Part shown: positions 1 through 64,000 of the stretch, in pieces
Position numbering within the stretch: the first letter of the stretch is position 1
How the letters are laid out: each line of letters begins with the position of its first letter
Assembly (NCBI GenBank): GCA_963835065.1
Contig: CAWIEK010000050.1
Span: 128,001 to 192,000, forward strand
Direction of reading: 5' to 3'
Length of the DNA: 64,000 bases
Source: an uncultured Chthonomonadaceae bacterium
Lineage (GTDB): Bacteria; Armatimonadota; Chthonomonadetes; Chthonomonadales; Chthonomonadaceae
Position numbers and translations under genes: made by a program
The notes under the pieces: generated by a model
What the model was told of the DNA's origin: nothing
Databases searched by the model: none
The model's input: the letters and a program-made list of their open reading frames with translations, nothing else

Positions 1-32
1 AAAGTATAACACGCAAAGGTCTGTGAAATTCT

Positions 33-1013
33 ATGAACCGCCCACCCGCCGAATATACGCTGCTTCCCGCCGATGAATTGCGCTCCTTTATCGCGCAGGT
101 GTTTACCCACGCGGCCATGCCTGCGGACAAGGCCGCTTTTCTCGCCGACCTGTTGGTTACAAACGACCTGCGCGGCGTTTTCAGTCACGGTACACAGCAG
201 ACGACCCGCTACGTCGAACAATTTCAGGATGGCGAATTGACGCCCGCAGCCGAAATCACCACGCTTGTCGAATCCCCGACGATGCTGGTTCTGGACGGCG
301 GCGGGGGCTTGGGCTATTTCCCCTGTCACCAGGCCACCACGCGCCTGATTGCCAAAGCGCAGGAGTCGGGCATTGCCGTAGCCACCACGCGCAATCATGG
401 ACATTTCGGCGCGGCGGGCATTTACGCCCGCATCCCTCTGACCATGACCTATTTTGCTATGTCACGTCCGGCCACCAGTTGAACCTGCATTCGGGCGATT
501 TCGTCATGTCGGCAGCCGGCGGCTCGCCAATGGCCTTCGGCATCCCCACCGGGAGTGAACCGCCTTTTGTTCTTGACTTCGGCGCAATCCACGATATGTA
601 TCTGGGGCCGGAAGCGATGAAGCCGATACTGGAACTCGTGCCCAGTACCGTCCTGCGCAGTTTCGGGCTGGGATGCGCTTGCCAGGCGCTCGGCGGGCTG
701 TTGTGCGGCGTTCCCATAGATGCGGAGCGGGCGCAGCGCCAATGGCCGGGCGCAAATCAAGGAAGTTTTATCATCGTCGTGGACATCGGCAAACTGTTTC
801 CATTAGAACCAGTTCAAGCGGGAGATGGACGAGTACGCGCGCCGGGTGCGGCAACTGACGCCGTTTGCGGGCATCGAGCAGGCGCTTTTACCCGGCGCAA
901 TCGAATGGGAACGGGAACAGCGAAGCATACAGGAGGGTATTCCCATCAGCCCGCGCCATGCGCAAGCCCTGCGCAAACTGGCATCGGAGTGCGGCCTCCC
1001 TGCCCCGCTTTAA
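33..1013 (+). CDS. Ldh_2 family (malate/L-lactate/ureidoglycolate-type) oxidoreductase, split by two apparent frameshifts
   Basis: Motifs DLRGVFSHG, LDGGGGLG and RNHGHFGAAG in ORF 33..482; continues in the frame of 479.. (PMAFGIP, FVLDFG, GSFIIVVD) and ends in 825..1013 (LLPGAIEW...GIPIS). Confidence 0.8.
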
Positions 1014-1060
1014 GTAAGCTTCGAAGTGAGACCTTGTTAAGGAAACCTATAGGAAACAGA

Positions 1061-2311
1061 ATGGAAGAGGAAACGACAAGGCGGGAGTTTATGCAGGGGT
1101 GTTTGATGGCTCCGTTCGCCCTGTCGGCAATGGAAGCGGCGAACGCGCAGGAGGCTGCCCCTGTCCGGCGTCCGAAACTCGCGGTGATTTTGACGCAGTA
1201 CGGCGCGACAAGTCACGGCCTTTGCTACTGCACCAAGTTTCTGGAAGGCAAGCAGTTCGACGATCATTTTGAACCGGCGCGGTGCGATGTGGTGGCGATG
1301 CGCCTGATGGAAATCGCTGCCGACGATATTGGCGTGGCGACCGCGAAGAAGCATAACGTGCCGCTGTATCCCTCCGTAGCCACTGCGCTCTGTCAGGGCG
1401 GAGACACGCTGGCCGTGGATGGCGTCGTGATTATCGGGGAGCATGGCACGTATCCGCTCAATGCCAAAGGCCAGCAGTTGTACCCGCGCCGCGAATTGTT
1501 CGATCAGGTTATCAATGTGTTTCGGCAGTCCGGGCGCGTCGTGCCTGTCTTCAATGATAAACACATGAGCTGGAACTGGACATGGGCCAAATATATGTGG
1601 CGAACTATTCAGGAGATGCGTATTCCCTGGATGGCGGGAAGCAGTCTGCCGTTCTCCAAATTCGAGCCGCTTGTTCCCCTGCCGCATCGCGCAAAACTGG
1701 ATCACGTCATCGCAGTAGGCTACGGCGGGCTGGAATCGTATGGCTTTCATGCGCTGGAAACCGGGCAGCATATCGTGGAGTGTCGGGCGGGCGGCGAGGT
1801 GGGCGTGAAGAGCGTACAGGTTCTTTCCGGGACGGCGGTCTGGGAAGCGCACAGGGCGGGGCGGTGGCCGCAGGAAATTGCCGAAGCCGCTTTCGGGGCG
1901 GTGAAACAGCCGAGCGGCAAGGCGCAGGATTACGCCAATGATGTTCACGCTTTCGACATCGCGTACCGGGACGGCCAGCGCATGACCGTGCTGATGGTAA
2001 ACGGCTTCTCGCAGGAGTTCGCGTTCGCGTACCGCGTGAAGGGCAGGCCGGAAATCGTCGCCGCATCCTACCGTCTGGACGATCTGCCCCGCTTGAAGCA
2101 CTTTTCCGCCACCGTCCGCGCGCTGGAAGAGATGTACCTGTCGGGCAAGCCCACAGCGGCGTCCGGCGAACGAACGTATCTCACAACAGGCATTCTCGCG
2201 TATGGCATGGAAAGCCATTACAAAGGCGGCGTAACACTCGACACGCCCGACCTGAACATCGCCTACAAGCCCATGCCCGTACCTGCCCACTGGCAAGAGG
2301 TCATGCGGTAG
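1061..2311 (+). CDS. Putative Tat-exported oxidoreductase-like (Gfo/Idh/MocA-related) conserved protein
   Basis: ATG at 1061 after AGGAAAC; twin-arginine TTRREFM; motifs DGVVIIGEHGTYP, VFNDKH, MAGSSLP, ESYGFHALE. Confidence 0.65.
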   Translation: MEEETTRREFMQGCLMAPFALSAMEAANAQEAAPVRRPKLAVILTQYGATSHGLCYCTKFLEGKQFDDHFEPARCDVVAMRLMEIAADDIGVATAKKHNVPLYPSVATALCQGGDTLAVDGVVIIGEHGTYPLNAKGQQLYPRRELFDQVINVFRQSGRVVPVFNDKHMSWNWTWAKYMWRTIQEMRIPWMAGSSLPFSKFEPLVPLPHRAKLDHVIAVGYGGLESYGFHALETGQHIVECRAGGEVGVKSVQVLSGTAVWEAHRAGRWPQEIAEAAFGAVKQPSGKAQDYANDVHAFDIAYRDGQRMTVLMVNGFSQEFAFAYRVKGRPEIVAASYRLDDLPRLKHFSATVRALEEMYLSGKPTAASGERTYLTTGILAYGMESHYKGGVTLDTPDLNIAYKPMPVPAHWQEVMR

Positions 2312-2363
2312 CAGAACAGAGTGCAAGTAAACTTCATCAAAGCTTCAATGAAGAGAGAAATCA

Positions 2364-3011
2364 ATGGTCAGCCCGGAACAATTTGTCACTCTCTGGCATA
2401 GAACAATATTTGCCGGACTGGATGCAGAGGAAGAGAATATCTGGCGTGTACCGCCGCTTGTTAGCTTTGACGAGACTGTCGTTGCCAGTTTACCACTTCC
2501 CGAAACAAGCCGACGTTTTCTTACTGAGGCGGGACTGCCAACACATGCGTTCAGTGGATGGCGCTTTGGTTATCCTTCCGACGCTATGCCGCCGCTTCCA
2601 CAAGCCATTGCAGGTTGGACGTACCCTGCTGACTATGCTCGCTATCGTATGTTAGGAGTAGATGAACAGCGAACGGACAGCAAAAAACCAAGTGGAATTT
2701 TTTATAGCGTTATCTGCCTTGATTTGGAAACAAATGGGCAGGTGGTCAATGTAATGACCCTTCCAGACTATCCGGTCAAGTTTCTCAACTCCAGCATATC
2801 GCAATTTGCGGAATTTATTCTGTTATGGAATCAGAAGATAGAATGGCGCACTGCTCACAAACTCAGGTGGGGGCTGGATGATTATGAGGTTTGGGAACAG
2901 GAGCGTGTTGCATACAATCTCAAAATGGCGGAGCAGATGCGCCGGATAGACCCACCTACATGGCAGGCCGGATTGCTGTGGTACGAACGCATAACAAACC
3001 CTTTAGGATGA
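2364..3011 (+). CDS. SUKH-4 family immunity protein
   Basis: LPETSRRFLTEAGLP and FLNSSISQFAEFI motifs typical of SUKH-4; AT-richer than its neighbours. Confidence 0.7.
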   Translation: MVSPEQFVTLWHRTIFAGLDAEEENIWRVPPLVSFDETVVASLPLPETSRRFLTEAGLPTHAFSGWRFGYPSDAMPPLPQAIAGWTYPADYARYRMLGVDEQRTDSKKPSGIFYSVICLDLETNGQVVNVMTLPDYPVKFLNSSISQFAEFILLWNQKIEWRTAHKLRWGLDDYEVWEQERVAYNLKMAEQMRRIDPPTWQAGLLWYERITNPLG

Positions 3012-3962
3012 ATACCATAGAGGTTTCCGGTATAGATAGTGCGCGGCGGCAGTGTGCAGGTCGGTGTCGGAGGCGTGTTGGAAACGCCGCGCCAGTTGTG
3101 CCCGCGTAATGCCCGCCTGCCCCTCCGTCACCCTGTCATCGGGAACGTACTGCTGCGCAGGCAGGATCATGCGCCGCACTGCCACGCGCTCAAAGCCTGC
3201 CGCTTCCAAAAGCGCCATGATTTCCCCCGGCAGCAGGCGATTGTGGTACGTCAGCGGGTGTCCATACGCGAAGTTATAGACAGATTCCGGCAGGGCGAGA
3301 TGCGCGAGAAACCGGCGGCCCTTATCCGCATGGTACAAATGGTCGCGATGATCCAGAACATGCGACGCGATGCCGCCCGGACGCAGGACGCGGTGACACT
3401 CCGCGAAGAAGGCCGCGAGAGCGTCGGGAGTGTAGTGTTCCAGTGCGCCGCCCGAATGACATAAATCGTAGGAAGCATCCGGTAAAGGGACGGAAGGAGG
3501 CGCGTTTAGGGCGAGCGATGTTCCCTGCACAGCCGTCAGGACATTGGCGACGCTTGTTTCCCACCGCAGCGCTTCCACCGCGTCACGGCGTTGGGCGGTT
3601 ACGAGATGGGGCGGCAGTTCCGTTTGCAGCGCGCCGTTCACGGCCCGCGCTAAATAGCGATCCAATAGACGAGCCTGAGAATTGGTAACAGTGCCCCCCT
3701 TGCCCGTCGTGAGATAGTTCATCAGCAGGGCGAACGGCGTCCAGCCCGCCTCATGTACCCACACATCCAGTCCCTCCATGTTCAGGCGACACGCTTCCCC
3801 CGTCCACACGCGCACATAGCCGGGCCAGACACGGCGCAGCTTATCCACATGCCCGCCCTGTGTGCCCAGCGTGCTGCGGGTCAGTTCGCGGTAAAAGCGC
3901 GCGCCACCCGGCATCCGCCCGAACCCGAACAGCATTGCGGCCTTAACACTCGCGCGCAGCAT
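3003..3962 (-). CDS. Class I SAM-dependent methyltransferase
   Basis: LPDASYDLCHSGGALEH and ECHRVLRPGG motifs; ATG at 3962 preceded by GGGGG. Confidence 0.8.
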   Translation of the reverse strand: MLRASVKAAMLFGFGRMPGGARFYRELTRSTLGTQGGHVDKLRRVWPGYVRVWTGEACRLNMEGLDVWVHEAGWTPFALLMNYLTTGKGGTVTNSQARLLDRYLARAVNGALQTELPPHLVTAQRRDAVEALRWETSVANVLTAVQGTSLALNAPPSVPLPDASYDLCHSGGALEHYTPDALAAFFAECHRVLRPGGIASHVLDHRDHLYHADKGRRFLAHLALPESVYNFAYGHPLTYHNRLLPGEIMALLEAAGFERVAVRRMILPAQQYVPDDRVTEGQAGITRAQLARRFQHASDTDLHTAAAHYLYRKPLWYSS

Positions 3963-3970
3963 GGTTCCCC

Positions 3971-4783
3971 CTACTCCTCGTCCGGCATCGCGTACAAGAT
4001 TCGCCCCCGGTTCCGCGCCACTTCCTGATCCAGCAAAAGGCTGCCATCCGCGCGCAGGAACCGCCGCCGAATGTGGTTCTCGCGGTACCAGTCGCCTTCC
4101 CGCTGATAGCGGCGATGGTGAGTCTCGTAAATTTCCGCCGTCCAGCCGGGGTCGGCCTCCGTCCAGACTTCCCCGGTCAGAAACGTCTCGTCTACGCGGA
4201 AGCGCAGCAGTACCGGATGGGGAAGGGGATTCACGAAGCGCAGGTCGGCGTAGTTGTAAAACACGGTCGCGCCGCATCCGAAGGGAACCGTGCGCCCATG
4301 ATCGGGAAACAGATCAACGCCGTGCCGAAATCGCTCCGTGACCGTCATGCCACTGCGGAGGGCGAGCAGATAAAGCATGTTGGAAACCATACAGCACCCG
4401 CCCCCGATGCCCTGTGACAGTTTCCCGTCGTGCAGTTCCAGGCCGGGGCGGAACCCCCGCAGGCGCATGGGACGCCCGACGGTACGATGGTAGGAGAAAA
4501 TTTCGTGCGGGCGGAGTAGCAGGCCGTCAATGCGCCGGGTGGCAACGGTCACATTGCGCTCCTTGCCGGCCTGCAAGCGCGGCGGCGCTTCACCGGGCGT
4601 GCGGTTGAGGGGCGAGCGGTGACACGCCAGCAGAAACCCGAACGACTGCGTTTGCGCCGGAGGCAATCGTGTCCGCGCAATGGAGGGGGTTTCCACAATC
4701 CAGGCAGGCAGTCGTTTCAGGCGCAGCAACTCCACGCGCAACGGACGCGGAAGCAGGAGACGCGCAGCGGAGCGCAGGTTCAT
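3971..4783 (-). CDS. VanW family protein
   Basis: GIGGGCCMVSNMLY, ERFRHG and GATVFYNYADLRFVN motifs. Confidence 0.8.
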   Translation of the reverse strand: MNLRSAARLLLPRPLRVELLRLKRLPAWIVETPSIARTRLPPAQTQSFGFLLACHRSPLNRTPGEAPPRLQAGKERNVTVATRRIDGLLLRPHEIFSYHRTVGRPMRLRGFRPGLELHDGKLSQGIGGGCCMVSNMLYLLALRSGMTVTERFRHGVDLFPDHGRTVPFGCGATVFYNYADLRFVNPLPHPVLLRFRVDETFLTGEVWTEADPGWTAEIYETHHRRYQREGDWYRENHIRRRFLRADGSLLLDQEVARNRGRILYAMPDEE

Positions 4784-4864
4784 AGCAATTCTTTCCACAC
4801 GCAGCAAGGAACAGGGCTGTACAGAGTATTCGCCATGCCGCAAGGGATTCCTGCTTTCACTCCG

Positions 4865-5083
4865 ATGAAGCATTTTTCCGCCACTGTCCGCGCGCTGGAA
4901 GAGATGTATCTTGCCGGCAGGCCGACGGCGGCCTCCAGCGAACGAACGTATCTGACAACGGGCATTCTCGCGTATGGCATGGAAAGCCATTACAAAGGGG
5001 GCGTAAATCTCGACACGCCCGACTTGAACATCGCGTACAAGTCCATGCCCGTACCTGCCCACTGGCAAGAGGTCATGCGATAA
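4865..5083 (+). pseudogene. Orphan diverged copy of the 3' end (~71 codons) of the gene at 1061..2311
   Basis: KHFSATVRALEEMYL...PAHWQEVMR matches 2094..2311 with scattered substitutions; no matching 5' part upstream. Confidence 0.85.
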
Positions 5084-5155
5084 CGGAATAGGAATACAGG
5101 AGAAAGCCACCAGAATCTTGATGAGGAGAAATCAATATCTCGCTATGAACTTCCC

Positions 5156-5752
5156 TTACCCTCCAAAAGAGCCTTCAAAGGCGAGTTGGGTCAGCGGCAG
5201 ACGCGCGCTCGCATGCTCCCGTGCCTGTAGCGCCTCCGGCAGTTCAGACGGATCGCCAAGACGCCCAACGGTATACGCAGCCTCAACCGTGTAGCCTTCC
5301 GGCACGTTGAGTTCAGCGAGGGCGCGATCTCTGTCAAAACCGACCATACCGTGAGTGAACCAACCCATTTTGTAGGCTTGAAGGGCAAAATAGCCGGACG
5401 CGGTGCCTGCATCGAAGGAGTGGGTGGGCGAAGGCACGTCCTTATCCGCTCCTGGTGGTCGCATCAATGAGTTGGAAACCAGGATGACGAGCGCGGACGC
5501 ATTCTTCGCCCAACTTCGATTATAGGGTACGAGCAGGCCAAGGAACTTGTCCCAGCACGGCGTGTCACGCCGCGCGTAAATGAAGCGCCACGGCTGTGAA
5601 TTGTAAGAAGACGCGGCCCATCTTGCGGCCTCAAGCATGGTCAGCAGATCCGTCTCGCTAATCGCCTCGCCAGTAAAGGCGCGGGGCGACCAGCGCTCCA
5701 GAAACATCGGTTCTATAGGATAGTCGGCGGTTCGGCCGTTAGCGGTAGTCAT
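5156..5752 (-). CDS. Nitroreductase family protein
   Basis: ERWSPRAF, AARWAASSYNSQPWRF and HGMVGFD motifs. Confidence 0.9.
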   Translation of the reverse strand: MTTANGRTADYPIEPMFLERWSPRAFTGEAISETDLLTMLEAARWAASSYNSQPWRFIYARRDTPCWDKFLGLLVPYNRSWAKNASALVILVSNSLMRPPGADKDVPSPTHSFDAGTASGYFALQAYKMGWFTHGMVGFDRDRALAELNVPEGYTVEAAYTVGRLGDPSELPEALQAREHASARLPLTQLAFEGSFGG

Positions 5753-5870
5753 CTGAGTTCTCCCTGAGTTTGCCCTCCGGCGCGGATTTTGAGTCAGCAC
5801 GATTTTTATCAGCGTCTCGATGATCATCATAGATCACCTGCGTGAGGCGTTGATCTGCGGTGGCGGCACA

Positions 5871-5950
5871 CTCTAAGTAGCCCGTTGGTGTAAGTTCGTA
5901 GATTTTTGAGATTGAATTTCTACGAAGTTCGACCTTCGGGCTACTTAGAG
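5871..5950. repeat. Small inverted-repeat element (possible MITE) abutting the next element
   Basis: CTCTAAGTAGCCCG (5871-5884) and CGGGCTACTTAGAG (5937-5950); internal TTCGTAGA/TCTACGAA pair. Confidence 0.6.
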
Positions 5951-6040
5951 CCTATCCCGATAGGGCTTGTCCTTGCGTCCGTAGGACGCTTGCACTTTCC
6001 TGCCGGGTATTTGCAATACCCGGCCAATTGGGATAGGCTC
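5948..6040. mobile_element. MITE, copy 1 (IS5-like ends)
   Basis: 11-bp TIR GAGCCTATCCC...GGGATAGGCTC; TTA on both sides; related copy at 47519..47690. Confidence 0.75.
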
Positions 6041-6463
6041 TTAGTGCGATTGTGCAGCTAAGACTACGGCGACGATAAGAAGAAGGCAAAGAACGTAGCC
6101 CAGAAGCTGCTGCGGACTGAAACCGAGCGGGCGCGGCGTAAAATCCTTAAATTCGGGATCGTACCAGGCGGTGCCGGGGAAAATCGTCGAAAACGCCATC
6201 GCAATCCAGTACATCCCTGCGACAGCAACAGCGATAAGGAACAGCGGGAATGTAAGCGGCCGTGATCCGAAGAGGATGACGAGTGACAACGTACCGCCCA
6301 GGATGCCCATCAGCATGGTTTGGCCGTTGTGAAACTTAGCGTGGGGCGGCCAAGCCGGATTCCAAAGGTGCTGCCTCGCCGTGGACGGTATGACGGCATC
6401 GAAGACGAACCCGCCGAAGCCGTACACAGCAACGAATGCGACAATCCATTTTGCGATTTCCAT
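6041..6463 (-). CDS. DUF6640-like membrane protein
   Basis: HLWNPAWPPHAKFHNGQTM signature; about four hydrophobic segments. Confidence 0.7.
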   Translation of the reverse strand: MEIAKWIVAFVAVYGFGGFVFDAVIPSTARQHLWNPAWPPHAKFHNGQTMLMGILGGTLSLVILFGSRPLTFPLFLIAVAVAGMYWIAMAFSTIFPGTAWYDPEFKDFTPRPLGFSPQQLLGYVLCLLLIVAVVLAAQSH

Positions 6464-6883
6464 GACGAACCCTTTCCCTAATGTGACACGCAGCTCAAAG
6501 CCTGCTCGCTTCAGTAAACAGCGGTTTGCGAGTAATTCTGAGTGGCGTAAGCCTATTGCGCGCCGGAAAAGGAACTTACGCTGTTGTCGGCGACTTTGGC
6601 CGAACTCACGTAGGTTAGTCGTTGGAGGCAATGCAGAAGGGGTTTGTCTCTTCCGCAGTCGTAAAAAGAAGCCCTCCCAACGACGCCCGGGCGCAAATAC
6701 GCCTTTGGTGACATCGTCGTGGGCCCTGATGCGGAAGCATCGAGCAGAACTCCTGCCGGGGAGACGGGAGTGATCGGACTACCTTACCGATCCGTCGTTT
6801 TCGACATTATGATAATACCACATCACTGCTGCGGTTGTCAAGATATTTATCGATTTGAACTCAAGTGAGCAACGTGTATGGGG

Positions 6884-8188
6884 TTACAACCCACGCGCCG
6901 CGCGAATGTCCTTTTGCGCGGTGAAAACGGCGGCGGTGTAGAGAATTGCGGCTACGCCGACATAGATGAGGGCGGTGGAAGAAATCGCCGCGCTCATGGT
7001 AATGTGGTGGTCTACCGCTACGCCGATTGCCAGCGAACCCAGCCCCGCGCCCATCCAGCCGACCAGATTCATCAATCCGGTGGCCGTGCCGCGCCGTATC
7101 GGGGTAATCACGTCGTAATAAGCGGCGGTGAGGTTGGAATCGTACACGCCCTTGCACAATCCGAACAGGGTCATGGCGACAATTAATATACGGGGGCTTT
7201 GGGTATAGCCGCACAGGAAGATGAACGGCGCTCCGAGCAGAGCCGCAAGCGCCTGTACGCGTATACGCCCGTCAAGCCGCCATACTGCCCACCTGTCTGC
7301 CAGGACGCCGCCGAGCAGCGACCCGGCAATACTCGCCATCTGAATAAAGAACGTCGCGCCCAACCCCGCAGCCGCCAGAGTCAGCCCGAACTTTTCTTTG
7401 AGGAACGTGGGCATCCAGGTCAGGAAGACCAGCCCCACCATGTTCGCGCCAAAATACGCGGCAACCAACAAAATGGCGGTGGGAGTGCGGGACAACTCCA
7501 TCAGAAACGCGGGCATGGAGATTGGTTCCGGTTCGGGTTCCGGCTGTTCCCCACTTGCGCCGCGTTCCTCCCGTTCCGCCTGATTGCGCATCGGCTCCCG
7601 GATGAAAACGCGCAAGATAATGCCCAGGCTAATTCCCGCAACGGCGAGACACCAAAACGGCGACTGCCATCCGTAGCGCTGCCCCATCCATCCCGCTAAG
7701 GCGCTCCCGCCAATGGTTCCGGCAAAAATGCTCGTCTGGTGCAGGCCGATAGCCCGTGAGCGCGTGGCAGGCGTATGGTAGTCGCTGATAATCGCCATCG
7801 AAGCCGGAAAATAAAACGCTTCGCCCAGCCCCTCCGCGCCCCTGACCAGCACGAATTGCCACACGAGGCGGCATTGCGCGGTCAGTCCCGTAATCAGGCT
7901 CCACACCCAAAGCCCGCCTAAAATAACCCACTTGCGCGGGTAACGATCCCCGATATGCCCGGCAAACGGCGAGGCCAGCGCGTACACCCACGTAAAGGCC
8001 GCGCCAATCCAGCCGAGTTGGGTTTTCGTGAGATGGTATTGCTTTTCAAGCAGGGGAAAAACGGAGAAGATCGCCAGACGGTCAGCATAGTTGAAAAAGC
8101 AGATGAACCAGAGCATCCAAACGAGCGCCCACCGATAAGCCGCAGTGGAGGAGGGGGGCGCTTCCGTTATCGTGGCGGGTTCAGGCAT
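6884..8188 (-). CDS. MFS transporter
   Basis: NYADRLAI and GHIGDRYPRK (motif A); about 12 hydrophobic segments. Confidence 0.9.
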   Translation of the reverse strand: MPEPATITEAPPSSTAAYRWALVWMLWFICFFNYADRLAIFSVFPLLEKQYHLTKTQLGWIGAAFTWVYALASPFAGHIGDRYPRKWVILGGLWVWSLITGLTAQCRLVWQFVLVRGAEGLGEAFYFPASMAIISDYHTPATRSRAIGLHQTSIFAGTIGGSALAGWMGQRYGWQSPFWCLAVAGISLGIILRVFIREPMRNQAEREERGASGEQPEPEPEPISMPAFLMELSRTPTAILLVAAYFGANMVGLVFLTWMPTFLKEKFGLTLAAAGLGATFFIQMASIAGSLLGGVLADRWAVWRLDGRIRVQALAALLGAPFIFLCGYTQSPRILIVAMTLFGLCKGVYDSNLTAAYYDVITPIRRGTATGLMNLVGWMGAGLGSLAIGVAVDHHITMSAAISSTALIYVGVAAILYTAAVFTAQKDIRAARGL

Positions 8189-8208
8189 CTCGTTTCACTT
8201 GAAAGTTC

Positions 8209-9669
8209 CTACGCTAGAATACCGTTGATGATTTCGCCATGCACGTCGGTGAGGCGGAAATCGCGCCCGCTGTAGCGGTACGTCAGTTTGGTGTGATCCA
8301 GGCCCATCAGGTGCAGAATGGTGGCGTGTAAATCGTGGACGTGAACGCGGTTTTCAATGGCTTTGTAGCCGAACTCGTCTGTGGAACCATACGCCATGCC
8401 ACCCTTCACGCCGCCGCCCGCCATCCACATCGAAAAGCCCAGGCTGTGGTGGTCGCGCCCCTTGCCCTGCGAAGTCGGGGTGCGCCCGAATTCGCCGCCC
8501 CAAATGACAAGGGTATCCTCCAGCATCCCCCGCGCTTTCAGGTCTTTGAGCAGGGCGGCAATGGGCTTGTCGCTTTTGCGGGCATGGTCGCGATGGTTTT
8601 CTATGTCACCGTGATCGTCCCAGGGCTGCCCGTCGCCGTAATAAATCTGCGTGATGCGGACGCCGCGCTCCGCAAGCCGACGGGCCATCAGGCAGGCGTT
8701 GGCGAACTCCCCGTCACCGTACATTTTGCGCGTCGCTTCCGATTCCCTGCTGATGTCGAAAGCGTCCTGCGCTTCGGACTGCATCCGGTACGCCAGTTCC
8801 AGGCTCGTGATACGCGCTTCCAATTGCGGGTCATGGTCGTGCCGGCTGAGATGCATTCCGTTCATCTGCTGCAATAAATCGAGTTGTCCGCGCTGGTCGG
8901 AGGGGGACAGATAGCGGTTTTCCACGTTGCGCAGAATTTTCTTCGGGTCGGTTTCGCGGTTGTTGATGTGCGTTCCCTGATACACGCCGGGCAGGAAACT
9001 GTTGCTCCACAACTGCGGCCCAACAACGGGCTTGCCGGGACACAGGGCGACAAAACCGGGCAAGTCCTGATTGAGCGTACCCAGGCCATACGTAATCCAC
9101 GAGCCAAGTGAGGGGCGAATCGGCTGCATGTTGCCGGAATTCATCATCAGCAGGGCAGGTTCGTGGTTCGGGTTATCTGTCCACATTGAGCGCAGGATAC
9201 AAATATCATCTATGCAGCTGCCCACTTCGGGATACAGTTCCGTGACTTCCAGGCCGCTCTTGCCGTACCGCGCCGATTTGAACGGCGACGCCATCAGCGA
9301 ACCGGGATTCTTTTTGTCGCCGATTTTGATAGCGTCCGGCGACTGCCCCGCATATTTCGCCAGCGAGGGCTTGGGATCGAACGTATCCACGTGCGACGGC
9401 CCGCCGTTCATAAACAGAAAAATAACCCGTTTGGCGCGGGCAGGAAAATGGGAAGGCCGGGGCGTCAGGCTGTAACTTCTCCCATGCGCGACAGCAGGAG
9501 CCACAGCATTCACAACCGGCGCGGCCAATGCTTCCGCCGACAAAATACTGTTCAGCGCCAACGCGCCAAACCCGCCGCCGATCTTACACAGCATTTCCCG
9601 CCGTGAAGGCAGGGCGGAAGGAGCAGAAGCGGCTTCATACAAGTTATCGTCAGAGTGATTGTCGGGCAT
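8209..9669 (-). CDS. DUF1501 domain protein (Tat-like leader)
   Basis: SRREML leader; KRVIFLFMNGGPSHVDTFDPKP, WGGEFGRTP and HVHDLHATILHLMG motifs; exact start uncertain. Confidence 0.9.
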   Translation of the reverse strand: MPDNHSDDNLYEAASAPSALPSRREMLCKIGGGFGALALNSILSAEALAAPVVNAVAPAVAHGRSYSLTPRPSHFPARAKRVIFLFMNGGPSHVDTFDPKPSLAKYAGQSPDAIKIGDKKNPGSLMASPFKSARYGKSGLEVTELYPEVGSCIDDICILRSMWTDNPNHEPALLMMNSGNMQPIRPSLGSWITYGLGTLNQDLPGFVALCPGKPVVGPQLWSNSFLPGVYQGTHINNRETDPKKILRNVENRYLSPSDQRGQLDLLQQMNGMHLSRHDHDPQLEARITSLELAYRMQSEAQDAFDISRESEATRKMYGDGEFANACLMARRLAERGVRITQIYYGDGQPWDDHGDIENHRDHARKSDKPIAALLKDLKARGMLEDTLVIWGGEFGRTPTSQGKGRDHHSLGFSMWMAGGGVKGGMAYGSTDEFGYKAIENRVHVHDLHATILHLMGLDHTKLTYRYSGRDFRLTDVHGEIINGILA

Positions 9670-9834
9670 TGGGTTGTGTCTCGTTTCAGAGAAGTAGTCT
9701 TGAACCATGATTGAGGACGCGCGTTTGTCTATCTGAACCATGATTTTTCATGATTTATGTGATTACTTATGATTGAAGAGGCGCGTTCCTCATGGCAATC
9801 ATAATAATCCTGAAAATCCGGGTTCAAGACAACT

Positions 9835-12801
<2,967 letters not shown>

Positions 12802-12938
12802 GACACCGCTTTCATAGTTCACAGCGATAAAGACGCCGGATAACATTACAGATTAAAAGGCTGGAAGAGCAACGTGACTTGCAGGTTTAGAGAGGAAGGG
12901 TTTGGAAAAGTTGCAGGCGATTTCACCCTTGCTTTTAT

Positions 12939-14962
12939 TTAGGGAAGTTTTTCCAGCACGAGCGTCACAACATCCCAGGCCATGCCGCTGCTTTTCGCGT
13001 TCTTGCCCATCAGCTTGAAGAAGACCTGATTCGGCCCCTCCTTCAATTCCAGTTCTCCCATCGGCAGGAGTTGGCTTCTGTCCCGCGTTTCGGCGTAAAA
13101 ATCGGTGGGTGGCCCGACAGCGTGTTCGTTCTGGAAAAGCTGTACGATCCCCTGCGCGGTTCCGGTCATGGATTCGATGGAAACGCGGTAGCGTCCCGCA
13201 GCAGGTATCGCGCACAAAAACGAAAGCAGATGCTCCCCAAACAGATTGTCGCCATCCGTATGCAGCGAAAGAAAGCGGTTTTCCCTGCCGTTGATTTGCT
13301 CCACTTTCTTGGCAAGGGTGGCATGTTCCATCGAAAAGGCATGAATAGGGCAGATACCAACCGGGCGTAAAGACGAGCCGCTCAGGATCATGCACCGTTC
13401 GCGCCGCCAATGCCGGCAATGTCCACGCGGATGTGGGAGGGTTTTCCAGGTACAGGTAACTGACGCCCACGTAATCCGCGTCGAAATCGTTTCGTTCGGG
13501 CGCGTGTTCCATGTCGAGTTTCAGGCTGTTATGGAAAGCGTAAGCGTCCGTCAGGAACAGGCGGTATGCGCCGCTGCGCGCCTGCGGGCGGCTGTAGTCC
13601 AGGCAGCCGCTCAGGGGATAGGAGGCGCGGGCCTCCCAGCGTCCGGGCACGTCGTACCAGCCGCCGTTAAAGAAATCTTCTGAACCCGTGCCGTGAATGG
13701 TCAGTTCGCCATCCAGATACGCCTGATCGTCGCCCTCAAAGAACGGCGTGATGCCGGGAACCGAACCCTGCGCCTGCAAGGTCACGCCGACAAGATGCCC
13801 GCGCCCCTGCGTTTCCACATAAGTAAACGGCTTGCCCTTGATGGTAGGATTGTCGCGCCGCCAATGGGCATAGAATTTACCTTCGTCCGGTCGGCGCGGC
13901 AGGGAAGCATGGACGATCTCCGCCTGCACTTGCACGGGAACCCCGCCGGAGCGTTCCGAAATTAGTTCAATTTTCGCCGCATGGTCAAACGGCATCGGGA
14001 AATAGCAATAGGCTGTGCCTGCCTCGCTGCCGACAAGGAGCGAGCGGGCGGCGGGATCGCCCCACGAGTAGCCGAAGAAATCCCCCGCCGGACACAGCAC
14101 CGCCGGCTCTTTGGCTCCGTCCCAGGTGATTTTGAGTGTAACGGCTCGGTCTTTACCGGCGAAAGCGGACGCGGGCGACAGGCGAATACCCGCGATACGC
14201 CCGCCCTTTTTGCTTTCAAACAGCGTCACCGTTTTGCCCGGAGCCAGTGATCCGCGCGCTTTTCGTGACCTGTAAGGAGGTTCCTTCCGGGACAACCAGG
14301 GCGCTCACATCCTTGCCGCTCATGCCCAACGCGCGCTGCGCCTGCCGCATAACCGGCCCGCTCATAGCGGGCGCATCCGGCGCAAAGGTTTGGAGGTCGG
14401 TATCGGGCGCATAGGTGGCGTAGTTGATCTGGTAGAACTGCACTTTCGGGGCGCGGATAATGACTTTGCAGGAGACTTTATAAGGAAGCGGCAAATAGCT
14501 GTAAAAGCCGCCGGAGCCGAAGCCGACGAGCGGCGCGTTGAAGGGCGGCTTGCTGCCGTCGAACAACTGCCGGTATTTGCAGGTCACGCGGGGCGTCGTT
14601 TCGCCATCGAAATAGAACTCAATCGGCTCATCGGTGGGCGTGGGCGTCCAGATGCGGGTGATAACGCCGGGGCCTTTCAGGTCGGCAATGACAAGTCCAT
14701 CCCCCTCCTTGCGGACAAAGGAGTACTTGCCGGAAAAGCCGTCATCGTTGCCGCCCGTACGGTCATAACTGGAAATGGAAGCCACTTTGACCGACGTTTT
14801 GAAACGGGGAAGCAGGTCAAGCCGCGTCCATTCGGACAAGCCGTAAACAGCCTCTGAGTCCGCTGCCGCCACTCCTGTCTGCAAGATTAAAAACAGCGCT
14901 GCGAATAGCGCTGCAATTGAAAATAGGCGATTGAAAATACCACACCAACGCATTGAAGCCAT
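12939..14962 (-). CDS. DUF2961 / GH172-like secreted glycoside hydrolase, split by two apparent frameshifts
   Basis: SSYDRTGGNDDG and GPGVITRIW in 14216..; FFEGDD and HGTGSEDFFNGGWY in 12853..14295; C-terminus in 12939..13391. Confidence 0.8.
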
Positions 14963-15138
14963 TCTTATCCCCTTCTTACTATGAACGTTCTGCATACCCG
15001 CTCTGTATGTCATTTTACCATGCCGTAATGCTCGCAGGGTCGTTTTGTGCCGCGTTGGGAGATAATCGGATAGGTTTGCCTTTAGTTTGCCTGTGTTTCA
15101 GCCGACATACCGCCATAAACCTTTGTTGGGAGGCGCGT

Positions 15139-15543
15139 ATGCACCTGGCGCACAGATGCCATTCTGCTGTTGACGTGTTCGCGGGCAGACTGGAAGACAA
15201 ACAAATTCACTATGGCCTCGTCTTTGCCCTGCCCGATGGCGGGAGCAGCGCCGATCTAGCCGCTGTTCGCAAATGCGCGGACGTGAACACCGATTCGCGG
15301 CATGGCACGATTAAAGACTGGCATTTGGGAGTGGTGGGGGCTTCGCTGCCGTCCGGTCATGTCGTTCTGCTTGTTCCCCGCACCTGGCTGATCCGGCAGG
15401 GCTATCTTCCCTGGTGGGTACTGTTTTGGCCCTATGGCCGCTTTGCCATTCGCCGTCCAAACGTGTTCCAACAGCACTTCTGGCTGGAATGGCCGGGTGA
15501 GGGGGGCATGGAGGAAATGGAGGCTCAGTTAAAGGCGGCATAA
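15139..15543 (+). CDS. Hypothetical protein
   Basis: GGAGG RBS before ATG 15139; 134-aa open frame. Confidence 0.5.
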   Translation: MHLAHRCHSAVDVFAGRLEDKQIHYGLVFALPDGGSSADLAAVRKCADVNTDSRHGTIKDWHLGVVGASLPSGHVVLLVPRTWLIRQGYLPWWVLFWPYGRFAIRRPNVFQQHFWLEWPGEGGMEEMEAQLKAA

Positions 15544-15860
15544 CTTTTTCGGGTTGCTGTCGGGTTGGTGTTTGCGAACACCTATCAAACTCGCGGCCAT
15601 CCCCGGCGTCATGCCCTGAACTGGAATCGCGCCCTGAATACAGTGAATATAAGCACAAGCAGGATTTTACGCCGCTGCTGTTCAAGATAGGAGAAAACAG
15701 CCGCGAATGAACGCGAATGGAATACCGGCCCATACGCGATACCTGCTCTGTCGTATGGGGATGCAGGCTCTGCTCAACGGCCTATTCCAATTTCTCTGTG
15801 ACCCCTCTGTGTCTCTGTGTCTCTGTGGTGAACAAATTTCTCAACTCTCAGGAGCCGACC

Positions 15861-16715
15861 ATGCCCCGTTTTGGCTACCATTTCGACCCGCCAATGGCGA
15901 CAATACCGTTGCGGCTGTCGGCGCGTGATTCTGTAACCTTTCAAACCACGCTGCGCAACCCTATGCGGCTGTCGAAAGTGGACATTCCCGACGAAGCGGA
16001 TCAGGAAGCGTATCGCGCCCATGCCGCGCTGTCAATGGCTGCAAGCGGCGCGGCGCAAGCGGAAAATTTGTGGGGCATGGTTCACGCTTCCCTGATTACC
16101 AACATCGCGTCGCCGGACGTTCGTATCCGGCATGGCTCCATCAGCGCGCTTGTCGGGGACGCCAATCTCGCCGCGTCGTTGGGAATGGCGGGCGTGTGCT
16201 TTCACGGCGGTTACCAGAAGGGACACGATTCGCGGGAAGCGGCTCTGGACGCGCTGGCGGTCAAACTCAAAGATGTGCTTGCCAAACTGGAACACGGCGC
16301 GTCCGTGTGGCTGGAAAACGGCTGCGAGGGAACGGAATTAGGGCAAACGATAGCGGAAATCGGCCAGGTTGTGCAGGCCGTTCGCCCCGACCCGGCAAAG
16401 TTCGGAATTGTGCTGGACACCTGCCACCTGCACGTTGCCGGCTTCGATCTTGCTGCCCCGGATGCTCCACAACGCCTCGCCGATGAACTCGAAAGCAATG
16501 GCCTGACTTCCTACCTGCGCGCCTTGCACCTCAACGACGCCCGCGAAGCCTGCGGCAGCCACCGGGACCGCCACGCTACCCCCGGCGACGGCACAATTGG
16601 CGAAGGTCTGCGCCACTTGTGCCGCCATCCTTTATTTGCCCCACTTCCCGCCATTCTCGAACTTGGTTCGGAAGACGCAACGCGCGGCATCGCCTACTTA
16701 CAAGAACAAATTTAA
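15861..16715 (+). CDS. nfo: Endonuclease IV-like AP endonuclease (TIM barrel)
   Basis: Metal-ligand motifs VHA, FHGG, LEN, DTCH, HLND, DRH and ILE; AGGAG RBS. Confidence 0.7.
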   Translation: MPRFGYHFDPPMATIPLRLSARDSVTFQTTLRNPMRLSKVDIPDEADQEAYRAHAALSMAASGAAQAENLWGMVHASLITNIASPDVRIRHGSISALVGDANLAASLGMAGVCFHGGYQKGHDSREAALDALAVKLKDVLAKLEHGASVWLENGCEGTELGQTIAEIGQVVQAVRPDPAKFGIVLDTCHLHVAGFDLAAPDAPQRLADELESNGLTSYLRALHLNDAREACGSHRDRHATPGDGTIGEGLRHLCRHPLFAPLPAILELGSEDATRGIAYLQEQI

Positions 16716-16772
16716 CCGCAAAGGAGCAAAGACCGCAAAGAGGAGAGAAGAAGAAAAGAAGAAAAGAAGAAT

Positions 16773-16871
16773 GGGAACCGCGAAACACGCGAACTAAACG
16801 AAAAGGAAATGCAAAAACAACAAAAAGGGAATAGACAGGATTAACGGGATTAGAAGGATTAAACAGGATTA
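16773..16871 (+). repeat. ~98-bp direct repeat, copy 1
   Basis: GGGAACCGCGAAACACGCGAACTAAACG...GGATTAAACAGGATTA, near-identical to 17823..17920. Confidence 0.9.
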
Positions 16872-16973
16872 CGAACCGAGAACTGAAGCCTGCTTATTCT
16901 GAACAGGCGGCATCTGGAGATTTGCCCGTGTTCTTTTCGTCATTTTTCGTTTATTTCGCGTGTTTTGCGGTTC

Positions 16974-17459
16974 TCATTCTGCTTCAGACTGCTCTTCCAG
17001 CATGGCTTCCAGTTCCGCCAGCGCTTCCAGGTCTTTGGGACGCCCAACCGACCGCTTCACAAAAATCAGGCGATTCAGTCCGAGACAATGACAACGCACT
17101 CCAAAAACGTCCAGAAGTACGCTGTAAGGCAACAAATCTTCATACCCACCGCCTGCCGTGATCTCGCCGAGCAGATCAATCTCGCCAAGCGTAGTTGTCA
17201 GCGTAAAATTCAGCCCGTTGCGGATCGTTTGTCCATCCAGATGAAAAGGCAGTCCCGGCGGCAGTCCACGCAGATAGGGTTCATAAGGCGCGAGCGCGGC
17301 AGCCAGGCGATTGGCGTTTTCCATACTGCGACGGTATACAATATCCAGGTCAAGTGTCAGCCTGCTGGCTCCGTGCGCGGTTGCCGCCGCTCCGCCAATG
17401 ATGACGTACTCGACACCGCCCTCCGTCAGTGCCTGTAAAAGCGCGCGAAAGTTGGTCAT
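16974..17459 (-). CDS. Nucleotidyltransferase family protein (possible toxin of a toxin-antitoxin-like pair)
   Basis: YVIIGGAAATAHGASRLTLDLD and KRSVGRPKD motifs. Confidence 0.8.
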   Translation of the reverse strand: MTNFRALLQALTEGGVEYVIIGGAAATAHGASRLTLDLDIVYRRSMENANRLAAALAPYEPYLRGLPPGLPFHLDGQTIRNGLNFTLTTTLGEIDLLGEITAGGGYEDLLPYSVLLDVFGVRCHCLGLNRLIFVKRSVGRPKDLEALAELEAMLEEQSEAE

Positions 17460-17644
17460 GGCCTTCTCCGCGCCTCGCGTCCCGCGCGCTGCAATTCTTC
17501 CGCAAAGCGTTGCAGCTCCATCAGGCGCTCGAAACGCTCTTCTACCGTGCGCTTCATGTTTTCTCGAATCAGGGTTCGATCTATATCCTTCTTGTAGGCT
17601 TCGATAACGGGATCAGGGGGAAAGGGAAACGGTTGTTTTGCCAT
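17456..17644 (-). CDS. Small protein translationally coupled to the nucleotidyltransferase (possible antitoxin)
   Basis: PDPVIEAYKKDIDRTLIRENMKRTVEERF; ATGA overlap with the downstream gene. Confidence 0.7.
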   Translation of the reverse strand: MAKQPFPFPPDPVIEAYKKDIDRTLIRENMKRTVEERFERLMELQRFAEELQRAGREARRRP

Positions 17645-17822
17645 GTGCGTTGTTCTCTTTTCCTTCGGCGCTTTGTCCACGACGAAATAACGGCACTATA
17701 TACTCGACTTGAAGCAGGCACAATTAGTGCCCTCCTGAACCCGTTGGAACCTTCGCTCCTCTTGCCAAATTATACCGCAAAGAGGAAAAAAAGGAGAAAA
17801 AAAGAAAAGGAGAAAAGGAGAG

Positions 17823-17920
17823 GGGAACCGCGAAACACGCGAACTAAACGAAAGGAAATGCAAAAACAACAAAAAGGAAATAGACAGGATTAACGGGATT
17901 AGAAGGATTAAACAGGATTA
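17823..17920 (+). repeat. ~98-bp direct repeat, copy 2 (partial inverted copies follow at ~18000-18102)
   Basis: Direct sequence comparison with 16773..16871. Confidence 0.9.
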
Positions 17921-18085
17921 TCAACGGACAGGCGCGTCTGACTGTTCTTGAATCCGCGTTTATCCGTTTCATCCATTTTATCTGTGGTTTGCTTTTGGCT
18001 CTTTTTTCGTTTAGTTCGTGTGTTTCGCGGTTTCTAATCTCCCATCTCCTTTTCTTCTTTTCTTCTTTTCTTCTCTTTGCGGTTT

Positions 18086-18544
18086 TTACTCCTTTGCGGT
18101 TTGCGTTTCCCATTCGCCGAAGGTATGGCGTTCCTGTTCGGCATAAGCGCGCATTAGTTGCAGGGCATCGGGTGTGTCAATGGGGCGGGGCACTTTGGCA
18201 ATGGGGCAGGGCATCCATTCGACGTGGCCGAGCAGCCGGCAGGCAAGCGGGCGAACGGGGTACACGGCGCAGAAGCGCGTTCGCATGTCGAAGTAGCGGC
18301 ACATTTGCACGGTCACGTCGTCGCCTAAGTCAACGGTTTTGTCCTGCGCGAGAACATTCTCAAGATGGCGGCGTTCAGATGGAGGCATTGCAGCAAGATG
18401 CGATTGCAGCGCGTCCCATTCGTCTGAGGACGCGGGCACGTCGTGGGCGCAGCGCAGGTGACAGGCATCACAGCCATTGCAGACTTCAAGCTGCATTTGC
18501 TGCTCACAAGTGGTCTTTAATTCGATATAAGTAAGAATTGGCAT
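18086..18544 (-). CDS. YkgJ family cysteine-cluster protein
   Basis: CNGCDACHLRC, CRYFD and CAVYPVRPLACR motifs. Confidence 0.85.
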   Translation of the reverse strand: MPILTYIELKTTCEQQMQLEVCNGCDACHLRCAHDVPASSDEWDALQSHLAAMPPSERRHLENVLAQDKTVDLGDDVTVQMCRYFDMRTRFCAVYPVRPLACRLLGHVEWMPCPIAKVPRPIDTPDALQLMRAYAEQERHTFGEWETQTAKE

Positions 18545-18663
18545 AATTGCGTTGACAGGCTGGAAGTTACTTGAAAATCAGGTGTCTCCTCCTACAGCCA
18601 GTATACCACTGCTTTTGGAGCGTTCTCATACTCTTCGTGGGAACGGATGTTGTGAGCGAAGTT

Positions 18664-21381
18664 ATGAAAAGTCTTGTATCCATTACGCGCAGCCGACACG
18701 AGTTGACCGTGACAACGTTGTGTGTTGAATTGCCCGACGCGGCGCTGCTTGAAACGCTTGAAAAAGCCGAGTTGCTGGATTTTGGCGCGTGTCATTCTCT
18801 GCAAACATCCGCTTTGAACGCCTGTGATGTGGCTTTGAGTGAGCGGCAAAAGCAGTTAGGGCGTTCGTGGCAGGCCTTGGAAAGCGTTGCCGCGCCGAAT
18901 GTGGAAACCTTGTTTCATGTTTGCGTCGCGCTGCTGGAAACCGTTGTCGGGACAGAAGAAAATCCCGATTTGCCGCCGTTGCTGACATGGCATCGGGAAA
19001 CTGTCGCGCCGCCCCGCAGGCCGACAGCGGCGCACCCCCGCGCTTACAAAGGAACAAAAGTTCAGCCGCCCAAATTGCCCCTGCCCCAAACTGTAAATTT
19101 GCGCCCCTATCTGCGCGACCACCATAGCGTTCGCCTCGTACTCACGCGCTTGCGTCCGTTTTGGAATGAGGCTGCGCTTCGATTACAGCGCTTCGGGTAT
19201 GAACCGGCGCGTTTGAAAGTGTTGGGAATGGCGGCACAAGCGGGCAATGACGCTGACTCCGCTATCAGCGCAATTCTCGCTGCCGAAGGGGAGGCAAGCC
19301 GGCTGCCCGCTAAGTTTCGGCGCGTTCTTCTGCCATTGCTGCAAGGATGGGAACGGGCGCAGGTAACAGCGTATCTGGCTTTATACTGGAAACTGCAATT
19401 GAACGCGGACGAGACGTTGTTGAGCGTGTTGGCGCATCTGGTTCAGCAGCAAAACGACGACGTGACGCTTGCATGGGGTGAAGTTCTCGCCCAATTAGCA
19501 ACAGAATGGCGTGTTACGTTCGCCTGCCTGCTGATATTTACGCGGGCGTACCGGCTTGCCCCACGCGCGCTCTCGCCCGCCGTATTGAAGGCATTTGAGA
19601 GTATGGAGGCGCAGCCATACCCAGTGTATCGTTTGTACTGCCTGCTGCTCGGACTGGCGCGGAATGTAGATGGCGATTACCTGCTGGCAGGATTTGCAGT
19701 CGCCAACGAAACTTACCCGAAACACCGTTTTTATGATGTGGAGCGAAGCGGCCCGTACCCTGTGGAAGCGGCAGAGCGTTGTGTCGCGCATATCCGCCCT
19801 ACTTTTAGCGGGCGATATGAAGACACGCCGTTGCTTATATGGGAAGCCTGCGGAGCGTTGCCGGGTTTTGACCGGATGTTAGCAGAAACGGGTTGGAGCG
19901 CGTATTCGCCGGATGTAGCCCGCAAGTATGTACGGTTGTTCTTGAGCGTACTCTGGCAGGATGGAACAATTGCGCAGAAAACCGACTGTTGGCTGTGGCT
20001 TCGGCAGATCAAACCCCGTTTGGATTTGCTGCTGGAACATACGCGCGAGGAGTACCGGGGCAAATGCCTGGGTATCTTAAACGAGTGCGCGTGGGAGTGG
20101 GGTGAAACGCCCCAAACGCGGAAGCGTCTGACAAACGCGCTTGCCTTGATCGAACGGGTTTGTCGCCCGCCCCTGCGCCAGCGTTCCGGCACGGCGCGCG
20201 CAATAGCTATTTTGGCGCGGCATCTGGAGGACGCGGCCTGTATGCAGATAGTGTTCGCGCCGGACTCCAGTTTCCTGCGCCTGGAGGAAGCCTGCGCGCG
20301 GGAAAACAGCGCGACGCTGGTGGAAGCGGGCATGGAAACGCTGGCGCGGCATACAGCGGATTGGATGGCGAAGGCGTTTGCCCGGTATGCGGCGAAATTG
20401 TGCCGCATAACCCGATTGCTCGGCTGCTTTTCCGACGCGATGCGGGCGGAAGTTGTACGCGATTATGCGCGGTGGCTTTGTTCGCAGCCGAATGTTACGC
20501 CTATGGAATTGACGGATGCCTGCGCGTTTGCTGAAGCAAGCGGAAGCGCCTGCGGCCAGAATTTTGTTCCGCGCGCCCTGCGGGAGCATCTTGCGCAAAC
20601 CCGGCTGTTAAGCGCGGAGCGGCTGGCGCATTACCGCCGGGAAATGGAAGACCGCCTGCTGCTGGCGCAACTGGAAACGCTGGAGCAGAACGATTTGCAG
20701 GCAATGTGTTCCGGATTTGAAGACGCGGTTGATTTGGAGGCTCCGCCGGAGGGAGGCAATGCCGCCGTTCATCATGCCATGCAGATGCGCTGTCATATTA
20801 CCGATAATCGGCGGGGATTCCGTAAATTTCTGCGGGCGTATCTGAGCGGGGATAAGCATTATCTGCAACAGCATCCTTGTTCGCAGGCATGGTTTCGGCG
20901 GCATCCCCGCGTCACCCCTGAGATTTGGCTGCAAGGAATTAAACTTCCCGCCGTTTGCATCGAAGGGATTGGAACCGTTCACATCGGCGTGGAAACGGAA
21001 CCATTGGAAGCATTGCGGATGGGAACGCATGTCGGAAGCTGCCTGGGCATCGGCGGCGCTTTTGCCCATTCCGCCGTCGCCAACATGCTTGACATCAACA
21101 AGCAGGTGGTGTATGCGCGCGATGAAGCCGGGCGCGTCGTGGCGCGGCAACTGATAGTGGTTTCCGAAGAGGAGCAGTTGGTATGCTACGGCGTGTACCC
21201 GGATGCATCCAGCCGCGCGCTGCAAGGCTTGTTTCGGGACTATGACCGGCAATGGGCAAGCGCGCTTGGCCTGGAATTGTTTCGCGCCGAAGAAGATGCG
21301 GAGTACACCATTGCCCACGTATTATCGCAGCGCTGGTGGGACGATTACGCCTGGAACTTAAAAGTCAACGATGCGCCATAA
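18664..21381 (+). CDS. Large hypothetical protein, probably mostly helical, with a conserved-looking C-terminal domain
   Basis: ~905-aa uninterrupted ORF; C-terminal EPLEALRMGTHVGSCL...NKQVVYARD...ARQL; start uncertain. Confidence 0.75.
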   Translation: MKSLVSITRSRHELTVTTLCVELPDAALLETLEKAELLDFGACHSLQTSALNACDVALSERQKQLGRSWQALESVAAPNVETLFHVCVALLETVVGTEENPDLPPLLTWHRETVAPPRRPTAAHPRAYKGTKVQPPKLPLPQTVNLRPYLRDHHSVRLVLTRLRPFWNEAALRLQRFGYEPARLKVLGMAAQAGNDADSAISAILAAEGEASRLPAKFRRVLLPLLQGWERAQVTAYLALYWKLQLNADETLLSVLAHLVQQQNDDVTLAWGEVLAQLATEWRVTFACLLIFTRAYRLAPRALSPAVLKAFESMEAQPYPVYRLYCLLLGLARNVDGDYLLAGFAVANETYPKHRFYDVERSGPYPVEAAERCVAHIRPTFSGRYEDTPLLIWEACGALPGFDRMLAETGWSAYSPDVARKYVRLFLSVLWQDGTIAQKTDCWLWLRQIKPRLDLLLEHTREEYRGKCLGILNECAWEWGETPQTRKRLTNALALIERVCRPPLRQRSGTARAIAILARHLEDAACMQIVFAPDSSFLRLEEACARENSATLVEAGMETLARHTADWMAKAFARYAAKLCRITRLLGCFSDAMRAEVVRDYARWLCSQPNVTPMELTDACAFAEASGSACGQNFVPRALREHLAQTRLLSAERLAHYRREMEDRLLLAQLETLEQNDLQAMCSGFEDAVDLEAPPEGGNAAVHHAMQMRCHITDNRRGFRKFLRAYLSGDKHYLQQHPCSQAWFRRHPRVTPEIWLQGIKLPAVCIEGIGTVHIGVETEPLEALRMGTHVGSCLGIGGAFAHSAVANMLDINKQVVYARDEAGRVVARQLIVVSEEEQLVCYGVYPDASSRALQGLFRDYDRQWASALGLELFRAEEDAEYTIAHVLSQRWWDDYAWNLKVNDAP

Positions 21382-21804
21382 CTAAACTCAGACGCGCTGT
21401 TTTCAAAAACAACAAGAGGAACAGCGCCAAACGCGCCGGTTGAAAAACCGGTGTTTCATCGCGCATGGCGGCATTTACAGCCTACATGGGCGACTTTTTT
21501 TAATGTATCCGCGGAAAATGAACATACGGAGGGGAAAAGGCGTCCTACATACATAGAAAAAAAGCAAACAGCCAAAAAAAATTACTAGTTTTTCGACTGT
21601 TAGCCGAAAAATGGGAAATACCTGTGTTACAATGGAAAGTGTAGTTTGTCCGACCATTTGTGTCGTTATTCTCCCCGCCCGGAAGTTGCTAGCCCCGATG
21701 CCCGATGAAATCCATGCCGATTTTCTCAATGTGCTTTTCGTAGGTTTTTCTCGTTTACTGTTGTATAAATTTACATTAGAATCGAGGCTGGTTTCATCCA
21801 TTCT

Positions 21805-22431
21805 ATGATCGATCAGCGTTATCTAAACAATACCGCGCTAACAGACGCTCCTCCCCTCTCTCACACTCTTGTTTTGCGCGCCAAAAGCGATGGCTACCAC
21901 ATCTATCCAACCGGAACCCTCAATAAGTATGGGAGTGTCTTGATTGTCAGTTCCAGTGATGCCGATGAAGTCCGCAGCCTCGTTGAATTTGATGTAGCTT
22001 CCTTGCCGGACTCCGCCACTATTACGCGGATTACCCTGCAACTGCATGTTGTGGAGTGCCGGCTTGCCAATGCCGAGGACGCCATGACGCTGTGCTGTTA
22101 CGGCTATATCGGGGACGGCCACGTCACGGCGGATGATGCCAGCGCCGGAATTTTTGCCGGCGGAATTTCCCTGGACGACGCGCGACTGAGCGGCTTGATC
22201 AGCGTGGACATTGCCCCGGAGTTTGTGCAGCGCGCAAAGGAAGCCGGTTATGTCGGCTTTCGCCTGCAAACAAGCGCTTCGGACACCAGCACGTTCTCGA
22301 ATTGCCTTGTCCTGCGCTCCCTGGAGAACATCAACCCCGATTCCACTCCCCTGCTGTTCCTGGATTATGCTGTTGAAGAGATTGTGGGAGATACCTGTAT
22401 TGTCGCCACACGCCCTGATATGGCTCCGTAG
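21805..22431 (+). CDS. Hypothetical protein with DNRLRE/CBM96-like beta domain
   Basis: RSLVEFDVASLPDSATITRITLQL and SLEN...PLLFLDY pattern. Confidence 0.55.
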   Translation: MIDQRYLNNTALTDAPPLSHTLVLRAKSDGYHIYPTGTLNKYGSVLIVSSSDADEVRSLVEFDVASLPDSATITRITLQLHVVECRLANAEDAMTLCCYGYIGDGHVTADDASAGIFAGGISLDDARLSGLISVDIAPEFVQRAKEAGYVGFRLQTSASDTSTFSNCLVLRSLENINPDSTPLLFLDYAVEEIVGDTCIVATRPDMAP

Positions 22432-22633
22432 GGGCGTCCGGGTTAGTAGGGTTTTAAGGTTCTAGGGTTTTAGGTGGTTAGGGTATTCAGGTGTTCAGGT
22501 ATTCGGTGTTCGGGTATTCAGGCAGTTGAATACGCGCATGTTCCGATACGTATGGCGCGTTTTCATTATGCGCAGGCGGCATTGCGTGTAAGGGCGGATT
22601 ACACGCGGTTGTTCGCCAACTGCCGGGCAGAGT

Positions 22634-22921
22634 TCAGGCGGGAGCATTCGTATCGCGGGACAGTACGCGGCGAATCGGGATGTTGGCTACCAGCGCAACC
22701 GTGTCTCCCTCCGCGCAGTCCAGATTCACTTCCAGTGCTTCCTCGTCTATATCCAGATGCTTGCGCAGCACCAGCAAAATGTCGCGCCGAATCTCCTCTA
22801 TCACAGCAGGAGGTATGTCGGCGCGGTCGTGCATCAGCACCAGCCGCAGGCGGTCTTTGGCAATGGATTTCGCGGTTTTTTCGTTTTTGCCGAAAAGACG
22901 GTCAAAGAAACTAAGAGGCAT
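22634..22921 (-). CDS. minE: Cell division topological specificity factor MinE
   Basis: AKDRLRLVLMHDR and LVANIPIR; follows minD. Confidence 0.95.
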   Translation of the reverse strand: MPLSFFDRLFGKNEKTAKSIAKDRLRLVLMHDRADIPPAVIEEIRRDILLVLRKHLDIDEEALEVNLDCAEGDTVALVANIPIRRVLSRDTNAPA

Positions 22922-22968
22922 CGTCGGGTTCCTTCCTGAAAGGTTTGAATTTGAAATCGTATGCGGAC

Positions 22969-23787
22969 TTATTTGGATTTTCCGGCAAACATCTTTTTCA
23001 AGCGCTCCAATAAGCCGAGTTTTTCTTCCAAATCCAAATAGGGAACGGTTTCTCCCCGCAGGCGGCGCGCGATGTTGCGGTACGCCTGCCCCGACAGCGT
23101 TCCTTCCGACATGGAAACCGGTTCGCCTCGATTGGTGGACGTGATGATCGCCTCGTCGTCCGGCACGATGCCCAGCAGCTTGATGTTGCTGCCCAGAATC
23201 TCCTGCACGTCTTCCACGCCCAGCATCTCCTGGTTCCGCACCATCTGCACCCGCAGGCGATTGACAATCAGCATCGCGTTGTGCAGTTCCTGTGCTTCCA
23301 GCAGGCCGATGATTCTGTCCGCGTCCCGCACGGACGCCATTTCCGGGTTGGTGACGACAATGGCTTCCGTCGCGCCGGCTGTGGCGTTTTTGAAGCCCTG
23401 CTCGATACCGGCGGGGCAGTCTATGAGAATAAACGAAAATCCTTCCTCCAGCAATTCCGCGATAATTTGCTTCATCTGCATGGGGCTGACCGCGCTTTTG
23501 TCGCGCGTTTGCGCGGCGGGAAGCAGCGCGAGGTTCTGATTGCGCTTGTCCTTGATGAGCGCCTGCCGCAACTTGGCCCGGCCTTCCACGACATCCACGA
23601 TGTCATACACGATGCGGTTTTCAAGGCCAAGTGCAAGGTCAAGATTGCGCAATCCGATATCGGCGTCGAGCAGGGCGACTTTTTCGCCTAAATTGGCGAG
23701 CGCCGCGCCGATGTTGGCGGTCGTGGTCGTCTTACCGACCCCGCCCTTGCCCGAAGTAATGACGATCACTCGTCCCGTAGTAGCCAT
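22969..23787 (-). CDS. minD: Septum site-determining ATPase MinD
   Basis: SGKGGVGKTT, DIGLRNLD, DCPAGIEQGF; C-terminal amphipathic helix. Confidence 0.97.
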   Translation of the reverse strand: MATTGRVIVITSGKGGVGKTTTTANIGAALANLGEKVALLDADIGLRNLDLALGLENRIVYDIVDVVEGRAKLRQALIKDKRNQNLALLPAAQTRDKSAVSPMQMKQIIAELLEEGFSFILIDCPAGIEQGFKNATAGATEAIVVTNPEMASVRDADRIIGLLEAQELHNAMLIVNRLRVQMVRNQEMLGVEDVQEILGSNIKLLGIVPDDEAIITSTNRGEPVSMSEGTLSGQAYRNIARRLRGETVPYLDLEEKLGLLERLKKMFAGKSK

Positions 23788-23991
23788 ACTCAAAAAATAT
23801 CCCCCGTTTGTAGGTTTTTATGGTTTTAAGGTTTTAGGGTTTTAGGTTGTTCGCTCCCTTATTGCCCTGCCACTGTCTGTTCCCATTTCCTGTTTACAAC
23901 GCTTCGTATTATACCGTGTTCCCGCTCCTTAAACGTGGATGGGTTCCACGTTAAGAATCCTAAGCCCCTAAAACCATAGAACCCTAAAACC

Positions 23992-24690
23992 TTAAACCGG
24001 CGAGACTTGAATGACGCCGTTTTCAATGCGCGCGACTTCGGGAACGCGCTGGCCGGGTACGGCGCGTTCGCCGTCTTCCGGGGCGCGGGCGATCTGGCTG
24101 CCGATACGCACCAGTTGCGGGCGCATGTTGCCTGCCGTGATACTGGCGGCTTCGTTGCCCTGGCTGCCCGCGTGGGCGACGCCGCGCAGCGTGCCGAAAA
24201 TCAGAATGTCGCCTTCGGCGATCACTTCCGCGCCCGGATTCACATCCCCGCCGATAACGATATGTCCGTTATGTACAATGCGCTGCCCGGAACGGATAGT
24301 CTGGGGCAAATACAGCGCGTTGCTCAGGCCGGTCACGCCCTCCTCTTTGGCTTCCAGACTGCCGCCGGGAAGCATCAGGTAGGTATTGAGGACGAGGGCG
24401 CGGGCCGCTTCGCGCGTTACCGGGTCGGTTGCCACAACCGCGACGACCAGCATCCCCTGCGTTTGTTTCAGGCGTTCCGCCAGTTCCAGCAGGGCCGTTT
24501 GGGAAACCGCCCGCGCGCCCAAGTCCAGCGTGACGTGCGCGCCCTGCCAGTTTTGTCCCTGCGGTCCTTCCGCCAGCCTGCTGTTGATCCGCGCCAGCGC
24601 CTCGTCCCACTTGCCGTCGGAAGGCACTCTCAGCAGCAATTCGTTCAGCAGACGATTCCGCCACTCCGTTAATTCTACCGCCTGATTCAA
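23992..24690 (-). CDS. minC: Septum site-determining protein MinC
   Basis: TIRSGQ, GDVNPGAE and GTLRGVAHAG motifs; TTG start after GGAGGAG (start uncertain). Confidence 0.92.
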   Translation of the reverse strand: MNQAVELTEWRNRLLNELLLRVPSDGKWDEALARINSRLAEGPQGQNWQGAHVTLDLGARAVSQTALLELAERLKQTQGMLVVAVVATDPVTREAARALVLNTYLMLPGGSLEAKEEGVTGLSNALYLPQTIRSGQRIVHNGHIVIGGDVNPGAEVIAEGDILIFGTLRGVAHAGSQGNEAASITAGNMRPQLVRIGSQIARAPEDGERAVPGQRVPEVARIENGVIQVSPV

Positions 24691-25072
24691 GCCATCTCCT
24701 CCACGCGCCGTATTCCGGCTCCGCCTGAACACCGGAAACATTGCAGCCGGATGAACCCGGAACGGGAAACTGCAACGATGTTGACTACTTGCGCATAAAT
24801 AACAAGCCGACGCTTATTTCGGTGTCGCGGCTGTGGTATCCTCCTTTATTGGTAGTATCTCCTTTATTGATTGTTTGGGGAGAGTTGTTTCTGTCGTGGA
24901 CTACTTCTTGTTTCGCGCCGACGCGCGGTTGCAGGAATTTGCCCACTGCTTCGTGAATACAAGACTCTACAGGTTTGACGGCGACAGACGAAAATAGAAG
25001 GTGTCGTGGAAAGGTTTTCAAAGTATTTCAAAGCAGGTATTTCAAGGCGGTAAGTGTTTTTGAGGAATTTAC

Positions 25073-25705
25073 ATGACGAGCGAAAACGAACCTGAACCCG
25101 GTAAGAAACTGGAACTTGACAGCGAGCGCATTTCTCTGCAAACCGTGATGCAGGTGATTCATGTGCCGCCCGTAAAGCGCGTGGTTCCGCGCAGCGTGTA
25201 CGTCCGTATTCAGGCGTGGAAAGCGGGTCTGCGCCTTTCCGGGCTTGGCTATGGGGTGTTGGCGGGGCTGTGCGGGCTGTTGATAGTGTACTTCCTGTAC
25301 AGTTTGGTGACAAGTCTGACGTTCAATGCGGGCAGCACGTCGTGGGAAAGCATCGGTGTGGCCGTACTCAGTTGTCTGGTCGGCATCGGCGTGGCGGCAA
25401 TGGAGATTGGAAACTGTCAGGAAAGCGGCGCGGAGCGGCTGGAACAAGCGCGGCGCATAGCCCCCGTCACGCCCCTGACCCGCGCCAATACCGCGCATTT
25501 GCCTGCAAAAGAGAGCCTGGTGCGTCCCTCCTCGGAAGCGGATCGGGAAACCGGGGACATGCTGCGCCCCGCCAGCGTCCATGATGCCGTTCCCGCCCCG
25601 CACATGCTGCGGCCCGTTACGGCGCAGCCGGACACGCTTCCAGTCGAGCAATTGATACGCCCGGCGACAAGTCCAGGCGAGGCAGGTTCCCGCGCCGACA
25701 ATTAA
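25073..25705 (+). CDS. Hypothetical membrane protein
   Basis: GAGGA RBS; two hydrophobic segments; repeated L(V/R)RPA/S motif in the C-terminal half. Confidence 0.65.
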   Translation: MTSENEPEPGKKLELDSERISLQTVMQVIHVPPVKRVVPRSVYVRIQAWKAGLRLSGLGYGVLAGLCGLLIVYFLYSLVTSLTFNAGSTSWESIGVAVLSCLVGIGVAAMEIGNCQESGAERLEQARRIAPVTPLTRANTAHLPAKESLVRPSSEADRETGDMLRPASVHDAVPAPHMLRPVTAQPDTLPVEQLIRPATSPGEAGSRADN

Positions 25706-25837
25706 TTCCTTGCAAATAAAGAAGCCTTTGCTTGTAAGGCCGTCAGACGCCCTGTTGTTCCGATGCAGAGTACCGCATCAGGGACAAGCCTCTTGCGTTT
25801 ACGCCGGGGCAGTTGACTACCTCTTATGTTCCCTCGC

Positions 25838-26143
25838 TTACTCCTGCGTTTCGTCTTGTGCATTTCCGGGCGGCAGTCTGCGCTCGAAACGGTACAGGAT
25901 GTTTTCCAGCCGCAGACGCTGCATCTCGCGCTGTGTTTCGGCATTTTCGCGGTCACGCTGATGTTCAAAAGTAAGACGCTGAAGAGCTTCAGCCAGACGG
26001 TCTATTTTCTGGTTGATCTCCTTGATGTCCTGCCGAATAGCTTTTACGTCTTCGCGCAGTTCCTTAATATCTGCATCATGCTGCTCCGTCTTGCGCACAA
26101 GCGCGAAAACTTTGTTGCCAAGTTCGACGAGTTGTTTCCACAT
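25838..26143 (-). CDS. Small coiled-coil hypothetical protein
   Basis: Heptad-like pattern IKELREDVKAIRQDIKEINQKIDRL. Confidence 0.65.
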   Translation of the reverse strand: MWKQLVELGNKVFALVRKTEQHDADIKELREDVKAIRQDIKEINQKIDRLAEALQRLTFEHQRDRENAETQREMQRLRLENILYRFERRLPPGNAQDETQE

Positions 26144-26147
26144 GTTG

Positions 26148-26372
26148 TTATACCGCCGCCATCATTGTGTCAAGGCGCTCTTGTGCCCGCGCTTTGATGA
26201 GGTCGCTTTCGGCTTTAAGAATTTGCGTTTCCACCTTCAAGCGTTCGATCACAACGCGGTCGTCCTGCATCTTCTCCTCAAGGAGCGTCATTTCCCGCAA
26301 TAGACGCGCAAAAGCGGCTTTGTAATCGGCCGTAGTTTTGGGGTTGGTTTGCGCCTCAACAATTTCGTCCAT
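26148..26372 (-). CDS. Small hypothetical protein
   Basis: GGGAGA RBS; ends 4 nt before the next gene starts. Confidence 0.6.
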   Translation of the reverse strand: MDEIVEAQTNPKTTADYKAAFARLLREMTLLEEKMQDDRVVIERLKVETQILKAESDLIKARAQERLDTMMAAV

Positions 26373-26411
26373 GTTCGTTCTCCCGCACCCGTAAAAGATA
26401 AAATTTAGTGT

Positions 26412-26539
26412 TCAAGCCGCTTGCTTGTAAATGTTCTGTTGGGCAATCTGCATCAGCAGGCGTAAGGCTTGGTTGACCGCTTCGGCTGTGGGAACGCTTG
26501 CGCGACATCCTCATCCAAAACGACAATGTTGCCGCTCAC
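26412..26539 (-). pseudogene. Remnant of a BrnA-like antitoxin gene
   Basis: Manual translation across one frameshift: GNIVVLDEDVAQAFP/TAEAVNQALRLLMQIAQQNIYKQAA*; N-terminus and toxin partner absent. Confidence 0.55.
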
Positions 26540-26625
26540 CTTTTACTGCGTCGCATATCTGTTCTAGATGAGTGAGCGGAAAACTTTATTGTCTAGCGAT
26601 TGACAACCTTTAAGGCGATGTTATT

Positions 26626-26868
26626 CTACACGAACCAACCTTCGGCTTTCGCTTTATCAGTTAAGCGTTGCAAGGTTGCTGCGTCAGGAATACGCGCTGC
26701 TCCGCGCCCTTGAAGTGAGTTATCAGGCCGCCGATAGATAAAGCGATAGCCCTTTTCTTCTCTGCCGTCGTCGTGAAGAAGAGTTATGCGCTGGAAGCAC
26801 AATGTCCAGCCACTAACAACTGGCTCCTTGACTTCTTGATCGTATTTGATTTTAGCTGATTTAGCCAC
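26626..26868 (-). CDS. Small hypothetical protein
   Basis: AGGAGG RBS before GTG 26868; WTLCFQ...GYRFIYRRPD...ARIP. Confidence 0.65.
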   Translation of the reverse strand: MAKSAKIKYDQEVKEPVVSGWTLCFQRITLLHDDGREEKGYRFIYRRPDNSLQGRGAARIPDAATLQRLTDKAKAEGWFV

Positions 26869-27220
26869 GACTAACCTCCTGATATTTGAACATTGAAGTC
26901 GGGAGCAGCAAGTTTGTAATTTCGTCGTTCCTGCAATTTCTGTCAGGTCACTCGTTGACACAATTAAGCTTATCAGAAAGTTGTCAGGTGATCTAATCCA
27001 CAGACAGATCATTGACAAGGCACAGGTCTTTACATCCAGCCTACAGAAACATATAGCTGCTTTCAGCCATTATAACGAAGGCTGCAAAGAATGTCAATCT
27101 CATTCCTCAAATAACCTTTTTTCACCATCAATGGCTGATGCTGTTATCCGCGCATTATTTGCCGAAGTGCTTGCGGAACAGCGGAACAAGCGCTCACACC
27201 TTTTTTGCCTGCATCTGTCC

Positions 27221-28015
27221 TCAGCCTGCGTTGTTGAGCCAGTTGACGACGTAATCGCGGTACGCGGTCCAGATTTCGGGGAAGCGCGTGACGTTGGGAA
27301 TGTGGTTCACTTCCAGCAGGTGTTTTGTGCCCTGTGGTGATACGATGTAGTCATTGGCGACGATTTCCAAGCCGAACGCCTGCCCGATAGCGCGCGTGTC
27401 TGCCAGCAATTCCGGGTCTATGTCCATAAAGGCGGCATCGGGCGCGTGAATGGATTTGAGCCAGTCCGCGCCTTCCAATTTAATTTGCCAGAATTGATCG
27501 CCGATGACAACAACGCGCGCGGCCTGACCGGGCAGAAACTCCTCCACAATGCAGGCGTCTTCGCTTGTCCACGTTCCCGTAAAGCGGGCTTTGTTTTCGC
27601 CGCAATGCCAGTTGCCCCATTTTGCCACGCGCTCATCCTCCGAAACAAACGGCGCGTGTGGCCCCGCATAGCCGCGCTGCGGCGAACTGAACCGGGTCAC
27701 TTGCAGGGCGCGTATCAAGCAAGGGAATTTCAAACGGCAGTCCATCATCGCCCGCGCCGCAGGCAGGCACGGCCCATTCCACAAAGCCAGTCCGCAAAAG
27801 AAGTCCAGATCGTTGTCGTAAATGGCATGGAACACCACTTTGTCAACGGCGATCATGCCGGGCGAACGCCGCGCTTCCACAAGCAGGCGCCCGTCATTGA
27901 CCACAATGCGCGGCACGGTCTCATGCGCAATCAGCCCGACGCCGGGAGGAAGCCGCTCCCGAATTTCCGCCACTTCCGCTTCATCCAATCCCACAATGCA
28001 AAATCGCTCTGCCAT
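27221..28015 (-). CDS. ATP-grasp fold (RimK-like) protein
   Basis: IVEEFLPG, RVVVIG, ANDY and LLEVNHIPN motifs. Confidence 0.7.
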   Translation of the reverse strand: MAERFCIVGLDEAEVAEIRERLPPGVGLIAHETVPRIVVNDGRLLVEARRSPGMIAVDKVVFHAIYDNDLDFFCGLALWNGPCLPAARAMMDCRLKFPCLIRALQVTRFSSPQRGYAGPHAPFVSEDERVAKWGNWHCGENKARFTGTWTSEDACIVEEFLPGQAARVVVIGDQFWQIKLEGADWLKSIHAPDAAFMDIDPELLADTRAIGQAFGLEIVANDYIVSPQGTKHLLEVNHIPNVTRFPEIWTAYRDYVVNWLNNAG

Positions 28016-28192
28016 GCTGTTTTCCTTCTCTTGTGTTGTTTCCGCGCTTGTTCCCTGTCGGCCTTCAAACGCGCGATTTCTTTCCTAAGATTGTGACAGC
28101 CCCCGGAGCCATTTTGGTACACGCGCCTTTCCCATGCGTTCATCGGGAAGAAGGTGTTTCTTGCTTGCCGTGTTTGTGTCATACTCATACCT

Positions 28193-30784
28193 ATGAGCAG
28201 ACAAATTTTTCTTTTCAGTATAATCGCGTTCGTACTGTCCACTTACGGCATGGAGGCGCGTTCGCAGCAGCGGCTTCCCGGCTTTGCGGCTAGTCCCAAC
28301 TTTGGCGAACAAACGCTGGAAGAAACCACGCCCGAAGGCATACGGCTGCTGCTGAACGCGCCGACTACGAGCCAATTCGACGCGAAGCGGCCTACCCTGC
28401 TGATTGTTTACGCCACGCCCAACGGCAGCACCCTTGAGCAGGCAATGGGTTCCGCCCTTGACGCGGATAAGGGCGTGGACGCGCGTTTCGACAATCAGCA
28501 CATTGCGGCGCAGACGCGGCGATTGCGCGAGATTGACAAAGGGGAAAACATCGTCCTCGCCTGCGTGGAAGCGGCGGGATTGAGTTGGCCCGCATGGCGA
28601 CAAAAACATGCCGACAATCCTGCCCTGATCCGCGCATTGGTGGAAAGCGTGAGAAAACGGGTTCCGGGCGCTCCGGTTCGCATGGCGCTGACGGGACACA
28701 GCGGGGGAGGCAGTTTCCTGTTCGGCTTCCTCAACAGCGTGGAAACCATACCCGCATACGTGGAGCGTATCGCTTTTTTGGACGCCAATTATTCCTACTC
28801 CGAAGCCGACAAGCACGGCGACAAACTCTTGGCGTGGCTGAAGGGCAACGGCAAGCGGCATTTGGTCGTGCTGGCTTACGATGACCGCAACATTACGGTT
28901 GACGGCAAACCTGTTGTCGGGCCGGACGGCGGCACGTACCGCGCCACCCACCGGATGCTGGACACGTTCGCCAAAACCGTTCCTTTAGCGGAAACGGTTC
29001 AGGGGGAGTTTACGCGATGGGAAGGGATGCAGGGACGCAGCATGTTCCTCATCCACAACAACCCGGCCAACAAAATTCTGCACACCGCGCTTGTCGGCGA
29101 TATGAACGGCTTTCTGATGGCAATCACGCAGGGCACAAAGGAGGAATCTGCATGGGGAACATTCGGCGGCCCGCGCGCTTACACCGATTGGATACAGCCC
29201 GCCGCGCCACCGGTAAAACCAACCACGCCGCCCCTAAAGCCAACTGACAAACCCGATAAACCGGCAGGCGTACAGGAAAAATCGGCGGTATTGCTGGACG
29301 ATTTTGTTTATGAAGATCAACAGAGAAGTTGCGTGAAGGCGAATATGATTCCTGTCAATCTAATCAATCCAAAACCTGATGCCATCATTCTTGACGCGGC
29401 GCCGGCCACGTATCGCCAACTCGCGGATGATGTAGAAGCGAACTTAACGCGGCATGTTCTGGCGAAGTGGTTCCCGAATGCCATTGACAGCGAACACGGC
29501 GGCTTTTACCAGAACTTCCGCGAGGATTGGTCACGCGACCCGAAAAACGACAAGGGACTGGTATATCAATCCCGTTTAACGTGGATCGCGGCGCAGGCTG
29601 CAATGCGCTATCCCGCCCAATCCGTCCAATATCGTGACGCCGCCCTGCGCGGTTTGGATTTTCTGGAGGGCAAGCTGTGGGATAAGGAACACGGCGGCTT
29701 CTTTTGGGCGCTGGATGAGAACGGGCAGCCGGAGCGGGCCGGCGAAAAGCATGTGTACGGTATTTCCTTCGGCATCTATGCGGCAATCGCATGTTATCAG
29801 GCCACGCAAGAACCCCGCGCCCTGGCTCTGGCAAAACGCGCCTATGAGTGGCTGGAAACTCACGCCCACGACAAGCGCAACGGCGGCTATTATGAAGCGC
29901 TGACGCGGGAAGGCAAACCCATTCTCGCCCCGGCTGCCACTCCCAATGCCGGGCAGAATGATTTCATCGGTACGCATTATGGCTATAAGTCCATGAACAC
30001 GCACATCCATTTGCTGGAAGCGCTCACGTCCCTGTACCACGCCTGGCCGGACGCGCGGGTGCGAACGCGCTTGCAGGAAGTGTTTACGCTTGTGCGTGAC
30101 CGTATCGTGGTGGAACCGGGCTGCATGAATCTTTTCTATACCCCGGCATGGCGTCCCATTCCCGACCATGATTCCTTCGGGCATGATGTGGAAACCGCCT
30201 TCCTGCTTGTGGAAGCGGCACAGGAATTGAACCGAACGCAAAAAGTGAGACAGGTAGAAGTGAATCAGGCAGAAGCGAGTCATGTGGAAGTAAACCCGGC
30301 ACAAGCAAACCATGCCGAAGTAAACCCTGCGCAAGCAAATCATGCGCGAGTGGATACTGCGCAGGACGCGAAAACATGGCGAGCGGCGCGGCAGTTGGTA
30401 GACCATGCGCTTGATTATGGCTGGGACGAAACCAACGGCGGCTTCTACGACTCCGGCACGGCATTCGGAGCGCCGGTTGTCACGGATAAAATCTGGTGGG
30501 TGGAAGCGGAAGGCTTGAACGCACTGCTGCTGATGCACGAGAAATACGGACACGAAACGCCCCGCTACTGGCAGGCATTTCAGCGCCAATGGCAGTTTAT
30601 CCAGCAGTACCAGACGGACAATCGCTACGGCGGCTGGTTTGCGGTTGTCACCCGCGACGGCAAGCCAACCCCCGGCCACATCAAAAGCGATCAATGGACA
30701 GAGGCGTATCATCAAGGCCGCGCCCTGCTCGTCGTCAGCGCCACCCTGCGCCATCTCGCCGAAGCCGAATCGCCCAAAAAGTAA
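28193..30784 (+). CDS. Secreted fusion protein: alpha/beta-hydrolase-like domain + AGE/cellobiose 2-epimerase domain
   Basis: Signal peptide; GHSGG nucleophile elbow; epimerase motifs YQSR, KSMNTHIHLLEA, SFGHDVE, WWVEAE and AYHQGRA. Confidence 0.85.
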   Translation: MSRQIFLFSIIAFVLSTYGMEARSQQRLPGFAASPNFGEQTLEETTPEGIRLLLNAPTTSQFDAKRPTLLIVYATPNGSTLEQAMGSALDADKGVDARFDNQHIAAQTRRLREIDKGENIVLACVEAAGLSWPAWRQKHADNPALIRALVESVRKRVPGAPVRMALTGHSGGGSFLFGFLNSVETIPAYVERIAFLDANYSYSEADKHGDKLLAWLKGNGKRHLVVLAYDDRNITVDGKPVVGPDGGTYRATHRMLDTFAKTVPLAETVQGEFTRWEGMQGRSMFLIHNNPANKILHTALVGDMNGFLMAITQGTKEESAWGTFGGPRAYTDWIQPAAPPVKPTTPPLKPTDKPDKPAGVQEKSAVLLDDFVYEDQQRSCVKANMIPVNLINPKPDAIILDAAPATYRQLADDVEANLTRHVLAKWFPNAIDSEHGGFYQNFREDWSRDPKNDKGLVYQSRLTWIAAQAAMRYPAQSVQYRDAALRGLDFLEGKLWDKEHGGFFWALDENGQPERAGEKHVYGISFGIYAAIACYQATQEPRALALAKRAYEWLETHAHDKRNGGYYEALTREGKPILAPAATPNAGQNDFIGTHYGYKSMNTHIHLLEALTSLYHAWPDARVRTRLQEVFTLVRDRIVVEPGCMNLFYTPAWRPIPDHDSFGHDVETAFLLVEAAQELNRTQKVRQVEVNQAEASHVEVNPAQANHAEVNPAQANHARVDTAQDAKTWRAARQLVDHALDYGWDETNGGFYDSGTAFGAPVVTDKIWWVEAEGLNALLLMHEKYGHETPRYWQAFQRQWQFIQQYQTDNRYGGWFAVVTRDGKPTPGHIKSDQWTEAYHQGRALLVVSATLRHLAEAESPKK

Positions 30785-30910
30785 TCCCACCCCACACATC
30801 GCCCGAAAATACAGGAAACACGTCACTTCTGCAAGGTAATGGGAACAGACCGGCAACAAAACAGGTATCCTGAAACAAGTGCAAGATTTCTTTATGTCCT
30901 GTTCGCCGAT

Positions 30911-30933
30911 GGCGCAATAAATTGCGCCCCTAC
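30911..30933. repeat. REP-like palindrome
   Basis: GGCGCAAT-AA-ATTGCGCC-CCTAC; similar unit at 55259..55282. Confidence 0.55.
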
Positions 30934-31009
30934 GAAATTTTACTGGAACCTAAAACCCTAACACCATAGAACCCTAAACCCCATTACCCTACGACCGGGA
31001 GCGTCCCTC

Positions 31010-31795
31010 ATGTATAGTCGCTATAACAATTATAATAGTCCGCAGCAAAAGCTGCAGCGGTTCGTCGCCACAACCGGAGCGCCTTTCACCGTTACGCTGA
31101 TCGCGCTGAACGTGATTTCGTTCTTCTGCGGCGAAACGCTGCGCGCGTCCAGTCCCTTCCATTGGCTTGTGTTCATTTCCGTTCTGTTTCCGCAGCGATT
31201 CTGGACACTGCTGACGTGGCCTTTGGCCGGCGGCGGGCATCCGTTCAACCTGCTGCTGATGTGCCTGTGGGCGTTCTGGGTGTGCGGCAGCCTGGAACGT
31301 AGTTGGGGTTGGCGCGCGTTTCTAGGCTTCTTCTTCGGCAGCGCGGCATTGATGGCGATAAGCGTGTGGATTGGCGGAATACTGCTTGGCATTCCTCTTA
31401 CCGGATTGGCGGGCTTGTACCTGGCGGTTGCCGCGCCCACCATCGCCTGGTGTGTGATTAACGCCAGCGAAGCGATTATGCTGTACGGCATTTTTCGCAT
31501 CCCCGCGCCCGTGCTGATGGCGCTGACGCTGGTTGTCGTGTGGTACGAGTTGGGTTCTGGCGTACTGGGGCTGTTCGGCCTGGTAAGCTGCGGGGCGGCG
31601 TACTGGTATGCCCGCTATGGCCGCTATATGTGGCGCGGCTATGCCCCCGCCCGCTCCAAAACGCCGCCCCCGCTGCGCCTTCTGGACGAAGACCGGGTTC
31701 CCGCGCGCGGCGGATTGGCGGGCTGGTTCCGCGCCAGACAGGAACAGCGCAAACTGGAAAAACTCTGGAAGAACTCCACGAAAAACGACGATTGA
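31010..31795 (+). CDS. Rhomboid-like membrane protein
   Basis: WTLLTWP, HPFNLLL and GSLERSWG motifs; multiple TM segments; no clear GxS catalytic motif. Confidence 0.6.
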   Translation: MYSRYNNYNSPQQKLQRFVATTGAPFTVTLIALNVISFFCGETLRASSPFHWLVFISVLFPQRFWTLLTWPLAGGGHPFNLLLMCLWAFWVCGSLERSWGWRAFLGFFFGSAALMAISVWIGGILLGIPLTGLAGLYLAVAAPTIAWCVINASEAIMLYGIFRIPAPVLMALTLVVVWYELGSGVLGLFGLVSCGAAYWYARYGRYMWRGYAPARSKTPPPLRLLDEDRVPARGGLAGWFRARQEQRKLEKLWKNSTKNDD

Positions 31796-31819
31796 TGCGA
31801 ATGACAAACAGGTGAAATC

Positions 31820-34451
31820 ATGCAGCGAAGCATACTACTGGCAGGCGTCTTGCTGCTGTTCGCAGCGGTGAGCGGGCGCGCGGAGAAACGGATGCAGAAC
31901 GCAACAACGGCGGAAAACAGCGTGGTTTTTCAGGGGGAGGCGACTGCGCCCAAAGAGCCACTGAGTCTGTGGTATCGCCATCCCGCGCAAAAGTGGGTGG
32001 AAGCCCTGCCGGTGGGCAATGGACGGCAGGGCGCAATGGTGTTCGGCGGCGTTTTGCAGGAACACCTGCAGCTGAACGAGTTTACCCTCTGGTCGGGCGA
32101 ACCGAAGGACGGCAACAATCCGGGCGCAAAGGATGTTCTGCCGAAAATACGCGCCGCGCTGTTCGCCGGGAAGTACGCCGAAGCCGACAGGCTGTGCCGC
32201 CAGATGCAGGGGCCGTATACCGAAGCCTATATGCCGCTTGGCGACCTGCGCCTTGATTTTGAACCTCCTGCCAATCCTGCTGCTGTCAATACCGCAGCCG
32301 CTAATTCCAATTCTGCCGCTTTGCCCGCCAATTCCGCCCAGGCAAATTCCAATCCGGCAAATGCGATTCAAAATTACGCGCGTACCCTCGATCTGCATCG
32401 CGCCATCGTCACCACGCGCTACACCCAAAATGGCGTCACGTTCACCCGCGAAGTTTTTGCCAGCCATCCCGATCAGGTTATCGTCGTGCATCTGACCGCC
32501 GACAAGCCCGGCCAGATTTCGTTTCGCGCGCATCTGGACAGCCCGCTCCAGCATCAGACGGCGGCGGACGGAACCCGCGCCCTGATTATGCAGGGACGCG
32601 CGCCCGTCCACGCCGACCCCAATTACGTTCGCAGCGACAACCCGATACGCTACGACGCGGCGGAAGGCGGCGGGCGGAACCCGCTTTGAAGCCCGCCTGC
32701 ACATCGAAACGCAGAACGGCATCATTACGGCGGATGGGGACAGCCAGCGCGTCATCGGAGCCGACAGCGTGACGCTCCGGCTTGCCGCCGCCACCAGTTT
32801 CAATGGCTACAACCATTCGCCGAGCCGGGAAGGCAAACACCCGGCTGAACTTACCACGCAGGTTTTAACAGCCGCTTCCGCCCATACTTACGACAAACTT
32901 CTTGCCGCCCACGTCGCCGATTACCGGAAACTGTTCGGGCGCGTGGAACTCGATCTCGGCGCGGCGAAAACAAACAATCTGCCCACTGAGGAGCGCGTAA
33001 AACAGTTTCACGACAGCAACGATCCGCAGCTTGCCACCCTGCTGTTTCAGTATGGCCGGTATCTGATGATCGCCGGTTCGCGTCCGGGCGGGATGCCGCT
33101 CAACTTGCAGGGTATCTGGAACGACTCGACGCGCCCGCCCTGGAGTTCCAACTATACCATCAACATCAATACGGAAATGAACTACTGGCCTGCCGAAACC
33201 ACCAACCTGGCCGAGTGTCACCTGCCCCTGCTGGATTTTCTGTCCGGGCTTGCCGCCAATGGAAGCAAAACCGCGCAAGTTAATTACGGCGCGCATGGCT
33301 GGACAGCCCACCATAATACCGATGTATGGGCGCAATCCAACCCTGTCGGCAACGGGAGCGGCTCTCCTCAATGGGCGAACTGGCCTATGGGCGGCGCATG
33401 GCTTTGTCGGCATTTATGGGAACATTACACATTTGGCGGCGACAAGCAATTTTTAGCCGCCCATGCCTATCCGCTGATGAAGGGAGCCGCCGAGTTCTGC
33501 CTGGACTGGCTGATTGACGACGGCAAAGGCCATCTCGTGACCGCGCCGTCCACTTCCCCCGAACACTCCTTTACAACTGCGGACGGCCAACATGCAGACG
33601 TGTCCATCGCTACCGCAATGGACATGGAAGTGATTCACGATCTGTTCACGCATTGTATTCAGGCGTCCGAGGTATTGGGGCAGGACAAAGAGTTCGCGGG
33701 CAAATTGAAAACCGCGCTTGCCCGCCTGTATCCCCTGCAAATCAATGGGCAGGGCGCATTGCAGGAGTGGTTTCAGGACTTCACGCCTTCCGACCCGCAC
33801 CACCGGCACGTATCGCACGTCTTCGGCCTGTACCCCGGCAACGAAATCAATCCCGACACGACGCCCGAATTGTACGCGGCGGCGAAAAAAGCGCTGGAAC
33901 AGCGCGGCGACGGCGGAACCGGCTGGGCGCTGGCGTGGAAAATCAACCTGTGGGCGCGATTGCGCGACGGAGAACACGCTTACATTTTCGTCCGCAACCT
34001 GCTGTCGCCTGCGGAATCAAGGAATGTGCAGTACAACGGCAGCGGCGCGGGCGTATATCCCAACCTGTTCGACGCGCACCCGCCCTTTCAGATTGATGGC
34101 AACTTCGGCTGCACGTCCGGCGTCGCGGAAATGCTGCTGCAAAGCCAGAACGGATATCTGGATTTCCTGCCCGCCCTGCCGTCCGCATGGAAAGAGGGGC
34201 ATGTGAAAGGCTTGCGGGCGCGAAACGGCTTTACGGTTGACATGGAATGGCACAGCGGCAAATTGACAACGGCAACCGTTCATTCCATCAACGGGCAGCC
34301 CTGCCGAATACGCGGCTCCCAAATGCAAATCATGGAAGGCAGCCACGCCGTAAAACCCCGTCAGGCAACCCCGACCACTTTTGAGTTCGCAACGCAGATC
34401 GGTAAAGCGTACCGGATTTTACCAACAGACCTTTCTCATAAATCCTTGTGA
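31820..34451 (+). CDS. GH95 family alpha-L-fucosidase, one apparent frameshift near 32670
   Basis: [41 protein letters not shown] and PFQIDGNFG motifs across two ORFs. Confidence 0.9.
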
Positions 34452-34533
34452 ACAACGTAAAGCCTGTCATCGAGCAGACTTATGAAGAAGCCAATGAAAT
34501 CTTGAGCGGATACCGTGCGTGGTTCACAAGGAT

Positions 34534-37500
34534 TTATGAGAAAGTTGCGTTGTACGGCAATGGATCGTTTGCGCTGTTGTTTTCAAGTACGTACTGAACC
34601 ACTTGTTGTAGGCTCATAGTCGCGCTCCATGCTCCAATCACCGCGAAACTCTCTTCAGAAATAGTCTCGCGCAGGGAAACACAGGCTTTATCAATTTCCT
34701 CCCGCTCTGCTGCGGAAAGTGTATTCCCTCTCTCTTCATTGAATCCGGCATAGGCGCTCCAAAGAAAAACGGCAGATTCCGGCTGATCTGCTGCAAGCCG
34801 CGCCAGTCCCCGCAGACAGGCAAGCATACTTCCTGTCTCTCCGAGGCTGTCGAAAAGGCGCAGGGCTTTGCGCATCCACTCTCTGCCTTCCTTGCAATCA
34901 CCCTGTCTACGGGCTACGTCCCCCAGCATAGAATAGGCCCATGCCTCATGCGCCGGGTCTCCTGCATTCTGACAAATCACAATCGAGGCATGGAGGTAGT
35001 TTCGGGCTGTCTGAAACTCGCCCTGCCGAATGGCTGTTCCGCTCAGTCGGCGCAGCATGTTACTCCGGGCAATGGTTTCATTTGCGGGAAGTAACGCGAT
35101 TGCCCGCTCGCCGTAAGCAAACGCGCGCGGATAATCCTGTTGTCCCTCCGCGACATGCGCCAGCGCTTCCAATGCGCACTTCATCGCGTACCAACTGTTC
35201 TTTTCACGGCCCGACTTCAAAAGCGCTTCCCCCATTTCCTGCGCATATACAAAATCGCTCTCGGCGCAAGCCACATAAATTAACTCCTGCTGCACTGCCG
35301 CCGCGTGAATCGAATTACCTTCTTGCTGAAAGTAACCGAGACTTGTTTCCAGGCGTTTCCGCGCTCGTGGAGTATTTTCAGTATCTATATCATGTATGCC
35401 CAGATGATGAAGCGTGTGCGCCATGTATACTTTGTCGCCACAGCCTTCCGCCAGATCATACGCTTTTTCCATAAGCCTAAGCCAGCCGGGTGAAGTTAAA
35501 TACGAAGCCCACAGCGCTACGAGGTAATATAATTTAGCCTGCAACGGCGATGGCGGAGGCAGTTTCTGCGCTTCCAGACGTTGAATCCATTCGCGCAATT
35601 CGGAACTATAGGTCGCAATCAGGCCACACGAACCCAGGGAAGTCAGCAGCAGTATTGCCTCGTCTGAACCTACCGCCTTCCAATGTCGAAGCGCGGCGAA
35701 ATAGTTTTCGCCATCCGCCTGCATCTTGCGCGTCGGACTGAGCGTTTGTTCCCTCGTATCGGCTTGCGCCTCCTCTGCCAGCGCCTGCTGCAAAAAGTAT
35801 TCGGCATGACGCCGTTCCGCATGGGCGCTATCGTCTGGCGCGGCGTGTTCCAGAGCGTACTGGCGCGTCATTTCCAGCAGTTGATAGCGGGGCTGTTCCG
35901 GTTCCGTATCCACGCTCTTCTGGCTCTCGTGAAAAAGAACTAACGACTTTTCCACCAGCCGTTTCAGCAGAACCAGCATCTGCGAGGAGGAGTTTGCTTG
36001 CTGCGCCTTTGTTGTTCTGCCGGAGGGTTTCCCCTCTTCCTGCATAATGAGATTATCACTGCAAACCGCTTCTGCCGCTGCCAGCGTCCAGCCGCCTGCA
36101 AATACGGCAAGCCGCCCCAACAGTCTTCGCTCCGCCTCGTCAAGGAGGGAATAACTGCTATTGAACGCTCCCTGTAAATTCCCGTGACGCTGCGGCATCT
36201 CAGATTTCCGGTTTCGAGGAAAAGAAAAACGCTCTTCCAGGCGTGTCAGCATCTGCGATGGCGTCAGCGTGTCTGCCCAGGCCGCCACCAGCTCTATTGC
36301 CAGGGGCATGCCTTCCAATTTGGCGCATAGGGCGACCACGGCGCGGGCATTCTCCTGCGTCAACTGAAAGCCGGCGCGGCGAGCCGCCGCGCGTTCTACA
36401 AACAACTGCACACCCGGAAATTGGAGCAAATCAGGCACAGATTTATCTTCCAATTTCACCTCAGCAGGGCAGGCGAGTGGCTGAACGTTGACTTCTATTT
36501 CTCCCACCAGGTCCAGCGAACGGCGGGACGTGACAAGACAAACCAGAAGGGGGAGGGAAGCGAGCAAATCCTGAACAAATCGCGCTCCTTCCTCTATCAA
36601 ATGCTCATAGTTGTCCAGTATCAAAAGCGAAGGGGTGGCGCGAAACCGCTGTACGATCTGCGCGAAGGGATCGGTCTGATCAGGAACAATTTGGAGGGTA
36701 TCGCGCACCCTTTCGGCCAATCGTTGAGCGTCAGGCATCTCTGCCAATGATACGAACCAAACCTGTTCTGCAAATTTTTCTTGAAGCTGCTGTCCAACAG
36801 CGATAGCGAGGCGAGTTTTGCCCGCTCCACCCGGCCCCTTCAGCGTAACCAGACGTGACTCGTCAAGACTGGCGCATACTGCGGCCACCTCGGTTTCTCG
36901 CCCAATCAATCGCGTCAACGGCGCGGGGAGCGACGTGGACGTGGCGGGCAAGAACATCCGGGGCATTGCCGCCGTGTTTTTGCGTTTCTCGCACAGTTCC
37001 TTGTAGCAGGCGGTGGTTTGCGGGTCCGGCAAGGTCTGGAGTTCGGCGTGAAGATACAGCCGCAAGTCACGATACACCTGCGTGGCGGCGGCATAATCAC
37101 TCCTGTCGGTCAGCGCTTGCATCAATAGCCGACAAGCGCTTTCACGCAGCGGCTCGACGGCGATCAGCTTGCGCAGGCAGGAGATCGCTTCCTCATTTTT
37201 GCCCTCCGCCAGAGACTGCCCGGCTAAAGTCTCCAGAGCGCCATAATAAGCCCCGGCACGCTCCAAACGTTCGGGTACAAGCCACTCCGCTTCACAGCCT
37301 TCCAATAAAGCGCCGCGATACGCTGCCGTAGCGGCCTTTAATGCTGCGGCGTTCCCCTTGCGAATGGCCGCATCGAAGGCTATTACGTCCGCCCATGCGC
37401 CTGTAAGGTTGAAACTCAGCGCGCGGGGAGTGGGCGCATGAAGCCGGTTCGCCTCCCCACCCAACGCCTTGCGCAGATCGGTCAGGCTCAGGCGCAAATT

Positions 37501-37713
37501 CGCAAGCGCCTGACTTTCCGTACTTTCCGGCCAGAGAACGCTCGCGAGCCAGGTTCGTTCCGTGTAGCGTCCCTGACGCAGTACAAGCAATGTCAGCAGT
37601 TCCTGCCCCTTCCGAGAGCGCAGGCGCGGCAGCGGGCAGCCGTTGATTTGCGCATCGAACGCCCCAAAAAGCCGGAGGTGAAGGGGACACGCTGTATTTC
37701 CAAAATCTGACAT
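34534..37713 (-). CDS. SARP/BTAD + P-loop NTPase + TPR transcriptional regulator
   Basis: LRLFGAF, LWPE, EPLRE (BTAD); GPGGAGKT, LILDNYEH, LEGMPLAIEL; TPR-like C-terminus. Confidence 0.92.
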   Translation of the reverse strand: MSDFGNTACPLHLRLFGAFDAQINGCPLPRLRSRKGQELLTLLVLRQGRYTERTWLASVLWPESTESQALANLRLSLTDLRKALGGEANRLHAPTPRALSFNLTGAWADVIAFDAAIRKGNAAALKAATAAYRGALLEGCEAEWLVPERLERAGAYYGALETLAGQSLAEGKNEEAISCLRKLIAVEPLRESACRLLMQALTDRSDYAAATQVYRDLRLYLHAELQTLPDPQTTACYKELCEKRKNTAAMPRMFLPATSTSLPAPLTRLIGRETEVAAVCASLDESRLVTLKGPGGAGKTRLAIAVGQQLQEKFAEQVWFVSLAEMPDAQRLAERVRDTLQIVPDQTDPFAQIVQRFRATPSLLILDNYEHLIEEGARFVQDLLASLPLLVCLVTSRRSLDLVGEIEVNVQPLACPAEVKLEDKSVPDLLQFPGVQLFVERAAARRAGFQLTQENARAVVALCAKLEGMPLAIELVAAWADTLTPSQMLTRLEERFSFPRNRKSEMPQRHGNLQGAFNSSYSLLDEAERRLLGRLAVFAGGWTLAAAEAVCSDNLIMQEEGKPSGRTTKAQQANSSSQMLVLLKRLVEKSLVLFHESQKSVDTEPEQPRYQLLEMTRQYALEHAAPDDSAHAERRHAEYFLQQALAEEAQADTREQTLSPTRKMQADGENYFAALRHWKAVGSDEAILLLTSLGSCGLIATYSSELREWIQRLEAQKLPPPSPLQAKLYYLVALWASYLTSPGWLRLMEKAYDLAEGCGDKVYMAHTLHHLGIHDIDTENTPRARKRLETSLGYFQQEGNSIHAAAVQQELIYVACAESDFVYAQEMGEALLKSGREKNSWYAMKCALEALAHVAEGQQDYPRAFAYGERAIALLPANETIARSNMLRRLSGTAIRQGEFQTARNYLHASIVICQNAGDPAHEAWAYSMLGDVARRQGDCKEGREWMRKALRLFDSLGETGSMLACLRGLARLAADQPESAVFLWSAYAGFNEERGNTLSAAEREEIDKACVSLRETISEESFAVIGAWSATMSLQQVVQYVLENNSANDPLPYNATFS

Positions 37714-37868
37714 ACTTGCTGTTTCTTCCTGATGACTTCTTTATGTCTGACGACTTATTTTAATCTACACATTCGTGCCTTGATAACGTTTTTCCTTCTC
37801 TCTTGATAACGCTTTCGATAATACGCCTGTACGATACTGTCGCTAAGTTCAAAGTTAAGGAGAATTTC

Positions 37869-38750
37869 ATGTTCACGCAACGATTTATCATACACGAGAG
37901 AGCATTACTACCGCGTATGTCAGCCCTTCCTACCACTCTGCTCGGTTTTGCTGCGCTCATCATGCTCACCGGTCCTGCTCACGCGCAGGATTCCTATATC
38001 CAGACCAATACTACGCTCGACAGCTCCAACCCCATTCTCTTCGGAGCCGTTGTCGGCAAGAACAATACTCGCACCATTAACACCAGTCCCATTGTCCGTC
38101 TGGTCAGCGGCGGCTCTATCAATTTTCACCTGGATACCTATAATAGCAGCACCTTCAACATGTCGGGCGGTTCCATTGGTAATGGCATAAGGGCATTGGA
38201 TAGCAGCGCTATCAACATCTCCGGCGGTTCAGTCAGTAAACAATTAAATGCCGTTGACAATAGTACGTTCAACATCTCTGGCGGCTCTTTTGACTACCCC
38301 CTGGCAGCCTACAACAACAGCGTCGTCAACATCTCCGGCGGCTCTACTTTCGTAGGCATCTTCGCCCAGGATAACAGCGCCATCACGGTGTCAGGAGGTT
38401 CCATTGATAAATTCGATACCGCCAATCTGCTTCTCTCAGATAACAGTGTCCTCACCCTTGTCGGCAGTAACCTCAGCCTCACAGACGCTGGCGCAGACAA
38501 TCGGTTCGGGGGAGAGGACTTTGCGCTGTCCGGCACATTAGCAGGAGGTACGGACCTCACCGGCTACGTGCTGAATGAATGGAAAGGATTTACCGGCAGC
38601 GTCCATTTACAAAACGCGCCTGCCACCACACCGGAACCATCCACGCTTACCTTTCTGCTCACTGGCTGGCTAGTCGCACGGCTTGCCTTCCGTGATCAGC
38701 GCACTAAGAAGGTTCCTGGTTTCCCAGACTGCTGTACCAGTGAACAATAG
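37869..38750 (+). CDS. PEP-CTERM-type surface protein with (N)ISGGS beta-helix repeats
   Basis: Signal peptide ending AHA; repeats FNMSGGSI, INISGGSV, FNISGGSF; TPEPSTLTFLLTG tail. Confidence 0.8.
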   Translation: MFTQRFIIHERALLPRMSALPTTLLGFAALIMLTGPAHAQDSYIQTNTTLDSSNPILFGAVVGKNNTRTINTSPIVRLVSGGSINFHLDTYNSSTFNMSGGSIGNGIRALDSSAINISGGSVSKQLNAVDNSTFNISGGSFDYPLAAYNNSVVNISGGSTFVGIFAQDNSAITVSGGSIDKFDTANLLLSDNSVLTLVGSNLSLTDAGADNRFGGEDFALSGTLAGGTDLTGYVLNEWKGFTGSVHLQNAPATTPEPSTLTFLLTGWLVARLAFRDQRTKKVPGFPDCCTSEQ

Positions 38751-38930
38751 ATGACGCACAGGTTTTCGTGGGTTACTACGACAGCCTGCCCTGACAGGCA
38801 TTTATCCGGCAAAGCCGGAGAAGGAGTGGAGAGCATGTCAGATCAGAATTATGGAACAAGCGCGAAGAAACTCCCTTTGTCGGAGGAGATTGAGGCGATG
38901 GTCGCATTTCCGCAGGGCGCTGTGGGGCTG

Positions 38931-39110
38931 GATTTTGTCGGCGTTTTTGGGGCTTCTTATGTAGGCGCGAATAGAAGCGGCTTCTTCTTCCGTGAGCGCG
39001 GCTTTGTTGCGACCGCTGTCCCGGAACCGGGCAGTATCGCGCTGCTCATTGGCATGGTAGTACCGGGAGCCGCCTTCGTCATGCAGCGCAGAAAGGTGAG
39101 GACGGCTTGA
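38931..39110 (+). pseudogene. Orphan PEP-CTERM C-terminus paralogous to 41282..41461
   Basis: DFVGVFGASY...FFFRERGF...VPEPGSIALLIGM...RR aligns without gaps to the end of 40421..41461. Confidence 0.8.
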
Positions 39111-39523
39111 ACAACTCTCGCATCAGGCGAAACACACCAGATGAACGGGAATTGCGATTCCAGGCGCGATGGGCTTCCGGGCGCTATCACCATCGCTCCT
39201 GGTTTGCAGCCAACCGGTGTCTTGATGTGCGGCTGACATCGGTTGCACTGCACACGCGCCTGATGTTTCCTTATTCTCTGTTCTCTTCCACGCACTGGGG
39301 TTTCAAGAACGCCATTCCTATCAAACAGGTGCAAACGGTGCAGGCGGCGCGTTTTCTGAACTGGTGGCCGACCGTGGAAATAACTTTTCTGGATGATGCA
39401 GGACGTAGCCGCTGCCTCGAAATCGGCTTTACCGGCCCTTTGCCGCAGCTGGGAACCAGCCAACAGGAAAAGCGTGACATCTTTTTGCGCGCCATGCAGA
39501 AAGCGCAGCAGGAGGGACAGTAG
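39107..39523 (+). CDS. Hypothetical protein
   Basis: 138-aa ORF with TTG start overlapping the upstream stop codon. Confidence 0.45.
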   Translation: MNNSRIRRNTPDERELRFQARWASGRYHHRSWFAANRCLDVRLTSVALHTRLMFPYSLFSSTHWGFKNAIPIKQVQTVQAARFLNWWPTVEITFLDDAGRSRCLEIGFTGPLPQLGTSQQEKRDIFLRAMQKAQQEGQ

Positions 39524-39572
39524 AGCGCATCTTCGCCGTCCTGACACTCGCTTGAAAGGAGCCATTACGGCT

Positions 39573-40381
39573 ATGCTTCACGGAAACCTATTTACTCGTC
39601 GGGCGGTTTCTGCCCTTTTCGACTTTACCGGCAGAAATCGCGTTGCGCCGACTCGGACTGCTCAAGCAGCAACGGCAGCGCCACGACCACATTCTGCAAA
39701 ACGGATGGACTTGGCGGCAATGATGTCGGCACTACTCGCCTGTGGCATGGGAGCAGCACAGGCCGATGTGGTCTTCTTCGATGGCACATTCGACGACGCG
39801 AATTGGACTGTCACGCAGTCGCATGATCTTATATCTGCCCATCAAATCGGCAGCGGCGGCAACCCGGGAAGTTTCAGGCAGACCCAAATCTCTTCCGCTG
39901 AGCAATTCGATTATGCGGTGAGCGTAAACAATGCCTTCCTCTACAATCCTTCCACGCAAGGAGCCATTACGGCTTTCACCTTCGAGAACGATCTTATCAG
40001 AATCACCAGGAATTTTGGGTCGGATTACTATCTCTTGATCCAGCAGGCCGGGGTCTCTTACTACGATCTGCGGCACCAGCGAACGCCGGAGGAGACAATT
40101 GGGGCCATAGTTCCCGAACCTTCGACACCTCCGACCTTGGAAACTTCACCAGACTGGATGGAGCCTCCGGCTCGCCCAACTTTACGGTGACGGGAGCGGC
40201 TATTCAGTTCGGCTATGTTGACATTGCTCCTGGCGCCGGGTTTTTTCAGACAGACACAGGGATTGATAACTATGCCCTCACCGTGGTCGCGTCCCCCGCT
40301 GCCGTCCCGGAACCCGGAGCGCTGGCCTTGCTTGCAGCGGGTGGGTTGTCTGCGTTCTGTCTATGGAAACGCCGCCATTAG
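39573..40381 (+). CDS. PEP-CTERM protein, frameshifted near 40075-40190
   Basis: FFDGTFDDANW and GGNPGSFR in the first ORF; IQFG...GIDN...VPEPGALALL...KRR in 40187..40381. Confidence 0.75.
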
Positions 40382-40420
40382 AAGGCGTCTATTTAAAAGG
40401 GTCTATTTGAAAGGAAAGTC

Positions 40421-41461
40421 ATGTTTACAAAACTAAATCTTACGATAACGGGCGTTCTGACGCTCCTGGCACTGACTGCCACTCGCCCCGCAACCGCACA
40501 AACAGCCTGGCAGTACAGTATCTTCAATGGGCCTGCCGCCGGCACGTTCTACCAGCTCAATGCCATCAACAACGCGGGAACCATTGCGGGCACATATAGC
40601 GGTCAGGCCGCGTCCGGCGTGTTCGTCATGCAGGGCAGCGCGTTCACAACATTTGGCAATGGCGATAGCCAACTGAATGGCATCAATAACGCCGGGACCA
40701 CAACGGGATATTTCTACGATGCCATTGCGGACGTTGAAACGCCCTTTGTTCGCGCGGCGGATGGAACCTTCTCTTTCCTGCCAAAATTAGTTTATGGAGA
40801 TGTTCCCCAGGCGCTCAATGATACCGGCAAAGTTGTCGGCTACTCTACCGATGACTTTTCCACTGTTCACGGCGCGATGTGGAGCGGTGGCAGCGAGACA
40901 ACTTCGGACTATCCCGGCGCAAGCGATACGGTCTACTATGGCATCAACGACGCGGGCAAGATCGTCGGCGATACCAACACCGTCACCGGTAATGGCCCGA
41001 CAGAAGCCTTTACGCTGGACAATGGCGTTTTCACGCCCTTTGTCATTCCCGGGGCTGCTGTTACCATTGCAGAAGGCATCAACAATGCCGATCAAATACT
41101 GGGCCGATACGGGGATGCGAACGGAAGCTTTCATGGCTTTATCCTGGACAACGGAACCGTGACCACGCTGGACTTTCCCGATCTCGATTCGATTTTCGGG
41201 CTGACGTTTACTGATAGCAATGGCAAACTGTTCAATCGGCAAAGGCCCTTCACCATCCCGCTCGGCTTCAATGACAGGGAGGATTTTGTGGGCATCATCG
41301 GGGCTTCGTATGAAGGCGCGGATGGAAACGGCTTCTTTTTCAGAGAGCGCGGCTTTACAGCTTCCGCAGTTCCTGAACCGGGCAGTATAACGTTGCTTAT
41401 CGGCATGGCAGTGTCGGGAGCAGCCTTCGTCATGCGACGTAGAAATGCCGGAGTTGCTTAG
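40421..41461 (+). CDS. PEP-CTERM protein with repeated (G/A)IN(N/D)AGxIxG beta-propeller-like units
   Basis: Signal peptide; repeats AINNAGTIAG, GINNAGTTTG, GINDAGKIVG, GINNADQILG; VPEP-TM-RRR tail. Confidence 0.88.
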   Translation: MFTKLNLTITGVLTLLALTATRPATAQTAWQYSIFNGPAAGTFYQLNAINNAGTIAGTYSGQAASGVFVMQGSAFTTFGNGDSQLNGINNAGTTTGYFYDAIADVETPFVRAADGTFSFLPKLVYGDVPQALNDTGKVVGYSTDDFSTVHGAMWSGGSETTSDYPGASDTVYYGINDAGKIVGDTNTVTGNGPTEAFTLDNGVFTPFVIPGAAVTIAEGINNADQILGRYGDANGSFHGFILDNGTVTTLDFPDLDSIFGLTFTDSNGKLFNRQRPFTIPLGFNDREDFVGIIGASYEGADGNGFFFRERGFTASAVPEPGSITLLIGMAVSGAAFVMRRRNAGVA

Positions 41462-41488
41462 GCTGTTCTTCCATAAAGGGGCTGGCAA

Positions 41489-42010
41489 ATGACGCAAGTA
41501 GCCATCATTGGAAACGCGGGCGGTGGCAAGAGTACGCTCAGTCGCCGCCTCAGCCAGGTCATTGGTTTGCCATTACATTCCATTGATTTGATCCAGTGGA
41601 AACCGGGCTGGATAGCGGCTCCTGCGGAGGAAGTAAGGCAGAAGCACGAGGCGATTCTATCTCAGGAAAAGTGGATCATAGATGGCTGGGGCGACTGGGA
41701 CAATATCGAGGCGCGCTTTGCGGCTGCCGATACCATCATCCTTGTTGACTTCCCGCTTTACATTCACTACTGGTGGGCCATGAAGCGTCAGTTCATGTGC
41801 TTGTTCCGTCCGCGCCCGGATGGGCCGGAAGGATGTCCCATGCTGCCCATGACCTGGCGGCTCTTGCAGTTGATGTGGATGATCCATTATAAAATGCGTC
41901 CTCGCCTGTTGGAAATGGCTGGAAGCCTGCCATCCAACAATCGAGTATTTCATCTCCGCTCGCCACGAGAATTACGCCGATTTGTCCGTGAACATTGTCC
42001 TTCTCCATAG
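41489..42010 (+). CDS. Adenylate kinase-like P-loop protein (FlaR/topology-modulation type)
   Basis: IIGNAGGGKST, WKPGW and WIIDG motifs. Confidence 0.8.
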   Translation: MTQVAIIGNAGGGKSTLSRRLSQVIGLPLHSIDLIQWKPGWIAAPAEEVRQKHEAILSQEKWIIDGWGDWDNIEARFAAADTIILVDFPLYIHYWWAMKRQFMCLFRPRPDGPEGCPMLPMTWRLLQLMWMIHYKMRPRLLEMAGSLPSNNRVFHLRSPRELRRFVREHCPSP

Positions 42011-42198
42011 ACCACAGAAAGATTAACCGGGTTGCCTGCACCTGTATTCGCATTGTCGCCCCTCTTCATCGAAACTCGCCTCATCGTTGATTTCTGCATT
42101 TCTCCATCGGATGCAGGAATTTGCTCTGTGTATAGCGAATAATGCCGCATCCGCCAGACGGCGCTTTTCAACTCTCACTTCTTACAAGAGGCTCAAAC

Positions 42199-43455
42199 AT
42201 GCACTTCAACATTCCCGGTTTGCGGCGCGCGGGCATTTTCGCAACGTTGACGCTTGCGCCCGCTGTTTTCGGTTCCACCCTGACCTGGGCGCAATCCGCG
42301 CCGATTGCGAAACAACGGGTAAACGCGCGGCTGCAAACTGCGCCTAAGAAGCGTACGGAGAAAAAATCTAAAATGGATAAGATGATCGTTTACATCGGCA
42401 CGTATACGCAGGGCGCGAGCAAAGGCATTTACATCTATGATATGGATGCCAATACAGGTATGCTCACGCCTGCCGGCAATTCGCCACTGGTTTCTAATCC
42501 GTCCTTTCTGACCATTGCGCCCGACCATAAACACCTGTATGCCTGCAACGAAGTGGATGATTTCGACGCGGCGCACGATGGCGCGGTCAGCGCGTTCGCC
42601 ATTGACGCCAAAACGGGCGGACTGAGCCTGCTCAATCAGCAGCCTTCGGCGGGAAGCGGGCCGTGCTTCGTGTCTATGGACGCCAAAGGCAAAAACGTTC
42701 TTGTCGCCAATTACGGCAGCGGCAGTGTGGGCGTTCTGCCTGTGGGCGCGGACGGCAAATTGATGCCGCCGAGCGCCAAAATCCAGCACGAGGGCAAGGG
42801 ACCCGACCCGGCGCGGCAGGAAGGTCCACACGCCCACTCCATCAACCTCGACCCTGCCAGCCATTTCGCGTTTGCGGCGGATTTGGGACTGGACAAAGTA
42901 TTTGTTTATCGCTTCGACGCCGCGCATGGGACGCTGACGCCCAACACGCCCGCGTTCGCGTCCGTCGCGCCCGGTTCCGGCCCGCGCCACTTCGCGTTTC
43001 ACCCCAACGGGCATTATGCCTACGTTATCAACGAAATGGCGTCTACCGTGACCGCCTTCCATTATGATGCCGCGAAGGGCGAACTGACCCAACTGCAAAC
43101 CATTTCCACCCTGCCCGAAGGCTATACGGGCGCTACCACCTGCGCCGAAATCCGCGTTCATCCGTCCGGCAAGTTTTTGTACGGCTCCAATCGCGGCCAT
43201 GACAGCATCGCCATTTTCGCCATTGACCCCGCTACGGGCAAGCTGACCGCTAAGGGGCATCAGTCCACGCAGGGCAAAACGCCGCGCAATTTCAACCTTG
43301 ACCCAAGCGGGCATTTCCTGATCGCCGCCAATCAGGAAACGGATAACGTCGTGGTCTTCCGCATTGACGCGCAAACCGGGCAACTGACGCCCACCGGCCA
43401 AACCATAGATGTGCCAAAGCCCGTGTGCATCAAGTTCCTGCCGCTCGGCAAATAA
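42199..43455 (+). CDS. pgl: Lactonase family protein (6-phosphogluconolactonase-like beta-propeller)
   Basis: YIGTYT, ANYGSG, RQEGPHAH, DLGLD, GSGPRH, SNRGHDS and PRNF motifs; signal-like leader. Confidence 0.88.
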   Translation: MHFNIPGLRRAGIFATLTLAPAVFGSTLTWAQSAPIAKQRVNARLQTAPKKRTEKKSKMDKMIVYIGTYTQGASKGIYIYDMDANTGMLTPAGNSPLVSNPSFLTIAPDHKHLYACNEVDDFDAAHDGAVSAFAIDAKTGGLSLLNQQPSAGSGPCFVSMDAKGKNVLVANYGSGSVGVLPVGADGKLMPPSAKIQHEGKGPDPARQEGPHAHSINLDPASHFAFAADLGLDKVFVYRFDAAHGTLTPNTPAFASVAPGSGPRHFAFHPNGHYAYVINEMASTVTAFHYDAAKGELTQLQTISTLPEGYTGATTCAEIRVHPSGKFLYGSNRGHDSIAIFAIDPATGKLTAKGHQSTQGKTPRNFNLDPSGHFLIAANQETDNVVVFRIDAQTGQLTPTGQTIDVPKPVCIKFLPLGK

Positions 43456-43481
43456 ATGTAAGCGTATTGCTCAGGCGACTC

Positions 43482-43527
43482 ACTGCCCTTCTTTAAACCG
43501 CGTCAAGCGGCTCAAAAGAAGGGCAGT
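43482..43527. terminator. Strong hairpin after the lactonase gene
   Basis: ACTGCCCTTCTTT / AAAGAAGGGCAGT 13-bp stem with inner CCGC/GCGG. Confidence 0.5.
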
Positions 43528-43663
43528 AACGTTGTTAATAGGGGTATTTTGTCCTGACACGATTTGAAAGCGGTTCCGCAGAGTGATTCCAGTTGACGTA
43601 AGCGGCAGGATGTGGTAAAAACAATAACATTACATAGTTGCCCCTGTTTAGAAGAGGTGATTG

Positions 43664-44302
43664 ATGGTGACTGCGAAGTTTGTAGACAAACGCCTTGCTT
43701 CTTTCTACACGAAGGAGGTACTCGCGCAAGGGCGTACATTATCTCACCTCATTGATAAACATTCCAATCTTGCGGAATGGCAGGCAGTAAGTTTCGTTCC
43801 TGAAAACTTACCGGATGCGGCAATGAATAACTTCAACTTCGGCAGCAATTTGCCGTCTGAAGTTATCAGGAAGGCAGTGTCGGAGTGGGTTGTGGAACTT
43901 TTGACGGATTGTTCCTATCCTGCATTGATTGTAGAAAATGCGCTGGCACAGCCTTCTGATCTATGGCTGTCCACTACGCGCGTGAATACCATCGTGTTTG
44001 AAAATGAAGTATATCATTATTGTGCAATACCCGAAACGGAAGCAGCCCACACAAAAGACGCCCTCAGTGAAATAGTTCTCAAAACAATAACAACAGCCGA
44101 AAACGCATATCCACCTGTTGTTGGCGTTGTATCGGCGCGAAGTGACAGGCTGCGTGTTCGTTCTGAAGGTCAGTTCAGCGTCCTGCAACGCGAAGAACTA
44201 GTTACGATAGCAACAAATGCCTGTCACATCATCGTTGGAGCTTACGATGGTGAAGGCTACCTTGTCTGGCATCGCCCAGCCAAACGTCAATTACTGTATT
44301 GA
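43664..44302 (+). CDS. Hypothetical protein (AT-richer, possibly immunity-like)
   Basis: GAGGTG RBS; C-terminal IIVGAYDGEGYLVW. Confidence 0.7.
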   Translation: MVTAKFVDKRLASFYTKEVLAQGRTLSHLIDKHSNLAEWQAVSFVPENLPDAAMNNFNFGSNLPSEVIRKAVSEWVVELLTDCSYPALIVENALAQPSDLWLSTTRVNTIVFENEVYHYCAIPETEAAHTKDALSEIVLKTITTAENAYPPVVGVVSARSDRLRVRSEGQFSVLQREELVTIATNACHIIVGAYDGEGYLVWHRPAKRQLLY

Positions 44303-44333
44303 ACCCGAAGTGAAATAAATCGAAGGTTGCCTT

Positions 44334-45698
44334 ATGAAATCGCCACACGCGGAGATGGATAATCCTGTTGTTGCTTTGATACGCTCGCGCCAGAGTTTGC
44401 AAGCCCACCCTGACAACGCGACGGCCTTGTTTGAGCAGGGCAACGCTTTGTGTCAGTTAGGGCAGTGGGAACAGGCGTTGGAAGCCTGGGAGCAGGTCAC
44501 GCATCTGGAACCCGACAACGCTTTTGCATATCTCAATCGGGGCATTGTGTATCTACAGCAGGAGCAGTGGCAAGAGGCCGAACACGCCTTTGCAGCCGCA
44601 ATTTCCCGCGCCCCGGAACAGGCGGAAGCGCATTTCGGGTTGGGCGTGGCGCTGGCGCAGCAGGGGAAATACGAGTCGGCTCACGCGGCCTGGCAGGATA
44701 CGCTGCGCCTGAATCCCATGCACCCGGAGGCCGGCGCCCATCTTTCCCTGCTGGCGCAGATGTCTTCAACAGAAGTGGAGTCCCTCAATGTCGGCTCCGC
44801 GCAAACGCTGCAATTGGATTGCGTGATTTCCCCGCCCGCTCCATCCGAACGCGACACTGCTGTAGAAGAATCCCGTATCAAACTGCCGCCCCTGATCGGC
44901 CCCAACCTGGACACGATTGCCGGGGCCGTTGTCGCCGCTCAGGAAGCGCGGGAACAAGCCGTTGCCCCACCGCGTCAGGAGACGACTGCGCCTGCCACTT
45001 CGGAGGAGGAGCGCCGGGAACCCACGCTGAAAATGGACAGCAAGGCGCTGAAGCGAGAACACGCTCGTCTTGCCGCTTCAGGCCGTTCCTCGTTTGAACG
45101 CAAGCCCCTGCCTGTCTGGCAACGCGCCCTGCTGATAACGGGGAGCGCGGTTGTTGCGGCGGCGCTTACGCTGTGGGCAATCATCCTGCGCATCCACGCG
45201 CCCGCAGAAGTGGACAAAACCGATACATCTTTATCCGCTTCCCCGGCAGCCCTCACAGCGCGGCCCAACATGGCTCCGACGCTGTTGCCGACGACAGAGC
45301 AAACACAAACGGCAGGAACGCAAACATCCGCGCCCGTTGCGTCTTCCAAGATTGCAGAACCGACGCTGATGGTTCCAGCCACTTCCGTTCGCGCGCCCCA
45401 TGCTCGTGGTGACGCCGCTGTTGGTGTTCGGGCGTCTGCCGTTCACCCGCCAACAGCGCGTGTCGTTGCGGATACCCCGGCTCCGCGCCGGAAAGCAGCC
45501 GTAAAGCCCACAAAACGGCTTGTCGTTGAAGAAGACACCTCTGCTTCCGCGCATCGCCGCCATACTTCGGACGCTCCCGCCACGCCCCACGCGCCGGTTC
45601 GTCACGCGCAAAATCGTGGAGACGAGGATACGTTCGCCACGCGCCGCCGTCCCGCTCACGCCGACAATGGGGACGAATGGACCGACCATATACCGTAA
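44334..45698 (+). CDS. TPR-repeat membrane-anchored protein
   Basis: Three N-terminal TPRs, one TM helix, Pro/Ala/Thr-rich tail. Confidence 0.8.
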   Translation: MKSPHAEMDNPVVALIRSRQSLQAHPDNATALFEQGNALCQLGQWEQALEAWEQVTHLEPDNAFAYLNRGIVYLQQEQWQEAEHAFAAAISRAPEQAEAHFGLGVALAQQGKYESAHAAWQDTLRLNPMHPEAGAHLSLLAQMSSTEVESLNVGSAQTLQLDCVISPPAPSERDTAVEESRIKLPPLIGPNLDTIAGAVVAAQEAREQAVAPPRQETTAPATSEEERREPTLKMDSKALKREHARLAASGRSSFERKPLPVWQRALLITGSAVVAAALTLWAIILRIHAPAEVDKTDTSLSASPAALTARPNMAPTLLPTTEQTQTAGTQTSAPVASSKIAEPTLMVPATSVRAPHARGDAAVGVRASAVHPPTARVVADTPAPRRKAAVKPTKRLVVEEDTSASAHRRHTSDAPATPHAPVRHAQNRGDEDTFATRRRPAHADNGDEWTDHIP

Positions 45699-45730
45699 TA
45701 AACGATTTGGCAAACGAAAACGATTAGCAA

Positions 45731-47322
45731 ATGCAAAGGAATGTACTCATGTTTACGAACAGGCTGTCTTCCCGCTCTTTATTCCGGCAGCTTCGGTCTT
45801 CACAAATCCGGCTTGCCTTCCTACTTTCTATCGGGCTGTCCATCGGAATAACCGTTGGGGGCGCGTTCAATTGTGGCGTGGCGCGGGCGCAGGAAACGCC
45901 CCGGAACGCGCAAAAACAAACTGCGCCTGCTTCACTTGGCCCCAATCTGCTGCCGAACGGCGATTTTGCGCGGGAAAGCGCTGCGTGGACATCGGAACTG
46001 ATGAACGGCAAGGCCAACGCCACGCTTGCCTGGCCTGCCGATGCGCCGCTGCCTGCGGGCGTGACGGGCAAAGTGGCTCGTTTTGAGGTAGAGGCCATAG
46101 ACAAAGAGCGCTGGCATGTGCAGTTTTACCAGAACGGCCTGAACTTGAACAACAACGAAACGTACACGGTTACGTTTTGGGCGCGTTCCGGTGAAAATCG
46201 CCTGCTTTCCATTTCCGCCAATGCGGATGAAGGGGATTACCACGCGCTGGGTCTGGACAATCGCCTTGCCATCAGCCCGCAGTGGCGCAAATACAGCCTG
46301 GCGTTCACCGCGCTTCACGCCCGCAAAAATCATGCGCGTTTGTGCTTCATACTCGGTGACGCCCTGGGGCGCGTGGAACTGGCGGACGTTCGGCTGCAGC
46401 AGGGCGCGGCAGACGCGCCACTCGGGTTCCAATCTGCTGCGCAACGCCGGGTTTTGAGCAGGGCATGGCTTCCTGGATGCCCCTGCTCGTGGAAGCGCCC
46501 GCGCAGGCCACTTTACAATTAACGGACGCGCCCCCCGCCAATGTGGGCGGCAAAGTGGCGCACCTTGCCGTGTCTCAGCCCGGAACTCAACTCTGGCATG
46601 CGTACTTCGGCCAGAGCGGTTTGAAACTGGAAGAAGGGCAGGCGTATACCCTGAGTTTCTGGGCCAAATCGGGTCAAAGCCGCTCCGTGACCGTTTATTC
46701 CGACATTGCGCAGGACGATTACCACCAGACCGGCCTGCGTCAAACAGTGGAATTGACGCCCAACTGGAACAGGTTTACGTTCGTGTTTACGCCTACCAAC
46801 ACGGGCAGCAGCGCGGCACGAATTATCTTTGCCGCCGGGGATGCGGTGGGCGATGTTGATGTGGCAGGCGTTACCTTGCAGCGTGGCGCTGCGCCGGCTG
46901 TCAAAAAGCCCGCGCCTTCCTCGGACACAGCCGCGGTTCGCGCCATTCTGAACGGCAAATCCACTGCGGACAAAACGCCGGGACGGGGCGATACGCGGGC
47001 GCACCGCTCCCATCCTCTCCTGGGAACGTGGCAGAGTTTTCATAAGGAGGAAGGGCTGACGGGCAAGGAGTACCAGCGCTACCGCTTTGTGTTTGAGGCG
47101 AATGGCAACGGCTCGCTGCAAGTGGCGACCATGTCCGCCGACCCTGCCGACCCGCCCAAATCGCAGCAAACTGAAGCCTTCAAATGGGACTTGATTGAGG
47201 GCGGCCCCCACATTTCCATCGGCGCGAACGTGTATACGTGGACGATTGACAAGGATGGCGCAAAGCAAAAATTAACGTTGAAGAACTACGAAGGTAAAAC
47301 CTATATCCTGTTCCGCCAGTAA
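45731..47322 (+). CDS. Secreted protein with tandem CBM4/9-like carbohydrate-binding domains, frameshift near 46425
   Basis: NLLPNGDF, WHVQFYQ and YTVTFWARS; second copy NLLRNAGF / WHAYFGQ / YTLSFWAKS in another frame. Confidence 0.75.
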
Positions 47323-47518
47323 AAACCGGTATGTAAAATGCTTGCTGTGAAACAGATTACCAGGCGATCAAATCTGCAAATTGCATGGGCGCGCGGCCTG
47401 CTTGCTTGTTGAGCCGAATACAGACGTTATGCAGCGCGGCTTTGGCACACAAGCGGGCATATAGCCACGAGTTGAAAACCCCTGGCGAAAATGTGTACGG
47501 CAGTGAAAGAGGTTCTTA

Positions 47519-47690
47519 GAGCCTATCCCGATAGGGCTTGTCCTTGCGTCTGAAAGACGCTTGCTTTGTCCGGACAGGGGGTGGCGCCCGTGTGGTTGCG
47601 ACCCCCTAGCAACCACACGGGCAGCTGGAATTGCGTCTGCAGACGACAGCCAAGAGTCGTTTTCAAAACCCGGCCAATTGGGATAGGCTC
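47519..47690. mobile_element. MITE, copy 2 (IS5-like ends)
   Basis: Same TIR GAGCCTATCCC/GGGATAGGCTC and same subterminal sequence as 5948..6040; TTA on both sides; longer interior. Confidence 0.75.
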
Positions 47691-48667
47691 TTAGTCGCGG
47701 GGCGGCGGGGGCGCGTCGGCGGGCGTGAGCGGGATGGGATGCAGCAGCCCGCGCTGAAAACTCCGCGATTCGGTAATGCGCAGGCGTTCGGGCAAAATAT
47801 AGGGGAACCGCAGCCCCTGCGAGGCTTCCGCCGGGTACGCGGAACCGGCGTACTGCACCGTGTACTTGCGGGCGGCGAAGCGTCCGAGCCGAACGCGATT
47901 TTGACAACGGGGGTTTTGGTTTCCGCAATGCCGTGCAGTACCGACCACTCAACCGGCCAGTTCAGCATCTCTTCCAGCCAGCCGATAACGTCCGCGTACC
48001 CCATGCTGCGTCCAAGCGCGAGATAAGCGTTTGCCTGCGCGCGGGTCGCGTCGCAATCGAAGCGGCAGGGCAGATGCGGCACAGCCCGCGCGCCCAATGA
48101 CCGCAGCAGGACATTACCCTGAAACGGGCCGGTGACGCGCCAGGTATCGGGCGCGATTGCTTCCTTTTGCGCCGTGTTTAGCGTCATCGGCCACGTCGGG
48201 TCCACAAACCGGTCACGATACCAGATTTGCTCGAAAAACGCATGGCAGCAGACCGGGCAGCCCACCATTCGCGCCACTTCCGCCCGATCCTCGCGCTGCC
48301 AGGCCGCCGCCAAATCCTCCACGTTTTCCAGCGCCCCCACCGCAATCCGGTAACGGAGCGGAGCCTCGCCCGTAGCGCGCGCCGCGTAGTGCGTTCCCCC
48401 ATCCAGCCCTTCCAGAATTCGCAGGTGCAGACGATGCCGCGTCACCTGTTCGCGCAGGCGTTCCAGTTCCCCCGCATAAACCACCACCCGCATACACGGA
48501 CGCAATCCTTCCGCAACCGACAGCAGTTCCCACTCCTGCCAGGCGGCGATAAGCCGATCCACGCGGGGCTGCCACACCTCCCGCGCCCGGTCGCTGACCC
48601 ACGAAAAGCGGGTAAAGTCCGGCAGGCGAAACTCAAGACGCTCCATAGTTCCCGTAAACGACTCCAT
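47691..48667 (-). CDS. Cys-motif accessory protein of the radical SAM cluster (DUF483-like motifs); apparent frameshift near 47875
   Basis: AAGGGGAG RBS; VGCPVCCHAFF and PHLPCRFDC; plausible C-terminus (KYTVQYAG...GLRFPY...) lies in the frame of ORF 47691..47948. Confidence 0.75.
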
Positions 48668-48764
48668 TTCCGCTCCCCTTCCGCCCATCAAAAGCACCGG
48701 CTACAAACCAACCCCCGAACACCGAACACCAAACACAAACACCTGAATACCCGAACACCCGCCT

Positions 48765-49940
48765 CTATCCGGCCTTGACCGCAACCGCCCGCATCGCTTC
48801 AAGCGTTTCTTCCATCGTGGGGTTACTGCCCCGGCCCCACGCTTCCAGCATCGCCCGTTCCAGGAATATCCGGTTGGGCTGCGCGGAAATCGGGAAACTG
48901 CCCCGATCCAGCAGGCGCTCTTCGACATGGCGAAACAGTTTTTTCCAGATGTCGCAATGTTCCGTGCGGTTGCGCCAATCGCCGTCAATGGCCGTGCCGG
49001 GACATTGCCCCTTGCACACGAGGAAAAAACGGCAGTCCTTGCACCCGCCATGCGCTTGGGGCGTGTGGTACAGCGCAATATAGCGTTCGTAGCCGGGGCG
49101 GGAGGCTTTGGTGAAATCAATGCCGTCCTTGTTGGTGCGCCCGCAATTGCTGCGCTGCCCGTTTCCCTCCACGCCCTGCACAGCCGCCGTCGTGTAAGCG
49201 TCGCAGGCCATCCACACGCACGTCGCCTGCCGATCCTTTCCCGCCAGCAGGCGCTCCATGTCGGAAAAAAGGTCGAAGCGCAAATGGGAAAGCGATGGCT
49301 CCATTTCGGCAAAATGCAGCAGCGCCCCGATGTTTTCCGGGACGTTCAGCGCGTACTTGCGGCGAATAATCTCGTTTTCCACTTCCAGAATGTGCAGACG
49401 GGCGCTCACGATGCCCATTTTGTCACATTCGCGGAACCACGCGGCCATGCGCGGCAGTTTGTCTTCCGTCGCATTGTTGCGGTGCAGCGTCACGATCAGG
49501 CTTGGCGGCGTTCCCTCTTCGCACAAACGCCGAATGGCCTGATGCGTTCTCGCGCTCGCTTCCCGCGTTTTCGCCAGATTACCGGCCCAGCGTACATCGT
49601 TGAGTTCGTCCGGGCCGTCTACCGAAATCCCGACGTGGACGTTGTACTTGTGGAACAGGCGAATATGGTTTTCCGTCACCAGGGTTCCGTTCGTCTGCAC
49701 GGAATTGGACCCGAACTTTTCCAGCCCCCACGCCCACAGTTCTTCCAGGTCATCATCGGGAATCAGCAGCGGCTCTCCGCCGAACAGGGTAAACGCGCCG
49801 CCGCTTTTCAAAACCGCCTGCTTCATCGCCTCCATATCATACGATTTGGTCAGATTGCCCGCGTCCCGCTGCGGATTCTGGTAGCAATACTGACACCCGA
49901 TATTACAGTTGACGCCCAACGGCCTCAGTTCAACGCCCAT
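48765..49940 (-). CDS. Radical SAM/SPASM-domain maturase
   Basis: GGAGA RBS; CNIGCQYCY, FGGEPLL, QTNG, ISVDG; C-terminal CVWMAC...NC...CKDCRFFLVCKGQC...HC. Confidence 0.93.
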   Translation of the reverse strand: MGVELRPLGVNCNIGCQYCYQNPQRDAGNLTKSYDMEAMKQAVLKSGGAFTLFGGEPLLIPDDDLEELWAWGLEKFGSNSVQTNGTLVTENHIRLFHKYNVHVGISVDGPDELNDVRWAGNLAKTREASARTHQAIRRLCEEGTPPSLIVTLHRNNATEDKLPRMAAWFRECDKMGIVSARLHILEVENEIIRRKYALNVPENIGALLHFAEMEPSLSHLRFDLFSDMERLLAGKDRQATCVWMACDAYTTAAVQGVEGNGQRSNCGRTNKDGIDFTKASRPGYERYIALYHTPQAHGGCKDCRFFLVCKGQCPGTAIDGDWRNRTEHCDIWKKLFRHVEERLLDRGSFPISAQPNRIFLERAMLEAWGRGSNPTMEETLEAMRAVAVKAG

Positions 49941-50053
49941 GATTGTCTCCAATCGCTTCAATGATGAGTGATGAGTGATGAGTGATGAATGAGGATGCCG
50001 TTCATCATTCATCACTCAGCATCCATCACTATCAACTATCAACTATTAACTGC

Positions 50054-50602
50054 TTAGATCGCCTTCGCCGGCACATCCACATGCGGCGTCGAGGTGTCTC
50101 CATGCGGGATGGCCGTGCCGTCCGTGTGCGGAATGGTTTTGGTGTCTATGTGGGGCAGCACCTGCGTGTCCGCGTGGGGAATGAGCGTAGAATCCACATG
50201 CGGTACCACCGGCGTGTCCACATGGGGGGTGATGGTGGTATCTACATGTGGAATGATCGTGGCGTCCGTGTGCGGCGTACCAACGTCGAAGTGCGGCTTG
50301 CCGGTATCCCAATGCGGGCGGCTATCCACATGCGCCCTGCCAAAGAAACTGGTGTCGTCGTGAGAGCCTGTGGAATCGGAATGGCCGCCGCCGCTGTCCG
50401 CGTGACTGGAAGCCGTATCCGTGTGTTTGGCAGCGGTGTCGGCGTGTTGGGCGGCAGCATCTACATGCGCCTTCTGCGGCGTATCCCCATGCTTGGAAGG
50501 CGTATCTACATGCTTTGGCGGCGTATCCACGTGCGGCGCAGCCGGGACATCGGCATGCTGCGAGGGCGTATCTATATGCTTGCCCGCCACATCTATATGC
50601 GG
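50054..50602 (-). repeat. Coding repeat: 24 His-x-Asp motifs, mostly 7-8 aa apart
   Basis: PHIDVAGKHIDTPSQHADVPAAPHVD...IPHGDTSTPHVDVPAKAI, counted by hand. Confidence 0.95.
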
Positions 50603-53600
50603 CGTCAGCAGGCCGCTGAACAGGGAACTGGCATTGTCCTTGATCTGCTTTTCCACGCGATCTCCCAGCGCTTTGATGTCGCGGGGAGACACGGACAGGG
50701 TGAAGGCGGGCATAGTCACTTTATGGCCCGACCAGACGAACTGGCCGCTGACGGAAGCGCTGAAGCCGGACGAGCCGAGATGCGTGTCGAGCTGCAGGCC
50801 GACGGAAGTATTCAGGGAAATGTTGGGAATGAGGGTGGTATGCGTCACCGGGTCCTGAATCGCGCCGGTATCCAAATTCAGCGGCAGGGAGATAAGCACC
50901 ATCCCGGAAAAGTCGTAGGCATTGCCCGTACGCTTTATGCTGAACACGGCGTGAACGCCCAGCCATTGCCCTTCGATGGTCGCGCTGTTGTTGGTAATCG
51001 TCACCATGGACTGCAGGATGTTGAAGTCCTGCAGGGCAACGCTTACCGCCGCCTGCAAATACAAGTTCCCCCTGTTGTCGAGCGTCATCAGGCCGTCCGC
51101 TTTCACTTTCAGCGGTGAGGAGTCCGGGAACAGATCGAGATGCCCCTGCATACGGAAGTGGGTGTCGTCCATTTCCAGGCTGGCCGTAAAGACGGTATGG
51201 TCTCCCACGCGCAGCAGGCTCGTTCCGCTGACCGCGAAAGCGGGGGAATTGTGGCTGATAACCACCTGCCCGCGCAAATCCGCCGAAAACAGACTGCCGA
51301 TGCTGCCGGCAACATGCAGCACGGTTCCGAAGCCGCCCGACGCGCCCGCCACCCCGAAGCGGCAGTCGAAGTCCAGCACGTTCGCCAGTTTCCAGCCGCC
51401 GCGCAGGAATAATACCATGCCCTCATCGTTGGGCGTGGGCGAGGGCGGCAGAACCTGAATAGTCGCGTTCAGGTCGTTGAAAGCGGCGGGAACCCGGTTC
51501 TTCGCCACCAGGTCGCGGAACTCTTTGGGCGTGGTGATAAGCCAGTCGGCGTAAATGCCTGACATAAAGCCGAACGCCAGCGTCTCCTGCCCGACGCGCT
51601 TTTCCAATGGCAGGCACTGTATCAGTTCGTTCAGGCTGAGAGTTTTCATCGCGTTCAGCAGATGCGCGAGGAGGCTGTACGCGGTATAGGGGGGCTGCAA
51701 GCCGGTCTGTGTGCCGAGCAGCTTGCCGCTGAGGTATTTGGGCAGTTGCAGGTAGTTCGGCCCGACCGTCAGAGAGAACGGAACCGCCGCCCCGAACGAA
51801 GCGTTGGGGTCGAGCAGATACGTTCGATCCGTGAAGAACTTTTCCACACTGGTGAAGAGCGCCAGCAGCTGCTTGAAGTCGGGAACCTGCGGTTTCGGGA
51901 ACTCCCAGTCCGTAACCACGCTCAAGCCTTCCAATCCGAGATATTCGTAGCGCAGATGCTCACAGAAGAGCGGAATGGGAATCGGGATCACGGTCTCGTA
52001 GAGTACAAGCACGAACAGGTTGTGCAGCGTGAGCGTGTTCACGAGCGCGTTGCTGTTAGGCAGAATCGGCAGTTTGTCCAGGGGCAGCGCGATGGCGGCG
52101 GCCATAGTGATTATGTCGAAGAAATCCAAAATGGCGTCTATCTTGACGGAAAGCGCTGCGCCGCCGAACAGTTCGCCAAGCGTGAGACTGTACAATTCGA
52201 TGCCCATGAGCTGCGGCAGCGGGCCGATAAAACACGATGTCAGGATTTTGATCGGCTTGTCGCCTTCCACCGCGATTTTGCCGCTGACGCGCCCGTCGTC
52301 CGTGACGGTAATATCGAACGTGAAGCCCTCCGGTATCTCAAAATCGAGGTAGGATTTGAAGCGGGTGGGCAGATGGTCCAGCCGGGACGCAATGGCGTCA
52401 AGCGCGGAAGTGAACTCTTTCGGCAGCGTAATGCCGGCTTTTTGCAGCAGTTTCAGCAGCGCGGCTGTGTTCAAATTGCCCTTGTCGTCGAACGCCTTTA
52501 TTTCTGCAAGGGGAATGCCGTTGGGCAGCGCGGAACCCAGCGCGTTCAGGTGGCAGGCATTCAGCAGCGACTTGATGGGCGTGAGCGGAATCTGGAGCGG
52601 AACGCTCGGATCAGCCTGCTCGAAGCCGCCCTGCGCGTTGAACTGCTTGCCGTCGTAACTGAAGACGGGAACCTCGAACTTGAACTTGCCGAAATCGCCG
52701 AAGTCCACGTAGCACCAGGTATTCGCGCCTTCAGTTTTGAACTGAAGGGCGAGGAAGGGGGAGGAAACGGCGCGAATGGAAAGCCCGTTTTTCACATCAG
52801 CCTCGACGCGCAGGCGCGTCACGGTGCTGTCATCACCTTTGCGGTACGTGTTGAAGACATTCACGGACGGCGTACCGTCGGATTTCGTGCCAAAGAGCGT
52901 GTTTGTCTGATCCGGGATGCCCACCCCGGCGTCCATGGAGAAACTGATGTCGCTGCCCAATTGCAGGGTAAAGTTGGCGGCTTCGACATTGCCCGTTCCC
53001 CATTTCAGATGCAGGCTGCCGACATTAGTATCGGGATACTTGATTTCCACGGGGCTGACCAGATGATCTATCGTCAGCGCCGCGCCCGCCGCGTCCGCTT
53101 TGAAATCCGCTTTGCACGGCGAGTTGGTGGCCGGGAAAAGCGACTGCAAGCCTTTGGGCATTTCCGTAAACCACAGGTCTACCTCCGCGTCAAAGGCCCA
53201 TTTGGTTTTGCCCCCGCTGTCGCGCGTCCCGGTCACGCCGACGGATTCCCATCCAAGATGAACGGAAGAGGGGGTGCTGGGAATGGGAATGGAAACGTCG
53301 GCATTAGTGGCTTTGAAAATGAGTCCTACAGTTTTGCCCTGATCGTACAACTGCACCGAACCTGTAACGGCAACGTTGGGATCGAAGTGGAGGCCGCCCG
53401 CGATGGTAACGTCCCAGGTATACGGGCTGGCGGAATCCAGGGCATGAGCGGTATCCGGCGTTTTGGTTTTGGCTTTAAGGGCTTTTTGAATGGTAATCGC
53501 CACGCTGTCCGCCGTCATGCCGCCGATGCCCGGCAGCGTGACAAGATCGCCCTTGCCGGTCTGCCCGGCGTCCAGCATAAACGTTCGCGCGTCCGCAGTG

Positions 53601-54901
53601 GTCGTCACGCTGGCGGCGAGGGTGACATTATGATCGAAAACGGTGGCGGCTATGGAACCGGACACGCTCCAATCGGATTTGCCGTCGTACTGAAAGCTGA
53701 GGTTCGTGCCCGTAAATAGCAGGCCGTCCACAACCGTGACGGTTTCCGTATCCTGCGCCGTGAGCAGCGCGTGTATCGCCCCGGAAACCTGTGCCGCGCC
53801 GCTGCCCGTGCTTGCGTCCCTGGCTATATGTATGGTAGTCGTGTCAATGCCCTGATTAGCGACGCCGAACGGCAGCGTCCAGCGCGTGGCGCATGTCGCG
53901 TCGAACGTGAAGACGCCGGTATCGGGAACGGCGGTCAGTTTCACGCCGGAAAGCGTGACATCGGGAACTTCGGGCGGGAGCGTAACGCCCTTCGGCAGCA
54001 GGTCACGGACAACCGCATTGAGATTCAGGGGCGTTTGCGCCGCCAAATCCGCTTCCAGCATCCAGTTGGCGTCTCCCGCGGCCTTGCTTGCGGATACCGT
54101 CAGGTCGCTGTCGAACAGCAGAAGCTGGCCCTGAAGACTGCCTTCTACGGTTCTGGTTGCGGCCTTGCCGGGCGTGTTGATGGTCAGATCGAGCGACACG
54201 CCGCTGACGGCGAATTTATCCGGGAACACCTGCCACACTTGATCTTTGCCCGACACCTGCGTTGCCAGATGAATGGAAGCGATGGAGGCGGCTTTGGTGT
54301 CCACGCTGAGGGAGATAGTGGCAAGCGACACGTCGCCCAGGCTTGCAAGCCCGGAAGGAAAGAACGAAAGGTCGGCGGAAGCAAGGCTTGCCAGTTCGGT
54401 CAGGCCAAGCGCGGGCAGGGTGTCGGCGGCAAGCGTCAGCGTCCAGAGGGCAGCCGTCGCCGTTACCTGAAATTCCACCGGCACGGCTTTTTGTTTCACC
54501 GTCAGTGTGGCATCCACCAGTCCCGTGACCGTGTTGACGTCCGCCAGGCTGACGCTCAGTTTGAAGCGCGTCACGGCAAGCCAGGACAAGTCGGGGATAT
54601 GAAGGGGCGCGGCATCCTGATAGGTCACGGTCAGGTCGCACGACTTTACGGCCCCCGCTTCCTTGAAATCAATCTCCACACCGGCCTGTGGAATGTTAAA
54701 AAGGGTGACATTGCCGGTAACGGCGAGACTGCCATCCGATGTGGTGGCAAGGTTCGCGTTTTGCACCACGATTTTATCGCCGCCGGGGATGTTGGAAAGC
54801 AGGGCGGGCAGAAGCCCGCCGCTTTGGGCAATGCCGGCCAGGGAAAGCAGGCCGTTTTGAATGTCTGTCTGAATCTCTTGCTGCAGCTGCGCGAGCGACA
54901 T
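50054..54901 (-). CDS. 1615-aa beta-strand-rich protein with C-terminal His-x-Asp repeat tail (candidate radical SAM substrate)
   Basis: Uninterrupted ORF with GGAG RBS; alternating hydrophobic/polar strands; 24 HxD motifs in the last ~182 aa; no signal peptide. Confidence 0.9.
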   Translation of the reverse strand: MSLAQLQQEIQTDIQNGLLSLAGIAQSGGLLPALLSNIPGGDKIVVQNANLATTSDGSLAVTGNVTLFNIPQAGVEIDFKEAGAVKSCDLTVTYQDAAPLHIPDLSWLAVTRFKLSVSLADVNTVTGLVDATLTVKQKAVPVEFQVTATAALWTLTLAADTLPALGLTELASLASADLSFFPSGLASLGDVSLATISLSVDTKAASIASIHLATQVSGKDQVWQVFPDKFAVSGVSLDLTINTPGKAATRTVEGSLQGQLLLFDSDLTVSASKAAGDANWMLEADLAAQTPLNLNAVVRDLLPKGVTLPPEVPDVTLSGVKLTAVPDTGVFTFDATCATRWTLPFGVANQGIDTTTIHIARDASTGSGAAQVSGAIHALLTAQDTETVTVVDGLLFTGTNLSFQYDGKSDWSVSGSIAATVFDHNVTLAASVTTTADARTFMLDAGQTGKGDLVTLPGIGGMTADSVAITIQKALKAKTKTPDTAHALDSASPYTWDVTIAGGLHFDPNVAVTGSVQLYDQGKTVGLIFKATNADVSIPIPSTPSSVHLGWESVGVTGTRDSGGKTKWAFDAEVDLWFTEMPKGLQSLFPATNSPCKADFKADAAGAALTIDHLVSPVEIKYPDTNVGSLHLKWGTGNVEAANFTLQLGSDISFSMDAGVGIPDQTNTLFGTKSDGTPSVNVFNTYRKGDDSTVTRLRVEADVKNGLSIRAVSSPFLALQFKTEGANTWCYVDFGDFGKFKFEVPVFSYDGKQFNAQGGFEQADPSVPLQIPLTPIKSLLNACHLNALGSALPNGIPLAEIKAFDDKGNLNTAALLKLLQKAGITLPKEFTSALDAIASRLDHLPTRFKSYLDFEIPEGFTFDITVTDDGRVSGKIAVEGDKPIKILTSCFIGPLPQLMGIELYSLTLGELFGGAALSVKIDAILDFFDIITMAAAIALPLDKLPILPNSNALVNTLTLHNLFVLVLYETVIPIPIPLFCEHLRYEYLGLEGLSVVTDWEFPKPQVPDFKQLLALFTSVEKFFTDRTYLLDPNASFGAAVPFSLTVGPNYLQLPKYLSGKLLGTQTGLQPPYTAYSLLAHLLNAMKTLSLNELIQCLPLEKRVGQETLAFGFMSGIYADWLITTPKEFRDLVAKNRVPAAFNDLNATIQVLPPSPTPNDEGMVLFLRGGWKLANVLDFDCRFGVAGASGGFGTVLHVAGSIGSLFSADLRGQVVISHNSPAFAVSGTSLLRVGDHTVFTASLEMDDTHFRMQGHLDLFPDSSPLKVKADGLMTLDNRGNLYLQAAVSVALQDFNILQSMVTITNNSATIEGQWLGVHAVFSIKRTGNAYDFSGMVLISLPLNLDTGAIQDPVTHTTLIPNISLNTSVGLQLDTHLGSSGFSASVSGQFVWSGHKVTMPAFTLSVSPRDIKALGDRVEKQIKDNASSLFSGLLTPHIDVAGKHIDTPSQHADVPAAPHVDTPPKHVDTPSKHGDTPQKAHVDAAAQHADTAAKHTDTASSHADSGGGHSDSTGSHDDTSFFGRAHVDSRPHWDTGKPHFDVGTPHTDATIIPHVDTTITPHVDTPVVPHVDSTLIPHADTQVLPHIDTKTIPHTDGTAIPHGDTSTPHVDVPAKAI

Positions 54902-55258
54902 AGCGGAACTCCATTCTTAGTGAGCGTACCGACCGTGTAAAGAGAACAGTGTGAAGAAAAACTGTTGGCAGAAACAATTTGCAAACAAGTTGCAGAGAAC
55001 GACTGCCTGCATCGTGGCGAGGAGTGGCATGTATCGGAAGCGCGGCATCGGGACGGCTTCCCCTAACCTTGAAAGCCATTATAACAAAACAATTACCTGC
55101 TGTCAACAAATTTTTTAAGAATTTTCTATCCATACGCCCGTTTGTTTTTTAGGCTGTTTGACAGCACTCTGCTTGTGCCTTCTGTTTCTCCTGCGTAACA
55201 GACAAAGCAAGTTTTCATCAAGTAAAAAGATATTTATCCTTCCCAGTGACGCAGAAGC

Positions 55259-55282
55259 GGGCGTGATGAATCACGCCCCTAC
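55259..55282. repeat. REP-like palindrome
   Basis: GGGCGTGA-TGAA-TCACGCCC-CTAC. Confidence 0.55.
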
Positions 55283-55388
55283 ACACCATGTTTGAACGGT
55301 ATTGCTCTTAAACTTTTCTTAACATCGGGCTGGTATGATACCGTCGGCATTACACGGCTTCTCTGCCTATTCAAGAAAGGAATTTTTT

Positions 55389-56953
55389 ATGTCTACCGAG
55401 ACTTCACTTCCCAAACTTTCGCGCCGCCAACTGCTGCAAGCGGCAGGCGGCGTCACCTTTCTCGCGCTTGTGCCCACGCGCAACGGCTACGCCGCCCGTT
55501 TCGACCGCGACGGTCAATCGGCAACCGAAAATCAAAAATCGAAAATCCCTATGCCTCTGTTCACCGCCCTGCCGTATATTCAGCCCGGCACGAGCAGCAG
55601 TAAGTTGGTGGAGGGGCAGGAATCGCTTGTCATTGCGTGGCAGACCAACCATGTTCCCGCCACATTTACGCTTGATTACGGCGCGTCCGGCCTGAACCGG
55701 CAAGCCACGATTACAAAGGCCGAACGTATGAGCGGCGACCATGAGGACGAAAGCCATCATCAGAATTATGTCGCCACGCTGACCGGCCTGTCGCTGAACA
55801 AACGCTATCAGTACCGCGTCCGCATGAACGGCGAAACTATAATGGAAGGTTATTTTACGACCCGCAAGCCGCGCGGCGTGAAAAGCCGGTTTGTCGCGTT
55901 CGGCGATAATTCTTATGGCGACATCAGCGACCGCGCGATTGCATACCAGGCGTACCGCGCCCGCCCCGACTTTGTGATGAATACGGGCGACAATGTGTAC
56001 GAAGACGGCCTGGACAACGAGTATGCCCGCTACTTCTTCCCCGTGTACAACGCCGAGCAGACGGGACAGCGCACGGGCGCTCCGCTCCTGCGCTCCATTC
56101 CGTACTATTCCGTGATTGCCAACCACGATGTTCACGCCAAAGGGCCGCAGGGGCAGCCGGTCGCCAACTTCACCCTCCACAACGACGCGCTGGCCTATTT
56201 CACCAACTTCCACTTTCCCCTGAACGGCCCCAATCCCGCCCGGAAAACACCGGCGTATGGCGATGCCGAGGCCATTGAGCATTTCGCCAAATGCGCGGGC
56301 GGACGGTTCCCCAACATGGTGAACTACTCCTACGATTATGCCGACGCGCATTTTCTGTGCCTGGACAGCAACATTTATGTAGACCCGACGGATACGGGCT
56401 TGCAGGAGTGGATTGCAGTCCGACCTTGCCGGCACGGACGCGGCGTGGAAGTTCGTCGTGTACCACCATCCGGCCTTCAACGCGGGCTACGACCATTACG
56501 CCGAGCAGCACATGCGCGTCCTGTCGCCCCTGTTCGAGAAGCACGGCGTAGACATTTTGCTGCACGGGCACGAGCATACCTACCAGCGGACGCGCCCGTT
56601 CCGCTTCGCGCCCGGTGATATGTCTGCCGCCAAAGCCGTAAACAGCAAGAACCGGTTGGTTCCCGGCAAGTTCACCATTGACACGCGCTTTGACGGCAAA
56701 ACCGTGACCAAGCCGGACGGCATTTTGTACATCACGACAGGCGCGGGCGGCAAGCACCTGTACGACCCGCAAAACAACAACAACCCTAAAAGCTGGCTGC
56801 ATCCCGAAGACAACAACGCGGATTACGTTGTTCCGCTTCGTGTCCGACCGCCATTCCCTGACCGTCTTCGACATGGACGCCCACTCCCTGCGCCTGACGC
56901 AAATTGACGAATGGGGCGCGGAAATTGACCACATTCATATCACCAAAGCGTAA
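55389..56953 (+). CDS. Tat-exported purple acid phosphatase-like metallophosphoesterase, two apparent frameshifts (~56417, ~56833)
   Basis: SRRQLL leader; FGD, GDNVY and ANHD in the first ORF; YHHP, GHEHTYQR and YITTGAGG in the second. Confidence 0.85.
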
Positions 56954-56969
56954 TTGCCAAAGCCTGAGT

Positions 56970-57088
56970 TCCGGGGCTTTGCAATCCCGGCAGGAAAGTG
57001 CAAGTGTCCTGCGGACGCGGGAATTTTCCTACAGAGTTGCGTCCGCAGGACGCTCGTTTTGTCCTGCCGGGGATTTTCAATCCCCGGC
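56970..57088. repeat. Inverted pair of REP-like units related to the MITE interior
   Basis: CCGGCAGGAAAGTGCAAGTGTCCTGCGGACGC is the near reverse complement of 5976..6007; followed by GCGTCCGCAGGACGC...CCTGCCGG. Confidence 0.7.
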
Positions 57089-57238
57089 TGACAGCGACAT
57101 GAACGCTTTGAATTCTGAAACGCCCCCAAATTCCGGCCAAAGCAGGAAAACAGCAACCTTTTCGACAAACATAACGCGCAACGCCCAAGACCGAATACCG
57201 AACGCCGAACCCCCAATACCACACGGAAAGGAAATAAT

Positions 57239-58543
57239 GTGAAACGAAAAACCGCTCTATCCCTGCTGACGCTTCTGCTTGCCTGCGCGCCGCTTGCCGT
57301 TCGCGCCCAGGAACCGCCCATCACGCCGCAGGGGATACAAGACGCGATGAGCGCCAATCCCGATGCCGCCGCGTCCGCGAAGTTGGCCGCGCAGATTCGC
57401 GCGCTTGCCGGCAGGCAGGACTTGAAGCAGGGAACGCGCCCCCTTGTGCAGTTCAAGGGCGAGGACGCCATTGTCGCCTTCGCCATTGAAGCCCCTGCGG
57501 GAACGCCGACCGTGACTTTTACCCGCGACAGTTCCACGTTCAACACGCAGCTCAGTCCGACACTGGTAAAACTCGGAGATACCGGCCTGTATGTCACCAC
57601 GTTTACCCTTGCGCGCGTGGGAACCATGCCGTTCCCGACCGGCGCGGGCATGAACTTCCACTATTTTCTGGACGGCAAGCCCGTTGAGCGCAAGCGCCCG
57701 GACGGCAGGCCGGAGGACGACCACTTTGAAGCCTATCCGCACAATCCCGATAACGACGTGGATGCCAGCGCGCCCAAAGGCAAATTGACGCAGATGCCGC
57801 GCTGGAAAAGTACGATTTTTGCCAACACAGAGCGTGATTGGTGGGTGTACGTGCCTGCGCAGTACACGCCCGACAAGCCCGCCTGCGTGATGATCTTTCA
57901 GGACGGGGGCGGCTACAAAGACAATGTCAGCCGCGTGTTCGACCGCCTGATTGCCAAAGGGGATATGCCCGTCACGGTGGGCATTTTCCTCAATCCGGGC
58001 GATCTGCCGCGCGGCACGAGCGCGCCGGGCAATCGGGGCGAGCGCAGCTACGAGTACGATACACGCAGCGACCTGTACCCCCGCTTCCTGCTGGAAGAGA
58101 TTCTGCCTGAAGTGGAAAAAACAACCAAACTTCGCCATGACGCCGCCGGTCGCGCCGTTGCCGGCCTGAGCAGCGGGGCGTCTGCCGCGTTCACCTGCGC
58201 GTGGTATCGGCCCGACCAGTTCAGCAAGGTGCTGTCGTGGATCGGCAGCTACACCGATCTGTCTCCGGGCGATACCGGCTATGAAGGCGCGCACAACTAC
58301 CCGTTCTTAATCCGCCGCCTCAAAGACGACGATCCCCGTACCAAAATCCGCGTCTTTTTGCAGGACGGCGGCAACGATCTGGACAACCCCTATGGCGACT
58401 GGCCGCTTGCCAACCAGGAAATGGACCGCGCCCTGAATTTCAAGCATATAGACCACAAGTTCGTCTTCGGCGGCGGCAACCACAGCGGCACGCACGGTTA
58501 CGCCATACTGCCGGAGTCGCTGCGCTGGCTGTGGCGGCAGTAG
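57239..58543 (+). CDS. Secreted esterase (enterochelin esterase-like alpha/beta hydrolase)
   Basis: Signal peptide; WVYVPAQY, FQDG, RSYEYD, GLSSG nucleophile, GNHSG. Confidence 0.85.
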   Translation: MKRKTALSLLTLLLACAPLAVRAQEPPITPQGIQDAMSANPDAAASAKLAAQIRALAGRQDLKQGTRPLVQFKGEDAIVAFAIEAPAGTPTVTFTRDSSTFNTQLSPTLVKLGDTGLYVTTFTLARVGTMPFPTGAGMNFHYFLDGKPVERKRPDGRPEDDHFEAYPHNPDNDVDASAPKGKLTQMPRWKSTIFANTERDWWVYVPAQYTPDKPACVMIFQDGGGYKDNVSRVFDRLIAKGDMPVTVGIFLNPGDLPRGTSAPGNRGERSYEYDTRSDLYPRFLLEEILPEVEKTTKLRHDAAGRAVAGLSSGASAAFTCAWYRPDQFSKVLSWIGSYTDLSPGDTGYEGAHNYPFLIRRLKDDDPRTKIRVFLQDGGNDLDNPYGDWPLANQEMDRALNFKHIDHKFVFGGGNHSGTHGYAILPESLRWLWRQ

Positions 58544-58795
58544 GTTGAGAAAGTGATGAGTGATGAATGATGAATGATGAATCAGCATTTTGTTCATCAT
58601 TCATCATTCATCACTCATCACTTCCCTAAAACCCCGGTATTTCTTCCGTGTTACACTCCCGGCTCCCTGTGGAAAAATGCTAGTGTGTGGCTGTGCAGGC
58701 GCGCTGCCATGATCGTAGCAACATTGGCGTGGTATTGTTCTTCTCTGTTCTTCTGTTGCCGCAATGCTGTTGTTTGATTTTGTTGCCTGCACGGT

Positions 58796-58827
58796 GGGCT
58801 GTTTTATTACGACAGCCCCGTTTGTTT
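58796..58827 (+). terminator. Possible intrinsic terminator upstream of flagellin
   Basis: GGGCTGT/ACAGCCC stem followed by TTTGTTT. Confidence 0.35.
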
Positions 58828-58930
58828 GCGCGCTAAAAAATCAATTCGCTGAATCTACCGGCGACGTCAGCGCAAACAATGTCGCGGCGGGAGGCCGCGC
58901 GTAACGCGCATCACGGAGGAGCCAAATACC

Positions 58931-60433
58931 ATGAGTTTTCAGATCAACACCAACGTCACGGCGCTCAACGCGCTCAACAACCTCAACAAAGTTTCCAACA
59001 GCGTCGCCGGCAGCATTGAAAAGCTGTCTTCCGGCTTGCGCATCAACCGCGCCGCCGATGATCCGTCGGGCTTGATCATCTCCGAATCCCTGCGCGCCCA
59101 GATTGACGGCTTGAACCAGGCCGTCAGCAACAGCCAGGACGCCACCAACCTGATCAAAACTTCGGAAGGCGCATTGACCGAAGTGAACAGCCTGCTGCGC
59201 AACGTGCGCCAGCTTGCCGTACATGCCGCCAACACCGGCGTCAACGACCAGGTGGCGGTGCAGGCCGACCAGACGCAGATCACATCGGCCATTGCCAGCA
59301 TCGAGCGCATCGCCGAGCAGACCCAGTTCGGAACCAAGCACCTGCTCGATGGCTCGTCCGGTATTGCGGCAAACGTCGTGGACACCAAGAACGTTGCGGG
59401 CATCAGCATCGGCGGCGTATTTAACAACCTGACCACGCAGAGCGGCACGGTCAATGTCGTTGTCAACTCTGTTGCGACCCGCGCTCAGGTATCCGGCCTG
59501 GCAACTTATGCCAGCGTCACGGCCAGCATCAGCACGGTGGCCGGCCTCAAAACCGGCAGTGGCGGCACAGTTGTTCTCAACGGGCAGTCCATCGCCGTCA
59601 GCGGTTCGGACACGGTGCAGACCTTGATCAACAAGATCAACAACTTGGCCGGCACAACGGGCGTATCGGCGGACTTCACCACTGCCAACGGTTCGGGTTC
59701 CATCGTGCTGACGCAGCAGAACTACGGCTCCAACTTCCAGATCAACGAAAGCGAGTCCTCTCCCCTGCTGACGGGAACCGGAGCGCCCACGCTGGTCAAG
59801 GGAAATAACGCTACCGTCACCGTCATCACGTCCGCTCTGGTCAACGGCGCGGTCACAAGCGTCGTTGCTACCTTTACCGGAGGCCGTTCCGCAAGCGACA
59901 GCGGACTGCGCGTAACCGATACGACGGGCAACAGCATTCTGCTGACGGAAGGCGCGTTGAGCAACTACAACGCCACCACGCCGGTTCAGTTGACGGTTGG
60001 CACGGTGACAGCGGGCAATCTCCAGTTCCAGATCGGCAGCAACGCCGGCCAGACGGTTACGGCCAGTCTGGGCAACGTTCGCACCACCAACCTGGGCAAC
60101 ACCAGTGTCGCCGGCTCGAACCTGTCCCTGGTTGACGTGACGACGACAAGCGGAGCCACCAACGCGATTACCATTACGGATGAAGCCATCGGGCAGGTGA
60201 CGCAACTGCGCGCCAACCTGGGCGCCTTCCAGAAGAACACGCTGGACTCGACCATCAACTATCTGAATGTCGGCGTGGAGAACCTGTCCGCGTCGGAAAG
60301 CCAGATACGCGACACCAATGTGGCCTCGGAAGTCGTAAAACTGACCAAGAACCAGATCATTCAGCAGGCCGCGCAGTCGGTTTTGTCGCAAGCCAACTCC
60401 GCGCCCCAAGCCGTGCTGTCGCTTCTGAGGTAG
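58931..60433 (+). CDS. fliC: Flagellin
   Basis: INTNV, KLSSGLRINRAADD, FQIGSN, RANLGAFQ, SQIRDTNVASE and LSQAN motifs; GGAGG RBS. Confidence 0.97.
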   Translation: MSFQINTNVTALNALNNLNKVSNSVAGSIEKLSSGLRINRAADDPSGLIISESLRAQIDGLNQAVSNSQDATNLIKTSEGALTEVNSLLRNVRQLAVHAANTGVNDQVAVQADQTQITSAIASIERIAEQTQFGTKHLLDGSSGIAANVVDTKNVAGISIGGVFNNLTTQSGTVNVVVNSVATRAQVSGLATYASVTASISTVAGLKTGSGGTVVLNGQSIAVSGSDTVQTLINKINNLAGTTGVSADFTTANGSGSIVLTQQNYGSNFQINESESSPLLTGTGAPTLVKGNNATVTVITSALVNGAVTSVVATFTGGRSASDSGLRVTDTTGNSILLTEGALSNYNATTPVQLTVGTVTAGNLQFQIGSNAGQTVTASLGNVRTTNLGNTSVAGSNLSLVDVTTTSGATNAITITDEAIGQVTQLRANLGAFQKNTLDSTINYLNVGVENLSASESQIRDTNVASEVVKLTKNQIIQQAAQSVLSQANSAPQAVLSLLR

Positions 60434-60750
60434 ACGGTAGAGGGTAGACGGTAGACAGTAGAGGTTCAGCCTGCTTGATGCGCTCACTTTGCATCAAGCA
60501 GGCTGTAACTTTCAGGCTGCCATCTACTCACTCTACTCACTCTACCGTCTACCGTCTACCCTCTACCGTCTACCTTCCTCCCCCCTTCCTTTTCCTGTCC
60601 CTAACCGGGTAGAATCAATTCCGGGCAGACACTTCTTCGTTACTTCTTTCTGTGTTTCTTGTCCATTCAGTTAGCACAGGCCGTTTACGGCTGTTTCTCC
60701 GTCGTTTTCCAAAAAGAATACCTGTCTATCCAGTGAAGGGAGACTGAACT

Positions 60751-61587
60751 TTGATTGATTATGAGCAAATGCTGCGAGACCCCGTATCGCGGCGGGCGTT
60801 TCTGGCGCGCATGAGCGCGGCGGGATTGGGCGCGTTATCCCTGCCCCTGCTGACAGGCTGCAACGGCAACACCAGCAGCAACAATACCAATAGCGCGGTG
60901 GGCAATTCTCTCGGATTTCCGGGTATTCCCGGACGCAACGCCAATGAGGTTGTGCTGAACTACGCGCTGACGCTGGAAATCACCGAAGCCGACCTGTATC
61001 GCCAGGCGCTCAACCGCGCGGCAGGGCTGGCGTTGGGTACGCAGTTGGATACCAATCTGCCCCGGCCCGGCACGACCGGCAGTTACAAGATGGTACTGAC
61101 CGCCGGTGGCCTGGACAGCAATACGGCGGCAGCAGGCTTTTTATACCTGGTGCAGTTCGCGTATGTGGAGGCCACGCACCGCGATTTGCTGTTTGCGATG
61201 CTGACCGGCTTAAAAGCGCCCCTGACGCAGGCCAGTGTCAAAGGCTATACCTTCCCCAATTCGGAACCGGGCGTAGACCTGAAAACTATCCTGACCAATC
61301 TGTATTCCATTGAAGAAACGGGCGTACGCGCCTATCTCGGAGCCGTGCCGACTTTAACGGACAATACCGTCGCCCAGACCGCAACCGCCATCTACTCGAC
61401 GGAAGCCCGGCACTCCGCTGCCCTGGCCTATCTCCTGGGCAAAGACCCCGGTCCGGCGACGGGCGTGGCTTCCACTTCCGACATCAGCGTCACCGGCCAG
61501 GCGTACCCGCACGTCAACACCTTTGAGTATGCCTCCACTCCCACCGAAGTGCTGACGGCGGTTTCCACGGCTTATTATGTCAAGTGA
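60751..61587 (+). CDS. Ferritin-like domain protein, Tat lipoprotein
   Basis: SRRAFL plus lipobox LTGC; LNYALTLE, EATH, EETGVRAYLG and EARH motifs. Confidence 0.85.
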   Translation: MIDYEQMLRDPVSRRAFLARMSAAGLGALSLPLLTGCNGNTSSNNTNSAVGNSLGFPGIPGRNANEVVLNYALTLEITEADLYRQALNRAAGLALGTQLDTNLPRPGTTGSYKMVLTAGGLDSNTAAAGFLYLVQFAYVEATHRDLLFAMLTGLKAPLTQASVKGYTFPNSEPGVDLKTILTNLYSIEETGVRAYLGAVPTLTDNTVAQTATAIYSTEARHSAALAYLLGKDPGPATGVASTSDISVTGQAYPHVNTFEYASTPTEVLTAVSTAYYVK

Positions 61588-61678
61588 GACGCGGAAGTTG
61601 ACGGATGCTTGCAGGTGAACAGTTTTGGATCATGCCGATATTTCCGGCTTGAAAACTTTTGGAAGGATGAGATTCACG

Positions 61679-62440
61679 ATGAGCGATACACACAATGCCG
61701 CGCCGACGCCGAACGCCACGCCTGCGCGCCCTGTCGCCGCGCTTGCGGGCATGGCGGCGGTAGCGGTCGGCACAATGCTGGCGGCAAACAGGGCCAATGC
61801 CCTGACTCTGACCTTTAACGACAACATTCCCGGAACCGGCGACATCAAGGTGCTGAACTACGCGCTGGCGCTGGAAGATTTCGAATCGGCTTTGTATCAG
61901 GCGGCGATTGCCAAACTGCCCTCATTGGGGGCAAGCGCGGGCAATGCCATTTTTGATTACGCGACCAAGTTCGCCGTTGTGGAAGCCGACCACGCGGCGT
62001 TTTTGCGGGGCGCGATTACGGCGGCGGGCGGCACGCCCATCAGCAAGTTCACCTATAATTTCAGCAGCATCACCGGGGCTGCGGATGCCCGCGCCGTTCT
62101 GGAACTGCTGCTGCAAGTGGAAGCAACGGGCGTACGCGCCTACATCGGGGCCGTGCCTTTGTTTTCCTCCAAAAGCGCGTACCTGCAAACGGCAGCCGCC
62201 ATTCAGGGAACCGAAGCCCGCCATACCAGCATCCTGACGATTGTGCGTAATACCCTGTACGCGACCACAACCAACGTTTCCTCCCTGACGCAGGACGGCA
62301 GCGCGATTGTCAATCTGAACTACGACACCATCGGCTACAGCGCGGCCAATCCCAACGAAGGCTACAAGGGCATTGACGTAGCCCTGTCTCCCAACGCCGT
62401 TCTAACCGCCATCGGCCCATTCTTCGTCGCGCCCGCATAA
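61679..62440 (+). CDS. Ferritin-like domain protein
   Basis: LNYALALE, EADH, EATGVRAYIG and EARH motifs; paralog of the upstream gene. Confidence 0.85.
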   Translation: MSDTHNAAPTPNATPARPVAALAGMAAVAVGTMLAANRANALTLTFNDNIPGTGDIKVLNYALALEDFESALYQAAIAKLPSLGASAGNAIFDYATKFAVVEADHAAFLRGAITAAGGTPISKFTYNFSSITGAADARAVLELLLQVEATGVRAYIGAVPLFSSKSAYLQTAAAIQGTEARHTSILTIVRNTLYATTTNVSSLTQDGSAIVNLNYDTIGYSAANPNEGYKGIDVALSPNAVLTAIGPFFVAPA

Positions 62441-62472
62441 GGAAGAAAACGACGAAACAAGGAGAGAAAGCC

Positions 62473-63351
62473 ATGCCGGAAGGAGAGGAAGAGCGCGAAC
62501 AGGTGCAGTGGGAGCGGATGCTGCCGCGCGAATTTCGGGCGGCAATGGCGAAACTGCCGGTCGTGTTTTTGCCGTTGGGTACGGTGGAGTGGCATGGGGA
62601 ACACAACGCGCTCGGACTGGATTCACTGAAAGCCCATGCGCTGTGCGTTCTTGCCGCGCGGCAGACGGGCGGCATCGTGCATCCGCCTTTGTATGGCGGC
62701 ATGGGTGGGCTGGATATGCCCGCGACCGTTGTTGTTGAGGAAGAACTGGCGTGGGAAAACTATCTGCTGCGCCCCTGGCTGGAAAAACTCTGCTCTGAGT
62801 TTCAACGCATCGGCTTCAAAGCCATCCTCATGCTGACTGGACACTATGGGCATAATCAGCAAATTGTTGTCCGCGAAACCGCCGCGCGCATGACGCAGCG
62901 GCTGCAAATCCCGGTTTTGGGAACGCCGGAATACTGGCTTGCGCACGATGTGGGGTATCTGGGCGATCACGCGGGTATCGGGGAAACGTCCCTGCTGTGG
63001 CATCTGCATCCCGAACTGGTCGCTATGGAGCGCATCCGCGAAGACCCGGAGTACGGCGCAACAGACAGAATCGAAAAAGGCTCCTCGCCGGAATTAGGGC
63101 AAAAGTACGCGGAGGTTATTGTCGGGCGGCTGTCGCAATTGGCGGCGGCAATGGTAAATTGGGACAGCGCGACGCGGACAGCGTTTGCCCATGCGGAACG
63201 GGCCTTGACGGACGCGCAGGTACGTGGCTGGCGCGAAAACCATGCGTGGGCCGCGTGGAGCGCGATACGGGACAAAGGCCTGACGCAGTACGGAGCCATG
63301 CTGACAACACAGGATTTTGCGGGGATTGAAGCGATGGCGGCGCAGTTGTAA
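62473..63351 (+). CDS. Creatininase family protein
   Basis: PLGTVEWHGEH...D, GHYG and DHAGIGETS motifs. Confidence 0.85.
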   Translation: MPEGEEEREQVQWERMLPREFRAAMAKLPVVFLPLGTVEWHGEHNALGLDSLKAHALCVLAARQTGGIVHPPLYGGMGGLDMPATVVVEEELAWENYLLRPWLEKLCSEFQRIGFKAILMLTGHYGHNQQIVVRETAARMTQRLQIPVLGTPEYWLAHDVGYLGDHAGIGETSLLWHLHPELVAMERIREDPEYGATDRIEKGSSPELGQKYAEVIVGRLSQLAAAMVNWDSATRTAFAHAERALTDAQVRGWRENHAWAAWSAIRDKGLTQYGAMLTTQDFAGIEAMAAQL

Positions 63352-63513
63352 ATAAGAGGCTTTCGTTTTGTCGAACTCGGCAAAATGGAAGCCTTTTTGT
63401 GCGCGTGAACCGTAGGCAATGTTGGCAGCGTAATAGAAATCAGAGATTGATGTGGAAATCATGTAGGATTGTGGAACAATAGAACGAATTCTCTTGCGGA
63501 AAGTGATGCGAAT

Positions 63514-64000
63514 ATGGAATCTACCGAAGATTTAACGCCCAGTCAGATTGTTGCCGAACTGGACAAATATATTGTGGGACAGAAAAACGCCAAGCGGGCG
63601 GTTGCCGTCGCGCTGCGCAATCGCTATCGCCGCCGCCTGTTGGGGGAAGATTTGCGGGACGAAGTGATTCCCAAAAATATTCTGATGATCGGGCCGACAG
63701 GTGTGGGCAAAACCGAAATCGCGCGGCGATTGGCGCTGCTGGCCCGCGCGCCGTTTATCAAGGTGGAAGCCACGAAGTTTACGGAAGTCGGGTACGTGGG
63801 GCGGGACGTGGATTCAATGGTGCGCGATCTGGTTCAGGTCGCTATTCGGCTGGTGGAAACGGAGCGCGTGGCCGAAGTGCAGGCGGCGGCGGAGGAGCGC
63901 GCCACAAGCCGCATCGTCAACATTTTGCAGCCGGAGCGAACGGGAAGCAGCCGCCGGAGGAATGAGGCCGATTCGCCGGATATGGCCGGCAGCCTGCGCG
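63514..64000 (+). CDS. hslU: ATP-dependent protease ATPase subunit HslU (truncated by the window end)
   Basis: Manual translation: [31 protein letters not shown]...[22 protein letters not shown]...[17 protein letters not shown]. Confidence 0.96.

Follow-up and report, generated by a model that had tools for sequence, protein, structure and literature searches.

A three-gene operon joining a His-x-Asp repeat protein to a radical SAM/SPASM enzyme and a DUF483-like partner: a candidate system for leader-independent protein stapling

Locus organization

The window analysed is a 64,000-nucleotide stretch of contig CAWIEK010000050.1 from an uncultured Chthonomonadaceae bacterium. On its minus strand, three genes form an operon (Table 1). 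The gene for a giant protein is followed by a gene for a radical SAM/SPASM enzyme and then by a gene for a partner with cysteine motifs, and the intergenic gaps are about 113 and 97 bp. The trio is chromosomal and has no phage context. A sequence-only reading had described a 1615-aa protein ending in 24 HxD motifs, a radical SAM/SPASM gene in second place and a third gene with CxxCC and HxPCxxxC motifs. The motif count, and the Cys motifs and Pfam match of the enzyme, bear out the first two descriptions. For the third gene both motifs are present, but the single continuous frame is not, because of a 2-bp insertion. The same reading saw no adjacent peptidase or exporter, and a check of the neighbourhood genes likewise found none beside the trio. 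A sulfatase is absent from the 16 neighbouring ORFs, no DNA-modification gene was found in the window's neighbourhood, and an Rfam search of 47000-55400 returned no match.

A promoter-like site upstream of the giant gene is the only 12/12 match within 47300-55400. Its role as the promoter of the giant gene is putative, because promoter-like sites number 3 in total versus 3.5 in shuffles, which is no excess.

Table 1. Features of the three-gene unit and its surroundings
Feature	Position	Strand	Basis or remarks
Promoter-like site, TTGACA, 17 nt, TG-TATAAT	55078..55106	-	12/12 match; the ATG of the giant gene lies about 180 bp downstream
Giant protein gene, 1615 aa	50054..54901	-	Body about 1420 aa, beta-rich, no known family; tail is the HxD array
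HxD array, 24 His-x-Asp triplets, residues 1435-1609, predicted substrate	50075..50599	-	Motif count
Radical SAM/SPASM enzyme, 391 aa from homology-supported ATG	48765..49940	-	Pfam Radical_SAM, E 8e-16
Partner gene, DUF483-like, about 324 aa in intact relatives, frameshifted here	47691..48667	-	CC, HLPCxxxC and EWSxLHGIAE motifs
2-bp insertion (frameshift) in the partner gene	47876..47878	-	Comparison with close relatives

The giant protein and its HxD array

The whole giant protein contains 26 HxD triplets, and 24 of them are concentrated in the last 181 residues, at a spacing of 6-10 residues that is mostly 7-8. Every His of residues 1426-1615 (24/24) belongs to an HxD. When the tail was shuffled 10,000 times, no shuffle reached 24 HxD and the highest count was 9, and the 1380-residue body holds 2 HxD versus 1.6 expected. 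A scan of the window's own 8-Mb genome for frames with at least 5 HxD per 80 aa recovered one frame of 151,555, which is the giant ORF itself. A frame-blind DNA pattern of three close HxD matched 188 of 201 genomes from the phylum; this pattern is noisy, and its controls were non-zero too. The tail contains four Phe residues, none of which fits an F-x-N unit (0/4).

The giant protein has no match in Pfam, NCBIfam or PHROG, and an Atlas search with it returned hypothetical clusters only. Of five relatives found for the body, one has an HxD tail and four have other tails. A model of body residues 1-1200 (pLDDT 63) gave fold matches only at a TM of about 0.06, which are meaningless. The protein has no recognisable export signal.

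The radical SAM/SPASM enzyme

The enzyme ORF spans 48765-50015 and its upper end is a GTG at 50015, whereas homology places the real start at the ATG at 49940. The radical SAM motif CxxxCxxC lies at the very N-terminus (C12, C16 and C19), and the 11 residues ahead of it leave no room for a leader-binding domain. A CX2CX5CX3C motif follows further on, and eight C-terminal Cys are conserved in an alignment of 44 sequences (C241, C246, C266, C300, C303, C309, C313 and C329). The enzyme thus has a complete set of radical SAM and SPASM auxiliary-cluster Cys. Its Pfam matches are Radical_SAM and Fer4_12 only, and the nearest solved structure is the anaerobic sulfatase maturase anSME (4k36, E 2e-13).

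Among NCBIfam families, DynA gives the window's enzyme its highest score, 78 bits against a cut-off of 450. The anaerobic sulfatase maturase family TIGR03942 (75/349 bits) and AmcB (71/425) come next, with lower scores for YhhB (60/445), GrrM (52/310) and XyeB (42/450). Across all 44 clade members the best matches are AmcB, DynA and the sulfatase maturase, with AmcB best overall, and none of the 44 reaches the cut-off of a curated cyclophane-synthase family. Judged by its sequence, the enzyme is a member of a large unnamed clade equidistant from the cyclophane synthases and the sulfatase maturase. In the enzyme tree, the window falls inside a supported set of 15 giant-type and 2 small-type loci from several phyla. 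Clustering with sulfatase maturases next to sulfatases had been named as one of the outcomes that would speak against a new system. A sulfatase-maturase role is rejected on the absent sulfatase neighbour and on a score far under the cut-off.

The DUF483-like partner and its frameshift

The partner gene starts with an ATG at 48667 and encodes both CPVCC and HLPCRFDC. Three motifs are invariant in the family: CC, HLPCxxxC and EWSxLHGIAE. Compared with a 90%-identical homologue, the 2-bp insertion displaces the last 60 or so codons. In the homologous frame the end falls at 47691, which is also where the span given in the sequence-only reading starts. The gene is broken into two frames by tblastn at 47876-47878, and alignment to the related locus L001 likewise places two extra bases in the window. 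One public-run contig from a related strain, about 96.5% identical, is without these two bases; the public DNA runs searched at the site represent related strains only, at a share of at most 0.27. Because the partner is frameshifted here, the trio may be impaired in this assembly, or the assembly may be locally wrong.

The Pfam family DUF483 (PF04467) gave a weak match in 22 of 27 family members (best E 1.8e-5), and the closest intact homologue of the window's partner had no match to it at E<=1. Among the Atlas neighbours of the partner, DUF483 is annotated on 13-20% of members. At the level of sequence, the partner is probably distantly related to DUF483. The 90%-identical homologue was modelled with a pLDDT of 87.8. 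A Foldseek search with this model gave no match at E<=0.001, and in a VIA search the best PDB fold match had a Z of 6.4 and covered residues 37-153 only. The partner profile had 0 matches among PDB sequences, and the partner had no match in PHROG. The invariant CC...H..C...C residues suggest a metal site in the partner.

Conservation of the linkage

The linkage was surveyed with the partner as anchor in 80 cellular loci and 26 viral contigs. The same enzyme adjoins the partner in 76/80 cellular loci, and the remaining four are cut at a contig end; in nine of the 80 the two are fused in one protein. An HxD-dense ORF stands beside the pair in 58 of the cellular loci. Five more have short forms, in which the HxD or aromatic-x-D triplets number 1-3, and another two carry H/Y-D-D tails. 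Fifteen of the 80 have no array. In ten of these 15, at least one flank of the pair spans less than 2.5 kb, whereas in the other five (L030, L052, L074, L077 and L078) both flanks exceed 7 kb. In the viral contigs the enzyme is beside the partner in 24/26 and an HxD-dense ORF is adjacent in 23/26. These counts carry out the check that the sequence-only reading had named, and the predicted co-occurrence of enzyme homologues with HxD-repeat ORFs and the Cys-motif gene was found. Chance adjacency of the trio is ruled out by this recurrence, set against a background of 1 in 151,555 frames.

The trio is distributed over many bacterial phyla, one archaeon and phage tail-fibre regions. The trio comprises the only genes common to the 15 giant-type loci. 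A SAM methyltransferase is fused or adjacent to the partner in 47/80 loci, and the window is without one.

Carriers of the array

The proteins that carry the arrays are mutually unrelated. They include giant proteins, lectin-domain proteins, an FAD-linked oxidase, proteins with a Tat signal and phage tail fibres. The lectin-type carriers are Tectonin/Tachylectin and ConA-like proteins. One further carrier is a phage tail protein, and a Tat-like signal is present on carriers at 26 loci. In the 58 cellular arrays, 1549 of 1710 His lie within HxD, and the middle residue is variable. The early proposal was of a substrate that forms an appendage to a large protein and is not released as a peptide. 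It fits these data, since many unrelated full-length carriers, including phage tail fibres, bear the arrays.

Among the phage arrays, Cumys_13 of a Thermus phage has 54 HxD, and phiLo_135, phiLo_136 and phiLo_137, which are placed after baseplate genes, have 55, 101 and 72. A PHROG search with the Thermus phage HxD proteins gave no match. In the viral contig L105, the arrays are on collagen-like tail-fibre proteins and follow collagen-like (trimeric) segments. All His of its two arrays are in H-x-D/N (25/25 and 29/29), and nearly all Phe are in F-x-N (13/13 and 15/16), with Asn in place of Asp in about half of the units. In motif, these F-x-N units are the aromatic-x-X3 of triceptides.

Proposed chemistry and its alternatives

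The HxD array is very probably the substrate of the enzyme pair. We favour the reading that the enzyme and its DUF483-like partner modify the 24 HxD, most likely by joining the His ring to the Asp C-beta. The specific His to Asp C-beta link rests on motif logic and precedent, and its chances are about even. On HTK and HAA, triceptide synthases join the C-beta of the third residue to His-C2, and they tolerate H-to-F variants (PMC11499958), and the product of MicB is a His5-Ser7 cyclophane (PMC12912966). The X3 residues that the available portions of these reports give as crosslinked are of K, A, S and N-type motifs, and Asp is not among them.

In the proposed mechanism, the enzyme pair would recognise the triplet itself, because the carriers are unrelated and share no leader and only 11 residues precede CxxxCxxC. 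The enzyme, with three Fe-S clusters, would abstract the Asp C-beta hydrogen, and the C-beta would then be coupled to the imidazole. Each triplet would become a small ring at a cost of 2 Da, up to 48 Da in the window's array, and the tail, still attached to the protein, would be stiffened covalently into a fibre-like form. Our judgement is evenly divided on the wider proposal of leader-independent stapling, in which a radical SAM enzyme and a DUF483 partner would put dozens of three-residue rings straight into full-length proteins. It is balanced in the same way on the proposed targets (phage tail fibres, Tat-exported lipoproteins and lectin-bearing giants) and on stiffened fibre material as the product.

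Rather unlikely, but worth weighing, is a chemistry on the same HxD substrate other than the carbon link to C-beta. The product could be a C-N link through an imidazole nitrogen, of the His N to C-beta kind reported for DynA. It could also arise by oxidation of the Asp beta-carbon, as in sulfatase maturases, by epimerisation, or in two steps with the partner and a methyltransferase. The enzyme is equally near to AmcB, DynA and the anaerobic sulfatase maturase, and this position would suit such a product. The conservation of an enzyme-like partner and the frequent methyltransferase (47/80 loci) suggest more than one step. However, the H/F and D/N interchange of the viral arrays is the triceptide pattern and fits attack by an aromatic ring on a C-beta beside a carbonyl, and Phe has no nitrogen to offer. 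Several observations count against stapling as the main reading. The enzyme stays below the cut-off of every curated cyclophane family and lies no farther from the sulfatase maturase, an oxidiser rather than a crosslinker. F-x-N units are known from viral arrays, not from the window. The cellular loci lacking an array, Asp missing from the crosslinked X3 residues, the frameshifted partner and the giant protein's lack of an export signal weigh on the same side.

It is improbable that the array serves chiefly to bind metal, for example in trimeric fibres holding ions through His and Asp, while the enzyme pair serves cofactor or metal handling or modifies another site. In favour of this, His and Asp are well-known ligands of metals, iron is bound by His-x-His motifs in the fibres of phage T4, and arrays occur in tail fibres and behind collagen-like (trimeric) segments. 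Against this, Phe takes the His position in L105 and Asn often replaces Asp; Phe is unable to bind metal, yet it fits an aromatic-to-C-beta link. The enzyme pair also stays tightly linked to the arrays across carrier proteins that are unrelated. The same array could be stapled and also bind metal.

If stapling of the array is correct, the ring-forming radical chemistry familiar to date from natural products that are small peptides also serves to build proteins, with as many as about 100 units in tandem. A new kind of post-translational modification would be defined for structural proteins, those of virus particles included, and RiPP-type cyclophane chemistry would be documented there for the first time. 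The window would then hold the chromosomal giant-protein form of the stapling system. A function would be assigned to DUF483, and a leader-free enzyme would become available for stapling designed repeat proteins. The enzyme clade reaches many bacterial phyla, one archaeon and phages, with at least 2322 clusters at E<=1e-80.

Comparison with known systems

The triceptide synthases (HaaB, HtkB and MicB; NCBIfam AmcB, YhhB, GrrM/OscB, XyeB and FxsB) resemble the trio in that a radical SAM/SPASM enzyme lies beside a substrate with repeated aromatic-x-X3 motifs. In the window these are the 24 HxD of the upstream gene, and in relatives they are H-x-D/N and F-x-N. His as the aromatic residue and H/F interchange both have precedent in the available text of two reports (PMC11499958, PMC12912966). 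In contrast to these synthases, the trio's enzyme is below every curated family cut-off, and its predicted substrates share no leader and are full-length proteins bearing as many as about 100 units. An obligatory DUF483-like partner is present and an adjacent peptidase is not. Instead of a leader-guided, proteolytically released precursor, the array is the tail of a 1615-aa protein.

DynA, the dynobactin maturase, is the top NCBIfam match of the window's enzyme, which nevertheless scores far under the DynA cut-off; dynobactin is a small released peptide. The enzyme anSME works on a short motif inside a whole protein, without a leader. It shares with the window's enzyme its general build, including the position of CxxxCxxC, and differs in its substrate motif and in the sulfatase context.

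The sequence-only reading had also invoked the Hxs system, in which, as far as the available text describes it, a His-x-X repeat protein is paired with radical SAM enzymes (PMC9062424). The two systems have a His-x-X repeat protein and radical SAM chemistry in common, but the window has one radical SAM enzyme instead of two, a DUF483-like partner, and Asp/Asn instead of Ser as the third residue. The link is unsupported, because HxsB and HxsC are absent from the best 25 of 60 NCBIfam matches, all of them below cut-off.

The closest precedent for the gene arrangement is the 'rSAM module' of the Thermus phages Cumys and phiMa. A preprint from 2024 (bioRxiv 10.1101/2024.08.14.607894) already noted this radical SAM and DUF483 module; its available text names no substrate, describes the third gene as unknown and proposes that the module modifies DNA. 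Modification of DNA, with the repeat protein as a bystander, would suit homologues near deazapurine DNA-modification genes in some cyanobacterial genomes, which the same text mentions, but it is very improbable: the window's neighbourhood has no such gene, the sole gene travelling with the pair encodes the HxD-array protein, and the enzyme's nearest families work on peptides and proteins. The phage module has the same three genes in the same order. Its radical SAM and DUF483 genes are homologous to those of the window: tblastn against Cumys, phiMa and phiLo gave E values of 5e-44 to 2e-32, and the partner is 35-36% identical. Both genes run in the same direction as the third one, which precedes the phage radical SAM gene and encodes an HxD-array protein with 54 HxD. 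Unlike the phage module, the window's version is chromosomal and carries its array on a 1615-aa protein.

The operon and its HxD array

An ORF scan of the window found 47691-54901 occupied by three co-oriented minus-strand ORFs, encoding a giant protein, a radical SAM/SPASM enzyme and a Cys-motif partner. The sequence-only reading had described such a trio separated by ~100-bp gaps; the trio is present, with gaps of about 113 and 97 bp and no terminator-like site on the coding strand within either. The protein length and the 24 terminal His-x-Asp (HxD) triplets that it had reported also hold. The giant protein contains 26 HxD in total, of which 24 lie within residues 1435-1609 at a spacing of 6-10, mostly 7-8. 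No His in the last 190 residues (24 in all) falls outside an HxD. Shuffling the tail 10,000 times never gave 24 HxD (maximum 9), and the 1380-residue body has 2 HxD against 1.6 expected. HxD-dense frames (>=5 HxD per 80 aa) were counted across the window's own 8.0-Mb genome as a control. The giant's tail was the single such frame among 151,555, and the runners-up hold 4. Searches of the giant protein against Pfam, NCBIfam and PHROGs gave zero matches. The centre of the array, 'FFG-x-H-x-D ... H-W/F-D', is conserved, so the repeat is not uniform along the array; the same centre is found in tails of proteins from Chloroflexota, Cyanobacteriota, Myxococcota and Acidobacteriota.

Features of the operon, its surroundings and the compared loci
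Feature	Location	Strand	Remark
Sigma-70 consensus	55106-55078	-	sequence match, 12/12 with extended TG
Giant protein ORF	50054-54901	-	first of the trio, 1615 aa
Conserved array centre	50330-50390		giant residues ~1517-1540
Enzyme ATG	49940	-	start of homologues; gives 391 aa
Partner ATG (third ORF)	48667	-	preceded by AAGGGGAG
Two extra bases in partner	near 47876-47878		DNA alignment to locus L001
Short dispersed repeat	47515-47695		just 3' of partner stop
Part of repeat matched by many public-run contigs	47660-47693
Tandem CBM_4_9 pair	45731-47322		upstream of the operon's 3' side
Flagellin gene	58931-60433		overlapped by a longer antisense ORF
Tandem Ferritin_2 pair	60751-62440		farther along the window
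FAD-linked oxidase (FAD_binding_4)	L026:11464-14691		Acidimicrobiaceae MAG
Giant with Tectonin/Tachylectin domains	L014:4563-8807		myxobacterium, HxD-tailed
Giant with ConA-like Laminin_G_3	L010:3121-8682		Leptolyngbya, HxD-tailed
Tandem small precursors	L123 (G181:C169) 10828-11631		after enzyme and partner
Thermus phage enzyme	L081:2731-3981		4 HxD at C-terminal end
Thermus phage enzyme	L082:2424-3872		9 HxD at C-terminal end

Conservation of gene linkage

A comparative set of 80 loci, anchored on the partner alignment, was drawn from 185,579 species genomes. The co-occurrence anticipated from the sequence alone is borne out. A close enzyme homologue lies directly upstream of the partner in 76/80 loci, with phmmer E of about 1e-95 to 1e-264 in 71 and weaker fragments in the other 5, where the gene is split or cut. 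In the remaining 4 loci, the partner is <=141 bases from a contig end. Enzyme and partner are a single fused ORF in 9 of the 80, and 47 carry a methyltransferase domain in fused or adjacent form. An HxD-dense frame adjoins the enzyme-partner pair in 58/80 loci; shorter versions carrying 1-3 HxD or aromatic-x-D triplets occur in 5 further loci, and H/Y-D-D tails in 2. None of these forms is seen in the other 15/80; in 10 of them the sequence flanking the pair is <2.5 kb long on one or both sides, and in five (L030, L052, L074, L077 and L078) it exceeds 7 kb on each side. Among 15 loci of the giant type, in which the array ends a large protein, the trio are the only genes in common.

The repeat unit and its chemical precedent

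In the 58 cellular arrays, 1549/1710 His are inside HxD, the middle residue is variable (T, G, A, S, V) and spacing peaks at 5, 8 and 3. In the fibres of the viral contig L105, 25/25 and 29/29 His occur in H-x-D or H-x-N, and F-x-N holds 13/13 and 15/16 Phe; the repeat unit is therefore aromatic-x-Asp/Asn. That Phe can take the place of His speaks against metal binding as the sole role. The aromatic-x-Asp/Asn unit is the defining Omega1-X2-X3 motif of triceptides, in which a bond connects the aromatic ring to the C-beta of the third residue; such a link is predicted here. A 2026 paper reportedly describes protein thioether crosslinks made by a SPASM enzyme. PMC11499958 and PMC12912966 report links through His-C2 on HTK and HAA, acceptance of Phe in place of His, and a ring between His5 and Ser7; PMC9062424 cites an Aro-Xaa-Asn motif. 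No paper linking HxD arrays with a radical SAM enzyme was found in a literature search whose coverage excluded most subscription journals.

The radical SAM/SPASM enzyme

The enzyme carries CxxxCxxC at residues 12/16/19. Its top NCBIfam scores are DynA (78 bits), anaerobic sulfatase maturase (75), AmcB (71) and YhhB (60), against family cut-offs of 300-450 bits, and the closest solved structure is anSME 4k36. In a sample of 44 clade members from many phyla (49-94% identity to the window's enzyme), all 44 match AmcB, sulfatase maturase and DynA best, at E of about 1e-23 to 1e-25 and far under the cut-offs. The eight C-terminal Cys that they share are consistent with two auxiliary clusters. The clade comprises at least 2322 clusters at E<=1e-80, named in their sources only as 'radical SAM protein' or 'uncharacterized'.

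In an enzyme tree of 70 rows, the window's enzyme groups with that of L001, a Chthonomonadaceae MAG (94% identical). The set around them holds 15 giant-type and 2 small-type loci (SH-aLRT 97) from Armatimonadota, Chloroflexota, Cyanobacteriota and others. The 'giant' label requires 3 changes versus 14.0 in shuffles (0/500 as low), a result that shows clustering and not co-evolution, since kin share labels. HxD triplets also occur at the C-terminal end of two Thermus phage enzymes, and 5-7 are similarly found in three enzymes from viral contigs; there are none in the window's enzyme. Triplets on the enzymes themselves may reflect self-modification or a pseudo-substrate.

The partner and its frameshift

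Both Cys motifs noticed earlier in the third gene, CPVCC and HLPCRFDC, are present. The final stretch of the ORF resembles out-of-frame sequence: two 324-aa homologues (90% and 86% identical) run on in a different frame, tblastn breaks the gene at a single point, and DNA alignment reveals two extra bases. These are missing from a public-run contig that is about 96.5% identical. No sequencing run of the window's own strain was found, and the frameshift may be either a real mutation or an assembly error.

No curated family model in Pfam or NCBIfam matched the partner itself, and Pfam DUF483 weakly matched 22/27 aligned relatives (best E 1.8e-5). Relatives of the partner number at least 224; a C-terminally fused class I SAM methyltransferase brings most of them to about 500 aa. 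A structure model of the 90%-identical homologue (pLDDT 87.8) gave nothing in Foldseek at E<=0.001; its best fold similarity (Z 6.4) is to a protein of unknown function, over residues 37-153 only. The CC and H..C...C motifs are invariant, as are several E, H and D, and a putative metal site is proposed.

Carriers in cells and phages

Fourteen loci have the array at the end of a protein of >=850 aa encoded upstream of the enzyme; 10 of these loci, like the window, have no methyltransferase. Other loci have a repeat protein of about 90-500 aa downstream of a partner-methyltransferase. The motif F[ST]RRx[LI][LI]xAG[WML]xxP precedes the array in 26 loci and, judged by the twin-arginine consensus, can be read as a putative export signal; a lipobox-like AACGG is added in 8 of them, mostly actinobacterial. 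Carrier bodies have no relationship to each other, and of five proteins related to the giant body, one ends in HxD triplets (20 units) and the remaining four have different tails. In this respect the array acts like a portable module. Further carriers have Tectonin/Tachylectin, ConA-like lectin or phage-tail domains, and the lectin-domain giants hint at extracellular carbohydrate-binding roles. The L026 oxidase, encoded directly after a partner-methyltransferase, has HxD arrays at both ends (36 in total).

When 50,697 phage records were searched with the partner (tblastn), three Thermus phages matched. The Cumys genes run from baseplate through tail collar fibre, Cumys_14 and Cumys_13 (54 HxD) to rSAM and DUF483; the baseplate wedge genes of phiLo are followed by three that hold 55, 101 and 72 HxD. 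Of 26 IMG/VR contigs, 24 have the enzyme next to the partner, and in 23 there are adjacent HxD-dense ORFs, from one to five distinct ones per contig. Those of L105 match PHROGs tail-fibre and collagen-like families (E 3e-46). A preprint (10.1101/2024.08.14.607894) describes a Cumys/phiMa 'rSAM module' and DUF483 fusions, and suggests DNA modification.

Distribution and genomic surroundings

The partner occurs in 3/201 genomes sampled from the window's phylum, the window's own included, and in 0/10 genomes of the same family. The other two belong to the same order and have the small Tat-type form with 6 HxD. One of them, L123, encodes two tandem ~90-aa Tat-leader precursors, which represent the small, RiPP-like form of the system. 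This patchy occurrence fits horizontal spread.

The operon is surrounded by unrelated genes on the plus strand (PEP-CTERM, lactonase, TPR, CBM_4_9, phosphatase, esterase, flagellin and ferritin-like). The dispersed repeat beside the partner has a hairpin-rich middle between two conserved ends (~50 and ~35 bp), and these ends occur ~14-33 times across the window's own genome.
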